A DNA stretch of 63,659 nucleotides, the filler included, from NCBI GenBank assembly GCA_964501035.1. It is 3 parts of 3 records of this genome, joined end to end, with 100 filler letters (N's around TTAATTAATTAA, not from the genome) between each part and the next. Parts side by side here need not be neighbours in the genome. Positions count along the whole stretch, not along the records: positions 1 to 22,532 come from CAZCRK010000019.1; 2 more parts are not named here. The stretch is one strand, 5' to 3'. The translations under genes were made by a program, and so were the position numbers. This document shows positions 1 through 63,659 of this stretch, piece by piece. Below the pieces are notes generated by a model. It had not been told where the DNA came from. It saw only the letters and a list, made by a program, of their open reading frames with translations, and searched no databases. Positions within the stretch are counted from its first letter, which is position 1, and each line of letters begins with the position of its first letter.

Positions 1-244
1 GGGGGATGTTTCGGGTTAAAACCCAAGCCAACAACCCATTCATGCCTTGTTTTTTCATCATTTTAATGCATAGTTTTTGCATTTTTTCAGCAGTATCTGC
101 TTCATCTGCCATCATAAACTCACCATCTTTGTAACAGTATGAGCAATATAGTTTGGATTTTGCCCCATCTTTTTCGGAACCGCCAAGTTCAGGGTTTTTA
201 GCAATTGGTATTCTACAACTTTGGCAAAATTTATTAGGTTTCAT
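1..244 (-). CDS. Zinc-ribbon domain protein (Zn_ribbon_2-like), 3' end outside window; second gene cassette
   Basis: Not in the ORF track. Manual translation from ATG at 244: MKPNKFCQSCRIPIAKNPELGGSEKDGAKSKLYCSYCYKDGEF..., with CxxC...YCxxCY motifs. Starts 17 nt after the GTTAAAC core site. Confidence 0.8.
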   Translation of the reverse strand, partial: MKPNKFCQSCRIPIAKNPELGGSEKDGAKSKLYCSYCYKDGEFMMADEADTAEKMQKLCIKMMKKQGMNGLLAWVLTRNIP

Positions 245-261
245 GTTATTTTCTTTCTGAT

Positions 262-363
262 GTTTAACGTTCGCGGATATGAGAAGTTGCTGAAGCGAGG
301 TACGAGCGTAGGCAATTTGGGTGTAGTGAGCCTGCGAACGAAACCTCATATCCGCTGTTGTGC
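262..363 (-). mobile_element. attC-like integron cassette recombination site (102 bp)
   Basis: Minus strand reads GCACAAC (R'', 363-357) ... GTTAAAC (R', GTTRRRY, 268-262). Perfect 11-bp inverted repeat GCGGATATGAG (273-283) / CTCATATCCGC (345-355). Lies between two co-oriented genes. Confidence 0.75.
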
Positions 364-455
364 ATAGTACTTTGTGGGCGGTCTTTTTTTTCATGGGCAT
401 TTGTTTTTACTTTTTAATACTTTGCTCTTTTAACCGTAACCCACGATGGGTGAAG
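357..455. repeat. Left arm of segmented inverted repeat bounding the oxidoreductase cassette
   Basis: Boxes GTTGTGC (357-363), TACTTTGTGGGC (368-379), CATGGGCAT (392-400), AATACTTTGCT (416-426) and CCACGATGGGTGAAG (441-455) are reverse complements of boxes at 1461-1554. Confidence 0.85.
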
Positions 456-474
456 GTTACTATTAGTCCCTGTT

Positions 475-1427
475 TCAATCCCTTTTTATTTTTATAATTA
501 TTTTTCCATTAAACCCACCGTTCTCAAGTAATTGAAAAGCATCTCCAGCTTGTTCTAATGAATAAGTTTTATAAATTACGGGCTTCAATTTATTTTCAAT
601 CATAAGAGATTCCAATTCCTTAAAGTCATTAATCCTACCTCTAAAACTTGATAGATACATAGAAGAATGTGGATTAATTTTACTCATTATAGTGTGTATG
701 GCAGGTTTAATTCCTTCTTCTGTGGTACAATAAATACCAGATTTATTAAGGTTCTTTTTAATTTGGGTATAAGTAAGTTTCGCAGCTGCATCATATATTA
801 TATCATAATGCATATCCTTGCCAAATTTATCTTCTTGATTGTAATCTATTACTTTTTTAGCACCTAATTTCTCTGCAAGGGGTATATTTTTGAACTGCAA
901 ACGGCTGTTACTATTCCTCCTTTTGCAACTGCAATTTGTGTAGCTAAATGTCCAATTCCGCCGGTTGCGCCATTAATAAGTATTTCTTTATTATTTAAAT
1001 TCCCACATTTTTGCAATCCATTTATTCCAGTTAGGCTAGCTGAGACGACAGCACAAGCGTTGATCGGATCGATCCCTTCTGGTAATTGTCTAACATATTT
1101 AGGAGTAATCGCTGTATATTCTGCCAAGGTGCCTTGTTCTCTGAAAAATATATTTGCAAAGCCATATACCAACTGGCCATTTTTGAAGGCATTATTCTTA
1201 TCTTGAGAAGCAATTACTTTCCCAACAAAGTCTCCACCAAACACTTTAGGGAAATTCTTTCCAGTCATCCATTTTGCTATCCCATTTCTTAATTTATAAT
1301 CATAAGGATTTAATGACGCATATTCTATTTCGATTAGAATTTTGCCTTTAGAAATTGATGGTTTTTCAATTTCTTTTAAGGTCATCTTTTCAAGACTACC
1401 GTATTCCGTTGCAACCCAAGCTTTCAT
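475..1427 (-). pseudogene. MDR-family NAD(P)-dependent oxidoreductase (quinone reductase/alcohol dehydrogenase-like), frameshifted near 887-891
   Basis: ORFs 864..1427 (ASLNPYDYK, GGDFVG, LINGATGGIG) and 475..900 (LGAKKVIDY ... GKIII) are the two halves of one MDR protein. Adding one A to an A5 run restores AVCSSKNIPLAEKLGA. May be a sequencing error. Confidence 0.8.
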
Positions 1428-1460
1428 ATTTTTTGTTCTTCTTGTTTGATTCTATATTTA

Positions 1461-1554
1461 CTTAACACATCATGGATGGTGTGTTTTTAGCAAAGTATTT
1501 ATTCTTTTCTTATGCCCATGCATTCATCTTAGCCCACAAAGTATTTCGCACAAC
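1461..1554. repeat. Right arm of segmented inverted repeat bounding the oxidoreductase cassette
   Basis: CTTAACACATCATGG (1461-1475), AGCAAAGTATT (1489-1499), ATGCCCATG (1512-1520), GCCCACAAAGTA (1532-1543), GCACAAC (1548-1554). Confidence 0.85.
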
Positions 1555-1598
1555 ATCTTGATAAACACCATTGCGTTTATTGGGTTATATTTGGGTTA
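1548..1598 (-). mobile_element. attI-like (or degenerate attC) site at the head of the cassette array
   Basis: Minus strand ...TAACCCAA-ata-TAACCCAA-TAAAC-gcaatggt-GTTTATcaagat-GTTGTGC. The GTT core is the exact complement of the cassette's R'' GCACAAC. Has an ATAAAC/GTTTAT inverted pair and two 8-bp direct repeats. Confidence 0.5.
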
Positions 1599-1602
1599 AA
1601 AT

Positions 1603-1923
1603 TTATTCTTCATCTTCTTCAATGACAATTGTTTTGACAATTGCACGTATTTCTTGACCACTTTCAGTCTGAATTGTATCCAATGAAACATCCACATTTA
1701 CATGTTCATCATCACTAAATACAAATGCTTCAACATTGCCATCCAATGCATGTGTACCACATTTACTAGAGCCATGAAACCCACCATGATGTGATTTACA
1801 TTCTCGATGACATCCACCTCCATGAGAGCATGTTAGCATTTTAATTCCAAATGCGACTACTAACAATGTGAGTGCTGTATAAAATGCGCCCTTTGCGTAT
1901 GTTAAAAATTGTTCTGAGTTCAT
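1603..1923 (-). CDS. Hypothetical membrane-anchored His/Cys-rich protein
   Basis: N-terminal hydrophobic helix followed by CSHGGGCHRECKSHHGGFHGSSKCGTH. Confidence 0.65.
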   Translation of the reverse strand: MNSEQFLTYAKGAFYTALTLLVVAFGIKMLTCSHGGGCHRECKSHHGGFHGSSKCGTHALDGNVEAFVFSDDEHVNVDVSLDTIQTESGQEIRAIVKTIVIEEDEE

Positions 1924-2085
1924 GTTTTCCTTTCAGTTTAAGTTTTTTTACAATTTGAATTATTCAAAGTATTCACTTCATTAAATATAAAATGAAATCA
2001 ATATGTATTCAAACCATATAAGACTTTCAACAATCGTGCATCAAACTTCTTTTTTCACCTCATGGTTTGGTGCTAATTTTACTTT

Positions 2086-2346
2086 ATGGATGAGAGAATT
2101 ATAAAATTACGAGAAGAAATTGATGCGATTGATAGTAAAATTATACGTTTACTGAAAGATCGGATGGCAATTTCTAAAAATGTAGGTAAGCTAAAAGAAG
2201 CACTCCATATTCCTGTGGAAGATAAAACCCGTGAGGAAGAAATTATCCATCGACTGACCCAACATGCAGGCAGAAATTTATCCGAGGAACAATTGATTCG
2301 TATTTTTACTGCGGTCTTTAAATCTTCAAAGCAAATCCAAAAATAA
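2086..2346 (+). CDS. Monofunctional chorismate mutase (AroQ/CM_2 type)
   Basis: LREEIDAIDSKIIRLLKDRM...VGKLK...VEDKTREEEI motif; 86 aa. Confidence 0.9.
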   Translation: MDERIIKLREEIDAIDSKIIRLLKDRMAISKNVGKLKEALHIPVEDKTREEEIIHRLTQHAGRNLSEEQLIRIFTAVFKSSKQIQK

Positions 2347-3245
2347 TGTCAGGCCATCATCACCATCATTCTCACACACAACGACATCTTTTGTGGTGGG
2401 CATTTTGGATAAATTTTGTATTTCTCATTATTGAATTTATTGGTGGCATTATTACCAATAGTCTCGCATTATTATCGGATGCTGGGCATATGCTCACAGA
2501 CGTAGGCGCCCTCGGAATTGCCATAATTGTTTCCGTTTTGGCTGAAAAACCTCGCACCAAATTTCGTTCGTATGGGTATATGAAAGCAGAAATATTTGGA
2601 GCGTTTATAAATGGCGCCACACTTGTTATTATTTGTGGTTTCATTTTATATGAAGCATATAAACGCTTTGGCATTATGCAGGAGATAGATGGACCAACCA
2701 TGCTTTTTATTGCTATCGCAGGTCTTTTTGCCAATGCAGTCAGTGCTAAAATATTATCGGGTTCACATCAACATGATATCAATATTAAAGGCGCATATTT
2801 ACATTTAATTTTTGATGCATTGGGTTCGGTTGGCGCTATTATTTCTGCCATTGCAATATGGGGGTGGGGATGGTACCCTGCAGATATTATTGCAAGCATT
2901 GTGATTGTTGTTTTTATCTTGTATGGCACACGGAAATTATTGTTTCAAAGTGTCAATATTCTCATGGATGCTGTACCAGAAAACATAAATTTTCAAGAAG
3001 TGAAAGAGTCTATGCTTTCGTTAGATCATGTTTTAGATATACATGACTTACATATTTGGTCTATTTCACAAAATGAAATTGCACTTAGTGCACACATTAC
3101 TTTGGTACCAGAATGTACCGATAATAAACATTGGAGTGAATGCTTAACTCACACGCAAACATTGTTAAAAGAACAATTTAATATTACTCATTCAACCCTT
3201 CAAATGGAACCAAAAAATCATGTTGAGGATAGAAATTGTAAATAA
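2346..3245 (+). CDS. Cation diffusion facilitator (CzcD/ZitB-like Zn/Co/Cd transporter)
   Basis: His-rich N-terminus, SLALLSDAGHMLTD, AYLHLIFDALGS, IHDLHIW, HSTLQME. Confidence 0.92.
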   Translation: MSGHHHHHSHTQRHLLWWAFWINFVFLIIEFIGGIITNSLALLSDAGHMLTDVGALGIAIIVSVLAEKPRTKFRSYGYMKAEIFGAFINGATLVIICGFILYEAYKRFGIMQEIDGPTMLFIAIAGLFANAVSAKILSGSHQHDINIKGAYLHLIFDALGSVGAIISAIAIWGWGWYPADIIASIVIVVFILYGTRKLLFQSVNILMDAVPENINFQEVKESMLSLDHVLDIHDLHIWSISQNEIALSAHITLVPECTDNKHWSECLTHTQTLLKEQFNITHSTLQMEPKNHVEDRNCK

Positions 3246-3250
3246 AAAAC

Positions 3251-3280
3251 TTGTATTTTCAAAATATGCTGATGTAATAT
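3251..3280 (+). promoter_or_regulatory. Putative sigma70 promoter of the aromatic operon
   Basis: TTGTAT (3251-3256), 18-nt spacer, TAATAT (3275-3280), just upstream of the leader ATG at 3290. Confidence 0.5.
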
Positions 3281-3289
3281 TGGGGCGAG

Positions 3290-3364
3290 ATGGAAGGATT
3301 AAACTCAATAACGGTAAGCGGATTTTGGTGGTATTTTCAAAAGGGGTTGGAACAACAACCTTAG
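3290..3364 (+). CDS. trpL: Attenuator leader peptide MEGLNSITVSGFWWYFQKGLEQQP (24 aa)
   Basis: Short ORF directly upstream of trpE with consecutive TTT TGG TGG TAT TTT codons (3323-3337). Confidence 0.85.
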   Translation: MEGLNSITVSGFWWYFQKGLEQQP

Positions 3365-3420
3365 GAAATACGCACCCTAAACTGTTCTAACCCTGCAATA
3401 TAATTGTGGGGTTTTTTTTT
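3343..3420 (+). terminator. Attenuator: antiterminator and overlapping intrinsic terminator
   Basis: Terminator stem AACCCTGCAAT (3389-3399) / ATTGTGGGGTT (3403-3413) followed by a T-run to 3420. GGGGTTGGAAC (3343-3353) can alternatively pair with GTTCTAACCCT (3384-3394). Confidence 0.85.
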
Positions 3421-3430
3421 GATAAAAACG

Positions 3431-4900
3431 ATGAATATGACATTTGAACAATTTGAAAATTTAGCGAAAACGCATTCAACAATTCCCGTTTATACACGGG
3501 TTTTGGCAGATATGCTTACACCGGTTTCTACCTATATGCGATTTCAAAAAGACTCCAATTATGCATTTATTTTAGAGTCTGTTGAAAAAGGTGAACAATA
3601 TGCTCGCTATTCTTTTATTGGTCGAAATCCGGATGTCGTTCTTCGTTCGGATAAAGGTCAAACTATCATTGAAAAAAATAGCAGTACTTCAACAACTGAT
3701 ACAGATTATTTAACGCTCCTTCGAGAATACCAATCACGATTTAATGCACCTCAAATTACAGGGTTACCTACTTTTACGGGAGGACTTGTAGGATGCTTAG
3801 GGTATGAAAGTATTGTATGGGTGGAGGATATTCCAACGTATGAAGACAATATTTTAGACACCCCGGATGCTGTTTTTATGTTATATAATAATTTGATTGC
3901 CTTTGATCATTTGAAAAATGAGGCAATTTTATTTAGCAATGTGCATATATGTGAAACAACTGATTTAAAACAGGCATATCATGAAGCTATACGCCAAATT
4001 GATTTAATGGGTGAACTTCTTCATACTGATATTGATTATCAAACTCCAATTCGAGTTGAAAAGTCATCCTTGAAATCCAATTTTACGAAGGATAAATTTA
4101 TGTCATCCGTGCAAAAAGCACAGGAATATATAAAATCTGGAGATGTGTTTCAACTGGTATTAAGTCAACGGTTCCATCGCCATACCCCCGTGGATGCAAT
4201 TACGTTGTATCGAGCATTACGCACCATCAACCCATCGCCTTACATGTTTCATTTGAAACTCAATGGAATCGATGTGATTGGAGCTTCGCCTGAATTATTA
4301 GTTAAAGTGCAAAACCGTGAGGTTGAAATTCGCCCCATTGCAGGTACTCGACAGCGAGGGCAGAATGCAAAAGAAGATGCACAATTAGCTCAAGAATTAT
4401 TAAACGATACTAAGGAACGAGCGGAACATTTAATGCTTGTAGATTTGGGACGAAATGATGTGGGAAGGTGTACAGAATATGAATCTGTAAAGGTAAAAGA
4501 TTTCATGATAGTTGAAAATTATTCACACGTGATGCATATTGTGTCAGATGTTCGGGGAACGTTAATGAAAGATAAGGATAATTTTGATGCGTTATATTCT
4601 GGATTTCCAGCTGGCACATTAACAGGCGCACCCAAAATTAGAGCTATGGAAATTATACACGAACTAGAGCCAGATAGGCGTGGTATTTACTCAGGTGCAA
4701 TTGGATATTTTGATTTTGCAGGCAATATGAATACGTGCATAGCTATTAGAACACTTGTTTTAAAAGATAATATTGCATATTTTCAATCAGGGGCAGGTAT
4801 TGTATTTGATTCTAACCCCGAGTTAGAGTATGAAGAAACATTGAATAAAGCAAAAGCAATAAACTCAGCAATAGACTTAGCTGAAAATGGATTAATATGA
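3431..4900 (+). CDS. trpE: Anthranilate synthase component I
   Basis: LESVE, YSFIG, GDVFQLVLSQRF, NPSPYM, PIAGTR, EHLMLVDLGRND, GAPKIRAM. Start moved to the ATG downstream of the terminator. Confidence 0.96.
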   Translation: MNMTFEQFENLAKTHSTIPVYTRVLADMLTPVSTYMRFQKDSNYAFILESVEKGEQYARYSFIGRNPDVVLRSDKGQTIIEKNSSTSTTDTDYLTLLREYQSRFNAPQITGLPTFTGGLVGCLGYESIVWVEDIPTYEDNILDTPDAVFMLYNNLIAFDHLKNEAILFSNVHICETTDLKQAYHEAIRQIDLMGELLHTDIDYQTPIRVEKSSLKSNFTKDKFMSSVQKAQEYIKSGDVFQLVLSQRFHRHTPVDAITLYRALRTINPSPYMFHLKLNGIDVIGASPELLVKVQNREVEIRPIAGTRQRGQNAKEDAQLAQELLNDTKERAEHLMLVDLGRNDVGRCTEYESVKVKDFMIVENYSHVMHIVSDVRGTLMKDKDNFDALYSGFPAGTLTGAPKIRAMEIIHELEPDRRGIYSGAIGYFDFAGNMNTCIAIRTLVLKDNIAYFQSGAGIVFDSNPELEYEETLNKAKAINSAIDLAENGLI

Positions 4901-5484
4901 ATTTGATAATTGATAATTATGACTCATTTACGTATAATTTAGTACAATATATTGGTGCAATTGATCCCACGTTAGAAGTGCATAGAAACGACAAAATTAC
5001 AATTGAAGAAATTACTGCAATGTCGCCAGATAAAATCATCATTTCACCTGGGCCTGGGGTTCCAGAAAATGCCGGGATTTCTATTGATATCATTCAAACT
5101 TTTGGCAAGACTATACCGATATTTGGAATTTGTTTAGGACATCAAGCAATAACCGTTGCCTTCGGTGGAAATGTTGTACGGGCAAATGAAATTGTCCATG
5201 GAAAAACTTCAAAAGTATCGCATACCGATTCACATATTTTTCATGATATTCCACCGACATTTGAAGCTACACGGTATCACTCTTTAGTTGCCGAAGAGTC
5301 AACATTTCCTAATGAGTTACGGATTACTGCACGAACAAAAAACAATTTAATCATGGCTTTAGAGCATAAAAAGTATCCAATTTTTGGAGTACAGTTTCAT
5401 CCAGAATCAATTGTAACTGAATTTGGAATGAAAATGGTAGAAAATTTTATAAAAGGGACTCCACCTAGAAATGAATCAAGGTAA
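4897..5484 (+). CDS. trpG: Anthranilate synthase component II (glutamine amidotransferase)
   Basis: IDNYDSFTYNL, SPGPG, GICLGHQ, RYHSL, QFHPES. Confidence 0.95.
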   Translation: MNLIIDNYDSFTYNLVQYIGAIDPTLEVHRNDKITIEEITAMSPDKIIISPGPGVPENAGISIDIIQTFGKTIPIFGICLGHQAITVAFGGNVVRANEIVHGKTSKVSHTDSHIFHDIPPTFEATRYHSLVAEESTFPNELRITARTKNNLIMALEHKKYPIFGVQFHPESIVTEFGMKMVENFIKGTPPRNESR

Positions 5485-5487
5485 AAT

Positions 5488-6486
5488 ATGAAACAAATTA
5501 TTGAAAAATTATTGGGAAACCAAGCCTTATCACAAGATGAAGCTCGAGATGTTATGGAAAAAATTATGTCAGGTGAATTTGATGATGCCCAAATTTCTGG
5601 ATTTCTAATTGCTCTTAGAGCTAAAGGAGAAAATTCTTCAGAAATTGCTGGATTTGCTCAAGCAATGCGAGATAAAATGACGCCAATCCCGATTACATCT
5701 GAAGCAATTGATATGTGCGGCACTGGTGGTGATGCAAGTGGGACATTTAATATTTCAACTGCTGCATCGTTTGTTGTTGCTGGTGCAGGAGTCAAAGTCG
5801 CAAAACATGGTAATAGGTCCATGACCTCTAAATCTGGGTCAGCAGATGTACTATCTGCATTAGGTGTAGATATTACCATGAAGCCAGAAAAAGTTGCTCA
5901 TTGTATCGAAGAAATTGGACTGGGATTTATGTTTGCACCTTCTTTACATCCAGCAATGAAACATGCAATCGGTGCTCGAAAATCGCTTGCTGTACGAACG
6001 GTATTCAATATATTGGGTCCGCTTTGTAATCCTGCAGGAGTTAATCGGCAGGTAATTGGTGTATTTGATGGTTCCATTACAGATAGAATGGCGAAAGTCC
6101 TCAAATTATTGGGTTCAAAAGAGGCTTATGTTGTTCATGGCTATGATGGCTTAGATGAAATCAGCAATACTGCGTCGACGAAAATGAGTCATTTAGTGAA
6201 TGGCACGATTGAATCCACAGTCATTTCCCCTTCAGATGTTGGGTATAAAACTGCTTCGATGGATGAATTAGCAGGTGGAATGCCAGATGAAAATGCAAAA
6301 ATTATTGAATCTGTTTTACAAGGTGAAACGGGTGCACGAAGGGATATTGTTGTGTTAAATGCTGCTGCTGGAATAAAAGTTGGTCAAAAAGTATCAACAT
6401 TTAAGGATGGAATTTTATTGGCTGAAAAGTCTATTGATTCAGGAAAAGCAATGAAGGTGCTTCAAAATCTACAAAACATAAAATGA
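5488..6486 (+). CDS. trpD: Anthranilate phosphoribosyltransferase
   Basis: DMCGTGGD, FNISTA, KHGNRS, GSADVL, RTVFNILGPL. Confidence 0.96.
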   Translation: MKQIIEKLLGNQALSQDEARDVMEKIMSGEFDDAQISGFLIALRAKGENSSEIAGFAQAMRDKMTPIPITSEAIDMCGTGGDASGTFNISTAASFVVAGAGVKVAKHGNRSMTSKSGSADVLSALGVDITMKPEKVAHCIEEIGLGFMFAPSLHPAMKHAIGARKSLAVRTVFNILGPLCNPAGVNRQVIGVFDGSITDRMAKVLKLLGSKEAYVVHGYDGLDEISNTASTKMSHLVNGTIESTVISPSDVGYKTASMDELAGGMPDENAKIIESVLQGETGARRDIVVLNAAAGIKVGQKVSTFKDGILLAEKSIDSGKAMKVLQNLQNIK

Positions 6487-7265
6487 CCATTCTTGACGAA
6501 ATATTATTAACCAAAAATGACGAAGTGAAATTATCTCAGTCAATTATTCCTCTTAAAAAATTAAAGGAGTTACCAAGAGATTCTGAAATTCGAGATTTTG
6601 AACAAGCACTTTCCTGTGACATAATATCCGTAATTGCTGAGATAAAACGCAAATCACCTTCTGCAGGGGAAATTTGGATGAAATCAGACCCCATTGACAT
6701 TGCAAAAGCGTATGAAACTTCTGGCGCATCTGCGATATCTATTTTAACAGACAAAACCTATTTTGGTGGTTCGCTGGACTTTATGAAAGCTGTAAGGGAT
6801 TGTGTAAATCTTCCCATTTTGCGTAAAGATTTCATTGTTTCAGAGTACCAAATTTGGGAATCATATGTGCATGGCGCTGATGCCATATTACTCATAGCTG
6901 ATGCATTATCATCAGATCAATTAAAACAGTTTTATACAACGGCAACTCAATTAGGATTACATGTTCTTGTAGAGACTCATAATCCTGATTTGTTAGAACA
7001 AATTCACACTTTGCAACCTAAAATAGTAGGAGTTAATTGTAGAGATTTAAACACAATGAAAACAGATCTTAACTGGTTTGAAAATCTTTCCAACACATTA
7101 CCTTCAAGCTCAATTAAGGTAGCAGAAAGCGGAATTAACTCTGTTGAAGATTTGCAATTAGTAAGTTCATTAGGATTTAATGCAGCTCTAATAGGTACAT
7201 CTCTTATGAAAAATGGAACTCCCCAACATACGCTTTCCAATTTATTGAATGGAGTAGGTGTATGA
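6483..7265 (+). CDS. trpC: Indole-3-glycerol phosphate synthase
   Basis: IAEIKRKSPS, SILTD, LRKDF, VAESGI. Confidence 0.95.
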   Translation: MTILDEILLTKNDEVKLSQSIIPLKKLKELPRDSEIRDFEQALSCDIISVIAEIKRKSPSAGEIWMKSDPIDIAKAYETSGASAISILTDKTYFGGSLDFMKAVRDCVNLPILRKDFIVSEYQIWESYVHGADAILLIADALSSDQLKQFYTTATQLGLHVLVETHNPDLLEQIHTLQPKIVGVNCRDLNTMKTDLNWFENLSNTLPSSSIKVAESGINSVEDLQLVSSLGFNAALIGTSLMKNGTPQHTLSNLLNGVGV

Positions 7266-7915
7266 TGCCCACTAAAATTTGCGGAATTACGAGTTTAAAT
7301 GATGCATTGGTTGCGTGCAACAATGGGGTGTCTGCACTGGGGTTTATCTTTTATGAACCAAGCCTAAGAAATGTAGAAGTTAACTCAATTAGTCAATGGA
7401 TACACAAAATACCAAAGCATATAACAAAGGTTGCGGTCTTTGTCAATCAAGATGCAGATATTGTGAATAATATTGTGGATAAGCTATCTATGGATGTAGT
7501 TCAATTACATGGAAATGAATCGCCAGATTATTGTATGCAAATTACAAAGCCAGTTATGAAAGCATTTCGTATCAAAAATGAATTTAGTCTTAGTGATATA
7601 TCCAAATACAATGTCTTTGCGTACTTGTTTGATACATATGACAATGATGAAATGGGAGGAACAGGAAAATCATTTAATTGGGATTTAATATCCAATTTAC
7701 ATACTCAAATACCTGTAATTTTATCAGGAGGATTAAATAATTCTAATATTATTGATGGAATAAACACAGTACAACCATCAGCCGTAGATATAAATAGTGG
7801 GGTAGAGGTTAATCCAGGTCAAAAAGATTCTCACAAAATTAAAGAAGTTATGGATACATTAAAAAAAATCACTTCAACATCTAACATATTTAGTAAACAG
7901 CAGAATGAGTTATAA
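7262..7915 (+). CDS. trpF: Phosphoribosylanthranilate isomerase
   Basis: [34 protein letters not shown]. Confidence 0.95.
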
Positions 7916-9098
7916 ACAACCAGATTCAAGGGGCCACTTCAAAGAATTTGGAGGTAAATTTGTCCCAGAGACATTGATTCCAGCTATTTCAGAACTGGAA
8001 ACTTTATATTTACAGTACAAAGATGATTCAGAATTCAAAGGTCAGTTGGCATCCTTACTTAAGGACTTTTCAGGACGACCCACCCCATTATATTTTGCAA
8101 GCAGAATATCACAAGAACTTGGGTTTAATGTGTATTTAAAGAGAGAAGATTTAAATCACACTGGTGCTCATAAAATAAACAATGCACTGGGGCAGATTTT
8201 GTTAGCTAAAGCAATGGGCAAACAAAGAATAATTGCTGAAACTGGTGCGGGTCAGCACGGTGTGGCAACGGCAACTGTAGCAGCACAATTTGGTTTGCAA
8301 TGTATTGTGTATATGGGTGAAGAGGATATTGAACGACAAAAATTGAATGTATTCCGAATGGAGTTGTTAGGAGCAGAAGTCCGTCCTGTTTCTTCCGGCA
8401 GTAAAACGCTAAAAGATGCAACGAATGAGGCAATTAGAGATTGGGTTGCAAATGTTGAAAATACATATTATTTAATAGGTTCTGTGGTAGGACCCCATCC
8501 TTATCCAATGATGGTACGTGATTTTCAGGCAGTGATTGGTGAAGAAACAAAATATCAATTTAACCAATTGAATAGCTCAGGAACTCCTAATACGATTGTT
8601 GCTTGTGTGGGTGGTGGGTCAAATGCAATTGGTATGTTTTATCCATTTATAGAAAATAATGTAAGACTTGTCGGTGTAGAAGCAGCTGGTTTAGGTGTAG
8701 AAACAGATAAACATGCAGCAACCATTACAAAAGGCAGTTTTGGAGTACTTCATGGGTCAGGAAGTTATTTGTTACAAGATGAATATGGCCAAATTCAGTT
8801 GCCACATTCTATTTCAGCAGGTTTGGATTACCCTGGTATTGGGCCAGAACACAGTTATTTAAAATCTATTAAACGTGTTGAATATGTTTCGGCCACCGAT
8901 AAAGAGGCTGTTGAGTCATTTCAATGGTTATCTGAAAAAGAAGGAATCCTTCCTGCACTTGAATCATCTCATGCTTTGGCATTTTTGAAGCAAAAGGATA
9001 ATCAAATTGAAAAAGGGCAGAATGTTGTTATTTGTTTATCAGGTCGAGGCGATAAGGATGTGCATACAATTGCTAACTATTTAGGGAAGGAGATATGA
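7905..9098 (+). CDS. trpB: Tryptophan synthase beta chain
   Basis: [45 protein letters not shown]. Confidence 0.98.
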
Positions 9099-9865
9099 GT
9101 CGAATTCCCAAAATATTTAGTAAATCATCTGAAAAACTAATTCCATTTATCACAGCAGGTTACCCAAAACTTCATTCAACAGTTGATCTAGTGTTATCTG
9201 CAGAGAAAGCTGGTGCTGACATGGTAGAAATAGGAATGCCATTTTCTGATCCATTGGCAGATGGTCCCATAATTCAAGCTTCAAGCTTACAAGCAATAAA
9301 AAATGGCATACATTTGGATATCATATTTGAACAAATTATTGAAATAAGAAAATCTTCAAATATTTCAATAGTTTTAATGGGATACATTAACCCAATCATA
9401 CATTATGGATTACTAGATTTTTTAGATGCATGCAGGAGAGTGAGTGTGGATGGTCTCATTATTCCAGACTTGCCTCCAGAGGAAGCCGAAGAGTGGGTGA
9501 AAGAATGTAAGAAAAGGGGAATATCGCCAATATTGTTGATTGCCCCAAATACTCCAAATGAGCGTATAGTTACCATTTCAAAGTTGGCAGGTGATCTGGT
9601 GTATTGTGTTGCAATTTTAGGAATAACAGGTGCGAGTAAAGCATCTGAGATGGAGTTAAAGAAATACTTATATAGAGTAAAAGAAAACTGCACGGCACCA
9701 TTTATAGTAGGGTTTGGAATTTCATCTTCTTATGATGTTAAAAAAATCAACGCTTTATCAGATGGTGCAGTTGTTGGCAGTGCATTAATTGAAAAAATTA
9801 GACATTCACAGGCACCTGAAAAGGATGTGTTTAGTTTAGTGAAGAATTTAAAAGGGAAAGAATGA
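9095..9865 (+). CDS. trpA: Tryptophan synthase alpha chain
   Basis: [40 protein letters not shown]. Confidence 0.97.
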
Positions 9866-10428
9866 AAATAATCGGAATAATGGGTGCTAAGGGTAGTTTT
9901 AGTGAAGAAGCTGCCGAGGTGTTTGCTACAAATCATGGTATCAAAGACTATACTATTGAGTATTTAATATCTACAGAATCAGTACTTAATTCTATTACAA
10001 ATGAAACTATTGATTATGGTATTTTTGCAATGGAAAACGCTCAGGGTGGTGTTGTAATAGAGAGTGTCGAGGCATTAGCAACCCATCAATGTCAAATAAT
10101 AGAAATGTTCCACATAATGGTGCATCAAAATCTTTTAGCAAAACGCAATGTATATATTGGTGATATTACAGAAATTCATTCCCATCAACAAGCTTTGCGA
10201 CAGTGTAAAGAATATTTATCAGAACATTTTTGGACCAGACCTTTAATTGAAGCAGAAGATACAGCCGAAGCAGCTCGATTATTATCCGAAGGTGATTTAC
10301 CAAAAACTGCAGGTGTAATTGGGAATAAATACTGTGCTGAATTATATGATTTAAAGATTCTTCAACAAGATATTCATGATTTAAAGAATAATTTAACTCT
10401 GTTTTTAGGTGTGGAGAAATTAAAATGA
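9862..10428 (+). CDS. pheA: Prephenate dehydratase, catalytic domain only (no ACT domain)
   Basis: GAKGSFSEEAA, MENAQGGVV, SHQQALRQC, DTAEAA; ends right after NNLTLF. Confidence 0.88.
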   Translation: MKIIGIMGAKGSFSEEAAEVFATNHGIKDYTIEYLISTESVLNSITNETIDYGIFAMENAQGGVVIESVEALATHQCQIIEMFHIMVHQNLLAKRNVYIGDITEIHSHQQALRQCKEYLSEHFWTRPLIEAEDTAEAARLLSEGDLPKTAGVIGNKYCAELYDLKILQQDIHDLKNNLTLFLGVEKLK

Positions 10429-11162
10429 AGAATCTTTCTTTCAGCATCATAGGCTATGGAAGATTTGGAAAAATATTGCATAAATTGTTGTCGCAGCATT
10501 CCGATAAAATTTTTATTTTTGACTCAAGGGATGATGCTTCAAGTAATGTGCAAAGTCTTGAAAAAGCATTGCAATCAGATATTGTATTTATAGCAGTACC
10601 TATTCGAAAGTTTGAATCAGTAATTGTAGATATATCGCAATATAGATTGCATAATACAACAATAATAGATGTTTGCTCAGTCAAAGTATATCCATCCAAC
10701 ATAATGAAACAATATTTACCTGAGCATGTAGGAATTGTCAGTAGTCATCCTCTATTTGGTCCAGATTCTTTTAGTCAATTTAGAGAACTAAAGATGATGA
10801 TGCATCCATTAAGAGATGTAAACAATCATTATAAGATATTGAAAAATCTATTTGAATCTTCAGCTGTTCGGATAGTTGAAATAACACCAGAAGAACACGA
10901 TAAAATGGCTGCATCTAGTCAAGGAATTACACATTTTATTGGACGTGTATTACACGAATCTGGGATTAAATCAACTCAGATAAATACATTGGGATTTAAT
11001 GACCTATTGGGAGTCATTGAACAAACATGTAATGATTCTTGGGACTTATTTAAGGATCTTCAAAATTATAACCCCTATACAAAAGATATGATAGGTTCAA
11101 TTGAAACAGCTATTGATTTAGTAAAGGATAAAATAAAATTGGATGACGAATGCCAATTATAG
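10425..11162 (+). CDS. tyrA: Prephenate/arogenate dehydrogenase
   Basis: IIGYGRFG, DVCSVK, HPLFGP, EEHDKMAASSQGITH. Confidence 0.9.
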   Translation: MKNLSFSIIGYGRFGKILHKLLSQHSDKIFIFDSRDDASSNVQSLEKALQSDIVFIAVPIRKFESVIVDISQYRLHNTTIIDVCSVKVYPSNIMKQYLPEHVGIVSSHPLFGPDSFSQFRELKMMMHPLRDVNNHYKILKNLFESSAVRIVEITPEEHDKMAASSQGITHFIGRVLHESGIKSTQINTLGFNDLLGVIEQTCNDSWDLFKDLQNYNPYTKDMIGSIETAIDLVKDKIKLDDECQL

Positions 11163-12400
11163 GTGATATTACACTCCCAGGAGATAAATCCATATCACAT
11201 CGTGCTTTAATGTGTGGTGCACTTGCTGAAGGAATCAGTAAAATTGAAAATTTATCCACTGGCCAAGATGTTGAGTCCACCCGGCTTTGCTTATTGGATT
11301 GTGGAATTCAATCAACTAAAACAAATAATTCTGTTATATTAACAGGAAATACATTTATAAATCCTGAAAATCCACTTGACTGTGGTAATTCAGGTACTAC
11401 TGTTCGATTACTTTCTGGGCTTCTTGCAGGTAAAAATATTTCGGCAACATTTATTGGTGATGAGTCATTAAGTTCACGACCCATGGGTAGGGTGCTAGAA
11501 CCCTTACAAAAAATGGGTGTTAACGTTAAATCTACGAAAGAAAAATTACCTCTTACACTTCGTACTTCTCTAAACGACATTATTGGAATCCAATATTGTC
11601 CACCCAAAGCCAGCGCTCAGGTTAAATCATGCGTGTTGTTCGCCGGGCTTGGAGCAAATAGTCCAAGCGTTGTAACAGAAAAAGTACAAACCAGAAATCA
11701 TACTGAAGTAATGCTTGCTGAACTTGGAGCTGAGATTATTTACAATGATAAAATTACTATAAAACCATTACAGAATTCATTATCCCCATTACATATTACG
11801 GTACCTGGAGATCCGTCAACCGCAGCATTTTTCTCAGCTGCAGCAGCTATGATTCCGGGATCAAATTTAATCATAAGAAATGTATTGGCAAATCCGACCC
11901 GTATTGGTTTTTATGATGTATTGTCTAAAATGGGTGGTGATGTTCAATGGTCTAATTTACATTCTGAATGTGGAGAAACTGTTGGAGATGTGCGTGTAAA
12001 ATATTCATTTCTTCATGGAGTATCTTTATCCAAAAAGGACATCCCAAGTCTTATTGATGAATTACCAATTCTTGCGGTTCTTGCAACACAAGCAGACAGC
12101 CCTACAACTGTAACGGGTGCAGAAGAATTGCGTGTGAAAGAATCAGATAGAATTCATGCAATATGTAGTAATTTGAATGCGATGGGTGCGAAGGTAATTG
12201 AAAAAAAGGATGGGTTTATAATTGATACTCCAAATATATTGCATAATACAAGTATATGTACTTACCACGACCATCGAATTGCTATGTCTTTTACAATTGC
12301 AGGTTTAAATGCAGGACGATATAATACCTTAGATAATGAGGGTTGTATTAATATTTCATTTCCTGAGTTTAATTCTGTTTTAAAGAAATTGGTAAAATGA
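11150..12400 (+). CDS. aroA: EPSP synthase
   Basis: PGDKSISHRA, GNSGTTVRL, ASAQVKS, ELRVKESDRI, DHRIAM. Confidence 0.97.
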   Translation: MPIIGDITLPGDKSISHRALMCGALAEGISKIENLSTGQDVESTRLCLLDCGIQSTKTNNSVILTGNTFINPENPLDCGNSGTTVRLLSGLLAGKNISATFIGDESLSSRPMGRVLEPLQKMGVNVKSTKEKLPLTLRTSLNDIIGIQYCPPKASAQVKSCVLFAGLGANSPSVVTEKVQTRNHTEVMLAELGAEIIYNDKITIKPLQNSLSPLHITVPGDPSTAAFFSAAAAMIPGSNLIIRNVLANPTRIGFYDVLSKMGGDVQWSNLHSECGETVGDVRVKYSFLHGVSLSKKDIPSLIDELPILAVLATQADSPTTVTGAEELRVKESDRIHAICSNLNAMGAKVIEKKDGFIIDTPNILHNTSICTYHDHRIAMSFTIAGLNAGRYNTLDNEGCINISFPEFNSVLKKLVK

Positions 12401-13212
12401 AGTATTTTGCTGTTATTGGAAACCCAGTTGAACATAGTTTGAGTCCTACCCTACATAATTTCGTATTTGATGCCCTTGGAATTGATGCAAATTATAAAAA
12501 AATAATGGTCGCCAAATCTGACTTAAGTAAAATAACAAATCAACTAAAAAGTGAATCATTGCATGGGATTAATGTATCCATACCATTCAAAAGTTTAGTT
12601 TCAGAACTAGTTGATATTGTAAACCCAAGAGCAGATCAAATCGGAGCTATAAATGTAATTTCAAAATTTGAAAACAAATTGATTGGTAACAATACAGATT
12701 GGTACGGATTTGTAAAATTATTAGAAATGAATCAAATTGAAGTAGCAAACAAGGAAGTTCTTGTTTTGGGAGCTGGTGGTGTCGCAAATGCAATCTGTTT
12801 TGCCTTGGTTCAAGATGGTGTGAAATCGATAAAAGTATTTAATCGATCTGAGCAACGATCCTTGCAATTCAAATCAGATTCTATTAGCCAACTTAAGTTA
12901 GCTGATGTTGAAAAACATGTTAATAGTTCGTCCATAATTATTAATTGTACTTCTGTGGGGATGATTGACAATACATCACTCATACATCGTGACTTGTTGC
13001 ACAAAAATCAGTCTATTATTGACACAATTTACACACCGTTAAAAACAAAGTTACTTTGTGATGCTGAACAGATTGGATCAAAAATTGTAAGTGGGTTAGA
13101 TATGTTTATATTTCAGGGGTTGGCCTCCCTAGACCTTTGGTTTGGAGAATCAATATCTTCTAAAGTAAATTTTAATGAATTAAAACAACATTTAGAAAGC
13201 AAATTATGTTAA
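12397..13212 (+). CDS. aroE: Shikimate dehydrogenase
   Basis: GNPVEHSLSP, NVSIPFK, GNNTDWYG, LGAGG. Confidence 0.94.
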   Translation: MKYFAVIGNPVEHSLSPTLHNFVFDALGIDANYKKIMVAKSDLSKITNQLKSESLHGINVSIPFKSLVSELVDIVNPRADQIGAINVISKFENKLIGNNTDWYGFVKLLEMNQIEVANKEVLVLGAGGVANAICFALVQDGVKSIKVFNRSEQRSLQFKSDSISQLKLADVEKHVNSSSIIINCTSVGMIDNTSLIHRDLLHKNQSIIDTIYTPLKTKLLCDAEQIGSKIVSGLDMFIFQGLASLDLWFGESISSKVNFNELKQHLESKLC

Positions 13213-14366
13213 CAAAACTACGGTATTTAACAGCGGGTGAATCACATGGTAAAGGATTGTTGGGTATAATTGATGGTTTCCCAGCAGGGGTTGAAATTTC
13301 TGAATCCTTTCTTGCTAAGCAGTTAAAGAGAAGACAGCTTGGTCATGGACGTGGTGGTAGGATGAAAATAGAAACTGATATTGCTGAAATTTATTCAGGA
13401 GTTCGACACGGAAAAACACTTGGTTCGCCTATTGGTTTACTTCTAGAAAATAAGGATTGGAAAAACTGGAAACAAAAAATGTCTGTTGAAAGTATTGACG
13501 ACATAGTGACAGAAATTACCATTCCTCGCCCTGGGCATGCCGACTTAGCAGGGGTTCAAAAATTTGGATTTAATGATATACGTAATGTGCTTGAAAGATC
13601 TTCTGCGAGGGAAACTGCAATGCGAGTTGCACTTGCATCAATTTGTAGAAAATTATTAGAAGATATTGGAATTGAAGTAGGAAGTCGTGTTACACAAATC
13701 CACAATATTATCGATGATTCCAAAATTCCTAATGATATGTCTCCTTCCAAGCTAAATACACACGTTGATCAATCACCCGTTCGATGCATCAATAAAAAAG
13801 CTGAAGAAGAGATGATTGAAACCATCAATAAGGCAAAGAAAGATGGTGATTCTGTAGGAGGTGTGTTTGAAGTAATTGCGACCGGGTTGCCTTATGGTTT
13901 AGGATGTTATACGCAATGGGATAGAAAACTACAAGCGCGAATTACTGAATCAATCATGTCAATTAATGCATTCAAAGGGATTGAAATTGGAACTGGATTT
14001 GAACAAGCACATTCTTTGGGTAGTCAGGTACACGATGAAATTGATTATGATGGAAAACAGTTTACACGAATGACTAACAATGCTGGTGGTATTGAAGGGG
14101 GGATGAGTAATGCACAACCGCTTTTTATTCGAGCAGTAATGAAACCTATTCCAACACTTATTAAACCATTAAGATCGAGTGATATTACAACCAAAGAAGC
14201 TAAACTTGCGCATAAAGAGCGAACGGATTCATGTGCTGTACCTGCTGCATCAATCATTGCAGAAAGTATGGTTTGTTTTGTTTTAGCTGATGCAATTCTT
14301 GAAAAATTTGGGGGTGACTCTTTAGAACAACTCCGAGCTCATATGAAATGTAGTGCAAAGTATTAA
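13206..14366 (+). CDS. aroC: Chorismate synthase
   Basis: TAGESHG, PRPGHAD, ERSSARET, NNAGGIEGGMSN. Confidence 0.97.
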   Translation: MLTKLRYLTAGESHGKGLLGIIDGFPAGVEISESFLAKQLKRRQLGHGRGGRMKIETDIAEIYSGVRHGKTLGSPIGLLLENKDWKNWKQKMSVESIDDIVTEITIPRPGHADLAGVQKFGFNDIRNVLERSSARETAMRVALASICRKLLEDIGIEVGSRVTQIHNIIDDSKIPNDMSPSKLNTHVDQSPVRCINKKAEEEMIETINKAKKDGDSVGGVFEVIATGLPYGLGCYTQWDRKLQARITESIMSINAFKGIEIGTGFEQAHSLGSQVHDEIDYDGKQFTRMTNNAGGIEGGMSNAQPLFIRAVMKPIPTLIKPLRSSDITTKEAKLAHKERTDSCAVPAASIIAESMVCFVLADAILEKFGGDSLEQLRAHMKCSAKY

Positions 14367-14894
14367 ATGAGTTATCCCAACATATATTTGATAGGTATGA
14401 TGGCAAGCTGGAAGTCAACCGTTGGAAAAAAAATCGCTGAAAAATTAGACATGGAGTTTGTTGACACAGATGACCATATTGAATCTGAAAAAATTATGTC
14501 TGTGGGAGAGATTTTTAAATATATGGGTGAAGAATCATTTAGAAAATTTGAGAATGCAACATTGAAAAAGATGGTTCATAAAACTAACACTGTGGTTTCA
14601 ACAGGAGGAGGAATTGTCGTAACGGATGAAAATAGAAAAATTTTATCAGATGGATTTACAATACTTCTTCGAGCAAAACCACAGACCTTGGCACTTCGGA
14701 TAAAATCGGTAAAAAAACGTCCATTATTGCACAACTCTGGAAACATTGAAGATGAACTTCGTAAAATATGGGGTGTTCGACAATCGTGGTATGAGTCACC
14801 TTCCGATTATATTTTAGATACAGATGATATGAATCCTACAGAAGTAACAGAATCTCTGTTTCAATATTTAAAAGGGATGTATGCAAACCATTAG
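14367..14894 (+). CDS. aroK: Shikimate kinase
   Basis: LIGMMASWKSTVG (P-loop variant), DTD, GEESFR, STGGG, RPLL. Confidence 0.93.
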   Translation: MSYPNIYLIGMMASWKSTVGKKIAEKLDMEFVDTDDHIESEKIMSVGEIFKYMGEESFRKFENATLKKMVHKTNTVVSTGGGIVVTDENRKILSDGFTILLRAKPQTLALRIKSVKKRPLLHNSGNIEDELRKIWGVRQSWYESPSDYILDTDDMNPTEVTESLFQYLKGMYANH

Positions 14895-15978
14895 CGTAGC
14901 ACTTGGAAAAAGGTCATATCCAATTTGGGTTGACAAGGGGTTGCATACGATGCTACCCGAACTATTTCGTTCACAAAATTTAGGTCAAAAATGGGTTATA
15001 ATTACCCATCCTAGCATTCGATTACTTATTGGACAACAAATTACTGATGATTTAACATTGAATGGATTTGACGTAGAAATTATTGAAATTCTAGAAGGTG
15101 AAGATTCAAAATCGTTACTTGCAACCCAAAATTTATACTCTCAATTGATAAAACGTAAATGCGATAGGAAGTCAACATTAATTGCTTTAGGCGGTGGGGT
15201 TATAGGTGATATTACGGGATTTGTTGCTTCCACTTTTATGCGAGGGATTAATTATATTCAAATCCCAACTACATTGTTAGCAATGGTGGACTCTGCAATT
15301 GGTGGTAAAACGGGTGTGAATTTACCAGAAGGTAAAAATTTAGTGGGTGCAATTTGGCAACCAACTGCAGTGATTTCTGATATACATTGTTTACAGTCTT
15401 TACCTAAGCGAGAAGTTGTTTCAGCTCTAGGGGAAGTTATAAAATATGGACTTATTTTAGATAAAACATTCTTCAATGAATTAAAAGAAAATCTGGACAA
15501 ATTGGAGTCACTGGATTCTGCATTCTTAACCAAAGTCATTGCACATTGCTCAAAGTTAAAAGCAGATATTGTTTCACAAGATGAAGCAGAAGGTGGTCTT
15601 AGACAAATATTAAATTTTGGACACACCATTGGTCATGCTCTTGAAAAACATTTTGGAAATCATATACTTCGTCATGGTGAAGCTGTTTCATTTGGAATGT
15701 TAGTTGCTGGACAACTATCCACACAGTTTGCAAATTTGAATAATGCTGATTTTGCACAGATGAAAAAATTAATTATTTCTCTTGATTTACCAGAACTACC
15801 ACCAATAAACGCAGACAAAATTTGGCAGTTAATGCAATCGGATAAGAAAAATAACAGAGGCAAGATACATTTTGTTCTACTAGACAATATAGGAAAAACA
15901 ACTATTCGAAATGATATCGATAAAGAATCAATAATCAATTCAATCAATCAATTAAATGATTTTAAGGAATGTACATGA
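14881..15978 (+). CDS. aroB: 3-dehydroquinate synthase
   Basis: GGGVIGD, PTTLLAMVDSAIGGKTGVN, LNFGHTIGHALE, HGEAV. Confidence 0.96.
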   Translation: MQTISVALGKRSYPIWVDKGLHTMLPELFRSQNLGQKWVIITHPSIRLLIGQQITDDLTLNGFDVEIIEILEGEDSKSLLATQNLYSQLIKRKCDRKSTLIALGGGVIGDITGFVASTFMRGINYIQIPTTLLAMVDSAIGGKTGVNLPEGKNLVGAIWQPTAVISDIHCLQSLPKREVVSALGEVIKYGLILDKTFFNELKENLDKLESLDSAFLTKVIAHCSKLKADIVSQDEAEGGLRQILNFGHTIGHALEKHFGNHILRHGEAVSFGMLVAGQLSTQFANLNNADFAQMKKLIISLDLPELPPINADKIWQLMQSDKKNNRGKIHFVLLDNIGKTTIRNDIDKESIINSINQLNDFKECT

Positions 15979-16409
15979 ATATATTAGTAATTAATGGACC
16001 AAATCTCAATCTACTTGGAACCAGAGAGCCAGAAGTGTATGGGACAGATACCCTGGAAGAATTAATGATGTGGGTTGAAACGAGTCAAGAGGGAGCTAAC
16101 CACTCATTTAAATTTTTTCAATCAAACCATGAAGGTGAAATCATTGACACCATTCAAGATGAACGTCATTGGGCTGAAGGGATACTTATAAATCCTGCAG
16201 CATTCACACATTATGCCTATGCTATTCGAGATGCAATTTCAGCAGTAAATATTTCAACTGTAGAAATACATTTAAGTGATATTCACACACGAGAAGAATT
16301 TCGCCAAAAATCAGTAATTTCACCTGTGTGCTTAGCACAGGTATCTGGTCTAGGGAAAAACAGCTATCTTGAAGGGCTAAAGTTATTAGTAAAAACTAAA
16401 GTTGGATAG
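15975..16409 (+). CDS. aroQ: Type II 3-dehydroquinate dehydratase
   Basis: NGPNLNLLGTREPEVYG, QSNHEG, INPAAFTH, EIHLSD. Confidence 0.96.
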   Translation: MNILVINGPNLNLLGTREPEVYGTDTLEELMMWVETSQEGANHSFKFFQSNHEGEIIDTIQDERHWAEGILINPAAFTHYAYAIRDAISAVNISTVEIHLSDIHTREEFRQKSVISPVCLAQVSGLGKNSYLEGLKLLVKTKVG

Positions 16410-16479
16410 TCCAAATATGAAAATATTAAGTATGGAAAATCCGAAGTTGAGTAAGTTTTCGAAAATCGTTTGATTTAAG

Positions 16480-17826
16480 CTATACCTTCAACGCAGATTC
16501 GAGTTCTTTGGGATAAATATCTCGTCGCAGAACAGCAAATTCACCCGGATCTGTGTCAAACGGGATAGCATGCACTCCCATTCCGCCATGAGCAACTTCT
16601 AATTTTTTTCCTTTACTTGAAACAATTTCTTCAACCTTTACAGTAGATTCCCCGTCAGGGGTAATGATTTCTACTTCAGTACCAACTTCTAATCTATTTT
16701 TACATTCAAAATACAAAAGTCCTTGAGACGCATCATATTTCACATCCATACCCACGGCTCGTTTTAACAATTCTTTGGAACGAGAATCGGTGTAGTTTTC
16801 GCCAAATTCACGTGGATTTCGTGTATAAAAACCAGTCGTATATGATCGATTTGATAATGCCATTAAATCTTCTAAATGTTGGGGATTAAATGGATTGCCA
16901 TTATTTACATCATCTATAGCCTTGCGGTACGAACGGGTACACATTGCTGCATAGTATTCTGATTTTGTCCGACCTTCAATTTTATAACTTATAACACCGG
17001 CTTTTTGAATATCGTTTAACAATTCAATACTGCATAAATCTTTGGCATTAAACATATATGTGCCATGTTCGTCTTCATCCACTGCATATTTTTCACCGGG
17101 TCGTTTGGGTTCTTCCACATATAAATTATTTGGGATTTCAACAGACCGTTTTGTGGTAAGGGATTCTTGTTGGGTTTCAATTTCGATTAAACTTTCAGGC
17201 ACTTCACCCACTTTATATTCCCACCTGCACGAGTTGGTACATGTACCTTGATTTGCATCTCGGTGATTCATATAATTTGTGATTAAACATCTTCCCGAAT
17301 ATGCAATACAAATTGCACCATGTACAAATGCTTCTAGTTCTATATCTGGAACATTTTCATGAATTTGAGCAATTTCTTTAAGCCGTAACTCACGCGACAA
17401 TATGATCCGTTTTACTCCCAAATCATGCCAAAATTGTACCGCTGACCAATTGGTTGCATTTGCTTGGGTTGATAAATGTATAACCATGTTTGGATGTCGT
17501 TTTCTAGCAATATTTATTAGTCCAGGATCCGCCATAATTAAGGCATCAGGTTCCCAAGAAATAACCTTATCTAATTCACGAATAAACGCATCAACTTTAG
17601 TATTATGAGCATAAATATTCATGGTTAAATAAATCTGCTTGCCCATATTATGAGAGTACGAAATAGCTTCTTTTAATGTGTCTTCACGAAATTCATTTTC
17701 ACGAGTACGTAAAGAAAATTTTGGTATTCCAGCGTAGGTTGCATCTGCACCATATGCTAATGCATACTTTAATTTTGATAAATTCCCCGCAGGTGAAAGT
17801 AATTCCTGTTTTGGTAGTGTTTCCAT
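16480..17826 (-). CDS. trhP: U32-family protein, tRNA U34 hydroxylase TrhP/YegQ-like
   Basis: ELLSPAG, HLSTQAN, LSREL, FVHGAICIAYSGRC, NQGTCTNSCRW, KIEGR. Confidence 0.85.
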   Translation of the reverse strand: METLPKQELLSPAGNLSKLKYALAYGADATYAGIPKFSLRTRENEFREDTLKEAISYSHNMGKQIYLTMNIYAHNTKVDAFIRELDKVISWEPDALIMADPGLINIARKRHPNMVIHLSTQANATNWSAVQFWHDLGVKRIILSRELRLKEIAQIHENVPDIELEAFVHGAICIAYSGRCLITNYMNHRDANQGTCTNSCRWEYKVGEVPESLIEIETQQESLTTKRSVEIPNNLYVEEPKRPGEKYAVDEDEHGTYMFNAKDLCSIELLNDIQKAGVISYKIEGRTKSEYYAAMCTRSYRKAIDDVNNGNPFNPQHLEDLMALSNRSYTTGFYTRNPREFGENYTDSRSKELLKRAVGMDVKYDASQGLLYFECKNRLEVGTEVEIITPDGESTVKVEEIVSSKGKKLEVAHGGMGVHAIPFDTDPGEFAVLRRDIYPKELESALKV

Positions 17827-17876
17827 AGTGATAAATTTACACATAGGGAGTTAAACACTCAATTTACTAAATTACA

Positions 17877-18368
17877 TTGGTGATTAATCTGACTGAAAAA
17901 ATTAAAATCAATGCAGACAACCAAACTGTTTGGGCATTTTTAACCGATTTTTCCAAAAGTTTGAGCTTTAATCGATTTCATAACTCAATTGAAATACCAT
18001 CATCCTTTTCTATGAACAATAAAACCAATTTTGTTATTGAACATAATTTTGGATTTGGTGCATATGAAATGGAAGCAAAAATAACAAAATGTAATCCGCC
18101 AGTACAATTTTCAATATCAGAAGTATCTAAAGATGAACCCAATAAGGGATTTAGTCATTCAATCACTTTTAGTTTATCAGGAAATGATGAAAATACACTT
18201 CTTTTGTATTCCCTTGAAGGAACATACGGCAGACGGGTGCAAGATTTATCATTCAAACCCATCTTAAAAGGTGTTATGAAAAATGAGTTAAGGCAATTAA
18301 AAAATGCAATTGAGTCATCTCAACAAACTGAAGACCATGAAACGAGTAAATCATACAACCCTATTTAA
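17877..18368 (+). CDS. SRPBCC/START-like hypothetical protein
   Basis: KIKINADNQTVWAFLTD N-terminus and a C-terminal helix LRQLKNAIE, typical of the SRPBCC fold. Confidence 0.6.
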   Translation: MVINLTEKIKINADNQTVWAFLTDFSKSLSFNRFHNSIEIPSSFSMNNKTNFVIEHNFGFGAYEMEAKITKCNPPVQFSISEVSKDEPNKGFSHSITFSLSGNDENTLLLYSLEGTYGRRVQDLSFKPILKGVMKNELRQLKNAIESSQQTEDHETSKSYNPI

Positions 18369-18432
18369 CTATTTTTGTGATGAAAAAATAATGTAAATTA
18401 TATGCTTTATAAATATGATAATTTGAGGAAAA

Positions 18433-19713
18433 ATGAAAACAGATTTAAAAGATGTAAATAGTTTTACAAAAGAGCTAGAAGTTCAAGTTGGCTGGGAAAT
18501 GCTCAAAGATGGATTTGAAAAAGAATTGAATCATGCACGAAGCAATTATGAGCTAAAAGGTTTCCGCAAAGGGAAAGTGCCTATGAATATTGTGAAAAAA
18601 AATATGGGTCCTTCTGTTGAAGCGCATTATGCAGAGCACGCACTTAACGATTATTACCGAAAAGCGTTAGGTGAACTCAAAATGAATCCTATCAATCAAG
18701 CTGAAATTTTAAAACTAGATTTTAAAGAAGGTGGAAATTTAGAATTTACTGCCCGATTTGAAGTATATCCAGATATAAAATTACCAAATTATCAAAAGAA
18801 GTTTAAAATTGAAACCACACATTATACAGCTCGTGATGAAGATGTTGATGATTCAATTGCAGAATTACAAGAGCGGTTTTCAACGGTAAACCCCATTAAA
18901 GATGGTGCAAAATCTGGACATCTAATTCAAGGAGACTTTCAAGAATTGGATGATTCTGGAATGCCCGTTATTGGTAAAAAAATGGAAAATCAATATATTA
19001 AATTGGGTACCAGCGTATTTTCCGGCGATGCTGAAAAAGCTTTTATTGGTAAAAATATTGATGAAGTAGTTCGAACTGAAGTTCAACACGATGATGATAA
19101 AAAAGTGATTTATGAGGTGAAGATAAAAAAGATTGAAGAGCAAGTTCTTCCTGAGTTAAATGATGACTTTGTTAAAATGGTAGATGAAGAAGCGGAAACC
19201 ATGGATCAACTTCGTGAAAAAATTAAATTGTCAATTCAAAAAAATCTTGAAGATGAACATAGTAAAGCCAAACAAAATGCAATTATTGCTCACTTTGTGA
19301 AAAAATCCAAATTGGAAGCGCCTGATTCCATGCTTAAACATTATCTAGATCATTTGATCGAAGACATGAAACAAAAAAATCAAGGGCAAGAAATTGGAGA
19401 TGAATCTAAGCTCCGAGAAATGTATAATGATTTGGCTATTGAGCAAGTGAAATGGTTTTTGATTAAAGATGAACTCATTGAAAAAGAAGAACTCAAAGTT
19501 GCTGATGAAGATGTTCAGAAAAAAATTGATGAAATTTCAGAACAGAATCCAACTCAAAAATCTCAAATAACATCATTTTACAAACAAGCTAAAAATCGCG
19601 ACCAATTAGTGGAAGCTCTATTAATTGAGCAGTTGTTTGATAAACTTGAAACATTTACCAATCATAAAATTGTTGAAAAATCTACGAAGGAATTACCAAA
19701 AGGGAGACATTAA
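18433..19713 (+). CDS. tig: Trigger factor
   Basis: GFRKGKVP signature; position before clpP-clpX. Confidence 0.95.
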
Positions 19714-20318
19714 TGACCACACTACCTCATGCATCTTTAGTACCAATGGTTGTAGAGCAAACTGCTCATGGTGAACGCGCTTTTGATATTTATTCACGCC
19801 TGTTAAAAGAGCGAATTATTTTTCTAGGAACACCAATCGACGATTATATTTCGAGTTTGATTATTGCTCAATTATTGTTTTTAGAAGCTGAGGACCCTGA
19901 AAAAGACATTTATATGTATATTAATAGCCCAGGTGGTGTTATTACTTCAGGATTTGGAATATTGGATACAATGAATTACATCAAACCAGATATTGCAACC
20001 ATATGCATGGGGCAAGCTGCAAGCATGGCAGCTGTGTTAATGAGTGCAGGTGCCAAAGGGAAACGGTCTGCTTTAGAAAACTCCCGATTTATGATTCATC
20101 AACCACTTGGAGGGGTGCAAGGTCAAGCAACGGATATTGAAATTCACACAAAAGAAATTTTATACTTACGTGATAAATTGAACAAAATATTAAGTAACAA
20201 TACTGGCAAACCAGTTAAAACAATTGCAAAAGATACAAATAGAGATAATTTTATGTCAGCTGATGTAGCTAAAGATTATGGACTTATTGATCAAATAGTA
20301 TCATCTCGAAATGGTTAA
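19713..20318 (+). CDS. clpP: ATP-dependent Clp protease proteolytic subunit
   Basis: [35 protein letters not shown]. Confidence 0.98.
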
Positions 20319-21552
20319 TATGAAAGAAAATCAACGAAAAAAACCAATTATCTGTTCCTTTTGCGGTTCTCCTGAAACCGACATTGAATTTTTAGTAGAA
20401 GGGGATAACGCATATATTTGTGATAGGTGTGTGGACAAAGCGGGGGATATTGTTCGTGAAAACATGAAGAAGCAATATATTGATAGTCATTTAACGATGA
20501 AAAAGCCCCAATCTATCAAACATGAGTTAGATCAACATATTATTGGACAAGAACAAGCAAAACGTACGGTTTCTGTTGCTGTGTATAATCATTTTAAACG
20601 TATTAGCACTCGTTATGATAGAAATGATGTTGAAATTGAAAAAAGTAATATTTTATTAGTGGGTCCAACAGGAACGGGTAAAACATTAATTGCAAAAACG
20701 TTAGCAAAATTATTAAACGTTCCATTTGCAATTGCTGATGCTACCGTTTTGACAGAGGCAGGGTACGTTGGAGAAGATGTCGAAAATATTTTAGTTCGAC
20801 TTTTTCAATCTGCTGACTATGATGTGAATCGTGCCGAAATGGGTATTATTTACATTGATGAAATTGATAAAATCGCTCGTAAGGACGGCAACCCATCCAT
20901 TACTCGTGATGTTTCTGGCGAAGGTGTTCAACAAGCATTACTAAAAATGTTAGAGGGTACACACGCAAACATACCACCTAAAGGTGGACGAAAACATCCT
21001 GAGCAACCTTTGGTTACTATTAATACTAAAAATGTTTTATTTATTTGTGGTGGTGCATTTCAAGGATTAGAAGATATTATTGATAAAAGATTGACGGGTG
21101 GTGGAATTGGATTTGACAGAGATGTAAAAACAAAGATAGATGATTCTCATCATTTTATTCATGCTAGACCCGACGATTTATTAAAATATGGTTTTATTCC
21201 TGAGTTGATAGGTCGTTTGCCAGTTTTAGCTCCATTGGAAGAACTTTCTGATGAAGCGCTACTTTCAATATTAACAGAACCCCAAAATGCTTTAGTAAAA
21301 CAATATCAACGTTTGATGGAATTAGAAAAAATTCATTTAGAGTTTACCCCACAGGCACTCAAAGAAATTGTAAAGTTAGCAAAAGAGAGAAAAACTGGTG
21401 CAAGAGCATTACGTTCAATTCTTGAAGATATCATGTTAGATATTATGTATGAAGCACCTTCAATGGTAAATATTGACACGTGTATTATTACAGATTCAGT
21501 CATCAGAAAAGAAAATAAAGCTGAGTTTAAACTACTCAAAAAATCTGCATAG
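20311..21552 (+). CDS. clpX: Clp protease ATP-binding subunit
   Basis: CSFCG zinc finger, [34 protein letters not shown]. Confidence 0.98.
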
Positions 21553-21703
21553 TCGATAATCTTCACCCCTTTTTTTAAACTGTCGTTTAAGAATAATCAC
21601 CTTTCATAAATACTTTTATGTAATAAATCACATTTTTAATATATTTTAAAAGTGTATATTTAGAGCTGGAATTTGTTTAATTTTTTATAATTGAGGAGGA
21701 AAA

Positions 21704-22532
21704 ATGATTAATCATATATCAAAATATTTAACAGTATTGGCAATAGCTACATTTGGTTTTGCAACAGATGTAAATGTTTCAATTACCGATTTTACTGAAG
21801 GAAATTTAGAAATTTCCATTGAGAGCAATGAAGATATTGCAGGTTTTCAGTTTAATATTGAATCTGATTTATCCGATATGGAAGTTGGTAGTATTGCAGG
21901 TGGACTCGCTCAAGCAGCAGGATTTACTGTATCTGTTGGTGGAGGTACTGTACTTGGATTTTCTTTTAGTGGAGCTGTTATCCCTGCTGGTTCGGGTGTA
22001 TTATGCTATGCAGCGATTGGTACTTCTGCAGAAAGTGGTTCATTTAGTTTAACAAATGGTGTTTTTTCTGACCCAGGTGGGAATAATTTGAGCTTTGATT
22101 TAGGTGGCTCATATTCTTTTGGTGAAGTTTCAACAAGCTTCATTGACATTACCTATTCAAGTGATGCAGATATAGCTGGATTCCAATTTGATGTAGATGG
22201 CGTTGAGTTATTGGGAGCATCAGGTGGTAGTGCAGAAGCTGCAGGCTTTAGTACATCCGTTGGTGGAGGTACTGTACTTGGATTTTCTTTTAGTGGAGCA
22301 ACGATAGCAGCAGGAAGTGGAATACTAACTACCTTAGAAGTACAAGGAGATGGAGCATGTATTTCTGGTCTTGTATTATCAGGCGTTGGTGGAACCACAT
22401 TAGATGCAGATGTAGTGGATTGTACAGGTATACATTATGGAGCACCATGTGAAGATGCAGATGGTGATGATATCTGTGATGATGTAGATGATTGTGTTGG
22501 AGCTTATGACGAATGTGGTGTGTGTAATGGTG
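21704..22532 (+). CDS. Secreted protein with two cohesin-like repeats and the start of Cys/Asp-rich repeats; truncated at contig end
   Basis: Signal peptide; two DIAGFQF...AAGF.VSVGGGTVLGFSFSGA.I.AGSG.L units (41 bp identical at 21935-21975 and 22259-22299); CEDADGDDICDDVDDCVGAYDECGVCNG. Strong RBS GAGGAGG. Confidence 0.7.
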
Positions 22533-22632
22533 NNNNNNNNNNNNNNNNNNNNNNNNNNNNNNNNNNNNNNNNNNNNTTAATTAATTAANNNNNNNNNNNN
22601 NNNNNNNNNNNNNNNNNNNNNNNNNNNNNNNN
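22533..22632. other. Artificial contig linker (N44-TTAATTAATTAA-N44)
   Basis: All-frame stop linker embedded in Ns. Confidence 0.95.
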
Positions 22633-22713
22633 CCTCCCTCTAGTTTAGTGTAACTTCTCGCATTAAAAATTTTATAAATATTCACACTACAACATTTAGG
22701 TTGGGGTTTAAAT

Positions 22714-23403
22714 ATGAGTGATATACCATTTATTTCTTATCAAAATTGGGTACCATCATGTTTATTTGCGTTACAAAGCAAACAAATATTGGGTTCACAA
22801 CAGGTAAATGTGGAAATTCAGCGGTCTAAACTTGCAGAAGAATTAGATATTCCATATTCAAAATTGGCAGTACCATATCAAGTACATTCTTCGCGAGTTC
22901 AATGGGCGGAGCATGGTGGGTTTTACCCAGAAACCGACGGTCTTATTACCGATAATAAACAAGTGGTCTTATCACTTCAAACTGCAGATTGTGTCCCCAT
23001 ATTTTTAGTTGACTCAACCATGCAGATTTTTGGTCTAGTCCATGCAGGTTGGCGTGGAACAGTAAGTAAAATTACAAACGTAGCTCTCCAAATGATGATC
23101 GAAAAAGGGTGCAAGCCCGAAAACATAAGAATGATTTTAGGTACTTCAATTAAACAATGTTGCTACGAAGTGAGTGAGGATGTAGCCAATAAGTTTGATA
23201 TCTCGTGTGTGAATACCGAAAATGGTTCTTTTTTTGTATCAATCGATAAGCAAATTTCACTGCATGCCATGAACCTTGGTGTGTTAAAAGACAATATTCA
23301 TATCTCACTTACCTGCACATTTGAATCAAGTGAATGTTGCAGTTACCGCAGAGATGGTGAAAAATCTGGCAGAATGATATCATTTATGGGTGTGCATCAG
23401 TGA
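22714..23403 (+). CDS. pgeF: PgeF/YfiH laccase-domain protein (purine nucleoside phosphorylase family)
   Basis: QVHS, DGLIT, TADCVPI, HAGWRG, CCYEV, SYRRDG. Confidence 0.9.
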   Translation: MSDIPFISYQNWVPSCLFALQSKQILGSQQVNVEIQRSKLAEELDIPYSKLAVPYQVHSSRVQWAEHGGFYPETDGLITDNKQVVLSLQTADCVPIFLVDSTMQIFGLVHAGWRGTVSKITNVALQMMIEKGCKPENIRMILGTSIKQCCYEVSEDVANKFDISCVNTENGSFFVSIDKQISLHAMNLGVLKDNIHISLTCTFESSECCSYRRDGEKSGRMISFMGVHQ

Positions 23404-24164
23404 GTGTTTTTGACACAATTGTTTTAGGTATTGTTCAGGGCTTAACAGAGTTTTTGCCAATCAGCAGTTCTGGGCATTTGGTGATTGGGCAGGCATTACT
23501 AGGGTTTAACAAACCAGGGTTGGTTCTAGAAGTTGTTTTACACTTGGGTACGTTGGTTGCAATTCTTATGTATTTTAGAGATAAGATTAAACAGAATATT
23601 GTTGATATTTTTCAAAAAGATATGGAGTCAATTCAACTGCTGATACATATCATTATTGCTACAATTCCAGCTGGAGTCATTGGTATACTGTTTAAGGATA
23701 AATTTGATTCTCTGTTCACAGTGCAAACAGTGGGATTTACATTATTAACAACTGGGTTGGTTCTATTGTTTACTAAAAACATAGGACAAAAAAGTAAAGC
23801 AATAACTTGGAGGATTGCTCTGTTAGTTGGCATAGCACAAGCATGTGCAATATTACCGGGAATCTCACGTTCTGGCATCACGATTGCAACAGCCCTATTT
23901 TTAGGCGTAACCCGTGAAGAATCTGCAGAATTTTCATTTTTACTGGCAATTCCTGCATTGTTAGGTGCTGGTATATTAAGTATTGGTGATATCGTAGGCA
24001 TGACGAACCAAAATACAATGGCATTATTTTTTGGATTTATTGCTTCCGTTGTATCAGGATATATGGTAATTGGTTGGTTAATGTCATTAATTTCACAACG
24101 TCGTTTTTGGATATTTTCACTGTATTGCATTCCATTAGGGTTAACCATAATATGGCTAAATTAA
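23400..24164 (+). CDS. uppP: Undecaprenyl-diphosphatase
   Basis: GIVQGLTEFLPISSSGHL, PGISRSGITI, FSFLLAIPA. Confidence 0.95.
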   Translation: MSVFDTIVLGIVQGLTEFLPISSSGHLVIGQALLGFNKPGLVLEVVLHLGTLVAILMYFRDKIKQNIVDIFQKDMESIQLLIHIIIATIPAGVIGILFKDKFDSLFTVQTVGFTLLTTGLVLLFTKNIGQKSKAITWRIALLVGIAQACAILPGISRSGITIATALFLGVTREESAEFSFLLAIPALLGAGILSIGDIVGMTNQNTMALFFGFIASVVSGYMVIGWLMSLISQRRFWIFSLYCIPLGLTIIWLN

Positions 24165-25150
24165 GCGTTAAAAAAGCACTAACCACGGGTCAAGTGATTC
24201 GGCGAATTCAAGCCGGAGAGTTTTCTGGCGTCTATTCTCTTTTTGGGAATGATTCGTTTTTACAAGATTTTATCCTTACAGAGCTAGAGCAGAAATTCTT
24301 GAATGGGAGTGGAGCTAAATTCCATTATTCATTGGGTGATGATAATGAGTCGAGCATGTTTGGGGAACTTTCTGCATATTCTTTGTTTGAAGAAAAACGT
24401 TTGTTTGTTGTTCGCCAAGTTCAACGTTTAACCAAAGATGGAAGAAAGGCTCTGGAGGAATATATTCAATCACCAAATTCAAATAATTGCGTAGTGGTTA
24501 TTTCTGAGGAATATAATACTCAAAAATCAATACTTAAAATGTTGGCATCAACCACTGATTTAGTCGATGTACGACCCCCATTTGCAAATAAAATGCGTGA
24601 ATGGGTTGGGTATATTGTTAAAGTTCGTAATATTCATATTTCCCCTTCAATAATAGATGAATTTATGAATCAATTTGGAGATTCAATTTCGAATGTCATC
24701 AATGAGATTGAGAAAGCCCAACTCATGATTGGTATGGATGAAACAATTGATGAAACAACATTGGCTGATATTTCATTTTGGAATAGGGGGTTTCAAACAT
24801 GGAATTTGCAAGAGAGCATTGGATCTCGAAATTGCAATAAATCATTGAAAATTTTCTCATCGTTACTAGAAAATGGTACACCCCTCACATCTATTGTTAT
24901 TACCATGTATAATTTGTTTCAAATTATGTTATGGAAAATGATGGGGCATTCCCCGAGAAATACTTGGATGGTGAATGCAGTAATTCAACGAAATTTAGAT
25001 GCATATTGTCGTAAATTTACCATGGAAGAAATTCAAGAAATCATTTGTGATTTACGGAAAGCGGACTTGCTTCTTAAATCAACAAGCTTGTCACATCACA
25101 ATATTTTTCAACCAATGATTATTAAAATGTGTAAGGGGTTGTATGTCTGA
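24152..25150 (+). CDS. holA: DNA polymerase III delta subunit
   Basis: VYSLFGNDSFL, SLFEEKRLFVV, INEIEK, DLLLKST; about 330 aa. Confidence 0.8.
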   Translation: MAKLSVKKALTTGQVIRRIQAGEFSGVYSLFGNDSFLQDFILTELEQKFLNGSGAKFHYSLGDDNESSMFGELSAYSLFEEKRLFVVRQVQRLTKDGRKALEEYIQSPNSNNCVVVISEEYNTQKSILKMLASTTDLVDVRPPFANKMREWVGYIVKVRNIHISPSIIDEFMNQFGDSISNVINEIEKAQLMIGMDETIDETTLADISFWNRGFQTWNLQESIGSRNCNKSLKIFSSLLENGTPLTSIVITMYNLFQIMLWKMMGHSPRNTWMVNAVIQRNLDAYCRKFTMEEIQEIICDLRKADLLLKSTSLSHHNIFQPMIIKMCKGLYV

Positions 25151-25724
25151 TTTTCAAGTTTCAGATGAAGTGTTAATAAAGCAATTTCAGGATGGGGATG
25201 TTCGCTCCTACAATGAAATTGTTCACAGATATAAAGATAGATTATTGAATTTCATATATGGATTCCTTCATGATTTAGATAAGTCAGAAGATTTAGTTCA
25301 AGATACCCTTTTGAAAGTTTATACGCATAAGCATTCGTACCAAGAAATTGCCAAATTTTCCACATGGCTTTACACTATTGCAGGTAATTTAGCTCGGACT
25401 GAGTTAAGAAAACTAAAACGAAGAAAAACTTTCTCGGTTACCGACCTAAGTTATGAGGATAGAGAGTTCATAATTCAAAGCTCAGATGCAGATCCAAGTG
25501 AAGCCAATGATTCAATTGATTTTCAGAAAAATGTTCAACGAGCATTGGTCGAATTACCGACGGATTTTAAAACAATAATTATTTTACGAGATATTCAGGA
25601 ACTTTCCTATGATGAGATAAGTAAAATCGTCGGAGTACCTCTTGGAACGGTTAAATCTCGCATAAATAGGGGTAGATTAAAGTTGCAAACATTACTAAAA
25701 GAAAAGGGAGAAAGACCAAGCTGA
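25143..25724 (+). CDS. ECF sigma-70 factor (RpoE/SigW-like)
   Basis: EDLVQDTLLK, FSTWLYTIA, LSYDEIS...PLGTVKSRINRGR. Confidence 0.93.
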   Translation: MSDFQVSDEVLIKQFQDGDVRSYNEIVHRYKDRLLNFIYGFLHDLDKSEDLVQDTLLKVYTHKHSYQEIAKFSTWLYTIAGNLARTELRKLKRRKTFSVTDLSYEDREFIIQSSDADPSEANDSIDFQKNVQRALVELPTDFKTIIILRDIQELSYDEISKIVGVPLGTVKSRINRGRLKLQTLLKEKGERPS

Positions 25725-26249
25725 ATGAATTGTTACGATTTTGAGACTCATGTCTCTACATACATAGATGGTGAATTAAAATATAATGTTCAAAAAGAAT
25801 TTGTAGAACATAAAAATAATTGTGAAGCCTGTGCGGAAAAACTTTCAGATATTTCCAGTATGATTCAAAACTTAGGTAAAATGCCTCAATTTAAAACATC
25901 TGATACATTTTTTCATAATTTACACAAAAAAATAACAGAATTTGACAACAAGAAACCATCCTTATGGCAACGGTTTCTAGATGGTGGGTTCTTTGGTTTT
26001 GAACCACTACCAGCTGTTGGGTTTGTTTCTGCTTTTGCGTTACTATTAGTTGCGTCATATATGATTTTCCAAATTGATAGTATTCCAGAAGTTAATATAC
26101 AGAAAATTGCAGATACCCAAAACCATCAATCTACACCTATGGAAATGATGCAAAAACAAGGGTATGTTGCAGATGCTGATTCAACGGAAGATGATGAAGA
26201 CGACAATAGATTTGATGGTTCAATTCAACTTGTAGGTGGAAACAAATAA
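25725..26249 (+). CDS. Anti-sigma factor (zf-HC2 plus TM helix)
   Basis: MNC...YIDGEL...EHKNNCEAC motif, one TM segment; directly follows the ECF sigma gene. Confidence 0.85.
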   Translation: MNCYDFETHVSTYIDGELKYNVQKEFVEHKNNCEACAEKLSDISSMIQNLGKMPQFKTSDTFFHNLHKKITEFDNKKPSLWQRFLDGGFFGFEPLPAVGFVSAFALLLVASYMIFQIDSIPEVNIQKIADTQNHQSTPMEMMQKQGYVADADSTEDDEDDNRFDGSIQLVGGNK

Positions 26250-26338
26250 AATATTCGGAAAATGGTAAGTAAAATTCCTAAATTACCTAGCTTATTTAGT
26301 TATAGAATTTTATTAAACAGTGTAGAAGGTTATTAGAA

Positions 26339-26527
26339 ATGGCAAAGAAACAAACATTTGGTGATAAGACTGCAAAAGGCAAAAACTCAGGAAAGGATCA
26401 TATTAAATTGATTCATTCTGTTATTTCTCCTGACTCAGGTGCGTTACGTTTCGCGGAAGAAATGATTCGAGTTCCAGAAGGAGAAAATCCAGATTCTTTT
26501 GCAAAAAACCAATTTTCAAAAAAATAA
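26339..26527 (+). CDS. DUF4295-like small basic protein
   Basis: MAKKQTFGDK...IKLIHSVISPDSGALRFAEEM. Confidence 0.65.
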   Translation: MAKKQTFGDKTAKGKNSGKDHIKLIHSVISPDSGALRFAEEMIRVPEGENPDSFAKNQFSKK

Positions 26528-26547
26528 TGGGTGTTATAAAATGATTG

Positions 26548-26577
26548 AAATAGGAGGGTTTAAACCCTCCTATTTTT
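26548..26577 (+). terminator. Intrinsic terminator
   Basis: Palindrome AAATAGGAGGGTTTAAACCCTCCTATTT followed by T's. Confidence 0.75.
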
Positions 26578-26591
26578 GTATATTGAAAAAA

Positions 26592-28154
26592 ATGAGTAAA
26601 CGATTCATATTAATTTTTATTGGATTAATCTGTGGAGTTTTTGCAGAGACCAACACCCCCAATGGAAAAACCTTCGAATTATTTTTGCTTGCAGAATATG
26701 AACGACTCAATGAAAACTATCCTTCGGCATTATCAAAATATAAATCAGTTCTGAGATCTAATAAAAGTTCGTCCACTCTTCATAAAACCATAGCAGAAAT
26801 ATATTTTCAACAAGGCAATAATTCTAAAGCTTTAAACCACCTACAATCTTCTTTTCAGTTAGATAAACATGATATTCAAGCAGGAGTTATGCTGTTTCAG
26901 TCAACTTTGTTTGAAGGGGACACCTTAGAATCCGAAGTGATTTTAGACACCTTAATTTATCATAATCCTGAAGAAATTGAATTTCTGTATTATAAAGCAG
27001 ACCTTCAAGTTAAACAGTTGAATTGGAATGGGTTGATTGATACATATAAAAAAATATTTATTCATAATCCATCTAATACAGAGTTACTCCAAAAAATTAT
27101 TGAAATTGGCAAGGCAATAGATGATTCCAATATTCTAAAGAATACTCTTGAGGATATTTTAGATTATGATAAAAAAAATTATGTAGTACTCCAAGCTCTC
27201 GCCCAATTTCATTATACAAAAGGTGATTTAGAATCTGCTGTAAAATATTTTGTAAAAATGATACCAGTTGCTGAAGATAAATTAGCTGTTTTATTAGCTG
27301 TTTCAGATATTTACTTAAGAATAAATAAACCAAAAGTTTCCCTGACATACCTTGAACCGTTACTCAAGACAGAAACCAATTCGTTTGATATTTTACATAT
27401 AGCTTTGATTGCATATACTGCTGTTGAAAATTCCGAAAAACAAATTGAAATTGGACAGTTAATGATTGAATATTTTCCCGAAAAACTAACGGGATTTGAA
27501 ACGCTTGCTTATGCATATATTGAAAATGAAGCATATGTGGATGCATTAAATATTTTAGATGATGCTATTTCACGGTTTCCTGAGAAATCACTATTTTTCT
27601 ATTTAATTGGCTCTATTCATAGGGTGCATAAAAGTTATAACAATGCAAAACAATATTTTGCCAGTGCATTGGATTTGACACCGGATTCACGTACTATCAG
27701 ATATGCTTTAGCAACAGTTTCTGAGGAGTTATTAGATTTTTCTCTAACGGATAGTTTGTTTGAGTTAATTATCTCAAATGATGAAAATGATGTAGGTGCA
27801 TTAAATGATTATGCATACATAATTAGTGAAAGAAACCCCATTGTTCAAAATAAACTGGAATATGCATTAGGTTTGGCCACCAGAGCTGTGGAAGAATCGC
27901 CTGAAAATCCAGCATTTTTAGACACAATTGGTTGGATATATTTTCGTTTGAATAAGTTTGATAAAGCACATGAATTTATCCAAAAAAGTATTGAATTAGA
28001 TTCTGATAATACTATCATTCTCGAACATTATGGGGATGTACTCGTAAAAATTGGCGATTTTGATACTGCCAAAAATATGTATAAAAAAGCTCTTGAAATT
28101 GATTCAAGTAACTTAATTTTACGTGATAAAATAGAGCAAATAAAAGATGAATGA
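26592..28154 (+). CDS. Secreted tetratricopeptide-repeat protein
   Basis: Signal peptide MSKRFILIFIGLICG; TPR pattern; ALNDYAY, FLDTIGWIYF, EHYGDVL. Confidence 0.85.
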   Translation: MSKRFILIFIGLICGVFAETNTPNGKTFELFLLAEYERLNENYPSALSKYKSVLRSNKSSSTLHKTIAEIYFQQGNNSKALNHLQSSFQLDKHDIQAGVMLFQSTLFEGDTLESEVILDTLIYHNPEEIEFLYYKADLQVKQLNWNGLIDTYKKIFIHNPSNTELLQKIIEIGKAIDDSNILKNTLEDILDYDKKNYVVLQALAQFHYTKGDLESAVKYFVKMIPVAEDKLAVLLAVSDIYLRINKPKVSLTYLEPLLKTETNSFDILHIALIAYTAVENSEKQIEIGQLMIEYFPEKLTGFETLAYAYIENEAYVDALNILDDAISRFPEKSLFFYLIGSIHRVHKSYNNAKQYFASALDLTPDSRTIRYALATVSEELLDFSLTDSLFELIISNDENDVGALNDYAYIISERNPIVQNKLEYALGLATRAVEESPENPAFLDTIGWIYFRLNKFDKAHEFIQKSIELDSDNTIILEHYGDVLVKIGDFDTAKNMYKKALEIDSSNLILRDKIEQIKDE

Positions 28155-29085
28155 ACAATCTCTTAGTATTTTAATCCCTGTTTTTAATGAAGAGGGGTCA
28201 CTTAAAGAACTATTTGAACAAATTTTAATTTCAGTTAGTGAAATTGAAAATTGGGAAGTTATATTTATTGATGATGGTAGTAACGATAATTCAATATCCA
28301 TTTTAAAAGAAATATCAGATTCAAACTCGCATGTTAAAGTAATTCAATTTTACAAAAATTTTGGTAAATCTGATGCCCTGTCTGAAGGGTTTAAAACAGC
28401 AAAAGGTGATATTGTCATTACCATGGATGCAGATTTACAAGATGATCCATCTGAAATCCCTAACCTTATGAAAAAAGTATCTGAAGGATGGGATGTAGTT
28501 TCTGGGTGGAAAAAGAAACGACATGACCCAATTTCAAAACGATGGCCTTCAAAAATATTTAATAAAGTTACGCGTTTGCTAACGGGTGTTCATATCCACG
28601 ATTTTAACTGTGGATTAAAAGCATATCGTTTAAAAGTTGTTAAAGCTATTGAGCTGTATGGTGGATTACATAGGTATATACCTGCAATTGCATCACAAAA
28701 AGGGTTTTCAGTAACTGAAATTGAAGTCAATCATAGACCTCGTGAACATGGTGAAACAAAATATGGTGGAGCAAGGTATTTTCATGGATTTTTTGATTTA
28801 TTAACGGTGATATTTCTCGGGAAATATTTCTCTCGTCCACTACATTTTTTTGGATTTATTGGATTAATATTTTCAATTATTGGAATGGGAATAAATCTCT
28901 ATCTCACTGCAGGCTGGTTTAACGGAAATCCTATCGGAAATCGACCTATATTCTTTTTAGGTATATTACTATTAATTGTTGGAATTCAGTTTTTTTCAAT
29001 CGGTTTGTTGGGTGAATTAATGATACGATATTCTCATAAAAATGAAAAAAGAGTCGAAAAAGTTTTTTCAAATAGTTCAAAATAA
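28147..29085 (+). CDS. GT2 polyprenol-phosphate glycosyltransferase (ArnC/DPM1-like)
   Basis: IPVFNEE, IDDGS, NFGKS, MDADLQDDP, DFNCGLKAY, two C-terminal TMs. Confidence 0.9.
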   Translation: MNEQSLSILIPVFNEEGSLKELFEQILISVSEIENWEVIFIDDGSNDNSISILKEISDSNSHVKVIQFYKNFGKSDALSEGFKTAKGDIVITMDADLQDDPSEIPNLMKKVSEGWDVVSGWKKKRHDPISKRWPSKIFNKVTRLLTGVHIHDFNCGLKAYRLKVVKAIELYGGLHRYIPAIASQKGFSVTEIEVNHRPREHGETKYGGARYFHGFFDLLTVIFLGKYFSRPLHFFGFIGLIFSIIGMGINLYLTAGWFNGNPIGNRPIFFLGILLLIVGIQFFSIGLLGELMIRYSHKNEKRVEKVFSNSSK

Positions 29086-30215
29086 TGCGAATTGCATTTA
29101 TATCAGTTGTCCCTCCTTTTAGAGGTGGAATTGCAAAACATTCAGAGGTTTTAACACGACATTTAGAAAAAAAACATGAAGTAAAAATTTTCAATTACTC
29201 TCGGCAATATCCGAATATTTTGTTTCCAGGAAAATCTCAGTATGAAACGGAAACATCATCAACTTCTTTTGATTTGGAAACCTGTGTTGACTCGATTAAT
29301 CCAATTAGTTGGTTAAAAACTGCAAGAAAAATTAAAGATTATAATCCAAATGTAATTTTATACAGATATTGGAATCCATTTTTTTCACCTACTTTGGGAA
29401 CCATTGCACGCCGGTTAAAGTCAACGTTGCAAAGAACAAAACATATAGCTGTTTGTGACAATATCATTCCTCATGAAACCAAGTGGATGGATACTATTTT
29501 GTCAAAATATTTTATCAAATCAATGGATGGATTTATTGTTCAATCTTCAACTGTAGAGGATGAATTACTTTCTTTTGATTCCTTAGCCAAATTCAGAAAA
29601 GCACCTCACCCAGTCTATAATGCATATATGCCAGCAATTGAAAAAGAAACTGCAAAAGAAAAATTAGGAATCAAAGCAAAAAATATAATCCTGTATTTTG
29701 GTTATGTAAGGCATTACAAAGGATTTGATATATTACTAAATGCAGTCCATAAGTTAAAGAATCAGATGACTGATTTTCATCTGTTAGCAGTGGGTGAATC
29801 GTATGAAGGAGTCGAAAAATATACCTCAATAATTCAATCATTTGGGATTGAAAACGAAGTCACTTGGGTTGATAAGTATGTTCCTGACTCAAAAGTGCAT
29901 GAATATTTTTCTGCAGTAGATGTTGTGGCTCTGCCATACCGTTCTGCTTCTCAAAGTGGTATTGTGCAGTTGGCATATCATTATAATCTACCAGTTGTTG
30001 TTACAAATGTGGGGGGATTGCCAGAAATCGTAGATGAAGGAAAATCAGGTTATGTTGTAAACCCGAACTCACCAGAGGATGTGGCAGATTGTTTATCAAA
30101 AAATTTCAAAGAAGATAATTTTTCAAAAATGCCAACATTCATTGAATCATTTAAGCAACGATATTCTTGGGAAAATATGGTAACCCAAATTGAAGAATTG
30201 GTAAACGAATGCTAA
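29085..30215 (+). CDS. GT4 glycosyltransferase
   Basis: PFRGGI, FGYVRHYKG, LPYRSASQSG, TNVGGLPE. Confidence 0.9.
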   Translation: MRIAFISVVPPFRGGIAKHSEVLTRHLEKKHEVKIFNYSRQYPNILFPGKSQYETETSSTSFDLETCVDSINPISWLKTARKIKDYNPNVILYRYWNPFFSPTLGTIARRLKSTLQRTKHIAVCDNIIPHETKWMDTILSKYFIKSMDGFIVQSSTVEDELLSFDSLAKFRKAPHPVYNAYMPAIEKETAKEKLGIKAKNIILYFGYVRHYKGFDILLNAVHKLKNQMTDFHLLAVGESYEGVEKYTSIIQSFGIENEVTWVDKYVPDSKVHEYFSAVDVVALPYRSASQSGIVQLAYHYNLPVVVTNVGGLPEIVDEGKSGYVVNPNSPEDVADCLSKNFKEDNFSKMPTFIESFKQRYSWENMVTQIEELVNEC

Positions 30216-31045
30216 ACCCACAAATTCATGTGTTAATTCTAAATTGGAATGGATATAAACTCACAAAAGAGTGTGTTGAGTCTGTGTATAAGGCGAAGTA
30301 TTCTAATTTTACTATTTCTGTCATAGATAATAATTCTTCTGATAATTCGGTTGAAAAATTAAAAGTAGATTTCCCATATTTAAATATTATTACTTTGGAT
30401 TTCAACTACGGGTTTGGAAAAGGATATAACAAAGTTTTCAATTATTTAAATTGGCAGGGCGAGTATTACATGCTCTTGAATAATGATACAATTATTTCAC
30501 CAAACTTATTAGAAAAAGTAGCTGAAAAAATAAAGAAGATGGGAGATAAAGTTATTTATGGACCTAAAATTTATTACAGTAAAGATACGTACCAAATTTG
30601 GTATGCTGGTGGAAAAGTAAATTTATTTCTTGGAAAAATTGCACATATTGGCATTCGAAAATATGAACATAAATTTGCCTATAAAAGTAAAACTACAGAT
30701 TATGTTTCAGGATGTTGTCTCGTTGCTCATAGTGATGTCCTGAAACAGTTAAATGGATTTGATGAAGCATTTAACATGTACTCAGAAGATGTGGATTTAT
30801 GTTTACGTGCTAAGAAACTTGGCATTAAATCATATTTTGTTTCCTCTGCCACACTTTACCATAAGGTATCAGCTTCAATGGGTGGTGAGTTAAGTTTGAA
30901 AAAACAGCTTAAGAAGTTTTATTCATTTTTCAAACTTTGTAATTCTCATTTACTGTTTCCACTTTCAATTTTCGGATGGATTCATTATGTGTTAAGGCAA
31001 CCTTTTAGAGTTGTTTCACTTTTAGCTAATAGAATATTATCATGA
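30209..31045 (+). CDS. GT2 glycosyltransferase
   Basis: ILNWNG, IDNNSSD, LLNNDT, GFDEAFNMYSEDVDLCLR. Confidence 0.9.
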   Translation: MLNPQIHVLILNWNGYKLTKECVESVYKAKYSNFTISVIDNNSSDNSVEKLKVDFPYLNIITLDFNYGFGKGYNKVFNYLNWQGEYYMLLNNDTIISPNLLEKVAEKIKKMGDKVIYGPKIYYSKDTYQIWYAGGKVNLFLGKIAHIGIRKYEHKFAYKSKTTDYVSGCCLVAHSDVLKQLNGFDEAFNMYSEDVDLCLRAKKLGIKSYFVSSATLYHKVSASMGGELSLKKQLKKFYSFFKLCNSHLLFPLSIFGWIHYVLRQPFRVVSLLANRILS

Positions 31046-32289
31046 AAAAGATAACGACTATATTTTCTATTCGGTTTTTAGGTGCAATTCTTGGGATTTC
31101 ATTTAGCTTTGTATTAGCGAGAGTATTGGGTGCGTACGAAGTAGGAATATATTTTCAAGCTCTAAATATAGCAATCATAGGAACAATAATTGGTAGAATG
31201 GGTCTTGATAATGTAGTCCTAAAGTTTACAGCAATTTATTCAAAAAACAATGAATGGGATAAAGTCAATGGCGTTTATAAACAGGCAATAAAAATTTGTT
31301 TATTCGTTTCAGTGATTGTTACAATTCTACTTTATTTTTTATCAGGAATAATTGCTGAAAATTTTTACAAAGATGCACATGCAATAATTCCCATCCAATG
31401 GATGGTTGTTTCAATTATTCCATTTAGTTTAATGACACTACACGCAGAGATATTAAAAGGACTTGAAAAAACAAGTTTATCCATAATCGTTCAACATGTT
31501 CTTATACCGTTTACATGCCTTGTTGTGCTCTTATTTTATGGTGAGTTAAGTGATATAAACATTGCAGTTGTTACGTATGTTGTAAGTGTATTCCTTTCGC
31601 TGTTATTATCATTTATTTTTCTAAAATATTCTGTAAAAGAAGATAAAATTACTACAATGAACAGTTCCAAATTATTGGAGATGGGATTACCTCTATTATT
31701 AGTAGCATCAATGGGATTATTCCTTAGTATCACCGACTCAATGATGTTGGCATTTTGGCTAGATAGTAGTACAGTTGGTATATATGGTATTTTGGTAAAA
31801 ATAGTATTTTTGAGCAGTATGCTATTATTTGTTGTGAATAGTATTGTTGCTCCAAAAATTGCTTCTGCATTTTCTCAGAAAGAATATTCGTTGGTTTTTA
31901 AAATACTTAAACAGTCTATAATTTATCTCTCGATGGTTGCGCTACTCATTCTATTCATATTTTTCTTTTTCAATGTGCAAATATTGAGCATTTTTGGGTC
32001 TGAATTTATATCAGGGAAAAATGCGTTGCTAATTCTAGCAGTTGGTCAATTCTTTGTATTGGCTACGGGTCCTGTTGAATATATGTTGGTTATGACTGGG
32101 AACGAAAAACTGTATCGAAATATTGTTATATTTTCAGCAATATTGAACATAATTTTAAATATAGCTTTAATCCCAAAATACCACATGATTGGGGCATCTG
32201 TCGCCACAGCTACATCGTTAATTATCAAAAATGTATTGACAGCAGTGGTCGCCTATTCATTTTTTAGTAAAGTAAAACATGTTTCTTAA
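31042..32289 (+). CDS. Wzx-type (MOP family) oligosaccharide flippase
   Basis: About 12 TM segments; LARVLG, TDSMML...VGIY, LIPKYHMIGASVAT. Confidence 0.88.
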   Translation: MKKITTIFSIRFLGAILGISFSFVLARVLGAYEVGIYFQALNIAIIGTIIGRMGLDNVVLKFTAIYSKNNEWDKVNGVYKQAIKICLFVSVIVTILLYFLSGIIAENFYKDAHAIIPIQWMVVSIIPFSLMTLHAEILKGLEKTSLSIIVQHVLIPFTCLVVLLFYGELSDINIAVVTYVVSVFLSLLLSFIFLKYSVKEDKITTMNSSKLLEMGLPLLLVASMGLFLSITDSMMLAFWLDSSTVGIYGILVKIVFLSSMLLFVVNSIVAPKIASAFSQKEYSLVFKILKQSIIYLSMVALLILFIFFFFNVQILSIFGSEFISGKNALLILAVGQFFVLATGPVEYMLVMTGNEKLYRNIVIFSAILNIILNIALIPKYHMIGASVATATSLIIKNVLTAVVAYSFFSKVKHVS

Positions 32290-32362
32290 TTCAGTCAATT
32301 TATACATAATAGACAGACTATAAATGTTTTTAAATTTAAAATCAAAATTCGGAAATTAATCA

Positions 32363-33094
32363 ATGCAATGGCTACACAATATATTTACACGTAAGAAAAC
32401 TCCAAAGATTTTTACCAGACCAAACAAGCATGCTCCCAAACCCAAAATTGAACTTCTTGATAGAAGTGTGATGATTAAAGGATATCAATCATTTGTCATT
32501 TCTAATGATGCAGTTAAACCATCGAAAGATTGTTATGATCTTGAAGAAAAACTAAAATTACTATCACCATATTATTCTGAAAAAGAAATGAAAGATAGTA
32601 CATTTTTAGATTTGGGATCAGCAGGAGGCTTCTTTAGTTTTTTAGCTCAATTACAGGGGGCAATTGTTGATTCTGTCGATATTGATCTTGATTATGTAAA
32701 ATTGATGGAAGATGCCATGAATCATTTACATATAAAAAATATGAATATTCATACAATGAATGTGTCTGATTGGAATCAACCTCGAGATTATGTGAATGCC
32801 TTATCATTAATTCACTGGGTTTATTCATGCACCTCAATTATGGGCAGTATGGATGAAATGATAAAGTTTTTCGCTTCGATTACAACTAAAAAATTATTTA
32901 TAGAATGGATAGACCCTCAAGATGAAGCAATAAAATATTTTGGTCATTTAAAATATAATAAGTCCTTTAGTGATGATTCTTATAGTAAAGATAAATTTTG
33001 CGAGTTTCTTGATACATATTTTGATAAAGTAACGTTTCTTGGAGAATCAAGAAAAAGCACACGGGAAATATATCTAGCCGAATTTAACCATTGA
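32363..33094 (+). CDS. Class I SAM-dependent methyltransferase (WbdD N-domain-like)
   Basis: FLDLGSAGGFFSF...GAIVDSVDID, ALSLIHWV. Confidence 0.8.
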   Translation: MQWLHNIFTRKKTPKIFTRPNKHAPKPKIELLDRSVMIKGYQSFVISNDAVKPSKDCYDLEEKLKLLSPYYSEKEMKDSTFLDLGSAGGFFSFLAQLQGAIVDSVDIDLDYVKLMEDAMNHLHIKNMNIHTMNVSDWNQPRDYVNALSLIHWVYSCTSIMGSMDEMIKFFASITTKKLFIEWIDPQDEAIKYFGHLKYNKSFSDDSYSKDKFCEFLDTYFDKVTFLGESRKSTREIYLAEFNH

Positions 33095-33846
33095 TTAGAA
33101 TTGTCTTTCATATTAAAAATGCAATTTATTCTATATGTTGGTACTTATGGAATATTGCTCATTTAGAAGCATTTTTTGAATCAAAAGGAATAATGAATGT
33201 GAGAATTTGTTTGTTCCATTTGTGGAAACCAAATGCTCAATATTTTTCTGGAAATTTAATATCATCAAACCAAAAAGTATTTGTCAAGTTTGGTGAAAAA
33301 AAACTAATCCAACGTGAAAACGATGCAATTCAATATCTGGCACATAAATTAAGCTCAAAAACTTGGTTACCAACAATTTGTGACTCAGATATAAACGGAA
33401 ACTTCCCCAGTTTGATTTTTGATTACATTGATGGGAAATCTTTAAATTCATTTATGAGCACCAAAATTTCAAGTCAACTATCTGAAACATTACCACATAT
33501 TTTACATGAAATAGTACAAAGTTTGGGTTCTATTCATGTTGTTCATCGAGATATTAGACCACATAATATAATGGTTGACCCCCAAAATGAAATATATCTC
33601 ATTGACTATGCTTTTTTAATCGATGTGTCACAAAATGAATCAGCATTGCAAGAATTTCCTAAAACCACCGAATATTTAGAAAAATTACAATATTTAGGAA
33701 ATGGATACAATCCAAAATCAGGAGAATGGGATGATGCATTTTCAGCACATAAAATTTTGTTTGAATGCCAAGTGAAGTCACCATTTGTCAAAGAAATAGG
33801 TGAAAAAATCGGTAAATTATCAGTTCAAATAAGTGGAGAAAATTAG
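33091..33846 (+). CDS. Protein-kinase-like (Kdo/RIO/WbdD-type) kinase
   Basis: VFVK, RE, VVHRDIRPHNIMVD, LIDY. Confidence 0.8.
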   Translation: MIRIVFHIKNAIYSICWYLWNIAHLEAFFESKGIMNVRICLFHLWKPNAQYFSGNLISSNQKVFVKFGEKKLIQRENDAIQYLAHKLSSKTWLPTICDSDINGNFPSLIFDYIDGKSLNSFMSTKISSQLSETLPHILHEIVQSLGSIHVVHRDIRPHNIMVDPQNEIYLIDYAFLIDVSQNESALQEFPKTTEYLEKLQYLGNGYNPKSGEWDDAFSAHKILFECQVKSPFVKEIGEKIGKLSVQISGEN

Positions 33847-36221
33847 TGGGATTGTTTAAAAAATACGAATCTATTTGGGTAATGGTATTGTTTGGAATAT
33901 TAATTACATTTCTATTTAACAAAGTTGTATTTGATGACTATTCATTTCAAGGTGGTGATTCACTATCTCCAAAAGCAATTCAACAAGGAATTGAGTTAGC
34001 AGAAGAAAAATACAATGAATATCCAACATGGCTTCCATGGGTCTTTAGTGGGTTACCTTCGGTTCATTCATTTCAAAATGTATCCAATTTTTATATTCCA
34101 AACGTAATCACATCATTTTTGAAAAATATAGGTATGCCTCGAGTCTGGGACTTTCTATTTCACTTTATATTTGCAGGGATGGGAGTTTTTGTTCTTCTCA
34201 AGCATCTAAAAACCAATACAATATCTGCAATTATGGGTGGTGTTGTTTTTATGATAATGCCTTATTTAGTTACAATGTATGTGCATGGTCACGGAAGCCA
34301 ATTGATGACTTCTGCGTACATCCCTTGGATAATTTGGGCTGTTCTAAGATTGAAAAAAATGCCAAATATTTTGAATATGGGTTTACTCACTATGTTTGTT
34401 GGGTTTCAACTACAACGTGCACACGTTCAAATTGCGTATTATACTTGGTTGATGCTTGGACTGTTTATTCTTCTTGAGATTATTTCATATTTCAAAAATA
34501 AAGATGAGAATATTAAATATTTAAAATATTTTCTGCCCGCTTTGATTCTAGGAATTGCAATGGCAATGTGGCTTTATTATCCCGTTATGCAATACACTCC
34601 ACATTCAATTCGAGGTGCAACTGGTGGTGGAACTGGTTTTGAATATGCTACGGCTTGGTCATTTAGTCCGAGAGAAATGATGACTTGGCTCATTCCATCT
34701 TATGTTGGATTTGGAGGAGCAACTTACTGGGGTAATATGCCATTTACAGATTACCCAAATTATATGGGAATTTTAGCCCTAGTTTTTGCTGGTCTGGGAA
34801 TCTTAAATACCAAAGGGAAATTTCGAAATTGGTTAATTGCATCCATACTTTGTGCACTGATACTTTCTTTTGGGCATCATTTTAAATTACTGTATTCGAT
34901 TTTCTATAATTTCTTTCCCTATTTTGATAAATTTCGAGTGCCTGTAATGTTTTTAGTATTGGTTCAATTTGGTGTAGCAATTTTTGCAGGGCTTGGGTTA
35001 AACTATTTTCTTAACAATGAGCTAGGTCGAGAAAAACTGAAAAAATTTGGTATTGCAATGGGCGGTACATTGGGACTTATTTGGGTAATTAAATTATTTT
35101 TCACTTCTAATTTAGATTTTGGAAAACGTTCACATCAAGTTCTTGATCCATTACGAATAGATATGATTCATTCTGATATAGTAGTCGGTTCCATATTTAT
35201 CATTTTAGCAATACTTATTGGGGTTGCCTACCATAAAAAATGGTTATCTTCATCATTTTCAGGGGTGCTATTGGTTGGACTTGTCATATTTGATTTATGG
35301 CTTGTTGACCAAAAAATTATAAGCCCTGCGAAAGACACATATCGACAAGGAACCCTAAAACATAATAAATTTGTGAACGCATATTTATCTGAAGATAGTA
35401 TAATTAAATTTCTACAAAGTGATTCGGATAAATTTCGAATTTTGCCACTTGGAGCGTTCGCAAATGATAACAGATGGTCTGCATTTCACATTGAAAGTGT
35501 AACCGGATACCACCCTGCAAAAATTTCACATATCAATACGTTACTGGAAGATGTGGGATGGAATAATTTGGGTGTATTACAGATGATGAATGTAAAATAT
35601 TTGGTTTCACCCGAGAAAATAGAACACCCAGTATTTGAATTAGTGCATACTGGTTCATTGTATTTTCAAGATTCCTATATTGAAACGTATGTGTATAGTT
35701 TTAAAGAATTTTTACCAAGAGCATTTTTTGTAGAATCATTATCAGAAACTGATAATAATAAGGGTGTGAATAAGCTTCAACATCCACAATTTAACCCATT
35801 AAAAGATTCGTTTATTTATACCAAATTGAATTTTCCTTTTACTCATTCACCGTCGTCTTCTGTTGCAGTAGAAAAATGGACACCCAATAAAATTACTTTG
35901 AATATTGATGCAAAATCTGATGAATTTCTTGTACTCAGCGAGGTGTTTTACCCCGAGGGATGGAAAATACAAGATCACCCTGAAATGAAAATCGTCAGAA
36001 CCAATCACGTGTTAAGAGGAATACATATTCCTCAAGGAATTCATAATCTTACAATAGTATTTAACCCCTCAGATTTACGAATTGGGCAGTGGATATCTTG
36101 GATAAGTATTATTATTACATTTGGATTCATAGCTTTTGGAGTATTACCTCAAAAATATAAACAATCTTTACTTTCAACATCCAACCTTCTACTTTTTACT
36201 TTTAACTTTAAACTCTTTTAG
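33846..36221 (+). CDS. YfhO-family GT-C membrane glycosyltransferase
   Basis: PTWLPWVFSGLP, many TMs, YWGNMPFTDYPNYMG, FDKFRVP, GYHPAK, LSEVFYPEGW. Confidence 0.85.
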   Translation: MGLFKKYESIWVMVLFGILITFLFNKVVFDDYSFQGGDSLSPKAIQQGIELAEEKYNEYPTWLPWVFSGLPSVHSFQNVSNFYIPNVITSFLKNIGMPRVWDFLFHFIFAGMGVFVLLKHLKTNTISAIMGGVVFMIMPYLVTMYVHGHGSQLMTSAYIPWIIWAVLRLKKMPNILNMGLLTMFVGFQLQRAHVQIAYYTWLMLGLFILLEIISYFKNKDENIKYLKYFLPALILGIAMAMWLYYPVMQYTPHSIRGATGGGTGFEYATAWSFSPREMMTWLIPSYVGFGGATYWGNMPFTDYPNYMGILALVFAGLGILNTKGKFRNWLIASILCALILSFGHHFKLLYSIFYNFFPYFDKFRVPVMFLVLVQFGVAIFAGLGLNYFLNNELGREKLKKFGIAMGGTLGLIWVIKLFFTSNLDFGKRSHQVLDPLRIDMIHSDIVVGSIFIILAILIGVAYHKKWLSSSFSGVLLVGLVIFDLWLVDQKIISPAKDTYRQGTLKHNKFVNAYLSEDSIIKFLQSDSDKFRILPLGAFANDNRWSAFHIESVTGYHPAKISHINTLLEDVGWNNLGVLQMMNVKYLVSPEKIEHPVFELVHTGSLYFQDSYIETYVYSFKEFLPRAFFVESLSETDNNKGVNKLQHPQFNPLKDSFIYTKLNFPFTHSPSSSVAVEKWTPNKITLNIDAKSDEFLVLSEVFYPEGWKIQDHPEMKIVRTNHVLRGIHIPQGIHNLTIVFNPSDLRIGQWISWISIIITFGFIAFGVLPQKYKQSLLSTSNLLLFTFNFKLF
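36171..36219 (+). repeat. Degenerate heptamer tandem array (7 units)
   Basis: CTTTCAA CATCCAA CCTTCTA CTTTTTA CTTTTAA CTTTAAA CTCTTTT. Confidence 0.55.
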
Positions 36222-36222
36222 T

Positions 36223-37377
36223 ATGCAAAGTTTTAAACGACAAGCAAATATCAAACTGGGTTTATTCATTTTTGCATTGATAATTGCATCTTCTGTTTTT
36301 TTAGTAAATAGGATTATTGTTGGACAAATACGTGAGGATGCAAAAAAGCAAGTAGAACATTTAGCAAAAGCATATACAGAAGCAATCAATACTGCAGATG
36401 AAAATGATATTCATTTTGTGATGGATATGATTTTACCCTCGCTAAATTTTCCATTGGTTATTACCTTTAGTAACGAAATTTATGCAACCATGAATTTAAA
36501 TACAATCCATGCTGAAAACACTCCAGAATATAAATTTGAAATCAAGCAAATAATACAACGAATGGATGAATCTTTTACTCCATTAGGTTTAACTTGGAAC
36601 GACCAAGAAATTGGATATATCCATTATGGAGATTCTGCAATTGTAAATAAAATGCAGTGGTTACCATTTTTAGAAGTTGGATTAGCATTATTATTTTTGT
36701 TCTTAGTGTTATGGGGTATCCAATTGATACGTAATAGTGAGAAAAATTCCATTTTTGCGGGGATGGCAAGAGAAACGGCTCACCAATTAGGGACACCCAT
36801 ATCATCACTTATGGGGTGGGTAAATTTTTTGGAAGATGAAGAACATTCTCGAAAAGAAATAGCACAATCAATGAATGAAGATGTGTTACGGTTATCTGAG
36901 ATTTCTGATAGATTTTCAAAAATAGGGTCTAATCCACAGTTAAAAAACATAGCTTTGAAAACAGTCCTCTCAGAACTAACATCCTACTTAAAACATAGAT
37001 TACCCAAACGTTCAGAAATTAAGTTATTATTTAGCGCCGCAACCTCACCCAAAATTGAAGGAGATAAAGTACTGTTAACATGGGCATTTGAAAATATTAT
37101 ACGAAATGCGATTGATGCAATTGAAGCAGGAAAAGGAACTGTGAATGTAAATTTGTTTGAATCAGACGGTAAAACTAAAATTGATTTTATTGATTCGGGG
37201 AAAGGCATTAACAAAAAAAATTGGAAAAATATTTTTAAACCAGGTTTTAGCACTAAAAAACGGGGATGGGGTTTAGGCCTAAGTTTAACCCATCGAATAA
37301 TATCTGAAATTCATTCAGGGAATATTCGTGTAGTAACCTCTAAAAAAGGGGAAACGGTTATTCGGGTGACGTTTTAG
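36223..37377 (+). CDS. Membrane sensor histidine kinase (no response regulator adjacent)
   Basis: Two TMs, ETAHQLGTPISSL H-box, ENIIRNAIDA, DSGKGI, FKPGFSTKKRGWGLGLS. Confidence 0.93.
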   Translation: MQSFKRQANIKLGLFIFALIIASSVFLVNRIIVGQIREDAKKQVEHLAKAYTEAINTADENDIHFVMDMILPSLNFPLVITFSNEIYATMNLNTIHAENTPEYKFEIKQIIQRMDESFTPLGLTWNDQEIGYIHYGDSAIVNKMQWLPFLEVGLALLFLFLVLWGIQLIRNSEKNSIFAGMARETAHQLGTPISSLMGWVNFLEDEEHSRKEIAQSMNEDVLRLSEISDRFSKIGSNPQLKNIALKTVLSELTSYLKHRLPKRSEIKLLFSAATSPKIEGDKVLLTWAFENIIRNAIDAIEAGKGTVNVNLFESDGKTKIDFIDSGKGINKKNWKNIFKPGFSTKKRGWGLGLSLTHRIISEIHSGNIRVVTSKKGETVIRVTF

Positions 37378-37399
37378 AAATTTGTTAAAAGAAAATACT

Positions 37400-37441
37400 C
37401 CTTTCCCCCTTCAAACTTCACCTTTCACCCTTCAAACTTCT
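37400..37441 (+). repeat. 21-bp tandem repeat built from TTCnnnn heptamers
   Basis: CCTTTCCCCCTTCAAACTTCA / CCTTTCACCCTTCAAACTTCT, 19 of 21 identical. Confidence 0.7.
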
Positions 37442-37534
37442 AATCTTCTTCTTTACAAACTGTAACAATTCAACATATTATTTTTACCCAAGTTTTACTA
37501 TAGATTATCGTTGTTAAATGAACGGAGATGAACC

Positions 37535-40500
37535 ATGTTAAGAACGATAGTATGTATGTTAACTTTACCTTTAACTTTCTTATTTGCAGAAATAAACGAA
37601 AATTTTAGTTTAAATTCTAATAGAAATGACGCAATTTCCATAGAATTTAATTTGGATGAAATTGAGCTCATTCAAACCAACGGATTCACAAAAATAAAGT
37701 CAAGTACAATGGGCGAAACCTCAATCATCGGTTTCCCAAAACTTCCAGAATATTCTACAATGGTTTTACTTCAACCCGATAGAGAATATGAAATTTCTTA
37801 TACTGTGCTAGAATCATCAACCATTGAAAATATTGATATTATTCCAAATCAACCTATCGAAAATGGATTGGAAAAGCTAACGATTGACGAAATGGATGAA
37901 GATTTGTACTATTCAAAGCGTGCATATCCATTTGAAAATGTGATAATGACTGATCCAATGGTGATGCGGGATGTGGTGGTTTCCAATATTAGTATTGTCC
38001 CATTTTCATTTAAACCTCAGTCACGAGAGTTAGAAGTGTACCACTCACTTGAATTGACCATTACTGATATTGGTCCTAAAGAAGATATTCGACGACGAGA
38101 GATGCCAAAGTCAAAAGTATTTGAAGATATCTATAAAAATACTATCATAAATTATGAAACGAACACATCTCGTGATGCATATCAACAACCTGCAATATTA
38201 TATATTTGCTCCAGCAACTTAGAGAACAATCAAATTTTTCAGCAGTTAGTTGAGTGGAGACGGCAACGAGGGTATGTTGTTTATACAGCATCGACTTCAG
38301 AAACTGGTAGCTCCACAACATCTATCAAAAATTATATTGAAAATGCCTACGACAATTTTAATCCACCACCTGAATATGTGGCGTTATTGGGTGATGTTGG
38401 TGGGACATATAGTATCCCAACCTATTATGAAGATTATGGCCATGATAGTTATGGAAGTGATTGCGAAGGAGACCACTTGTATTCATTACTCGACGGACCA
38501 GATTTGCTCTCGGAAGTACTCATGGGTAGAATGTCCATACGAAGTAGTAGTGAACTATCCACGGTTATCTATAAAATTTTGTATTATGAACAAGCAACTT
38601 ATTTAGATTCGTATCCAGATTATTACAAAAATGCATCGATGGCTGGTGACCCATCTACCTCAGGGAATTCGTGTGCGATTACCAAAGAATCAATAAAAGA
38701 ATTGTTAGATGAACATGGTTTCAATGATGTGGATATTAAAACATCGGGTAATGGGTGGTCATCGTGGATGCAGAATGAACTCAGTGATGGTACCTTGTAT
38801 TTTAATTATCGCGGATATTTGGGAATGAGTGGATTTAGTTCAAGTAATGTTGATAATGCAAGTAGTGGGTGGAAATTGCCATTTGCAACTATTTTAACCT
38901 GTGGAACCGGTTCATTTGCTGAAGACCAAACTTCCATGACTGAGAAATTTTTCAGAGCGGGTTCAGTTACAAATCCCAAAGGTGGTGTAGGAGCTATTGG
39001 AACGGCAACATGGAATACACATACCCTATTTAATAACATTGTTGATTTGGGGATTTATGATGGAATTTTTGCGGATAGGGTAGGTACAGCTGGGGCGTCA
39101 TTGGCTAGTGGTAAACTGGCATTGTATAATACATATCCTGGAAATCCATACAATTGGATTAGTGCATTTACACTTTGGAACAATTTAATAGGTGACCCTG
39201 CAACACATTTATGGACTGATACTCCACAAGAATTTATGGTGAGCCATCCAACTGAGTTGCATTTTGGCACGAATTATTTAGAAGTTACTGTGCAAGATGA
39301 AAACGGAAATCCCGTTGAAAATGCGTTAGTATCCATGTTAAAAGAGCATTCAGTTATTGCTGAAAATGGTTCTACAGATGCAATGGGAATTGCCTTGTTT
39401 GGATTGGATAATGACGAAACAAACGATATAACTATTACCGTTACAAAGCCAGATTTTAAACCTTATCAATATACTCTGTCTATTGTTCAAGAAAATCTAA
39501 ATGTGAATCTAGATAGTAATCAAAATATTATTATTAATGATGGAAATGATGGCATAGCACAAAGTGGTGAGTATATTGAGCTATCCATTCCTCTTATCAA
39601 TTTAGGAATAGAAACTGTTAACGGAATATCTGCAACACTTTCAGGAAACTCTGATTTTGTAAATATTGAAAATACAACTGTTAATTATGGATCACTCGCT
39701 GCAAATACTTCAAGCTTTGGACAAAACGAGTTTTCGTTGACTATTTCACCAATGGCTGAACAATATGACAACCTAGATTTAGTTCTATCTATTGAAGATG
39801 ACTCAGGAAATACTTGGTCATCACTTGTTCCTGTAGATGTATCAGGAATTTTATTGTCTGCAGTTAGCTTTGGTTATTTTGAACCCGGACAAAATGCAAA
39901 TGTAGATATAACATTGCAAAATTCAGGGCTGATGGATGCAGTTGGAGTAACAGGTACGCTTGGATTCAATGGGAGTCAGATTGAGATAAATGATAGTAAT
40001 GGTGCGTGGGGAGATATTGAAAGTGGTTCATCTTCAAATTCAATCAATGGATTTAATGTAACATTTAGTGAGAGCATTGTGTATGGTAGTCAATTCACAT
40101 TGATTTTAACCCTACAAACAGCCGATGGTTTTAGTAAAACTATTCCATACAATATCACGGTGGGTCATGTTCGTGAAACCGACCCCTTGGGACCAGATCA
40201 ATATGGTTATTATATCTATGACTCTGGCGATGTGGACTATGAACTTGCTCCGGAGTACAATTGGGAAGATATTAGCTCTATTGGAACCAATTTAAATCTT
40301 TCGAATAGTGGAAATGGAAACTGGAGCGGAAACGGTCCTATTGCACATGTTGACTTACCGTTTACATTCACGTTTTATGGTGTGGATTACAATGAAATTT
40401 CAGTTTGCACCAATGGCTGGGTGTCACCCGGATATTCTTCTGCAGAATCTTTCAGAAACTATCCAATTCCTGGTGCGGGTGGACCTACCCCAATGATTGC

Positions 40501-42031
40501 TGCCTTTTGGGATGATTTAGAAACAGGAAGTAATGGTGAAGTATATGTGTATTCAACTAATCAATATGTTATTGTTCAATGGGATGGATTGAGAACCAAT
40601 TGGAGTAATGATAGCAATACGTTTCAAATGATTTTATACAATGATAATGCACAACCCAATGGTGATAATAATATCAAAATTCAGTATCAAGATTTCAACA
40701 ATACATCATCAGGAAGTTTTTCTTCCTATCCGCCAATTCATGGAAGTTATGCAACCATTGGGTTAGAAAATCAGTTATCAAATGATGGATTACAGTATTC
40801 ATATTATGATGAATATCCCATTCCTGCGATGGAGCTTGGAGATGGAACTGCATTATATATTACGACGCAACCACCTGTAGCTTTACCATCACCTCAATTA
40901 AACTACCAAGTTGGAGATACTGAATTTGAAATTGCAATTGATGAATCAGAAAGTTCCAGCTTAATAATAGAAAATACAGGCGAAGAAGGGTCAATCCTCT
41001 ACTATGATGTTTCAACGAGTTATCCTGATTTAGAATCTCCCTTTGAAATCTCAGGTGGTGGACCGGATGCATTTGGATATTTTTGGTCAGATAATACCAT
41101 AAGTAATGAACTATCGTACAATTGGTTTGATTTACCAAACGATGCAATACAACTATCATTTATTGGAAATGATGCAAGCACATCACTTTTGGATATTGGG
41201 TTTGATTTTTCATTTTATGGTGATGTGTATTCACAGTTTTTAGTTAATGCAAATGGTTGGGTAGGATTTGGTGAAGACAACAATGAATGGTATAATTCAA
41301 ATATTCCATCATCAGAGTACCCTAGACCAGCCATATTTGGTTTTTGGGATGATTTAAATCCAGTAAATGATAACTGTTCAGAAACGTGTGCAGGCAATGT
41401 GTATTATCATGGTAATTCTGACCGCCTCGTTATATGGTTTGACTCAGTAGTACATTGGACCTATGCATCAAGCTATTCATTCCAAATTGTAATTTATCCA
41501 AATGGTGAAATTGAAATTAATCATGCCAACATTGAAGGCGAATTTAGTGCAACTGTGGGTATCCAAAATGCAACAGGTACAATTGCATCACAAGTGGATG
41601 TTTATAATGGAAGTTATTTTGACAGTGAAATTTCATATAAATTTGAAAGACAATTTGTACCTACTAATTGGTTATCAATAGAATCAATAAGTGGTGATGG
41701 CTTTTCAGGTGAATTACTCTTTGGTGAATCTGCAGAATTTGGTATAATTATTGATGCAACCGATTTAATTGAAGGTGAATATGATTCATCTGTACTTGTA
41801 TCATCAAATCAAGATTCGGTAGAAATTCCATTTGCTTTAACAGTTACTTCTGATAGTTTGGTGTTGGGTGACCTAAATGGGGATACGACAATCGATGTGA
41901 TTGATATAGTACTCCTCGTATCAGTTATTTTAGATGGAACTGCTTTTAACCCAGCAGGTGACATAAATCAAGATGGTGTAAATAATGTGCTTGATGTCGT
42001 GCAATTAGTGGATATTATTTTAGAAGGATAA
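37535..42031 (+). CDS. Secreted C25 (gingipain-like) peptidase-family protein with propeptide, Ig-like domains and C-terminal dockerin
   Basis: Signal peptide; GFPKLP propeptide; PEYVALLGD, MGRMS, LTCGTGSF, NLIGDP; two GPDxxGY...FWDDL units; GDLNGD...DIVLLV...GDINQDG...DVVQLV dockerin. Confidence 0.88.
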   Translation: MLRTIVCMLTLPLTFLFAEINENFSLNSNRNDAISIEFNLDEIELIQTNGFTKIKSSTMGETSIIGFPKLPEYSTMVLLQPDREYEISYTVLESSTIENIDIIPNQPIENGLEKLTIDEMDEDLYYSKRAYPFENVIMTDPMVMRDVVVSNISIVPFSFKPQSRELEVYHSLELTITDIGPKEDIRRREMPKSKVFEDIYKNTIINYETNTSRDAYQQPAILYICSSNLENNQIFQQLVEWRRQRGYVVYTASTSETGSSTTSIKNYIENAYDNFNPPPEYVALLGDVGGTYSIPTYYEDYGHDSYGSDCEGDHLYSLLDGPDLLSEVLMGRMSIRSSSELSTVIYKILYYEQATYLDSYPDYYKNASMAGDPSTSGNSCAITKESIKELLDEHGFNDVDIKTSGNGWSSWMQNELSDGTLYFNYRGYLGMSGFSSSNVDNASSGWKLPFATILTCGTGSFAEDQTSMTEKFFRAGSVTNPKGGVGAIGTATWNTHTLFNNIVDLGIYDGIFADRVGTAGASLASGKLALYNTYPGNPYNWISAFTLWNNLIGDPATHLWTDTPQEFMVSHPTELHFGTNYLEVTVQDENGNPVENALVSMLKEHSVIAENGSTDAMGIALFGLDNDETNDITITVTKPDFKPYQYTLSIVQENLNVNLDSNQNIIINDGNDGIAQSGEYIELSIPLINLGIETVNGISATLSGNSDFVNIENTTVNYGSLAANTSSFGQNEFSLTISPMAEQYDNLDLVLSIEDDSGNTWSSLVPVDVSGILLSAVSFGYFEPGQNANVDITLQNSGLMDAVGVTGTLGFNGSQIEINDSNGAWGDIESGSSSNSINGFNVTFSESIVYGSQFTLILTLQTADGFSKTIPYNITVGHVRETDPLGPDQYGYYIYDSGDVDYELAPEYNWEDISSIGTNLNLSNSGNGNWSGNGPIAHVDLPFTFTFYGVDYNEISVCTNGWVSPGYSSAESFRNYPIPGAGGPTPMIAAFWDDLETGSNGEVYVYSTNQYVIVQWDGLRTNWSNDSNTFQMILYNDNAQPNGDNNIKIQYQDFNNTSSGSFSSYPPIHGSYATIGLENQLSNDGLQYSYYDEYPIPAMELGDGTALYITTQPPVALPSPQLNYQVGDTEFEIAIDESESSSLIIENTGEEGSILYYDVSTSYPDLESPFEISGGGPDAFGYFWSDNTISNELSYNWFDLPNDAIQLSFIGNDASTSLLDIGFDFSFYGDVYSQFLVNANGWVGFGEDNNEWYNSNIPSSEYPRPAIFGFWDDLNPVNDNCSETCAGNVYYHGNSDRLVIWFDSVVHWTYASSYSFQIVIYPNGEIEINHANIEGEFSATVGIQNATGTIASQVDVYNGSYFDSEISYKFERQFVPTNWLSIESISGDGFSGELLFGESAEFGIIIDATDLIEGEYDSSVLVSSNQDSVEIPFALTVTSDSLVLGDLNGDTTIDVIDIVLLVSVILDGTAFNPAGDINQDGVNNVLDVVQLVDIILEG

Positions 42032-42034
42032 ACT

Positions 42035-44887
42035 ATGAAAAATATAGCATTTGTTTTTTTATTAACATTCTCATTTTCACAAGTGATGATTAATGAGTAT
42101 TCTGCATCGAACTTATCGACTTATGTGGATAATTATGAAATGGAAGAAGATTGGATTGAATTATTCAATTCCAGTGATTCTGAAATAGATATAAGTGGTT
42201 ATTATTTGAGTGATAAAGTAGATAATCCAACGAAATGGGTCATACCAGGTGGTACGTTCATTCCAGCTCAAGGGTATTTAGTATTTTGGTGTTCAGGTCG
42301 AGATGAATCGTTTGGAGATAATTTTCATACTAATTTCAAGTTAAAACAAACAAAATTAACACCCGAACATGTTGTGTTTTCAAATCCAAATGGTGAGATA
42401 ATCAATGATTTTGAATTACAGAAAACACAATTGGAGCATTCGATGGGAAGAAGTCCAAACGGAACGGATAATTGGAGAATATTTGATGAACCATCACTAG
42501 GTGCTGAAAATGGTGAAGACAGTTATATTGCATATGCAGACACACCTGAATTTTCATTAGAAGCTGGATTTTATAACGGCACACAAACTCTTGAAATAAC
42601 AACTGAAAATCCAGATTTAAACGTAAAATATACTACAAATGGCAATGCTCCTCATTATTTTTCAACTTCGTATACTGGACCTATTTCTATTTCAGAAACA
42701 CAAATTGTTAAAGCAATTGCCTATTCGAGTGATTCGGAAGTGTTACCTAGTTTTTTCACATTTAGGACATTTTTTATTGATGAGAATCATTCGCTCCCAG
42801 TTTTATCAACATCTGCAAATAGTTTAACTGTATTACTAAATGGGAACCAGTCATTAAGACCTCATGGTACTATTGAGTATTTTGAAGATGGTGAACTCAA
42901 GGATTATGGATACGGTGAGTACAATAAACATGGTCAAGATTCATGGGCATTTCCACAACGAAGTTTTGATTATATTGCACGGGATGAAATGGGGTACCAT
43001 GATGCAATTCATGAAAAATTGATTTCTACATCTGAAAGAGATGAGTTCCAACGAATCATTATTAGAGCTTCTGGAGATGATAATTATCCTGGGATTGATT
43101 CAAGTGCTCATATGCGTGATGTGTTTATTCAAAAATTAGCGGACAAACATAAACTCAATGTGGATATGCGTCGTGGTGAACGCTGTGTTGTGTATGCAAA
43201 TGGTCAGTTTTGGGGGGTTTATTCAATTCGTGAAAAAGTCAGTGATTCTGATTATACAAAATATTATTACGGTCAAGATAAATATAACATCCAGTATTTA
43301 ATGAATTGGGGATATACCTGGGCTCAATATGGGGGACAACAAGCCTTTAATGATTGGGAAGAAATACATTCCTATGCAATGAGTCACGATTTATCTATTC
43401 AATCTTATTATGAGCATGTTGCAAATGAAATTGATGTAACAAGTTTGGTTGATTACATTCTGATAAACTCTTTTGTCGTTTGTACTGATTGGATAAATTG
43501 GAATACGTCGTGGTGGAGAGGACTTAATCCCGACGGTACACATAAAAAATGGGGATATGTGTTATGGGATGAAGATGCTACATTTAACCACTATATAAAC
43601 TATACAGGTGTCCCAAGTGAATTGCCAACTGCTTCACCCTGTTACCCAGAAGGTATTACGGCAGATCCAGAACATCATATTGATTTACTTAATAAACTTC
43701 TTGAAAATGATGAATTTGAACAATATTATGTTACTCGATATATGGACCTAATGAATACTGCTTTTCAAGAAGAAAGTATGATCTCGTTATTGGAAGAAAT
43801 TGAAGATTCTATTTCACCTGAAATGCCACAACATTTTCAACGTTGGGGTGGAAACATGTTTCAGTGGCAAACCAATGTAGAAAAAATAAAACAGTTTATT
43901 CGGGATAGAATTGAATACATTCCAACTGGTTTAAATTCGTGTTATAATTTGGATGGACCTTACGAACTAACACTTCAGGTAGAACCAGAATATTCGGGTC
44001 AGATTAAAATAAATTCACTTACCATTGAAAATGATGCATATCCTTGGACTGGAATGTATCACGGTGGAATAGATATTCTTTTGGGAGTAGTGGACGAGAG
44101 TAATTTTGATCATTGGGAAATCAATAACCATCTAGTAAATGATAATTTTTCAACCAATATCGTATTAAGTTTACTTAATAGTGATGTAATTAAAGCGGTT
44201 TTCTCATCTGTTGAACCCTTAGATATTATCATCAATGAAATCAATTATAATAGTTCAGATGATTTTAATCCTGAAGATTGGGTAGAAATAATGAATCCAA
44301 CATCAGAAGAACAAGATATTTCAGGTTGGTTGTTTAAGGATGAATCAAATGACCATGTTTTTACAATTCCTGATGGTATAACACTTTCTCCAAATGAATA
44401 TTTAGTTCTTTGTAAAGATTCCCAGGCATTTTCCAATCTTTTTCCAAATGTAGATAATTATGTTGGAGATTTGGGCTTTGGTTTAAGTGGGGGTGGTGAA
44501 CTCATCAGATTGTTTAATGCAGAGGGGGTTTTGATTGACCAAGTTGAGTATGATGATGATTTTCCATGGCCAATAGAAGCAGATGGCGAAGGTGCAACTC
44601 TTGAATTAATTTCACCTACTGTGGATAACCAACTTGCTGAAAATTGGCTAGCATCCATAGGTCACGGAACCCCGGGTCAGGCCAACTCTAACACTGGGTG
44701 TGTAAATACGTTGGGAGATGTTAATGAAGATGGAAGCCATAATGTTTTAGATATTGTTTTAATGGTTGCAATAATTTTAGGAGATGAACCAACAGAATGC
44801 CAGTTGAATGCAGTTGATTTAAACCAAGATGGACAAAACAATGTTTTAGATGTTGTACTTTTAGTTAATTTAATTTTAGATATTTAA
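42035..44887 (+). CDS. Secreted CotH-kinase-family protein with lamin-tail domains and C-terminal dockerin
   Basis: VMINEY..DWIEL and IIINEIN..DWVEI lamin-tail domains; YTTNGNAP; NGQFWGVYSIREK, DW..WN, LWDEDATF; GDVNEDG...DLNQDG dockerin. Confidence 0.88.
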   Translation: MKNIAFVFLLTFSFSQVMINEYSASNLSTYVDNYEMEEDWIELFNSSDSEIDISGYYLSDKVDNPTKWVIPGGTFIPAQGYLVFWCSGRDESFGDNFHTNFKLKQTKLTPEHVVFSNPNGEIINDFELQKTQLEHSMGRSPNGTDNWRIFDEPSLGAENGEDSYIAYADTPEFSLEAGFYNGTQTLEITTENPDLNVKYTTNGNAPHYFSTSYTGPISISETQIVKAIAYSSDSEVLPSFFTFRTFFIDENHSLPVLSTSANSLTVLLNGNQSLRPHGTIEYFEDGELKDYGYGEYNKHGQDSWAFPQRSFDYIARDEMGYHDAIHEKLISTSERDEFQRIIIRASGDDNYPGIDSSAHMRDVFIQKLADKHKLNVDMRRGERCVVYANGQFWGVYSIREKVSDSDYTKYYYGQDKYNIQYLMNWGYTWAQYGGQQAFNDWEEIHSYAMSHDLSIQSYYEHVANEIDVTSLVDYILINSFVVCTDWINWNTSWWRGLNPDGTHKKWGYVLWDEDATFNHYINYTGVPSELPTASPCYPEGITADPEHHIDLLNKLLENDEFEQYYVTRYMDLMNTAFQEESMISLLEEIEDSISPEMPQHFQRWGGNMFQWQTNVEKIKQFIRDRIEYIPTGLNSCYNLDGPYELTLQVEPEYSGQIKINSLTIENDAYPWTGMYHGGIDILLGVVDESNFDHWEINNHLVNDNFSTNIVLSLLNSDVIKAVFSSVEPLDIIINEINYNSSDDFNPEDWVEIMNPTSEEQDISGWLFKDESNDHVFTIPDGITLSPNEYLVLCKDSQAFSNLFPNVDNYVGDLGFGLSGGGELIRLFNAEGVLIDQVEYDDDFPWPIEADGEGATLELISPTVDNQLAENWLASIGHGTPGQANSNTGCVNTLGDVNEDGSHNVLDIVLMVAIILGDEPTECQLNAVDLNQDGQNNVLDVVLLVNLILDI

Positions 44888-44926
44888 ATATGAACCCAAC
44901 AAACCATTCAAAATAATTATTAGTAT

Positions 44927-44981
44927 ATGATTAAACTATCTAAAGAAAATACAGATAAAATTGTAAGTGAAATTCAAGAAT
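44927..44981 (+). CDS. Partial ORF, possibly DUF2164 family N-terminus
   Basis: MIKLSKENTDKIVSEIQE, cut by the contig end. Confidence 0.35.
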
Positions 44982-45081
44982 NNNNNNNNNNNNNNNNNNN
45001 NNNNNNNNNNNNNNNNNNNNNNNNNTTAATTAATTAANNNNNNNNNNNNNNNNNNNNNNNNNNNNNNNNNNNNNNNNNNNN
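44982..45081. other. Artificial contig linker (N44-TTAATTAATTAA-N44)
   Basis: Same linker as at 22533. Confidence 0.95.
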
Positions 45082-45142
45082 GAGAACTAACAAATGTTGC
45101 TTAACTTTAACTCAACTTTTTCGTATAAAGTCCAGGACTGGA

Positions 45143-46549
45143 ATGACCAATGAGATTGAGAGTCCACCCACCCCATCAGAATTATCCCCAATAGTGTATG
45201 AAAATGGTTCATTTATTATCACTTGGTCACAGAATGATGATGATGATTTTCAATCTTATACATTGATAGAGTTAGATTCAGAAGATATGAGTAACTATCA
45301 AGAAATATTGACTACTGAAGACCAAACAGATACGAGTTACTCTCGTTCTATTGAAATTGGAGTTATTAAGTATTATCAGGTTATTACAGAAGATATATGG
45401 GAGTTACAATCCGTTAGTAATATAGAGATAGGTAGTTCATTTATTCAGTTTGTTCAAACCTTTGGTGGAAGTAGTAGTGACTTTGGTCGTTCCGTTCAAC
45501 AAACAGAAGATGGTGGGTATATTATTACTGGGTATACATCTTCTTTCGGAAATGGTAGTAATGATGTCTGGTTAATTAAGACAGACTCCCAAGGACAAGA
45601 AGAATGGAATCAGACCTTTGGTGGAAGTGATTTTGACTATGGTTTTTCCGTTCAACAAACAGAAGATGGTGGGTATATCATTACGGGGTATACATATTCT
45701 TACGGAAACGGTGGGAGTGATGTCTGGTTAATCAAGACAGACAATCAAGGACAAGAAGAATGGAACCAGACCTTTGGTGGAAGTAGTCATGACAGGGGTT
45801 ATTCCATTCAACAAACAGAAGATGGTGGGTATATCATTACAGGGGAAACATATTCTTACGGAAATGGTGATTATGATGTCTGGTTAATCAAGACAGACTC
45901 CCAAGGACAGGAAGAATGGAATCAGACCTTTGGTGGAAGTGATAGTGACTGGGGTTCGTCCGTTCAACAAACAGAAGATGGTGGATATATCATAACAGGG
46001 AATACATCTTCTTTCGGAAATGGTGGTGATGTCTGGTTAATCAAGACAGACAATCAAGGACAAGAAGAATGGAATCAGACCTATGGGGGAAGTAGTTGGG
46101 ACTATGGTAGGTCCGTTCAACAAACAGAAGATGGTGGTTATATCATTACTGGGTATACAGAATCTTACGGAAATGGTAATTATGACGTCTGGTTAATCAA
46201 GACAGACTCCCAAGGACAGGAAGAATGGAACCAAACCTTTGGTGGAAGTAGTAGTGACTGGGGTTCGTCCGTTCAACAAACTTCAGATGGTGGATATATT
46301 ATTACAGGGCAAACATATTCTTACGGAAATGGTGATGATGTCTGGTTAATCAAGACAGACTCCCAAGGACAGGAAGAATGGAATCAGACCTTTGGTGGAA
46401 GTGATAGTGACTGGGGTTATTCCGTTCAACAAACTTCTGATGGTGGGTATATCATTACAGGGTATACACGTTCTTACGGAAATGGTAATAATGATGTCTG
46501 GTTAATCAAAACAGACTCGGAAGGGAATACAGTACCTTATGGTGAGTAA
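45143..46549 (+). CDS. Fn3-like domain plus seven-repeat beta-propeller-like protein, probably 5'-truncated
   Basis: Seven 51-52 aa repeats [52 protein letters not shown]. No signal peptide; the frame is open back to the contig start. Confidence 0.85.
45458..46523 (+). repeat. Seven tandem 153-156 bp coding repeats
   Basis: Recurrent GATGTCTGGTTAATCAAGACAGAC and CCGTTCAACAAACAGAAGATGGTGG blocks. Confidence 0.92.
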
Positions 46550-46678
46550 ACACCACACATGAGGGTGTAAGATTTTTTGTGTAAACAGCATTTTTCATTT
46601 GTAAGACAAATGTTAATCTTTAAAAAAATCATAAAGAGGTCATCATTTTCAGTTATTATTTTTGATTAAATTCCCCGT

Positions 46679-46936
46679 GTGAGTTACCTCCTTTTCACCA
46701 TCATTAACAATGGTTTCAATCTGATCCAAATATTGATTCTAATCCGGGTTATCTTGAGTTGGATACCCCATGATCCTTACAACCAACTCATCCAACTCCT
46801 TTACCAAATAACGGAACCGATCCTGAAACCTATCCGGGAACTGTTGCCTCTCCAGAGCGCAGGGATGGATTTTTCTCCCATTTTAGCATTTTTTATGTTG
46901 GGTGTTTTGAAAAAGTTGTTATTGTCCGTTGTATGA
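46679..46936 (+). CDS. yggT: YggT family membrane protein
   Basis: IRVILSW...LYQITEPILKPIR...MDFSPILA. Confidence 0.9.
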   Translation: MSYLLFTIINNGFNLIQILILIRVILSWIPHDPYNQLIQLLYQITEPILKPIRELLPLQSAGMDFSPILAFFMLGVLKKLLLSVV

Positions 46937-46946
46937 TTGTTGAATC

Positions 46947-47336
46947 ATGAAAAAAAGAATTTCAATGTCACGCCATCAGGCTGTTCATATTTTGTTAATA
47001 ATATTTCTTATTTCGGGTTCGCCGTTAATCATCTATGGAAATGAAAGCAATACTCCATCAACGCAAAAAGATGAATGGATCGCCATTGATAAAGTCCAGC
47101 ATTTTTCCTATAGCTGCCTCATCGCATTGGGATTTCAATATGTTTTGGTCAATAAAGTGGACATGGAAGAACAATCAGCACTGCCGGTTTCGTTGGGTCT
47201 CAGTTTTACTGCAGGATTCACCAAGGAGATTCACGACAGCAAACGTAAACATGGTTTCTTTAGCAAAAAAGATCTTGTGGCAAATGGGTTGGGCCTCATA
47301 ACGGCCGGTATGATCATTCTATATCCATCAAATTGA
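46947..47336 (+). CDS. YfiM/DUF2279-like membrane protein
   Basis: DEWIAIDKVQHF, GFTKEIHD, FSKKDLVANGLG. Confidence 0.7.
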   Translation: MKKRISMSRHQAVHILLIIFLISGSPLIIYGNESNTPSTQKDEWIAIDKVQHFSYSCLIALGFQYVLVNKVDMEEQSALPVSLGLSFTAGFTKEIHDSKRKHGFFSKKDLVANGLGLITAGMIILYPSN

Positions 47337-47369
47337 ATCACCAAATCCTGAACAGGTATTAGCCATAAA

Positions 47370-47972
47370 ATGATTGTCCCAAAACAAAAACCATTTTCTT
47401 TTAAACATATTGAAATCATAACCATGGTTTTAACAAAACTTTACTTTTTACGAGATGCCTTGAACCATTTCGGGGAAGAAACCGGGATGCGGCAAAATGA
47501 TAAAGAAAATGAAACGGTAAAATATGAACTTTGGAAAAAAGAAATTGCCTTAGACAATTACACTCATGACAAAATTTTGGTGCATTATTTTATCGATCGG
47601 ATCAATTACCATATTAGGCTTCAAAAGAATATCAAAAAAACATTTAAACTAGATTATAAAACAAATCCGTTTTTGAAAACTGAATTCCACAATTCAACCA
47701 ATGAAACATCACTATTCAATTTTTGGTTGAATGAAAAATTTGAAGGCTCCTCTCCCCTTGACGATTCACATATCCAAAAAATTATAGACATAGACCAACA
47801 TGTATTCCTGAATGATGAAACAATGGATCCAAAATATCTCATGGAAGAAGGGAACAGAATTTGGAGTGACTATAAATTCAATGAGTCCTATTCTCTCCCA
47901 AAAATGAACCGATTATCTGACTATAAATACACCGAATTAAAGGCCACTAAAAAAGAAGACAATAAAACCTAA
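47370..47972 (+). CDS. Hypothetical protein
   Basis: 200-aa ORF co-oriented with its neighbours; no motif recognised. Confidence 0.55.
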   Translation: MIVPKQKPFSFKHIEIITMVLTKLYFLRDALNHFGEETGMRQNDKENETVKYELWKKEIALDNYTHDKILVHYFIDRINYHIRLQKNIKKTFKLDYKTNPFLKTEFHNSTNETSLFNFWLNEKFEGSSPLDDSHIQKIIDIDQHVFLNDETMDPKYLMEEGNRIWSDYKFNESYSLPKMNRLSDYKYTELKATKKEDNKT

Positions 47973-48011
47973 TGTTATTAGATTCCAATAGAATATGAAA
48001 AGGAGACCCGA

Positions 48012-48197
48012 ATGAAAGTAAAAGTATTTGAAATTGTAAAGAGCGGTTTAGCGCCTCTGAGTCAGGAAATTGAAGAAACGATACAACAATGGTTAGATGA
48101 AAATCCGGGCATCGAACTTATTGGGACATCCCAATCCCAACATCTAAGGGAGAATACGGTTTTTGTTACCATTTTTTACAGAAAGGGAAAAGGATAA
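48012..48197 (+). CDS. Small hypothetical protein
   Basis: RBS AGGAG; MKVKVF...IEETIQQWLDENP...VTIFY. Confidence 0.65.
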   Translation: MKVKVFEIVKSGLAPLSQEIEETIQQWLDENPGIELIGTSQSQHLRENTVFVTIFYRKGKG

Positions 48198-48268
48198 ATA
48201 AAGGTTGTTTTCTATCTCAATAAATTATTCTACATTATGGCATTCAAAACCCTAAAAAAGGAGTCACC

Positions 48269-48661
48269 ATGCTAAAAAAATACATATCAATCAGCATCTT
48301 AACCTTATTTGCCATGAATCTGATCTATGCCGGATGTGGTTCGTGTAATGTACATAAGAAAAAAGCAACCACTGAAACAAGTCAATATGAACACATTGGT
48401 ACTGTTCCTGAAAATGGGATTGTAAAAGGATTTGTCCTCGCCTCTTGTTCAATGTGTAACTTTGATTCAAAAGATAAAAAAGAATGCAGTTTGGGAATAA
48501 AAATTGGTGAAACAACCTATGATGTGAAAGGCACAACTATCAGTGATCACGGTGATATGCACGCAGCAGACGGATTTTGCAGTACCGTCCGGACAGCATC
48601 TGTTCTTGGGAAAGTGATGGATGACATTATAATTGTCGAATCCTTTGAGCTCCAAAAATAA
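48269..48661 (+). CDS. Secreted Cys/His-rich protein (DUF6370-like)
   Basis: RBS AGGAG; signal peptide; SCSMCNF, CSLGIKI, DHGDMHAADGFC. Confidence 0.7.
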   Translation: MLKKYISISILTLFAMNLIYAGCGSCNVHKKKATTETSQYEHIGTVPENGIVKGFVLASCSMCNFDSKDKKECSLGIKIGETTYDVKGTTISDHGDMHAADGFCSTVRTASVLGKVMDDIIIVESFELQK

Positions 48662-48681
48662 TTAATCCAATTTCAACTATT

Positions 48682-48728
48682 AAAACCCTGCTTTACCTTT
48701 TTACTTAAGAGATTTAGCAGGGTTTTTT
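48682..48728 (+). terminator. Probable intrinsic terminator
   Basis: AAAACCCTGCT ... AGCAGGGTTTT followed by T's; long loop. Confidence 0.55.
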
Positions 48729-48772
48729 GATACAGCCAGTTGGACCATTTTCAATAAAGATATTTTAAAAAA

Positions 48773-49195
48773 ATGATGAAACAAATTTTTATAATACTCC
48801 TATTGATAAGCATTTGCTTCCCAAAGACCAAATTCTCTGACCAACAAGTCGCCTCCATGATTCCTCGGTATTTCTCAAGGGATCATTATGCACCTCCATT
48901 GACCCGAACACGCATTTATGCTGAAGATGGAAAAAAAGTTTTACATTTGGAGATTCAGGTGAATCGAAGTCGTTATGAAGGTCAAATGGAATATGCGTTA
49001 TCAGCCATGGCCAGTGTGGGGCATTATGCGAAGAGACCCTTTGATAAATTCGTATTGATCATGGAACCAGACAACCGCAATTCAGATACAGAATTGGTAG
49101 AAGCCAAGGCCAAATGTACCATTGATCATTTTGTTTTTAAGCGGGTGAAATATGACCGCTGGATTGGTAAATGCGTCAACCTGACAAAAATTTAA
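48773..49195 (+). CDS. Hypothetical exported protein
   Basis: Signal-peptide-like N-terminus; 140 aa. Confidence 0.65.
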   Translation: MMKQIFIILLLISICFPKTKFSDQQVASMIPRYFSRDHYAPPLTRTRIYAEDGKKVLHLEIQVNRSRYEGQMEYALSAMASVGHYAKRPFDKFVLIMEPDNRNSDTELVEAKAKCTIDHFVFKRVKYDRWIGKCVNLTKI

Positions 49196-49677
49196 TTTTT
49201 TCTTTGGGATTGGAAAAATTCTTGTAGAAGCGCTGTACATTTTTCTTTCTCCACGCCGCCCTTTACCGCTGTATTACTATCCAGGCGGCGATCGCCGCAT
49301 AATTGATACAATGAGCCGCAACACCCTTTTTCCTCATCATAAGCGCCAAATATCAACAAGGAAACTCGGGCATTGATAATAGCACCGGCACACATGGGAC
49401 ACGGTTCTTTGGTGACATAAAGTGTACAATCATTCAATCGCCAATCTTTCAACGTTCCTGCGGCGGCTGTTATTGCCAAGACTTCTGCGTGGGCGGTGGG
49501 ATCATTTAGACGTTCTGGCTGATTATAGCCTCGTCCGATTATTTTTCCCTCTTTAACAACAATCGCGCCAACGGGAACTTCTCCCTCATGAAATGCTTTG
49601 TCGGCTAAACGAAGTGCCTCCTTCATCCAAAATTCATCATTTTTCTTGGATGGGAAGAGATCGCTTAAATCTGACAT
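49192..49677 (-). CDS. tadA: tRNA adenosine(34) deaminase
   Basis: GEVPVGA, DPTAHAE, LYVTKEPCPMCAGA. Confidence 0.95.
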   Translation of the reverse strand: MSDLSDLFPSKKNDEFWMKEALRLADKAFHEGEVPVGAIVVKEGKIIGRGYNQPERLNDPTAHAEVLAITAAAGTLKDWRLNDCTLYVTKEPCPMCAGAIINARVSLLIFGAYDEEKGCCGSLYQLCGDRRLDSNTAVKGGVEKEKCTALLQEFFQSQRKN

Positions 49678-50338
49678 TTAAGAATTTTGGAGTNNNNNNN
49701 NNNNNNNNNNNNNNNNNNNNNNNNNNNNNNNNNNNNNNNNNNNNNNNNNNNNNNNNNNNNNNNNNNNNNNNNNNNNNNNNNNNNNNNNNNNNNGCCTCTT
49801 TATAAATTTTATTTATATTCGTTTGGCAATTTTCAAATAAAGCTAAGCGAAACTCGGAAACAGCCAAAATCAATCGTACATCCAGGTAATTGATCTTCTC
49901 ATTATGGCTAAAGTACCAATCCGGATCCAGGATAGGATTCTGGTTCCCAAAAAAGAGATTGCAGTATTCTCGAGCATTTTCATCGTCGCCCTTGGCATTA
50001 TAGCCAAAACTTAATCCGGCATAAAAGTCCAACACATCCTCAAAGTTCGAATCCATGGAGAGGTATTTGTCAAAGTAATAAACGGAGGAATCCGCTTGGC
50101 GCAAATGCCCCATGGTCCACCCCATCCCATTGTAGGAATCATAATAGGATGAATCCTTTCGAATTGCATCTCCAAACCATTGCCGGGCATCCTCAAAGTT
50201 TGCGGCTTCATACATGACCCAGCCGTAACTCGATAAATCTTCTTCCGTAGCTATGATACCTCCTCGGCAGTTTGGGAAAAAGATGAAACAAAATACCATC
50301 CCAATAATGGCGAATGTGGTTTTTAATTTGTTCATCAT
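49678..50338 (-). CDS. TPR-containing exported protein or lipoprotein, interrupted by a 100-N gap
   Basis: Hydrophobic N-terminus with FPNC; GWVMYE...DSYNGMGW TPR pattern. Probable stop TAA at 49680-49678, abutting the tadA ATG. Confidence 0.7.
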
Positions 50339-53300
50339 TTGAGTAACATCATTTTCTTGTTTTTAACAATACCGGTTTTCGTTGTCAGTTGAACGAAATA
50401 AACACCGGAACCCATGGTTTGGCCAAATTTATCCTGTCCATTCCACCGAATCCTAAACTGGCCAATTTGATCCTTATTTTCAACCAGTGTTTTCACATGT
50501 TGCCCCAACAGATTGTAGATCTTGATTGTCACTTTTTGGCTGAGTCCATCTAAGAGACCAATATCATACATGATGGTGGTGACCGGATTAAACGGATTGG
50601 GATAATTTTGGTGAATATTTGTTACTTCCGGAACAATGATTGTTTTGGGCCCTAGTTTGAAATAACCGGTTTTTTCAGACAGAGTAAAAACCTCGCCATC
50701 TATATACAAGGATGGAAGTTCTTCCCAAATAACGCCATTTTTGCGCCTGTATATGGCCAAGTCATCCCGTATGCTACCAAACCGAACTTCGATGGGTTTA
50801 TCAAACCGGTAGTTCTCATCCCCTAAGACATAAGAGGCTTGATCGTTAAAATCACTGGCAAACAGGGATGAATCCACTATGAGGAAGGATTGATCGTAAA
50901 GGACACTTCCCGGATCCCCTACAACAGAGAATCGCCCATCTTGACTGCGTCCTGACCAACGACCTGCACTGCGTGCTACAGCGAGAGCAAATGCCTCACT
51001 GGTATCTGTATGGCCAACTTCTGCAGGCGCATAAATATCAACCGAGTATGTACCAGAAACTCCAAAATTAAAATCAGTTGACCAAGTATGGGGTGCGATG
51101 GTATCAATAACCATATCTTCGTTTTGTATTTCAACATTAATACTTGTTGCTTTAGATTCTGTGTCAGTCAAAATGACCTGTATGTAATTCCCAAATGCAT
51201 TATTTTGGACGACAGAAATATCTAAAAGAGGTCGAGGCACACGTAATACATCTAAAGTAAAGGTTGCTGTATCCGACGCTTCTTCATCCGATGCAATCAC
51301 GCGAATTGTTGCTTCATCTGACCATAATTTTTCAGGCGTAAATAGGACTGAATCTCCTACATTTTCCGATACAAATGTAGCCGGTGAGATGGTTATCTTA
51401 TCATCATTTGTGATGGCAGATATGGTAAATGTGAGTGTTGTGTCATCCACATCATGGGTGAATGATCCGAATTCTAATTGAATAGAATCATTTTCTGTCA
51501 CTTCAACAAAGGGAAGTTCACCGATCACCGGTGGATCATTTTTTGGTAACACGGTGACCATGACCAAGTCGCTGGAATCAGCCCCATCAGGATCATGAAC
51601 ATAAAATTTAACTCGGTGGTCAGCGCCATAATAATTAGTACCACTGTCAAAATATGCCCAGTTCTCGCCAGTAGAGCTTGTATCAATCCGCACAGATAAG
51701 AGTGGATCATAGAGCCTGCTATTGACCTTATTTACATTTCGTTTCGAAATCATTGGCGATTTATTTCCTTTGGGAATGAGGTTAAAGCCCAAATATTTCC
51801 GAGTCAGCATGGCATGAACATGCCAAGGTGTCCCCGGTCCTACAATCACCTGGCCTAATGGATAATCCTCATCCAATTGTGATGTATCCATAATGACAGC
51901 CTGCCAAGACATGTCTGTTGTGTCATTATTATCAACATCATCCACATAACTGGTCAAATTAATCTTTACGGTAGCTGTGTCATCTTCGATCCATTCTAAA
52001 TCATTATCAGGTGCTAAGAACTTGAGAACAGGTTTATCATTCACTGCAACCACCTCTAAGGAAAATGTCATTGAATCGGTCAAGGCATATTCATCAACCG
52101 CAATGACTGTCATATCATAGTGACCTGTGTCGTCCTGAGTGGGAACCCAAGACATTGTTCCCAATGGATCAATGGTTGCAACATTCGATGTAGCTGGTTC
52201 CCCAATGATTCTTGTAGTCACAATTTCAAAACTGAAAGAATCTCCCTGCATGGTGGTAGAGTCCAAGTCGGTAAGGCTAACCCTAATAAAATCAAACCAA
52301 GCTGAGTCATCTTCAAAAAGCGTCTGAGCCTCTAAATCAGCAATAACCGGATTTGAGTTATATCTCAATAACGTGTCGGCATGTAATGTATCGGAAATAT
52401 TCCCTGCGTTATCAAAAGCCCGAACATGCGCTACATAGGTTTCATTGTGCTCCAGAAAAAGTGTTAATTCGTGCGGTACGTTTGGAAATGGCACTGTATT
52501 CCAATTATAATAATTGTTGATAGAATCTGCCGGGGTAACAATTTTCTCAACTGCTAATTCGTAACGCTCTGTACCGGACGCAAATTCCGCATCGCCAAAA
52601 TCGATGAATTCTGACCACTGGAGCGACACCAAATCACTTGAAATAAGCATATCCAAGGTTACAAAATTTCCACCGGTAGCTGCCCCAATGATCGGTGCTG
52701 TTGGGTCATATTGAAATTTGAACGTGCTTTCAGTACCGTAAGTGAAATTTCCATTTCTATCGGTGACTTTACTACGGAACTTGATCGAATCACCTAAAAC
52801 CAAATCTGTTCCATCCGGTAATTGTTCTAATATACTGGCCATCGTCCGGTAGAATTTGACCGAATCACCCATCGTAACAATGCTGTCTCCCACTGTAGAA
52901 CCGACTCTTGAAAGTGTTTTCCACGTGGTCCCTCGAGTAATATTGAATACTTGGATATCAACACGGCCTCCCTCATAAATGGTTGAATCAACTTGAGGAG
53001 AAACGAGAGGTAGTTTCACTTCAATACTATCTGTGATACCATTGAGCCATCCATTGACAGGATTACTTCCAAAAAGCGAAATGGTCCCAGTTGCAAAATC
53101 TGCAGGATGGATATTATCCACCTGAAATAGATCCGCATTCACAAATTGTTCAACATCATTACCGGGTCTGTCTTTTGCCACAAAAGCAACATGGAATGCG
53201 CCATCATTCGAATCAGCGTCAGCCAATACGATGTTAAAATACCAAGTTGTATCCCCTTTGCTTGAATCGGAAACCACATTGTTCACAGATACACCTTCGG

Positions 53301-56300
53301 TCGTGCCATAGTTATATGTATAAGAGATGGTTGGCACAGGTGTTGTAGTGGAAATCAATTCATTCATATTAGCAGTTACCAATATATTTTGCCCACCAAT
53401 ACCGATATTACTTAAGGTTGTGTCTAATTTATTGGTGTAGGTAAAAGTAGCCTGAGGAACAATATTTTCAATATAAAGTGTATTTGTGTAAGTGATTGAA
53501 TCTGAACCGCCTAATGCATTGGTGGCATAATCCAAAGCTGTCCCGGCGGTAAACCAAGCGTTGACCATACCATTGTTATTAATACCTTCCGGTGCAGTGA
53601 ATTCATAGGTCCAAATTGAATCACTGGTGGGTGAAACTTCCATGGCACCGGATATTGAATCTTCGCCAAAGAATAAATTAATCGTGGGTGTGGGACTCAT
53701 TTTTTCAGAGAAAACAACCGTTGCAGTATCTATCATACCACCACTGATAAATTGCCTTCCAAATGTTATGGATGCTTTGGGTTTTGAAATATCATAGGTG
53801 ATGTTATTTACCGTGTTGGAGCCAATATTTCCTGCACTGTCCATTGTTGTGAATATAAGTTTATAAACCGTGCTGTCCACGATGGATGCATCAATGGTCG
53901 CTTGATTTATCAAAGCATCTTGCGCATGGGTGCCTGTATCCAAATCTGTTTCTGTAAGATCAACAGAAAAATCAGAACCGGGTCCGGACAAAACACTGAA
54001 TGATACATTGGCAGAATCTATCGTTCCATTCACATCTGTTAGCGTATAACCAATTGACATTGAATTCACAAACGATGATTCNNNNNNNNNNNNNNNNNNN
54101 NNNNNNNNNNNNNNNNNNNNNNNNNNNNNNNNNNNNNNNNNNNNNNNNNNNNNNNNNNNNNNNNNNNNNNNNNNNNNNNNNCATTCACATCTGTTAGCGT
54201 ATAACCAATTGACATTGAATTCACAAACGATGATTCGGTGGGGATAACATTAGAAATACTTGGTGCTACATTATCTACTAGGAATACATCATTGTTAATG
54301 TAGGCGTTCATTGCATTATTTCCTACATCTGTTCCGTTAACCGATAAACTTAAATAGCCATCATCCAAAGGGTTCGATGATAAACTATTTATCTGATAGG
54401 TCCATACTGTATCATTGCCAGTATATTCGTCAGGCTCTAAATCTTGATTACCACTGTTTAAATAGTGTAAAGTAAGTGTTGGTGCAGGGTTGATAGCAGA
54501 TGGCTCATCCCAATTGACCGTAACTGTAACTTGATCACCTCCATTGCCCCATAGGCGATCTATATCTCCACCAAATGCATTGGTGGCATAGCTAAGGGTA
54601 CCAATAGGACCAGTATTATCAATGATTAGATTATTAGAATAAAAAATGCTATCTAATTGGTTTTCAGCTAAATCAAAAATACTTGTAGTATCAAACTCGA
54701 TGATAACATTTCCAGTCACATTTAAATTGGATGGAATATCAATTAATAAATACCATATTGACGAATCATCCGTTGAGTCATTTAGAACCACATACTCAGT
54801 ATCATCGAAGACAGTACCTATTCCATTAGCATATTTCACTTTTACTTGTGGTGCAGACTCAGAACTCAAAGGCTCTGAGAATGTTGTTGTCAATAATACA
54901 GTAGAATCACCTTTTACTAGTGTATCACTGAATAAAAGGCTTACCCAAGGTTTAGAAATGTCATATGTAACATTATTCACCGTTTCTGAACCAATATTTC
55001 CTGCACTGTCCATTGTTGTGAATATAAGTTTATAAACCGTGCTGTCCACGATGGATGCATCAATGGTCGCTTGATTTATCAAAGCATCTTGCGCATGGGT
55101 GCCTGTATCCAAATCTGTTTCTGTAAGATCAACAGAAAAATCAGAACCGGGTCCGGACAAAACACTGAATGATACATTGGCAGAATCTATCGTTCCATTC
55201 ACATCTGTTAGCGTATAACCAATTGACATTGAATTCACAAACGATGATTCAGTGGGGATAACATTAGACACGACAGGCGCTGTGTTATCAATCAAAAATG
55301 TATTGGAGTTCACATAGGTGAAATCACTGTTATTTGCGGAATCTGAACCGGATGTTGTGAATGTAATTAACCCGTCAGCGGCAGAACCCGTTGGCAATGT
55401 AAAATTATAAGTCCAGTTATTCCCATTAATGCCAGTGTAATCTTGAACATCATTTGAACCGTCTGAAAAAGTTGCTGTCAATTGGGGCAATACAGTGAGA
55501 TCAACATTTTCATTCCAAGCCGCAACAACTGTGACTACATCCTCACCTTTTCCCAACATAGGCGGATCATCGGAACTGGTAGTATTAGCATAACTCATGG
55601 TAATCGTCGGCGAGGTATTATCAATGGTTAATCCTTGCTGATTCGAAATTTTAGAAGAATCTAAGGCATTTCCAGAAGCATCTGTGGCATAAAAGTAAAC
55701 TGTAACAAGTCCTTCGTCCCCCACATTATCAGGCATTTCTGCCGTGTAGGTCCAAATTAAACTGTCTGCAGACCCTAAGTCCATTTCTTGAGCTACCACA
55801 TCACTGAGACCACTTTGATATTTCATGTAGATTCTCGGATCACCTGACTCAAATTCCTGTCCGTTACTGTATCCATAGGCCGGTTCCGGAAAATTTGCAG
55901 TAATAACAACAGATGCTTCATTATTTGCATAAGGTGTTGAATAGGATACAGAAGCGCCGGAATGGGCAACAGTGTCAACGACGAGTGTACGAGAACTGAT
56001 TTCCTGAATAGTTTCATTTCCGGCAACATCGGTTAAAATTGAACGGAAATAAATCTTTTTTGCAGTTGAATCCACGCCGGGGAGACCAAAAACATCATTG
56101 GCTTGGACGAATGTGGTATGAAAGCCTGCTTCTACATCTCCTGCCTGCACTCGGGCCCCAACAGGAAAAGTTGTAAAAGATCCCTCGCCTTCCATTTTCC
56201 CTTGGAATCGAACTCTGGCTCCTTCACTTAAACCATCATATATCATCGTTAAATCGGTTGAATCCAATGAAGTTTCGCCTACCAATATTGAATTATTTTT

Positions 56301-59300
56301 ATTGAAATAACCAGGTACTTCAATACTACTCCGGGCATAAACTGTATCCAGGCCTTCATCTGAAGGCGGTGTTTGGTCTATCACTAACCATGCGTCAGAC
56401 GGTCCACCATCTGTAGGATTTCCTGCCTTATCTGTCACAGTACCGGAGAAATATATTATTTGATCATCGGCGAATCCCGTAGCGGATTCAATATCCGCTG
56501 CATCGATGGCCATAGTGACTGAATCATCTAAATCCGTGGATAAAATGGTGTAGGCTAAGCCGATATTTGTGGAGTCAGATCCAACGATACCCATGATTTG
56601 AACGGAACCACCGGTCAATGTTGTATCACTGGTCAACCCTACAGGAATGGTCACGCCGGAATTAACGGAATTATAATAACCTGGATAAACCGAATCCACA
56701 ACCGTCGTAACAGATGTCAAGGCAAAATCTGCCGGTGCATTCCCGTCAATATAGATATCTTTTGAATCTGAAATATTGCTGCCAGTGGAAATGGTGAATG
56801 TATTCATATCATTCCCAGCCAAGTCACGAACAGTTCCTTGCGAAATCACCAAACTATCGATAGCAAGATCAGGGCTGGCATCTCCTGACTCAACAATATA
56901 TTCAGTAAAATCAAGCGTCAGAAAATTTCCTGTTTCTATTAACCCGGTAATACTGTTCCCTGAATTCAAATAAACCGTCCAAGCAGTTCCAACATCGGAA
57001 CGAGCAACAGAATCATCAAAAGTGGCTGAAAAAGTAACGGTATCGCCAATCTTGTAATACCCGTTTGCCATTGTAGAGGTTGCGGAGGCAAATGTAGGAC
57101 GTGTGGTATCAATCAACACTGTTGTACTACTGGTGTTAAATGTTTTTTCATTTCCGGCAGCATCTGTCACCAGCGCTGTATGGTAAATGGATAAACCATC
57201 TCCAAAGTTTGCCAATGCTAAATAATTTGCAGCCGGTACAGACAGTGTTGTATTTGTATTTATATAGGCACCTCCGATGGTTACAGGTGTTCCCACATTT
57301 GCAAATGCATTTCCTGCAGTAACCTTGGCTTGAACTTGAATTGTACCACCAACAAGTGTAGCATCATCCGCCAATGGAATTGTGACATTCATGGCTGTAT
57401 TTGTACTATTCCAATAGGTGGATACTTCCGTGCCGCCTGAAGCTGCAACAGCTCCTACATCCTGGTTGATTGTGGATGAAGTATCCACGGTGATCGTATC
57501 TGCGCTGGGCGTCCCATCCGTAAAGTTTGCATATTGATCTGTAATTCGTGCTGAAATCACAATCTGGTTTCCCACATCATATGCCGCGTGGGATTCGAAA
57601 GTGGTCTCATCCACACTGATGCGGACAGAGTCACCATTCATAGCATCCCAATCAATAGTTAACGCATCACCCAATGTTGAATAGCTTCCACCACTTACCT
57701 TTGCTAAGAGTTGGACTGAACCATTATCCAACTCCGGATTTGATTCCTCCTTATCAATAGGAATTTTTAACCAAAGACTGTCATTGTAAGAATTCCAATA
57801 CTGTTTAATTGATTTGCTTGGATTCTCCGTAGCGACAGTGGTAATGCCGCCCACACCAAAATCTGCCGGTGGATTATCATTGTCTGAAATGTAGAGAAAT
57901 GTTGTTGTGTAGTCCCAAAAGTCTGTATTGGTACCCACATCAGTGATATCAAATTGAAGTGCCTCTGTATCTTCCGCAAAGTTATCGTCAGTGATTGTAA
58001 CAGTAATTGAATCCCGAATAGAACCTGCTGGAATGGTAATGGTACTTAAAACAATCCCATAATCAGAACCATCGGTGGTGGAAACGTCGGTATAGGTATA
58101 GGTGATTTCTGTATCAAAGCCGGATGCTTTATCCATTTCTATGGGTATTTTGACTGTCCCGGCACTTTCCAAAACTGTGAACCCTACCCCTTCGAAACCA
58201 CATTTGGATTTGACGTCATTATCTTCTAAAGTAACAGTGAGTGACCCATTCTCAACACTTGCATTTGAGTCTGCAGCCAGTACAACCGTAAATGTTTCAT
58301 CTCCTTCATAAGTCCAATCATGAATACCTTCAACAGTTATAGTATCTTCAAGTTCATTTATCGGAATGGTAATACCAGATGTAGCAGTTATTGTATAATC
58401 ATCACCTTCTGTGGCTGTAACATCTGTATTCTCAATAGTAAAGGTTGAGACTTTTTCTGACTCAGCATCAAGAGTAATATAAATACTTTGGTCCATATCT
58501 TCTTCGACATCACCGCTTCCTGAAATACTAGCAGTGGGCATATCATCATCATCGGTGATGGTATAGACATAAGTGGTGGCATTGATATCGTGTAAGCNNN
58601 NNNNNNNNNNNNNNNNNNNNNNNNNNNNNNNNNNNNNNNNNNNNNNNNNNNNNNNNNNNNNNNNNNNNNNNNNNNNNNNNNNNNNNNNNNNNNNNNNTCT
58701 GGCCCATCATCATCATCTAATATTTTCATTGTGTGGGTATTAAGCGTACTTGATAACGAAACATTATTTTCAGTTCCAGAAGATAAATCAACGGTGATTG
58801 TCTGGTTCTCTTCATCTACAACATCATTCAGAATCGTGATTGTAAATGTTGTGTCAGTGGTCCCTGCTTGCATGGTGACTGTACCGGTTGCTGCCAAACC
58901 TGAATAATCCTGACCCAATGTGGCTGCTGTTGAAGCCGTGGCATCCACAGCATAATTAATACTTACATCTTTTTCACTTGCAGCATCTAAGGAAAAAATG
59001 AGACTTGCAGAAGAAGTTGATTCATTAAAATTGGTATTACTGTTGGTGGTATCAATACTGATCACAGGTGGATCATCTTCATCATTAATGGTCACCACTT
59101 GAGTTTGTTGTGTCCCTAAGGATACATCCGTCACCGGCGTGGATAGAATGATGGTGAAAGTTTCATTATCTTCATCGGTATCGTCTGCAACAATTACTAA
59201 ATCAAACGGTTTTATGGTTTCTCCCGCAGGAATGGTTATTTCTTGGGATGAAAGTTGATAGTCCGTATCAGCTGTCGCTGTGCCACTGTTCCCGTCATCT

Positions 59301-62300
59301 ATATAAACTTTCGCATCCACTTCGGAAATGGCAGATAATTCAAGGATAAATGTGCCTACCGTATTATTTCCGTTAGAACCTTCCGTCACGGATGCAGTTG
59401 CTGATTGAAACTCAACCGTGGGTGCATTATCATTAGTGGAGGAAATCACAAATGTGTGCTCTACAAAACTTGCAGTACCATGCAATGTACCTGTGGGATC
59501 ACCATCGGTCCCATTTGCTGGTGTTTCTAAAACAATGACCAGGTTTTCAGTATCTTCATAATAAAGATCATCTGTGATATCAAAAGTAATATTCCCTGTC
59601 GTACTATTGGCAGATATAGTGACGGTGCCATCGGAAAGGTCATGGTCTGCTGTGGATCCGGAATTTGTTGTTGTGGAATTCTCTGTATCTACAGTATATG
59701 GAATGACAACATCTTTTCCACTGGCAATATTGATCTCAACTTGTACACTTTGAGTGGCATCACCTTCTTCTCCCGCCGCATCCGCTGAAGCAGAAAATCG
59801 TACTGTGGGCGGTGAATCATTATCTGTAATTGTAATGGTTAATTGACCAATATTGCCTATAGTACAATTGGTATTGGCTGTAAGATCAATGATCACCTCT
59901 TCAGCATATTCATCATTGCCATCATCAGTGACTGCAAAATCAAGGGTTCCGGTTGTGTCTCCGGCTGAAATTGTGAGTGCTCCATCATCAAAGGTATAAT
60001 CTGCCCCACCACCGGTTGCAGAACTACTTGCGCTAACAGCATACCCTACAATAACATCCTGGTAAGATTTGTAATTCAAGGCAATCCCAATGGAAACAGA
60101 ACCCGTGTCTTCCAAGACTGTAACAGTACCATCTGCAGCGGAGAAGGAAACAGAAGGTATGGGGTCCGAATCCAGTATATTTAGTGTGTATGCAGCATTC
60201 TCAGATGTAAGACTGGCATTTGCTTCACCTGAGATTTGAAGATTAACGTCTTCTGTAGCCTCATCAGCATCTCCACTGACTAATGTAACATCAAATGAAA
60301 GGGAAGTCTCTTCTGCCTCAATGGTGTAGGACCCTGCTGTAAAAGTATAATCGTCTGTAGGAGTTGCAGACCCGGTATTAGCATCTGAGAGGTCAAAGGT
60401 TACTGTTTTTTCTGAATAAGGCGTCAATGAAATGTCAACTGTATTTGTCCCTTGACTTTCATATGCATTATCTGATGATCTTAAAAATTTTAATGTGGGT
60501 GGATCATCATCATCTTCAATTGTATAAGTCGTTGATGTATATGAACCGGCTGTTACATTTGTAAGTCCCGATACTTCATCAATAGCAATATCGATTGTTT
60601 GATCCAACTCATCATTGGAATCATTGTTCACAGTAAATTCGATTGTTTTGGAAGTCTCTCCCGGATCAAATGTCAATGTCCCATCCACAAAGGTATAATC
60701 ATTTGCACCACCAGATGCTGCAGTTCCTGTACCGGCATCTTCATAATCAACAGTTATTGTTTTGCCTGACGCTCCTGTTAAATTTACAGTTAACTCTACT
60801 TCTTCCGTAGACTCGGAATCTGAATCTGCATTGGAAACAAATGTAACTGATGGTGGTTGGTCATCGTTTATTATCGTGTAGGTTAATACATAATTATTAT
60901 CCAAAGATGAGTTATTTGGGCTTGATAATGTAATGAAGACCGTTTCATCATCTTCATCATAAGAATCATCTGTGGTTGCTAAAGTGAAATTTGTTGTTGT
61001 TTGTCCCGCGTCAATGGTTGCTGTTTGATTCGTTAGAGTTGTATAATCAGTTCCACCAGTTGCAGTGCCGTCCGAGGTGGAATAACTCACCGTGGCATCC
61101 ATACTGGAAATAGCATCAAGTTCAATGGTAATGGTTGCAGTTAATCCCTCATTTTTACTTTCAGTGGCATTGGTGAATTGAATTTTTGGCGCATCATCAT
61201 CATTCTGAATTGTCACAGTATGCGTCATGGTTCCATTGGAAGCATTACTGATCCCGCCACCATCCGGATCTAATTCTATAATAATTGTTTCACCAACTTC
61301 GTGCATATCATCTCCAACGATCGTGATCGATAAATCGGTAGAAGGATCACCGGCAGAGATTGTTACGTCTCCTGATGCAAATGTATAATCTGTTCCCGAC
61401 CCTGCGGCAGTCCCATCAGCTGAGACAGCATAATTAAAGGTGATGTCCCTGCCGGATGTAACCGAAATACCATCTTCATCGGTTAAAGCAACGGTGACAT
61501 CGTGGATGCTAGTGATATTATCATTGCCCTCAGTGACAAAAGATGTACTTGAAGAAAAACCACAAAAGGGTTGGTCATCATCATCCTCGATGGTATAGGT
61601 CTGCTGGGAAGTCCCCAGAATTCCATTGGAACCGTCCGGTAGCGAAATGGAAAATATAACCGTCTCATCTGTTTCATCAATATTATCAGGCTCGATAGAC
61701 AATTGAAAGTCTTCACTGGAGCTTCCGGCATCGATCGTCAATGTTTGTGTATTGAACGTAGTATAATCTGTACCTGCTGTTGCTGTACCAGAACCATCAT
61801 CGGAATAATTTACCGTCACATCCCGGCCCGAAACCGCATCCAAAGAAACAGTGATATCAGGAGCAGTTACACTTTCTGCACCGGAGCCCGTGGATGATAT
61901 TGAAACTGTCGGTTCAATATCATTATCTGAGATACTGATTATTAATGTATCATAGTCTGCATCAATACCCAAATTACTTGTGCCCGCAATGTAGAGAAGT
62001 AATGTTTCCTGATCCTCTTCATCCAATTCATCATTTTCTATCTGAAATGTAAAACTCTCACTTTGGTCCTCTGATGAATAAGAAAGTGTTGTTGCTGATG
62101 AAAGATTAGAATAGTCTTCTGAAGTTGTTGCAGTGGAATTTGCGCCGATGGCGATTGTAGCACTGGTTGATTTTCCTGATCCTGCATCCAAATCACAGGT
62201 TACGGTAATATCAAAATTGTCTCCCTCCGCGGTACCGCCGTCACCTTCACCTACTGACGTGGTTGTTGCAGTAAATAGAACATTGGGCGGATCATCATTA

Positions 62301-63034
62301 TCATTAACTGTATGATTGTGGGTTGTTGGGGAACCCAAAGAACAATTTGAATTGTTGCTGATAGAAATGGTGAATGTTTCATCGTTCTCATCCATAGAAT
62401 CATCATCCGATCGATATTCAATTAATTGAGCAGTATTTCCTTGAGTAAAGGTCAAGGTACCAGACAAATCAGACATATGATCTGATGCTTCCGTAGTACC
62501 ATCAGTAATAGCCCAGTCAATTGTTGCAGTCAAGCCGACATCAGTCCCAGCATCATCCACTTCTACCCTAATGTAGTTCGTACTCCCCTCTTCTCCATTA
62601 GATGTGGAATTTTCAAATTTCAATGTTGGCGGATCATCGTCATTTTCAATGGTGAATGTGACAGTATTAGGAGAACCAATTGTTATACCCGCAGCACTAG
62701 TTAATGTAATTATGACAGTTTCATCTGCTTCATACCGATTATCATTTATCACATTAAGGTCAATATCATAAGATGTTTCACCGGATAGACCAATTGTATT
62801 GGAATTCAAGTTAAAATCGTGATACCCGCTGCCATAGTTCGTAGCAGTTCCTACACCGACCGTGTATGTAACATTACCATAAGCTGCAGCATCAAAATTG
62901 ATGGTTACTGAGCCACCGGCATCTTCACTTGCCGAATCGGTACTGGCGGAAAAACTGGCTGTAACGCCAAAAAGGGCGTTTCCTGACAGAAAAATCAGGA
63001 GAGATAAAAAATATTTAATTGAAAAGATCCGCAT
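50335..63034 (-). CDS. Giant (about 4,200 aa) acidic surface protein: about 13 Calx-beta domains, Ig-like and cadherin-like repeats, C-terminal FlgD-Ig/T9SS-like sorting domain; split by two scaffold gaps
   Basis: ORFs 58388..63034, 54066..58541 and 50335..54069 break only at the N gaps. Signal peptide MRIFSIKYFLSLLIFLSG; TAT.G.DY...I.DDD Calx-beta motifs; QNYPNPFNPVTTI...IYNLLGQ.V...WNG.D...SGVYF...KMMLLK tail. Confidence 0.85.
53822..55250. repeat. Identical 260-bp intragenic duplication (53822-54081 and 54991-55250)
   Basis: Both copies encode ESSFVNSMSIGYTLTDVNG...TTMDSAGNIG. Bases 54027-54081 also recur at 54182-54236 across the gap. Confidence 0.9.
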
Positions 63035-63056
63035 CTTATTTAGGGCGTGGAATGAA

Positions 63057-63659
63057 TTAGAGATTGATTCCTAATACAACGAGTCCATCCATCCAGCCAA
63101 TATGACCAAGTTGCAATTCATTGGCTGTTTTTGCAGTCATGGCTTCTGTGGAACGAATGCCTCCGCGGACATCTAAAATTCCGCCTACTCTAAACCCATA
63201 GGTTGCTTCCATCATAAATCCAAGGGATGCACCGACAATACCGGTGCCGATTTTTATTTTTCCAGGGCCCGCCGGGAATGCCATATAGCCTATAGCAGAG
63301 ATACCGGAGTAAATATCCTCTAAGGGTGGCAGGTCATGTGTGAATTTGAATGTACCGACTTCTGCGCCGAATCGGAATTTCATACTTAACACTTGCATCA
63401 AGACCGGGAACTCGATACTGGCTCTCAGGTCAACATTGGATCCCCAATCGTTTAAATGCCTGTTTACAAAACGTGGTGACCCGGCTTGTAGATCAATGGT
63501 GTAGCCTAAATTATCCGCCTCATCTGCTAAGGCTTTATTATCATCCTCATCATCTTCGTATTCTTCTTCATCTTCATATTCCTCATCATCTTCTTCATCT
63601 TCGTAATCATATTCATCATCTTCGTACTCTTCGTCGTCTAGATATTCATCGTCTTCGTA
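63057..63659 (-). CDS. Probable outer-membrane beta-barrel protein with an Asp/Glu/Tyr-rich tract; 5' end outside window
   Basis: Frame is open from the window end: YEDDEYLDDEEYEDD...NKALADEADNLGYTIDLQAG..., then alternating beta-strand pattern ending VVLGINL. Confidence 0.65.
   Translation of the reverse strand, partial: YEDDEYLDDEEYEDDEYDYEDEEDDEEYEDEEEYEDDEDDNKALADEADNLGYTIDLQAGSPRFVNRHLNDWGSNVDLRASIEFPVLMQVLSMKFRFGAEVGTFKFTHDLPPLEDIYSGISAIGYMAFPAGPGKIKIGTGIVGASLGFMMEATYGFRVGGILDVRGGIRSTEAMTAKTANELQLGHIGWMDGLVVLGINL

Follow-up and report, generated by a model that had tools for sequence, protein, structure and literature searches.

An integron-type gene cassette with cassette-specific complementary arms beyond its attC-like site

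The first part of the analysed window (the whole stretch of DNA, 63,659 nt) holds an oxidoreductase gene between two non-coding arms, with an attC-like site at its 3' end and the relic of an attI-like site beyond its 5' end. The features, in positions of the whole window, are as follows.

2-244, minus strand: Zn_ribbon_2 gene (Pfam PF12674, 4.5e-17), the conserved left flank of a variable slot
262-268, minus strand: R' core of the integrated attC-like site, read directly as GTTAAAC on the minus strand
~268-1553, minus strand: integron-type cassette, one unit with the oxidoreductase gene
268-363, minus strand: attC-like recombination site, assigned from its fold and homologous sites; R'' GCACAAC is the reverse complement of 357-363
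364-460: 3' (left) arm with boxes at 368-379, 392-400, 416-426 and 441-455, T-rich spacers and a local hairpin at 431-459
475-1427, minus strand: MDR/zinc-type alcohol dehydrogenase-like oxidoreductase gene (Pfam ADH_N and ADH_zinc_N_2, on two frames)
1461-1547: 5' (right) arm with boxes at 1461-1475, 1489-1499, 1512-1520 and 1532-1543, T-rich spacers and a local hairpin at 1464-1485
1548-1554, minus strand: junction core, GCACAAC on the plus strand and GTTGTGC on the minus strand
1555-1594, plus strand: attI-like site relic, a 10-8-10 palindrome (CTTGATAAAC-ACCATTGC-GTTTATTGGG) with similar sites in genomes G026, G001 and G027
1603-1923, minus strand: 106-aa Cys/His-rich open reading frame (from the ORF list), kept in G001, the conserved right flank of the slot

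The slot is variable. Window positions 3-255 are 80% identical to a contig of G001, a genome of the same genus (G001:C12), and the window from 1595 onwards is homologous to that contig too; G001 keeps the flanks and has a TdeIII restriction-modification pair where the cassette sits. To the right of the site, the 40-nt attI-like relic is followed by the conserved 106-aa gene, which matched no Pfam family, and then by chorismate mutase/trp genes. One contig of metagenome run X3 stops exactly at 1554, and one variant X3 contig departs from the window after 263. The oxidoreductase gene is frameshifted in this assembly at a T run near 886; an extra T follows 886 in contigs of runs X3 and X7 and is absent in run X2. 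Its nearest homologue, in genome G102, is intact (316 aa, 66% identical) and has unremarkable surroundings: it follows a MarR-like gene and has neither arms nor hairpin. An Rfam scan of positions 1-3000 (E ≤ 10) gave only four weak chance matches, none of them in arms or hairpins.

attC is a textbook recombination site that is recognised by shape. As in integron attC, the window site is bounded by RYYYAAC (R'') and GTTRRRY (R') cores that are complementary in the excised form: R'' reads GCACAAC on the minus strand, and R' reads GTTAAAC when integrated and G+TTGTGC in the circle, where it pairs perfectly with R'', GTTGTGC deviating from RRR at one base. By analogy with integrons, crossover would fall between the G and the TT of this core, between 268 and 267. 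An L''/L' helix of 11 bp (273-283/345-355), an unpaired central spacer and a variable terminal structure are likewise present. The spacer between R and L is asymmetric, with A opposite GAAC, and the terminal part of 61 nt forms two inner hairpins with the motif AAGTTG...CAATTTGGG. Unlike that of integron attC, the L stem has no extrahelical bases on the bottom strand: every base of it pairs, both in the window and in the consensus of the family. Conserved unpaired bases occur at two places only in the family, in the spacer from R to L and in a 2x2 mismatch on the outer side of R. Homologous sites end the first cassette of an array in another genome of the class (G018) or lie in phage contigs, and their consensus structure has 29 pairs, 13 with compensatory changes. 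This attC type has a 9-bp R helix, then the conserved two-base mismatch and then a helix private to the cassette. The reading of the unit as an integron-type cassette, made in the preliminary description, is borne out by the homology of its hairpin to the G018 and phage sites and by a right border that falls directly after RYYYAAC. The L-box pattern of the type occurs in 2/307 genomes of the class, those of the window and G018. A 16-mer search with two mismatches returned about as many matches as a reversed control; the sole match with one mismatch lay in apparent coding DNA. A relaxed site pattern gave mostly coding-DNA noise on the genome itself and was set aside.

The non-coding DNA on both sides of the oxidoreductase gene carries the five inverted boxes proposed earlier, all at the expected places and in the same order.

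Box 1 (R core), GTTGTGC: 357-363 and 1548-1554, exact, 7/7
Box 2, TACTTTGTGGGC: 368-379 and 1532-1543, exact, 12 nt
Box 3, CATGGGCAT: 392-400 and 1512-1520, exact, 9 nt
Box 4, AATACTTTGCT: 416-426 and 1489-1499, exact, 11 nt
Box 5: 441-455 and 1461-1475, 12/15 matching

The offsets of the boxes between the two ends drift by merely 0, 0, -1, -4 and -5 nt. Collinear exact inverted matches outside the 7-bp core total 32 nt (12+9+11), a sum reached by 0/20,000 shuffles (shuffle maximum 12) and by 1/60,000 inverted pairs of 103-nt pieces lying 1.2 kb apart in the same genome. Local alignment of 125-nt pieces scored 50 versus 17.6±3.1 after shuffling (0/2,000), a score reached by 4/3,000 genome pairs. 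Against this, gapped local alignment of 260-nt arms without their first 12 nt gave 34 versus 29.3±4.7 (z 1.0), so the signal of the arms resides in collinear exact blocks, not in overall similarity. The matches are clustered: 62/101 columns are identical, and 95/100,000 permutations reach the combined length of the four longest runs. The spacers are T-rich on the plus strand at both ends (T 27/45 and 25/40), as first described, far above the composition of the genome flank (upstream A 0.37, T 0.34); they show no complementarity whatsoever, and the two ends share this strand bias. TACTTTG is present in box 2 and in box 4, and the boxes otherwise differ. The window arms do not vary among contigs of four metagenome runs; since they are also unique, boxes 3-5 offer no covariation test of their own.

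The right border of the cassette coincides exactly with the junction, after RYYYAAC, of a conserved attI-like site: bases 1548-1553 are the first six of the cassette (its TTGTGC start), and base 1554 is part of the attI-like site. Such a site lies directly upstream of a gene for a 278-aa IntI-like recombinase (P0001 family) in 17 fetched loci, and the border between variable and conserved DNA is at ...YAAC in these 17 recombinase-linked sites as in the window. The recombinase is carried by 27/307 genomes of the class, and 14/28 copies of its gene lie <700 nt from a contig end on the array side. P0001 scores 204 bits against TIGR02249, in two stretches and under the cut-off of 265, and its alignment to VchIntIA (2a3v) skips chain residues 211-243, which we take to be the I2 helix; the P0001-family recombinase of the relatives lacks the integron-integrase-specific segment. 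At the window relic (1555-1594), the recombinase gene and its leader are absent, no integron integrase stands next to the cassette as part of an adjacent divergent platform, and the genome has no P0001-family match at E ≤ 1e-30. An IntI N-terminal fragment is found on another contig of this genome (C31:4-570, 237 bits), where it runs off the contig. A recombinase profile search of genome contigs yielded only relatives of ≤55% identity, and these were rejected as belonging to other systems, many being Bacteroidota genes that have an extended N terminus and lack an upstream site, others archaeal or class-1-type integrases. On the favoured reading, the window cassette was inserted next to an attI-like site that is now orphaned, and the slot it occupies contains other genes in relatives.

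Long inverted repeats round a passenger gene also recall MITE- or IMU-type elements. The ends read 5'-TGT...ACA-3' and the repeats are subterminally segmented, which would suit a non-autonomous transposon (MITE-like with cargo, or with Tn7/Tn402-like ends) that has the arms as terminal inverted repeats. We consider such an origin highly improbable. The flanks (CCGC/T... and ...A/TCTTG, the stroke marking the border) show no direct repeat, and the ends match the core sites of two recombination-type hairpins, the terminal seven bases being the commonest core of this cassette family. Nor is there a second copy of the arms: a blastn-short comparison with the 167 contigs of the genome gave the self match and matches of ≤19 nt only, the arm pattern with two mismatches had two matches in 74 genomes of the order, both within thioredoxin-like genes, a viral scan gave none, and boxes 2 and 3 together had two matches in a metagenome scan, inside coding DNA of GC-rich contigs. 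Repeats in blocks with non-complementary spacers further separate the unit from MITE and IMU elements, and there is no repeated transposase-binding repeat as in Tn7/Tn402-like ends. No DDE transposase gene was found within the 1.2-kb unit. The earlier suggestion of a nested non-autonomous element is therefore not upheld, and neither is a MITE.

The preliminary description had also asked whether the same arms surround unrelated genes. The exact arms occur nowhere else in the sequences searched, and it is the architecture that recurs, so the refuting case of arms confined to one gene family does not apply in spirit: cassettes with this attC type have analogous cassette-specific extensions, of other sequence, that flank unrelated genes. 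The first cassette of the G018 array, which carries a GmrSD_N gene, has different boxes of 17, 12, 12 and 8 nt in the same layout. Among 13 cassettes with the same attC type, nine show an exact second helix of their own, 9-13 nt long, immediately past the R box, compared with 0/156 mismatched pairs in which the left end of one cassette is set against the right end of another; the remaining 4/13, and about half of a wider phage set, lack the second helix. In the wider set, which comprises 36 automatically delimited cassettes, exact boxes of at least 9 nt occur in 12/36 versus 4/1,260 mismatched pairs, boxes of at least 8 nt in 19/36 and two or more boxes in 5/36. The phage contigs are uncultured IMG/VR fragments, and the phage sets overlap, with loci L221, L239 and L254 coming from one viral contig. 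A phage array segment had no blastn match in 50,697 phage records. In the same kind of array, 15/15 cassettes with other attC types have no extension past a terminal repeat of 9-14 bp, so the recombination system does not need one.

Exact boxes in conserved order with free spacers had been taken as possible protein-binding sites. The TACTTTG shared by boxes 2 and 4 would also suit this use, and symmetric sites for a recombination accessory factor, a transposase or a regulator could have this appearance. The two-base mismatch beside the R box, whose sequence is conserved across cassettes, could indeed be a protein contact. Past R, however, the boxes are private to each cassette and share no motif between cassettes, as the mismatched pairs of both sets attest, and those of the window had no further occurrence in the genome, in the 74 genomes examined from the order or in scans of metagenome and viral sequences; we regard this use of the boxes as distinctly improbable.

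The arms might instead be a functionless by-product of history, the decaying remnant of a long palindromic ORF-less cassette or of an inverted duplication that received a gene. Arm length does differ widely among cassettes, from 0 to 5 boxes; the G018 left arm holds a 55-nt insertion; leader modules are reused, the 5' leader of G018 cassette 1 being homologous to the leaders of two other cassettes; and the frameshifted oxidoreductase gene also fits. A search of 74 genomes for the leader motif of G018 and G003 returned only the three copies already known. Neutral decay of a palindrome, however, would give neither the non-complementary spacers nor their common strand bias, and it sits poorly with identity clustered in exact blocks and with boxes that are unrelated between cassettes and complementary within each. 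On balance, a by-product appears rather improbable.

Joined as a simulated circle, the two cassette ends fold into the attC-like hairpin, the R box and boxes 2-4, so that the arms continue the R''/R' stem as had been predicted. The predicted interrupted stem of about 280 nt stands for boxes 2-4 only; box 5 forms local hairpins without cross-pairing, and the span is about 225-235 nt. The junction reaches -54.7 (top strand) and -61.6 kcal/mol (bottom strand), as against -28.9±3.2 and -33.3±3.1 with shuffled arms (0/100 shuffles reach the native value on either strand), and the integrated state has -27.7 and -31.0 kcal/mol. For G018 the values are -73.8 (bottom) and -63.7 (top), against -46.6±4.3 with shuffled arms (0/40). 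A cassette's own 5' end stabilises the junction over a foreign 5' end in 20/24 cases, by 8.6 kcal/mol on average. These energy gains follow by construction from the complementarity. The bottom strand is the stabler one in 55/72 sites and in 22/24 simulated junctions, and genes are mostly on the opposite strand (75.4 kb versus 34.5 kb of ORFs; 29/36 loci). Transition mismatches in the R box favour neither strand, roughly three fitting the bottom strand and six the top. Neither a joint nor a circle junction, for which junction reads had been proposed as a check, is present in the covered parts of contigs of four DNA runs.

Strand preference bears on whether the pairing acts in RNA, where the untranslated 5' and 3' ends of the cassette transcript would pair and could close the mRNA, mask the translation start or form a processing stalk in a read-through transcript, like those of rRNA operons or phage RNase III sites. 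The arms coincide exactly with what is non-coding at the 5' and 3' ends of the gene, and on the sense strand their spacers have a strong excess of A (~60% T on the plus strand) relative to a genome A of 0.35-0.37. Phage cassettes have box 2 immediately 5' of a Shine-Dalgarno-like AGGAG, and some of their second boxes overlie the start codon; a Shine-Dalgarno-like motif with a start codon within 65 nt occurs in 24/60 sites. Yet the window and G018 both fold less stably on the sense strand, which is favoured in only 2/24 junctions; the invariant G-T wobbles of the site family sit on the plus (non-coding) strand and would be C-A mismatches in mRNA. A scan of positions 200-1700 found no sigma-70-like promoter or terminator in the arms. 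Action in RNA is therefore unlikely, though its chance is appreciable.

The anatomy of the site recurs in other cassettes, its complementarity is cassette-specific and the bottom strand is the one that folds better; together these findings suggest that the arms are selected as a clamp of single-strand DNA, lengthening the folded site once the cassette is excised, a function to which we give about an even chance. The cassette would consist of the oxidoreductase gene with its own attC-like hairpin at the 3' end and the six-base TTGTGC at the 5' end. On excision as a circle, or when the bottom strand is single-stranded, the R''/R' helix would be extended outward from the base of the attC hairpin by three helices of 12, 9 and 11 bp with T-rich internal loops between them. 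Cleavage takes place at the base of the folded site, which such a clamp could keep in register where the DNA is AT-rich; this might favour re-insertion of the excised cassette. The window arms would then be an exaggerated form of a trait typical of this attC type.

Much of this resembles integron cassettes such as those with class 1 attC sites or Vibrio VCRs: one gene with a 3' imperfect palindrome, RYYYAAC/GTTRRRY cores, a platform junction at ...AAC, a site that varies in sequence and is conserved in structure, a bottom strand that folds better, and cassettes all directed away from a divergently transcribed tyrosine recombinase gene. To our knowledge, all known attC determinants lie inside the R-L hairpin. 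Unlike integron attC, the sites described here have complementarity past R, with an R helix of typically 9 bp, the conserved 2x2 mismatch and one to several cassette-specific helices; the R box of integrons is given as 7 bp in the available part of one account (PMC5371416). Also unlike integrons, the linked recombinase lacks the integron-specific segment and the window cassette has no integrase beside it. The phage arrays are like the CALINs of virulent phages, as far as these are described in the available part of Qi et al. 2023 (PMC9892861), in having same-strand arrays of small genes with attC-type hairpins between them and no recombinase in the available part of the phage DNA; that part of the paper gives no account of complementarity between cassette ends beyond R'/R''. 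PF00589 was not detected in two phage records, which are 23% and 54% complete. The phage-array site type is common to bacterial arrays.

In the PeSL cassettes of T4-type phages, according to the available parts of two reports (PMC2839356, PMC4122927), small accessory genes of hyperplastic regions are flanked by conserved intergenic stem-loops, to which modular shuffling is attributed, the promoter-plus-terminator motifs acting via homologous recombination. Unlike PeSLs as portrayed there, the window arms have neither promoter-like spacing nor a T-run terminator, and the sites, with their integron-type cores, have a tyrosine recombinase linked to them in bacteria. Within the limited library and terms of our literature search, we found no description of cassette-end complementarity beyond the R box.

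A broader and more tentative reading, possible but with less than even chances, is that a separate cassette system, running alongside classical integrons, is common to uncultured phages and marine bacteria of this class. In its hairpins, a three-way core (AAGTTG...CAATTTGGG) and an R helix of 9 bp would be joined by a fourth conserved unpaired element, the 2x2 mismatch on the outer side of R, and by at least one cassette-private clamp helix, and the bacterial version would be served by the short IntI-like recombinase without the integron-specific segment. The clamp would place part of the site on both cassette ends, so that site quality would be inherited by the cassette, and the window cassette would be the most elaborate example known.

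A helix past the crossover with a cassette-private sequence would, if true, mean that the two ends of a cassette co-evolve and that folding of the excised form is under selection, with a bearing on cassette survival between excision and capture; site finders that end at the 7-bp core would miss part of the site. If the arms act in RNA instead, they would represent a new way to insulate a horizontally acquired gene. The finding connects arrays in bacteria with those in phages and with a short IntI-like recombinase, and makes testable both the exchange of cassettes between phages and AT-rich marine bacteria and the needs of a minimal cassette recombinase.

The oxidoreductase gene of the integron-type cassette at window ~268-1553 (minus strand) lies between two non-coding arms that share five inverted boxes, all found exactly as the preliminary description had claimed and numbered here outward from the GTTGTGC core.

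Inverted boxes at the two ends of the cassette (window positions).
357-363 (left) and 1548-1554 (right), inverted: box 1, GTTGTGC
368-379 (left) and 1532-1543 (right), inverted: box 2, TACTTTGTGGGC
392-400 (left) and 1512-1520 (right), inverted: box 3, CATGGGCAT
416-426 (left) and 1489-1499 (right), inverted: box 4, AATACTTTGCT
441-455 (left) and 1461-1475 (right), inverted: box 5, matching at 12 of 15 positions

Beyond the 7-bp core, three exact collinear matches total 32 nt, a sum reached in 0 of 20,000 shuffles (maximum 12) and equalled by 1 of 60,000 inverted pairs of genome pieces spaced 1.2 kb from each other. Local alignment of 125-nt arm pieces scores 50 versus 17.6 ± 3.1 when shuffled, with 4 of 3,000 genome pairs as high, and clustering of the boxes beyond an evenly spread 61% identity was matched in 95 of 100,000 permutations. 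Gapped alignment of 260-nt arms minus their first 12 nt is not significant (34 versus 29.3 ± 4.7), so the signal comes from exact blocks that keep register. Both ends have spacers rich in T on the + strand (27/45 and 25/40 T), as also described before, compared with near A 0.36 and T 0.34 in the gene flanks of this genome. Such arms might be a decaying palindrome or inverted duplication, a reading that the block pattern leaves rather improbable; the window itself offers a single instance, without variation.

The slot holding the cassette is variable. Window 1-255 (a Zn-ribbon gene; the contig begins at position 1) and the DNA from 1595 onward (a 106-aa gene, chorismate mutase, a CDF transporter and trpEGD) are collinear with C12, a contig of the congeneric genome G001, in which 2.37 kb encoding an N6_N4 methylase and a TdeIII endonuclease replaces window 256-1594. 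The G001 slot between the Zn-ribbon and 106-aa genes (L028, G001:C12:15200-18400) is tightly packed, and hairpin sites are not visible in it. The 106-aa ORF (1603-1923) is conserved in G001, has a hydrophobic N-terminus, is Cys/His-rich (CSHGGGCHRECKSHHGG...) and has no Pfam family. Right of the slot, window 2086-6486 is an ordinary chromosomal neighbourhood with ORFs for a chorismate mutase-like protein (86 aa), a His-rich cation-efflux-type membrane protein, trpE, trpG and trpD, named from translations except TrpD, which was named by family call. In the window, N runs (22533-22632, 44982-45081 and further) and TTAATTAATTAA linkers connect contigs C19 and C20 with pieces of C28, and only 1-22532 is contiguous with the cassette locus. 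Among metagenome contigs, a 92% identical variant (runs X3/X7) departs from the window after 263 into a different attC-like start, a small contig (X3/X7) carries only the 32-nt attI-like core (1554-1585) in foreign context, and both cassette borders coincide with breaks in X3 contigs (336-361 and 1536-1554).

The cargo is an ordinary gene (1427-475, minus) for an MDR/zinc-ADH-type oxidoreductase, split over two frames in this assembly. X3 and X7 contigs (two of the three metagenome runs covering the site) carry an additional T after 886 that brings the gene back into a single frame, and X2 contigs agree with the window at the T run near 886 (region 879-900); either strain variation or an assembly error accounts for the frameshift. 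The nearest homologue in the class (G102, 316 aa, 66% identical, downstream of a MarR-like gene) has neither arms nor hairpin, and the arms are therefore a property of the cassette rather than of the gene family.

At the right border, the 40 nt at 1555-1594 resemble short stretches in four relatives, mostly adjoining contig ends; in G027 the stretch lies ~75 nt upstream of P0001, a 278-aa IntI-like tyrosine recombinase. P0001-type recombinases occur in 27 of 307 genomes of the class (E ≤ 1e-70), and the contig ends within 700 nt upstream of 14 of 28 copies, the pattern to be expected where a variable array interrupts assembly. Loci with a conserved upstream hairpin site are found class-wide (L031-L036 and L168-L189; for example, L004 76-912). 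In 17 loci fetched with upstream DNA, the attI-like site is conserved up to a sharp border, right of which stands RTCYYGCTAAAC-N8-11-GTTTAGCGGG and then the leader, and left of which stands unrelated DNA always ending ...YAAC, most often GCACAAC. The window has this same border at 1554|1555 but of the attI-like site retains just the first 40 nt, and it has lost the recombinase gene. No integrase adjoins the cassette, and the genome yielded no P0001-type match at E ≤ 1e-30; the C6 end and C7:5341 (a decayed attI-like site copy) carry relics. At the C6 end, a ...CGAACGTTGGGC site comes after a truncated recombinase C-terminus and runs into the start of C80, beside a cytosine methylase-like gene. 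C31:4-570 encodes 207 N-terminal residues of a canonical integron integrase, cut off by the end of the contig (237 bits, model positions 1-189), and a P-type ATPase gene lies upstream.

On the left side of the attI-like sites, the genes face away from the recombinase, with 48-128-nt hairpins (YAAC-GGT..TATRNG...CAYATA..T-GTT) between them, as in integrons. The left hairpin of the window (268-363) is attC-like and clearly homologous to the site ending the first cassette of the G018 array (a GmrSD_N gene); its L-box pattern occurs in 2 of 307 genomes, those of the window and G018. Cassettes in G018 (L052) and G003 (L051), three in all and with different genes, have a common ~200-nt 5' leader (…AAGAGGGG…GTTTTCTCCGCT…CTTATATAATG), of which 74 genomes of the order hold only these three copies. 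The attC type of the window hairpin was also found in IMG/VR phage contigs, where small same-strand genes are separated by ACAACGTTTGC-hairpin-GCTGTTGTRC, and a stricter site pattern returned 49 viral loci. The consensus of seven long-type sites has 29 pairs, of which 13 show compensatory changes; the pairs form R and L helices plus, around AAGTTG...CAATTTGGG, two inner hairpins. Uncultured phage contigs (L221, 10.5 kb; L205; L222-L270) carry up to ~13 genes per array; two records checked contained no tyrosine recombinase, and blastn of the array among isolated phages gave no match. Arrays of attC sites without an integrase are known in virulent phages, and IntI1 recombines some of them (PMC9892861).

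The unit would work like an integron cassette, with which it shares cores, L helix, unpaired spacer and array logic; it differs in having no extrahelical bases and no integrase beside it. The linked recombinase does not pass as IntI, scoring below the TIGR02249 cut-off (204 versus 265 bits) and skipping residues 211-243 in alignment to VchIntIA. That the unit is instead a MITE-like transposon seems very remote beside these borders and sites.

Arm extensions recur with the attC type. Among 17 bacterial-array cassettes delimited at both ends, 15 have only a 9-14-bp terminal inverted repeat; the two with long block arms, the window and G018 cassette 1, are also the sole two with a GGATATGAG-type attC. 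G018 cassette 1 has boxes of 17, 12, 12 and 8 nt (local score 75 versus 30.1 ± 5.3) and spacers likewise T-rich on the non-coding strand. Phage cassettes carrying this type of attC have GTTGTRYGA at their ends. Next comes a dinucleotide that is conserved but does not pair (TG at one end, AA when the other is read as its reverse complement), and beyond it an exactly complementary box of 8-13 nt, different in every cassette. Protein-binding sites would be another explanation of the boxes, one that we consider improbable given such sequences. Complementary runs of at least 9 nt occur in 9 of 13 cassettes of this type (ten from one phage contig, one from another, the window and G018), versus 0 of 156 mismatched end pairs (maximum 8) and 0 of 15 cassettes with other attC types (maximum 6). 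In a wider, partly overlapping set delimited automatically from the 49 viral loci, runs of 9 nt or more occur in 12 of 36 cassettes versus 4 of 1,260 mismatched pairs, 19 have a box of at least 8 nt and 5 have two or more collinear boxes; these shares are lower bounds, because long 'cassettes' may span missed sites. Window box 2 (TACTTTGTGGGC after a 4-nt mismatch) is the family's second helix; boxes 3 and 4 add further helices such as a minority of cassettes have.

Folding was predicted for a simulated circle junction, in which 3' arm, site and 5' arm were joined in silico.

Predicted folding energies for the window cassette (kcal/mol).
Circle junction: top -54.7, bottom -61.6
Circle junction, arms shuffled: top -28.9 ± 3.2, bottom -33.3 ± 3.1
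Integrated state: top -27.7, bottom -31.0

None of 100 shuffles matched the observed junction on either strand. The proposal that the arms continue the attC hairpin held for the R box and boxes 2, 3 and 4; box 5 stays outside, in a local hairpin at each end. The G018 cassette 1 junction reaches -73.8 (bottom) and -63.7 (top) versus -46.6 ± 4.3 with arms shuffled. A cassette's own 5' end outperforms a foreign one in 20 of 24 cassettes (mean 8.6 kcal/mol), and in 55 of 72 sites and 22 of 24 junctions the bottom strand folds more stably. Pairing of 5' and 3' ends in RNA could also select for complementarity but is unlikely: two invariant G-T wobbles lie on the + strand and the genes mainly on the other, an assignment that fits integrons, where the bottom strand is recombined (PMC9892861), and that argues against mRNA as the folded molecule, although not decisively, because transition mismatches in R boxes favour neither strand.

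The R box is given as 7 bp in integron literature (PMC5371416), and the literature searched yielded no account of cassette ends that stay complementary past it. What the analysis shows is the anatomy of the arms, their recurrence, a complementarity private to each cassette and the strand preference; the crossover point, a circular excised form and an influence on recombination are inferences. The favoured reading, to which we give about even chances, is that the arms are under selection as an extension, in single-strand DNA, of the attC-like hairpin. The arms would then act as a clamp outside the helix where cleavage occurs, relevant only when both cassette ends lie on one strand beside the site, that is, in the excised form, and may help an AT-rich site to fold in register and be re-inserted.

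Follow-up and report, generated by a model that had tools for sequence, protein, structure and literature searches.

An alanine-free β-propeller gene as predicted cargo of a GpC-less mobile-element family in marine Marinimicrobia

Restriction-site avoidance, i.e. the avoidance of short palindromes, occurs in phages and other mobile elements. To our knowledge, it has so far concerned sites of 4–6 bp and has rarely been complete. The elements described here resemble these cases in that their G/C-containing palindromes are depleted and those of the host flanks are not, which is the pattern of stealth DNA; they differ from them in that a whole dinucleotide is excluded (0 GpC in 47.9 kb), which removes one amino acid from every protein. 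At the RNA level, the idea of a message devoid of a nuclease's site has been used with MazF, in the form of ACA-less mRNA. As for the insertion site, Tn7 targets the 3' end of glmS at attTn7, and the islands of three loci (L003, G329 and G018) likewise begin at most 24 nt past the glmS stop codon; unlike Tn7, the elements carry serine recombinases and an excisionase-like HTH protein as integration genes. A Tn7-like transposon was rejected for the G329 element, no TnsA/B/C/D-type protein being found among its 23 ORFs in Pfam and PHROGs searches.

Enzymes that recognise the excluded word have been described. C5-methyltransferases from viral metagenomes act preferentially at GpC, any GpC being a substrate for one clade of them, and TET and glycosyltransferases act after these enzymes (Burke et al. 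2021, PMC8256090). Together with M.CviPI, these methyltransferases recognise exactly GpC and form the only specificity class that matches the excluded word; phages endowed with them keep GpC and modify it, whereas the elements have none. MqsR/MqsA (PMC9636575, PMC13409141) comprises a GC-specific nuclease to which a site-less message would be immune; it acts on RNA, however, and does not predict palindrome avoidance. As for the protein studied here, it has in common with the SBBP and delta-60 repeat families, the CylK propeller and the seven-bladed Photorhabdus lectins the presence of seven blades (of about 52 residues in our case), but it contains no alanine and its HMM scores lie under the family cut-offs.

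An alanine-free propeller gene at a contig end

The window, i.e. the whole stretch of 63,659 nucleotides that was analysed, consists of contigs C19, C20 and C28 of assembly GCA_964501035.1, joined via N44-TTAATTAATTAA-N44 spacers. The gene lies at the start of C28 (Table 1). What a first-pass annotation had taken for its upstream flank is therefore a separate contig across the spacer, and not neighbouring DNA.

Table 1. Features around the alanine-free gene (positions along the whole window)
Feature	Position	Strand	Remarks
Artificial spacer N44 + TTAATTAATTAA + N44	44982..45081	.	Joins contig C20 to contig C28; not biology
First 61 nt of contig C28	45082..45142	+	Frame open into the ORF; GpC at 45099-45100
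GpC-depleted zone	45101..46587	.	1 GpC vs 53.1 expected; stops 39 nt past the stop codon
ORF, 468 aa	45143..46549	+	0 Ala, 0 Cys
N-terminal β-sandwich domain	45143..45457	+	Residues ~13-98 in the model; non-repetitive; 0 GpC
Seven tandem 156-bp (52-aa) repeats, seven-bladed β-propeller	45454..46518	+	
Sole GpC of the zone	46309..46310	+	GGG|CAA codon junction
Putative weak GpC-free hairpin (ACACC...GGTGT), then T6	46550..46578	+	Spotted by eye

The annotation had reported a single GpC in the depleted zone, and recounting confirmed it; the expectation given in Table 1 for these 1487 nt is that predicted from base composition. Other dinucleotides are common in the zone (25 CpG, 122 GG and 39 CC), and the observed/expected ratio (O/E) of GpC over the entire window is 0.96. 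The product is indeed Ala-free and its gene devoid of GGC (0 of 69 Gly codons), AGC (0 of 57 Ser) and CGC (0 of 5 Arg), as had been claimed; TGC is missing merely because the protein has no cysteine. On the scale of the 1.87-Mb genome, the longest GpC-free run is the 1210-nt run of this gene, the runner-up measuring 663 nt, and among the 872 ORFs of at least 250 aa the gene has the lowest GpC O/E (0.02, the next value being 0.19) and is the only one without alanine. The blade position that carries the sole GpC is variable, being occupied by Gln in this blade and by Tyr, Glu or Asn in the others.

The statistical weight of the gene taken alone is limited by its repeats. With independent codons (amino-acid sequence and genome codon usage given), 16.8 GpC are expected and P(≤1) = 2.5e-7; however, the gene contains 6.9 copies of a 156-bp unit, i.e. 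seven tandem units with ~85% matches, so that its sites are not independent. For the 105 N-terminal codons alone, 2.15 GpC are expected and P(0) = 0.10. When the repeats are collapsed, 106 codon states and 146 junctions remain distinct; 6.08 GpC are then expected and P(≤1) = 0.016, which makes the synonymous and junction signal of the gene alone, conditioned on its Ala-freeness, only suggestive. For the gene alone, the earlier view that repeat amplification does not account for the depletion is thus only suggestive under a codon- and repeat-aware null model; for the non-repetitive G329 element described below, a codon-aware null gives P(0) ~1e-70.

The gene product is modelled as a β-sandwich followed by a seven-bladed β-propeller. 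The AF2 model (pLDDT 92.8) displays 28 blade strands, the approximately seven blades falling within the 40–55 residues typical of closed seven-bladed propellers, and Foldseek retrieved seven-bladed propellers, the best matches being CylK (E 1e-23, TM 0.71) and the PHL/PLL lectins. By contrast with this structural likeness, every family HMM match falls under its curated cut-off (NF047494, 41.6 bits vs 400; TIGR02608, 37.9 vs 76.5; PF17164, 16.6 vs 27).

In relatives, a signal peptide with a lipobox cysteine (MKKLY...WGCE or similar) and often a Big_7 Ig domain precede the point where the window ORF starts, which makes the β-sandwich/propeller protein a predicted surface lipoprotein in these relatives. 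The window ORF has no lipobox signal peptide: its first codons fall in the linker that precedes the β-sandwich, it contains no cysteine, and the 20 codons upstream of it are not hydrophobic. It is probably truncated at its 5' end. Its frame stays open as far as the start of the contig, 61 nt upstream, and these 61 nt show no homology to the upstream part of the relatives. They may represent a junction sequence that is repeated elsewhere and by which the gene is truncated: the first bin reaches a summed word depth of 86–116 in four seawater runs, compared with ~5–12 in the unique portion of the gene, and other contigs diverge after 45135. No second copy of the upstream 64 nt turned up in the genome or among the loci compared, and DNA alignment gave no close match of the 5' region of the gene to L046 or L064 outside the repeats. 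At the other end, the hairpin that follows the stop codon was not called by a terminator scan.

GpC-free mobile elements in related bacteria

Relatives in other genomes turn the suggestive GpC signal of the gene into a decisive one, and they identify as its predicted carrier a family of GpC-free mobile elements integrated in the genomes of marine Marinimicrobia. In genome G329 (contig C3), 13,802 bp bounded by the glmS stop codon contain 0 GpC, for 289.8 expected. The 23 ORFs of this element (3645 aa in total) encode no alanine, and use GGC for 0 of 180 Gly, AGC for 0 of 218 Ser and TGC for 0 of 77 Cys; given the amino-acid sequences and host codon usage, 143.5 GpC would be expected (log10 P(0) = -70). 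Among its products are a large serine integrase of 552 aa, an excisionase-like protein of the HTH_17 family and a serine recombinase of 228 aa, the genes of the large recombinase and the HTH_17 protein adjoining the glmS stop codon. The 14-nt motif CTATTGGAGGGTGA is present at either end, in inverted orientation, together with a copy that resembles the end of glmS, and the element looks complete. Integration would be by the serine integrase; in the relatives, the integrase and excisionase genes lie at one end of the element, next to the target gene.

The PHROGs matches of the G329 element are confined to integrase, invertase, transposase, excisionase/HTH DNA-binding and unknown-function families (e.g. 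phrog_4776). A prophage was rejected, capsid, terminase and tail genes being absent from these matches. Beyond recombinases and HTH proteins, the element ORFs are orphans in Pfam, PHROGs, NCBIfam and PADLOC, bar a few matches; in NCBIfam and PADLOC, nothing matched at E < 0.001 except an excisionase-family domain on one HTH protein of L068. The few matches comprise a double zinc-ribbon domain, a single unknown-function PHROG and some hits at E > 0.001. Conserved among the orphans are a basic protein of 147–196 aa and a 377-aa relative of phrog_4776. Three scans of viral contigs, by a method that finds near relatives only, returned no relative of the propeller protein, the small recombinase or a 147-aa element protein; given this reach, the elements may have a phage origin.

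The same exclusion is found in other loci. L003 contains 0 GpC in 4668 bp and in 4545 bp, starting at most 24 nt from the glmS stop codon, with five lipoprotein genes that all encode 0 Ala. This island also holds an internal GpC-containing gene (7936-8370). Among 38 metagenome loci, 10 have at most 3 GpC over 1.2–4.2 kb (e.g. 0 vs 119.8 expected in L039), and L068 and L098 carry recombinase modules. Of 62 homologues of the small serine recombinase (46–99% identical), 45 have 0 Ala and 60 at most 3; the Ala-free recombinases begin with YIRTS, YIRNS or YLRNS, and P0182, one of the two Ala-rich homologues, with YARVS. Lipoprotein genes rich in repeats (propeller, MORN, LRR, Big_7) build up in arrays within the elements. 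Neither GpC nor Ala occurs in any of the unrelated gene families of the islands (MORN, LRR, recombinases, orphans), and the cytoplasmic enzymes of the elements, i.e. integrase, recombinase and HTH proteins, likewise lack alanine. The GpC-free propeller genes encode proteins that are 60–87% identical and differ in 9–40% of the codons of conserved residues, yet all have 0–1 GpC. Altogether, the pooled element DNA amounts to 47,936 bp with 0 GpC. The elements are chromosomally integrated and their genes follow the standard genetic code, only alanine being absent. These comparisons show an exclusion of GpC and alanine that is element-wide and outlasts deep divergence.

The first-pass annotation had supposed a replicon in which selection or mutation acted against GpC so strongly that an amino acid was lost, and the core of this is borne out by integrated elements with serine recombinases, zero GpC and Ala-less proteomes. 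Its statement that homologues usually have alanine where this protein has IITG and FGNG also holds: in Ala-rich homologues the two positions are Ala in 33% and 61% of blades, and in the Ala-free clade the equivalent positions are Thr (90%) and Asn (86%). Nor do Ala-free homologues use GpC normally elsewhere; they lack it at synonymous, junction and intergenic sites. A tree of the propellers, built from 34 seven-blade sequences of 60 extracted (the 26 with other blade numbers being omitted), is poorly resolved (17 of 31 inner branches open) and its GpC classes are intermixed (14 changes), so that genes of intermediate GpC content cannot be assigned to a decaying or an ancestral state. Literature searches on Marinimicrobia/SAR406 islands, phage dinucleotides, proteins without alanine and restriction avoidance returned no description of GpC-free elements or Ala-free proteomes.

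The 3' end of glmS is apparently a repeatedly used element site: at least 369 bp of GpC-free DNA follow the glmS stop codon directly in 9 of 27 glmS loci, and a GpC occurs within 40 bp of it in 9 of the 27. In G018, which belongs to the same genus as the window's genome, the 925 bp after the stop codon contain 0 GpC for 19.8 expected. Two GpC-depleted propeller genes adjoin tRNA genes instead of glmS. In the assembly to which the window belongs, contig C42 breaks off within glmS, and contig C28 opens with the alanine-free gene. Neither tblastn nor a second genome search found element core genes on the window contig or elsewhere in its assembly, so that island membership is argued from homology and contig-end geometry, by which the window copy would sit in a GpC-free island downstream of glmS. 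The contigs of the four seawater runs, fragmented by repeats, attest to presence only and provide no bridge to glmS; the genes downstream in the window were not found in G018 by a DNA search.

Short-palindrome avoidance and the level of selection

We compared palindrome frequencies in the 47,936 bp of pooled element DNA and in host flanks with a Markov-2 expectation, which is not codon-aware. The O/E of CCGG is 0.07 in the elements and 1.05 in the flanks; the corresponding values are 0.20 and 0.81 for CATG, 0.23 and 1.00 for CTAG, 0.23 and 0.86 for ACGT, 0.44 and 0.89 for TCGA, and 0.45 and 1.01 for GTAC. For the seven G/C-containing 4-bp palindromes the median O/E is 0.23 in elements vs 0.89 in flanks, and the difference between palindromes and non-palindromes has p = 4e-6 in elements and 0.019 in flanks (Mann-Whitney), pooled statistics that overstate independence since the element stretches are partly interrelated. 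In the G329 element alone, which is non-repetitive, the observed/expected counts are 0/38 for CATG, 0/27 for CTAG, 0/23 for ACGT and 1/34 for GTAC. GGWCC (O/E 0.06) and CTNAG (0.3) are also depleted in element DNA. The avoided sets vary by element: GATC is avoided in most and enriched in G329.

This depletion has the appearance of a restriction-avoidance signature, which would place the selection at the level of DNA. Ordinary Type II avoidance alone cannot give zero GpC, because the known 4-bp palindromic sites cover 4 of the 16 NGCN contexts, and an agent acting at the dinucleotide level must therefore be postulated. The explanation towards which we lean, with slightly better than even confidence, is that the element lineage has purged GpC through selection on DNA, as part of its avoidance of restriction/modification targets, and that the gene is a cargo copy. 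The lineage keeps its own DNA GpC-free and, as every Ala codon starts with GC, encodes no alanine. The exclusion would be maintained within an unusually complete purge of restriction/modification targets, and the element would thus present no substrate to a GpC-recognising DNA enzyme. Candidate agents are the methylation or hypermodification of cytosines at GpC with modification-dependent cutting as the next step, or else a nuclease cutting at GC; that a DNA enzyme is involved is suggested by the palindromes. Neither hosts nor elements yielded a methyltransferase or nuclease specific for GpC, or a Type IV enzyme of that kind, and a GpC C5-methyltransferase of the phage type was found neither in the elements nor linked to hosts. 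Apart from the window's genome, where its closest solved relatives are M.HaeIII and M.HhaI, the C5-methyltransferase family PF00145 was found in just 1 of 5 further genomes with islands. Of the proposal, made from the gene alone, of a GpC-targeting restriction, modification or mutator system, the restriction/modification part is favoured by palindrome avoidance and the mutator part is disfavoured.

More tentatively, the elements might form a long-lived lineage living on a natural 19-amino-acid proteome, with a life cycle governed by a GC-dinucleotide-specific enzyme; this is a real, if lesser, possibility. In its boldest version, any nucleic acid of the cell that contains GpC would be marked or destroyed, at the hands of the element itself or of a helper phage, and the element would owe its immunity to its sequence alone, requiring neither antitoxin nor methylase.

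The main rival explanation, which we consider rather unlikely, is immunity at the RNA level: GC-free transcripts would escape a GC-specific, MqsR-type endoribonuclease used either by the host, as an abortive-infection defence, or by the element, for shutting off everything else. According to PMC9636575, mRNAs with 5'-GC-3' are cleaved by MqsR, and PMC13409141 describes it as a phage-defence system. GpC being its own reverse complement, the transcripts of both strands would be protected, and since compact elements are almost fully transcribed, element-wide exclusion fits this explanation; the GpC-containing gene tolerated in L003 is even easier to accommodate gene by gene, on RNA, than for a DNA target. 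However, an RNase exerts no selection on palindromes, and the avoidance of CCGG, CATG, CTAG, ACGT, GTAC and GGWCC speaks for enzymes whose substrate is double-stranded DNA; furthermore, the GpC-free zone tracks the boundaries of element DNA, down to the glmS stop codon. The MqsR family (PF15723) was detected in 1 of 401 genomes of the phylum, which is a weak negative since none of 14 control genomes matched, including that of E. coli, which carries mqsR.

An improbable explanation is a mutational purge, in which GC would be turned into GT or AC, either by a cytosine deaminase specific for GpC or by methylation of GpC with subsequent deamination, the conversions recurring in the element life cycle until only GpC-free sequence is stable. 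The fact that Thr (ACN) stands for Ala at one position in 90% of Ala-free blades fits such conversions, as does the raised AC of the coding strand, whose O/E is 1.36 in the region of the gene and 1.18 in L003, vs 0.86 over the entire window; once symmetrised over strands, however, AC/GT is at 1.01 in the elements, i.e. without marked excess. Moreover, the blade position most prone to Ala became Asn, which takes two changes, the starts of the Ala-free recombinases compared with that of P0182 also count against conversion, and a deaminase leaves palindrome avoidance unexplained. Since long intact ORFs are conserved at 60–87% identity, selection rather than damage is indicated, and a pure mutator is disfavoured.

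The last two explanations are refuted. That chance amplified seven times one repeat unit that was GC-free under a low-GC codon bias would be compatible with the gene alone (P(≤1) = 0.016 with repeats collapsed and amino acids given; P(0) ~0.1 for a single blade), but has next to no probability in view of the GpC-free metagenome loci, the equally GpC-free non-repetitive DNA of the G329 element (P ~1e-70), the 47.9 kb of pooled element DNA with 0 GpC and the unrelated island families, all GpC-free and Ala-free. Selection against alanine in proteins, for instance in secreted proteins resisting an Ala-specific protease, with GpC loss as a by-product, would suit a cargo of secreted lipoproteins but is hardly credible, because the cytoplasmic integrase, recombinase and HTH proteins are Ala-free too and GpC is gone from Gly, Ser, Arg and Cys codons (G329: GGC 0/180, AGC 0/218, TGC 0/77), from junctions and from intergenic DNA.

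Significance for proteins and deep-ocean bacteria

If, as we favour, GpC has been purged by selection on element DNA, then selection on a two-letter DNA word can strip an amino acid from whole proteomes. Alanine would be dispensable for working proteins, as folded β-propellers and Ig domains, MORN and LRR proteins, and serine recombinases that look active all exist without it, and the Ala-free proteins have diverged to less than 50% identity. These observations bear on how far an amino-acid alphabet can be reduced and on the way in which conflict at the level of nucleic acids shapes protein sequence. They point to a GpC-specific agent enforcing zero tolerance in abundant deep-ocean bacteria. 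GpC-free runs provide a simple metagenome marker for these elements and their cargo; the assemblies of these bacteria often break at glmS, and GpC-free islands may explain the breaks.

GpC and alanine in the propeller gene

The β-propeller gene at the start of contig C28 codes for 468 residues, among which there is neither alanine nor cysteine, and lies in a region with one GpC against 53.1 predicted from base composition. CpG (25), GG (122) and CC (39) are all common in this region, and the GpC observed/expected ratio (O/E) of the entire window is 0.96. These counts bear out the first-pass annotation, which had reported a single GpC and an alanine-free product. Similarly, GGC is used for none of the 69 glycines, AGC for none of the 57 serines and CGC for none of the 5 arginines. 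Within the 1.87-Mb genome, the gene contains the longest GpC-free run (1210 nt; runner-up, 663 nt), and its GpC O/E of 0.02 ranks lowest among the 872 ORFs of at least 250 aa (next, 0.19), no other of which is free of alanine. The runner-up in GpC poverty within this genome, a 416-aa ORF on a 1585-bp contig, encodes four DUF4379 treble-clef zinc-finger domains and has 6 GpC (34.7 expected) and 5 alanines. One section of the gene for a 2871-aa Big_9/cadherin-like adhesin, which bears a T9SS sorting domain, contains 6 GpC where 37 would be expected and includes a GpC-free run of 663 nt; elsewhere that gene is normal.

Under a null built from the protein sequence and the genome's codon usage with independent codons, 16.8 GpC are expected and P(≤1) = 2.5e-7; the same null predicts 2.15 GpC in the N-terminal 105 codons (P(0) = 0.10) and about 2.1 in one blade. 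When the seven repeats (156 bp each, ~85% matches) are collapsed to 106 distinct codon states and 146 distinct junctions, 6.08 GpC are expected and P(≤1) = 0.016. The gene by itself therefore leaves a repeat explanation open: the earlier claim that repeats cannot account for the depletion is unproven from this gene alone and is settled, in its favor, by the relatives.

Artificial spacers and gaps break the window, so that neighbourhood across those points carries no meaning. The gene begins 61 nt into C28, with its reading frame open up to the contig start, and these 61 nt are unrelated to the sequence upstream of its relatives. In four seawater metagenome runs, summed word depth is 86–116 over the first depth bin (~80 nt) and about 5–12 in the unique part of the gene; after position 45135, some seawater contigs show a different continuation. 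No second copy of the first ~80 nt was found in the genome, and this segment could be a junction or promoter repeat that many cassettes share. Since the window copy is also devoid of the lipoprotein signal carried by its relatives, it may be a truncated remnant, as the unrelated upstream sequence and the high depth of the first bin, with its differing continuation, also suggest. A 950-aa secreted protein on C20 (two lamin-tail domains, CotH kinase, chitobiase C-terminal and dockerin) is unrelated to the finding.

All family HMM matches of the target protein fell under their cut-offs. The AlphaFold2 model, obtained with a 30-sequence alignment (pLDDT 92.8, pTM 0.84), has an N-terminal β-sandwich followed by seven blades of four strands; its top structural match is the CylK propeller (E 1e-23, TM 0.71, 22% identity), and further best matches are seven-bladed Photorhabdus lectins. 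The predicted fold and the relatives' lipoprotein signal lead us to guess at a surface binding role.

Coordinates of the features discussed (window positions unless a locus or another contig is named)
Feature	Contig	Position
GpC-poor region	C28	45101–46587
Target ORF	C28	45143–46549
Single GpC	C28	46309–46310
First depth bin	C28	45082–45159
Artificial spacers, N44-TTAATTAATTAA-N44	join C19, C20, C28	22533–22632, 44982–45081
100-N gaps (three)	C28	49694–49793, 54082–54181, 58598–58697
950-aa secreted protein	C20	42035–44887
DUF4379 ORF	G000 C159	L108:1–1248
GpC-poor part of adhesin gene	G000 C54	L109:4395–6027
C5-cytosine methyltransferase	G000 C80	L076:137–1429
266-aa ORF		L076:1389–2186
13.8-kb element (L099/L105)	G329:C3	78755–92556
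Lipocalin-like lipoprotein		L003:7936–8370
Propeller genes beside tRNA genes		L013:1242–1410, L011:1553 onward

Relatives of the gene

Among the best 120 homologues of the target protein, whose median alanine content is 3.35%, 20 are alanine-free over 393–780 aa. An orthologue of 763 aa (locus L003; 66–68% identical) has 0 GpC against 61.3 expected and sits in an island that starts at the last codons of glmS, is GpC-free across 4668 bp and across 4545 bp, and encodes five lipoproteins (MORN_2 repeats, Big_7 plus propeller, one without family), each alanine-free; locus L009 (G170), with identical ORF figures, is not a separate count. A survey that drew 29 loci from 401 phylum genomes showed an O/E below 0.2 for 5 propeller genes, the others ranging from 0.36 to about 1. 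Ten of 38 metagenome loci had at most 3 GpC over their full length (for instance 0 versus 119.8 expected in the 4034 bp of L039, and 0 versus 103.7 in the 4198 bp of L068), and the ORFs of at least 90 aa kept within their near-GpC-free stretches had no alanine, except for a single alanine in one short ORF. Comparison with these relatives thus settles that more than chance is at work in the target gene.

GpC-free propeller genes, compared in pairs, share 60–87% protein identity and differ in 9–40% of codons at conserved residues, all with 0–1 GpC; the GpC-free state is maintained, rather than a frozen accident. At two blade positions for which the first-pass annotation had given alanine as usual, this residue is found in 33% and 61% of 424 blades of alanine-rich homologues, as opposed to threonine (90%) and asparagine (86%) in 139 blades of the alanine-free clade. 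GpC O/E is graded among relatives (0, about 0.1, 0.3–0.6, about 1), on a tree too poorly resolved to orient the gradient. Because the nearest relatives of the window protein lie in other families of the class (68–75% identity; best match inside its own family, E 1e-68), the sequences fit horizontal spread.

A mobile element at the end of glmS

A mobile element accounts for the GpC-free DNA. At L068, the start of an alanine-free Big_7 plus propeller gene adjoins a module comprising a serine recombinase of 228 aa (PF00239, E 3.8e-36), an HTH protein of the excisionase family and several small orphan ORFs, all without alanine. The G329 element spans 13,802 bp between consecutive GpCs, where 289.8 GpC are expected. 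One of its boundaries is the glmS stop codon, the last GpC belonging to an alanine codon in ...NLAKSVTVE. The genes next to this end encode a large serine recombinase of 552 aa (phrog_95 integrase, E 1e-57) and an HTH_17 protein; deeper in the element come a recombinase of 228 aa and about 20 orphan ORFs. Together the element's 23 ORFs encode 3645 residues, none of them alanine (log10 P = -92 at the host alanine content of 5.68%); this count omits the integrase's final 12 codons, where it overlaps glmS and has its one alanine. Both ends carry CTATTGGAGGGTGA, in inverted orientation, and at the left end a 110-aa ORF is fused to a degenerate copy of the sequence coding for the glmS C-terminus. 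In G103, an entire 6614-bp contig with 2 GpC (144 expected) carries a related large recombinase and a small one. Of 62 small-recombinase homologues (46–99% identical), 45 have no alanine and 15 have 1–3; counts of 14 and 27 occur just in the two most divergent. Searches of the literature turned up no account of elements free of GpC or of alanine-free proteomes.

The island cargo consists of lipoprotein genes with a near-identical signal peptide and differing repeats (propeller, MORN, MORN_2, LRR, Big_7, RHS-like), interleaved with ~110-aa ORFs on the opposite strand that are similar to the recombinase's DNA-binding end, with weak matches to PF07508 and HTH families. The 110-aa ORF of G329 recurs in this arrangement at L003, L039 and L043, L038 and L067 contain recombinase-like fragments of a similar kind, and the ORFs of G329 and one of L067 have an N-terminal peptide similar to the glmS C-terminus. 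We infer that the cargo arrays represent successive insertions at one site. The L003 island also encodes a 144-aa lipocalin-like lipoprotein that has its neighbours' signal peptide yet 9 GpC and 4 alanines, an exception to be tolerated by any explanation.

The glmS site is used repeatedly. The class was surveyed through the best 30 of 150 listed glmS matches, 27 of which include the 3' end of the gene. Nine of these 27 loci are GpC-free from the glmS stop to the contig end (six of them over 369–999 bp, with 8.6–20.3 GpC expected), three are GpC-free for 651–770 bp and normal beyond, six have their first GpC 125–238 bp past the stop, and nine have one within 40 bp. In G018, which belongs to the window's own genus, the 925 bp after glmS are GpC-free (19.8 expected) and hold an HTH fragment and an alanine-free LRR lipoprotein gene. 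In the window's genome, the target gene lies at the start of C28, while glmS runs off the end of C42 about 22 codons short of its stop. As at least nine of the 150 matches listed stop no more than a few codons from where their contig ends, the data fit a tendency of these assemblies to be interrupted at the 3' end of glmS, a variable insertion site. At two loci, GpC-depleted propeller genes adjoin tRNA genes, not glmS, as read from sequence.

Level of selection

In pooled strict element DNA (nine stretches, 47,936 bp, 0 GpC), the GC-free tetranucleotides most depleted relative to a Markov-2 expectation are palindromes without exception: CCGG (O/E 0.07), CATG (0.20), CTAG (0.23), ACGT (0.23), TCGA (0.44), GTAC (0.45) and GATC (0.68). 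The same seven words have O/E values of 0.71–1.05 in host flanks and 0.76–1.04 in the window's genome, GATC apart (0.46). Longer words are also depleted (GGWCC 0.06, CTNAG about 0.3, CCWGG 0.44, several 6-bp palindromes). The non-repetitive G329 element has 0 CATG (38 expected), 0 CTAG (27), 0 ACGT (23) and 1 GTAC (34), and is enriched in GATC (151 versus 88.5 expected); most other elements have 0–3 GATC versus 15–27 expected, and L038 has 6 versus 17.6. Palindrome depletion is the footprint classically left by restriction enzymes that act on double-stranded DNA, and this footprint differs among elements, as host repertoires would. Palindromic 4-bp sites reach just 4 of the 16 NGCN contexts and so cannot on their own account for zero GpC, which calls for an agent specific for the dinucleotide.

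An MqsR-type RNase would likewise select GC-free transcripts; MqsR reportedly cleaves at 5'-GC-3' (PMC9636575) and serves in phage defence (PMC13409141). An RNase does not predict palindrome depletion, however, which makes this alternative unlikely. A search with the PF15723 (MqsR) profile matched 1 of 401 phylum genomes and is insensitive, the control having matched 0 of 14 genomes. The silent controls included E. coli, whose strain K-12 has an mqsR gene, so that a negative result for so short a family is unreliable. A mutational purge of GpC is less probable still, palindrome depletion not being predicted by a deaminase either. Chance (log10 P(0) = -70 for the G329 element, with 143.5 GpC expected given its proteins and flank codon usage) and protein-level selection against alanine are both argued against and deserve practically no credence.

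As for enzymes that act on DNA at GpC, PMC8256090 reports that C5-methyltransferases of phages, from viral metagenomes, prefer GpC, that one clade methylates any GpC, like M.CviPI, and that TET and glycosyltransferases act after them. The window's genome encodes a 431-aa C5-cytosine methyltransferase (nearest solved relatives, M.HaeIII and M.HhaI) whose gene on contig C80 overlaps a 266-aa ORF without Pfam family, and the two are possibly a restriction-modification pair; GGCC has an O/E of 0.81 in this genome, and a C5-methyltransferase was found in only one of five other island-bearing genomes. Because the footprint is of the restriction type and GpC-specific DNA enzymes exist, we favour the view that the elements shun GpC so as not to be marked or cut there: its avoidance would keep them from being recognised at GpC by an agent that we postulate.
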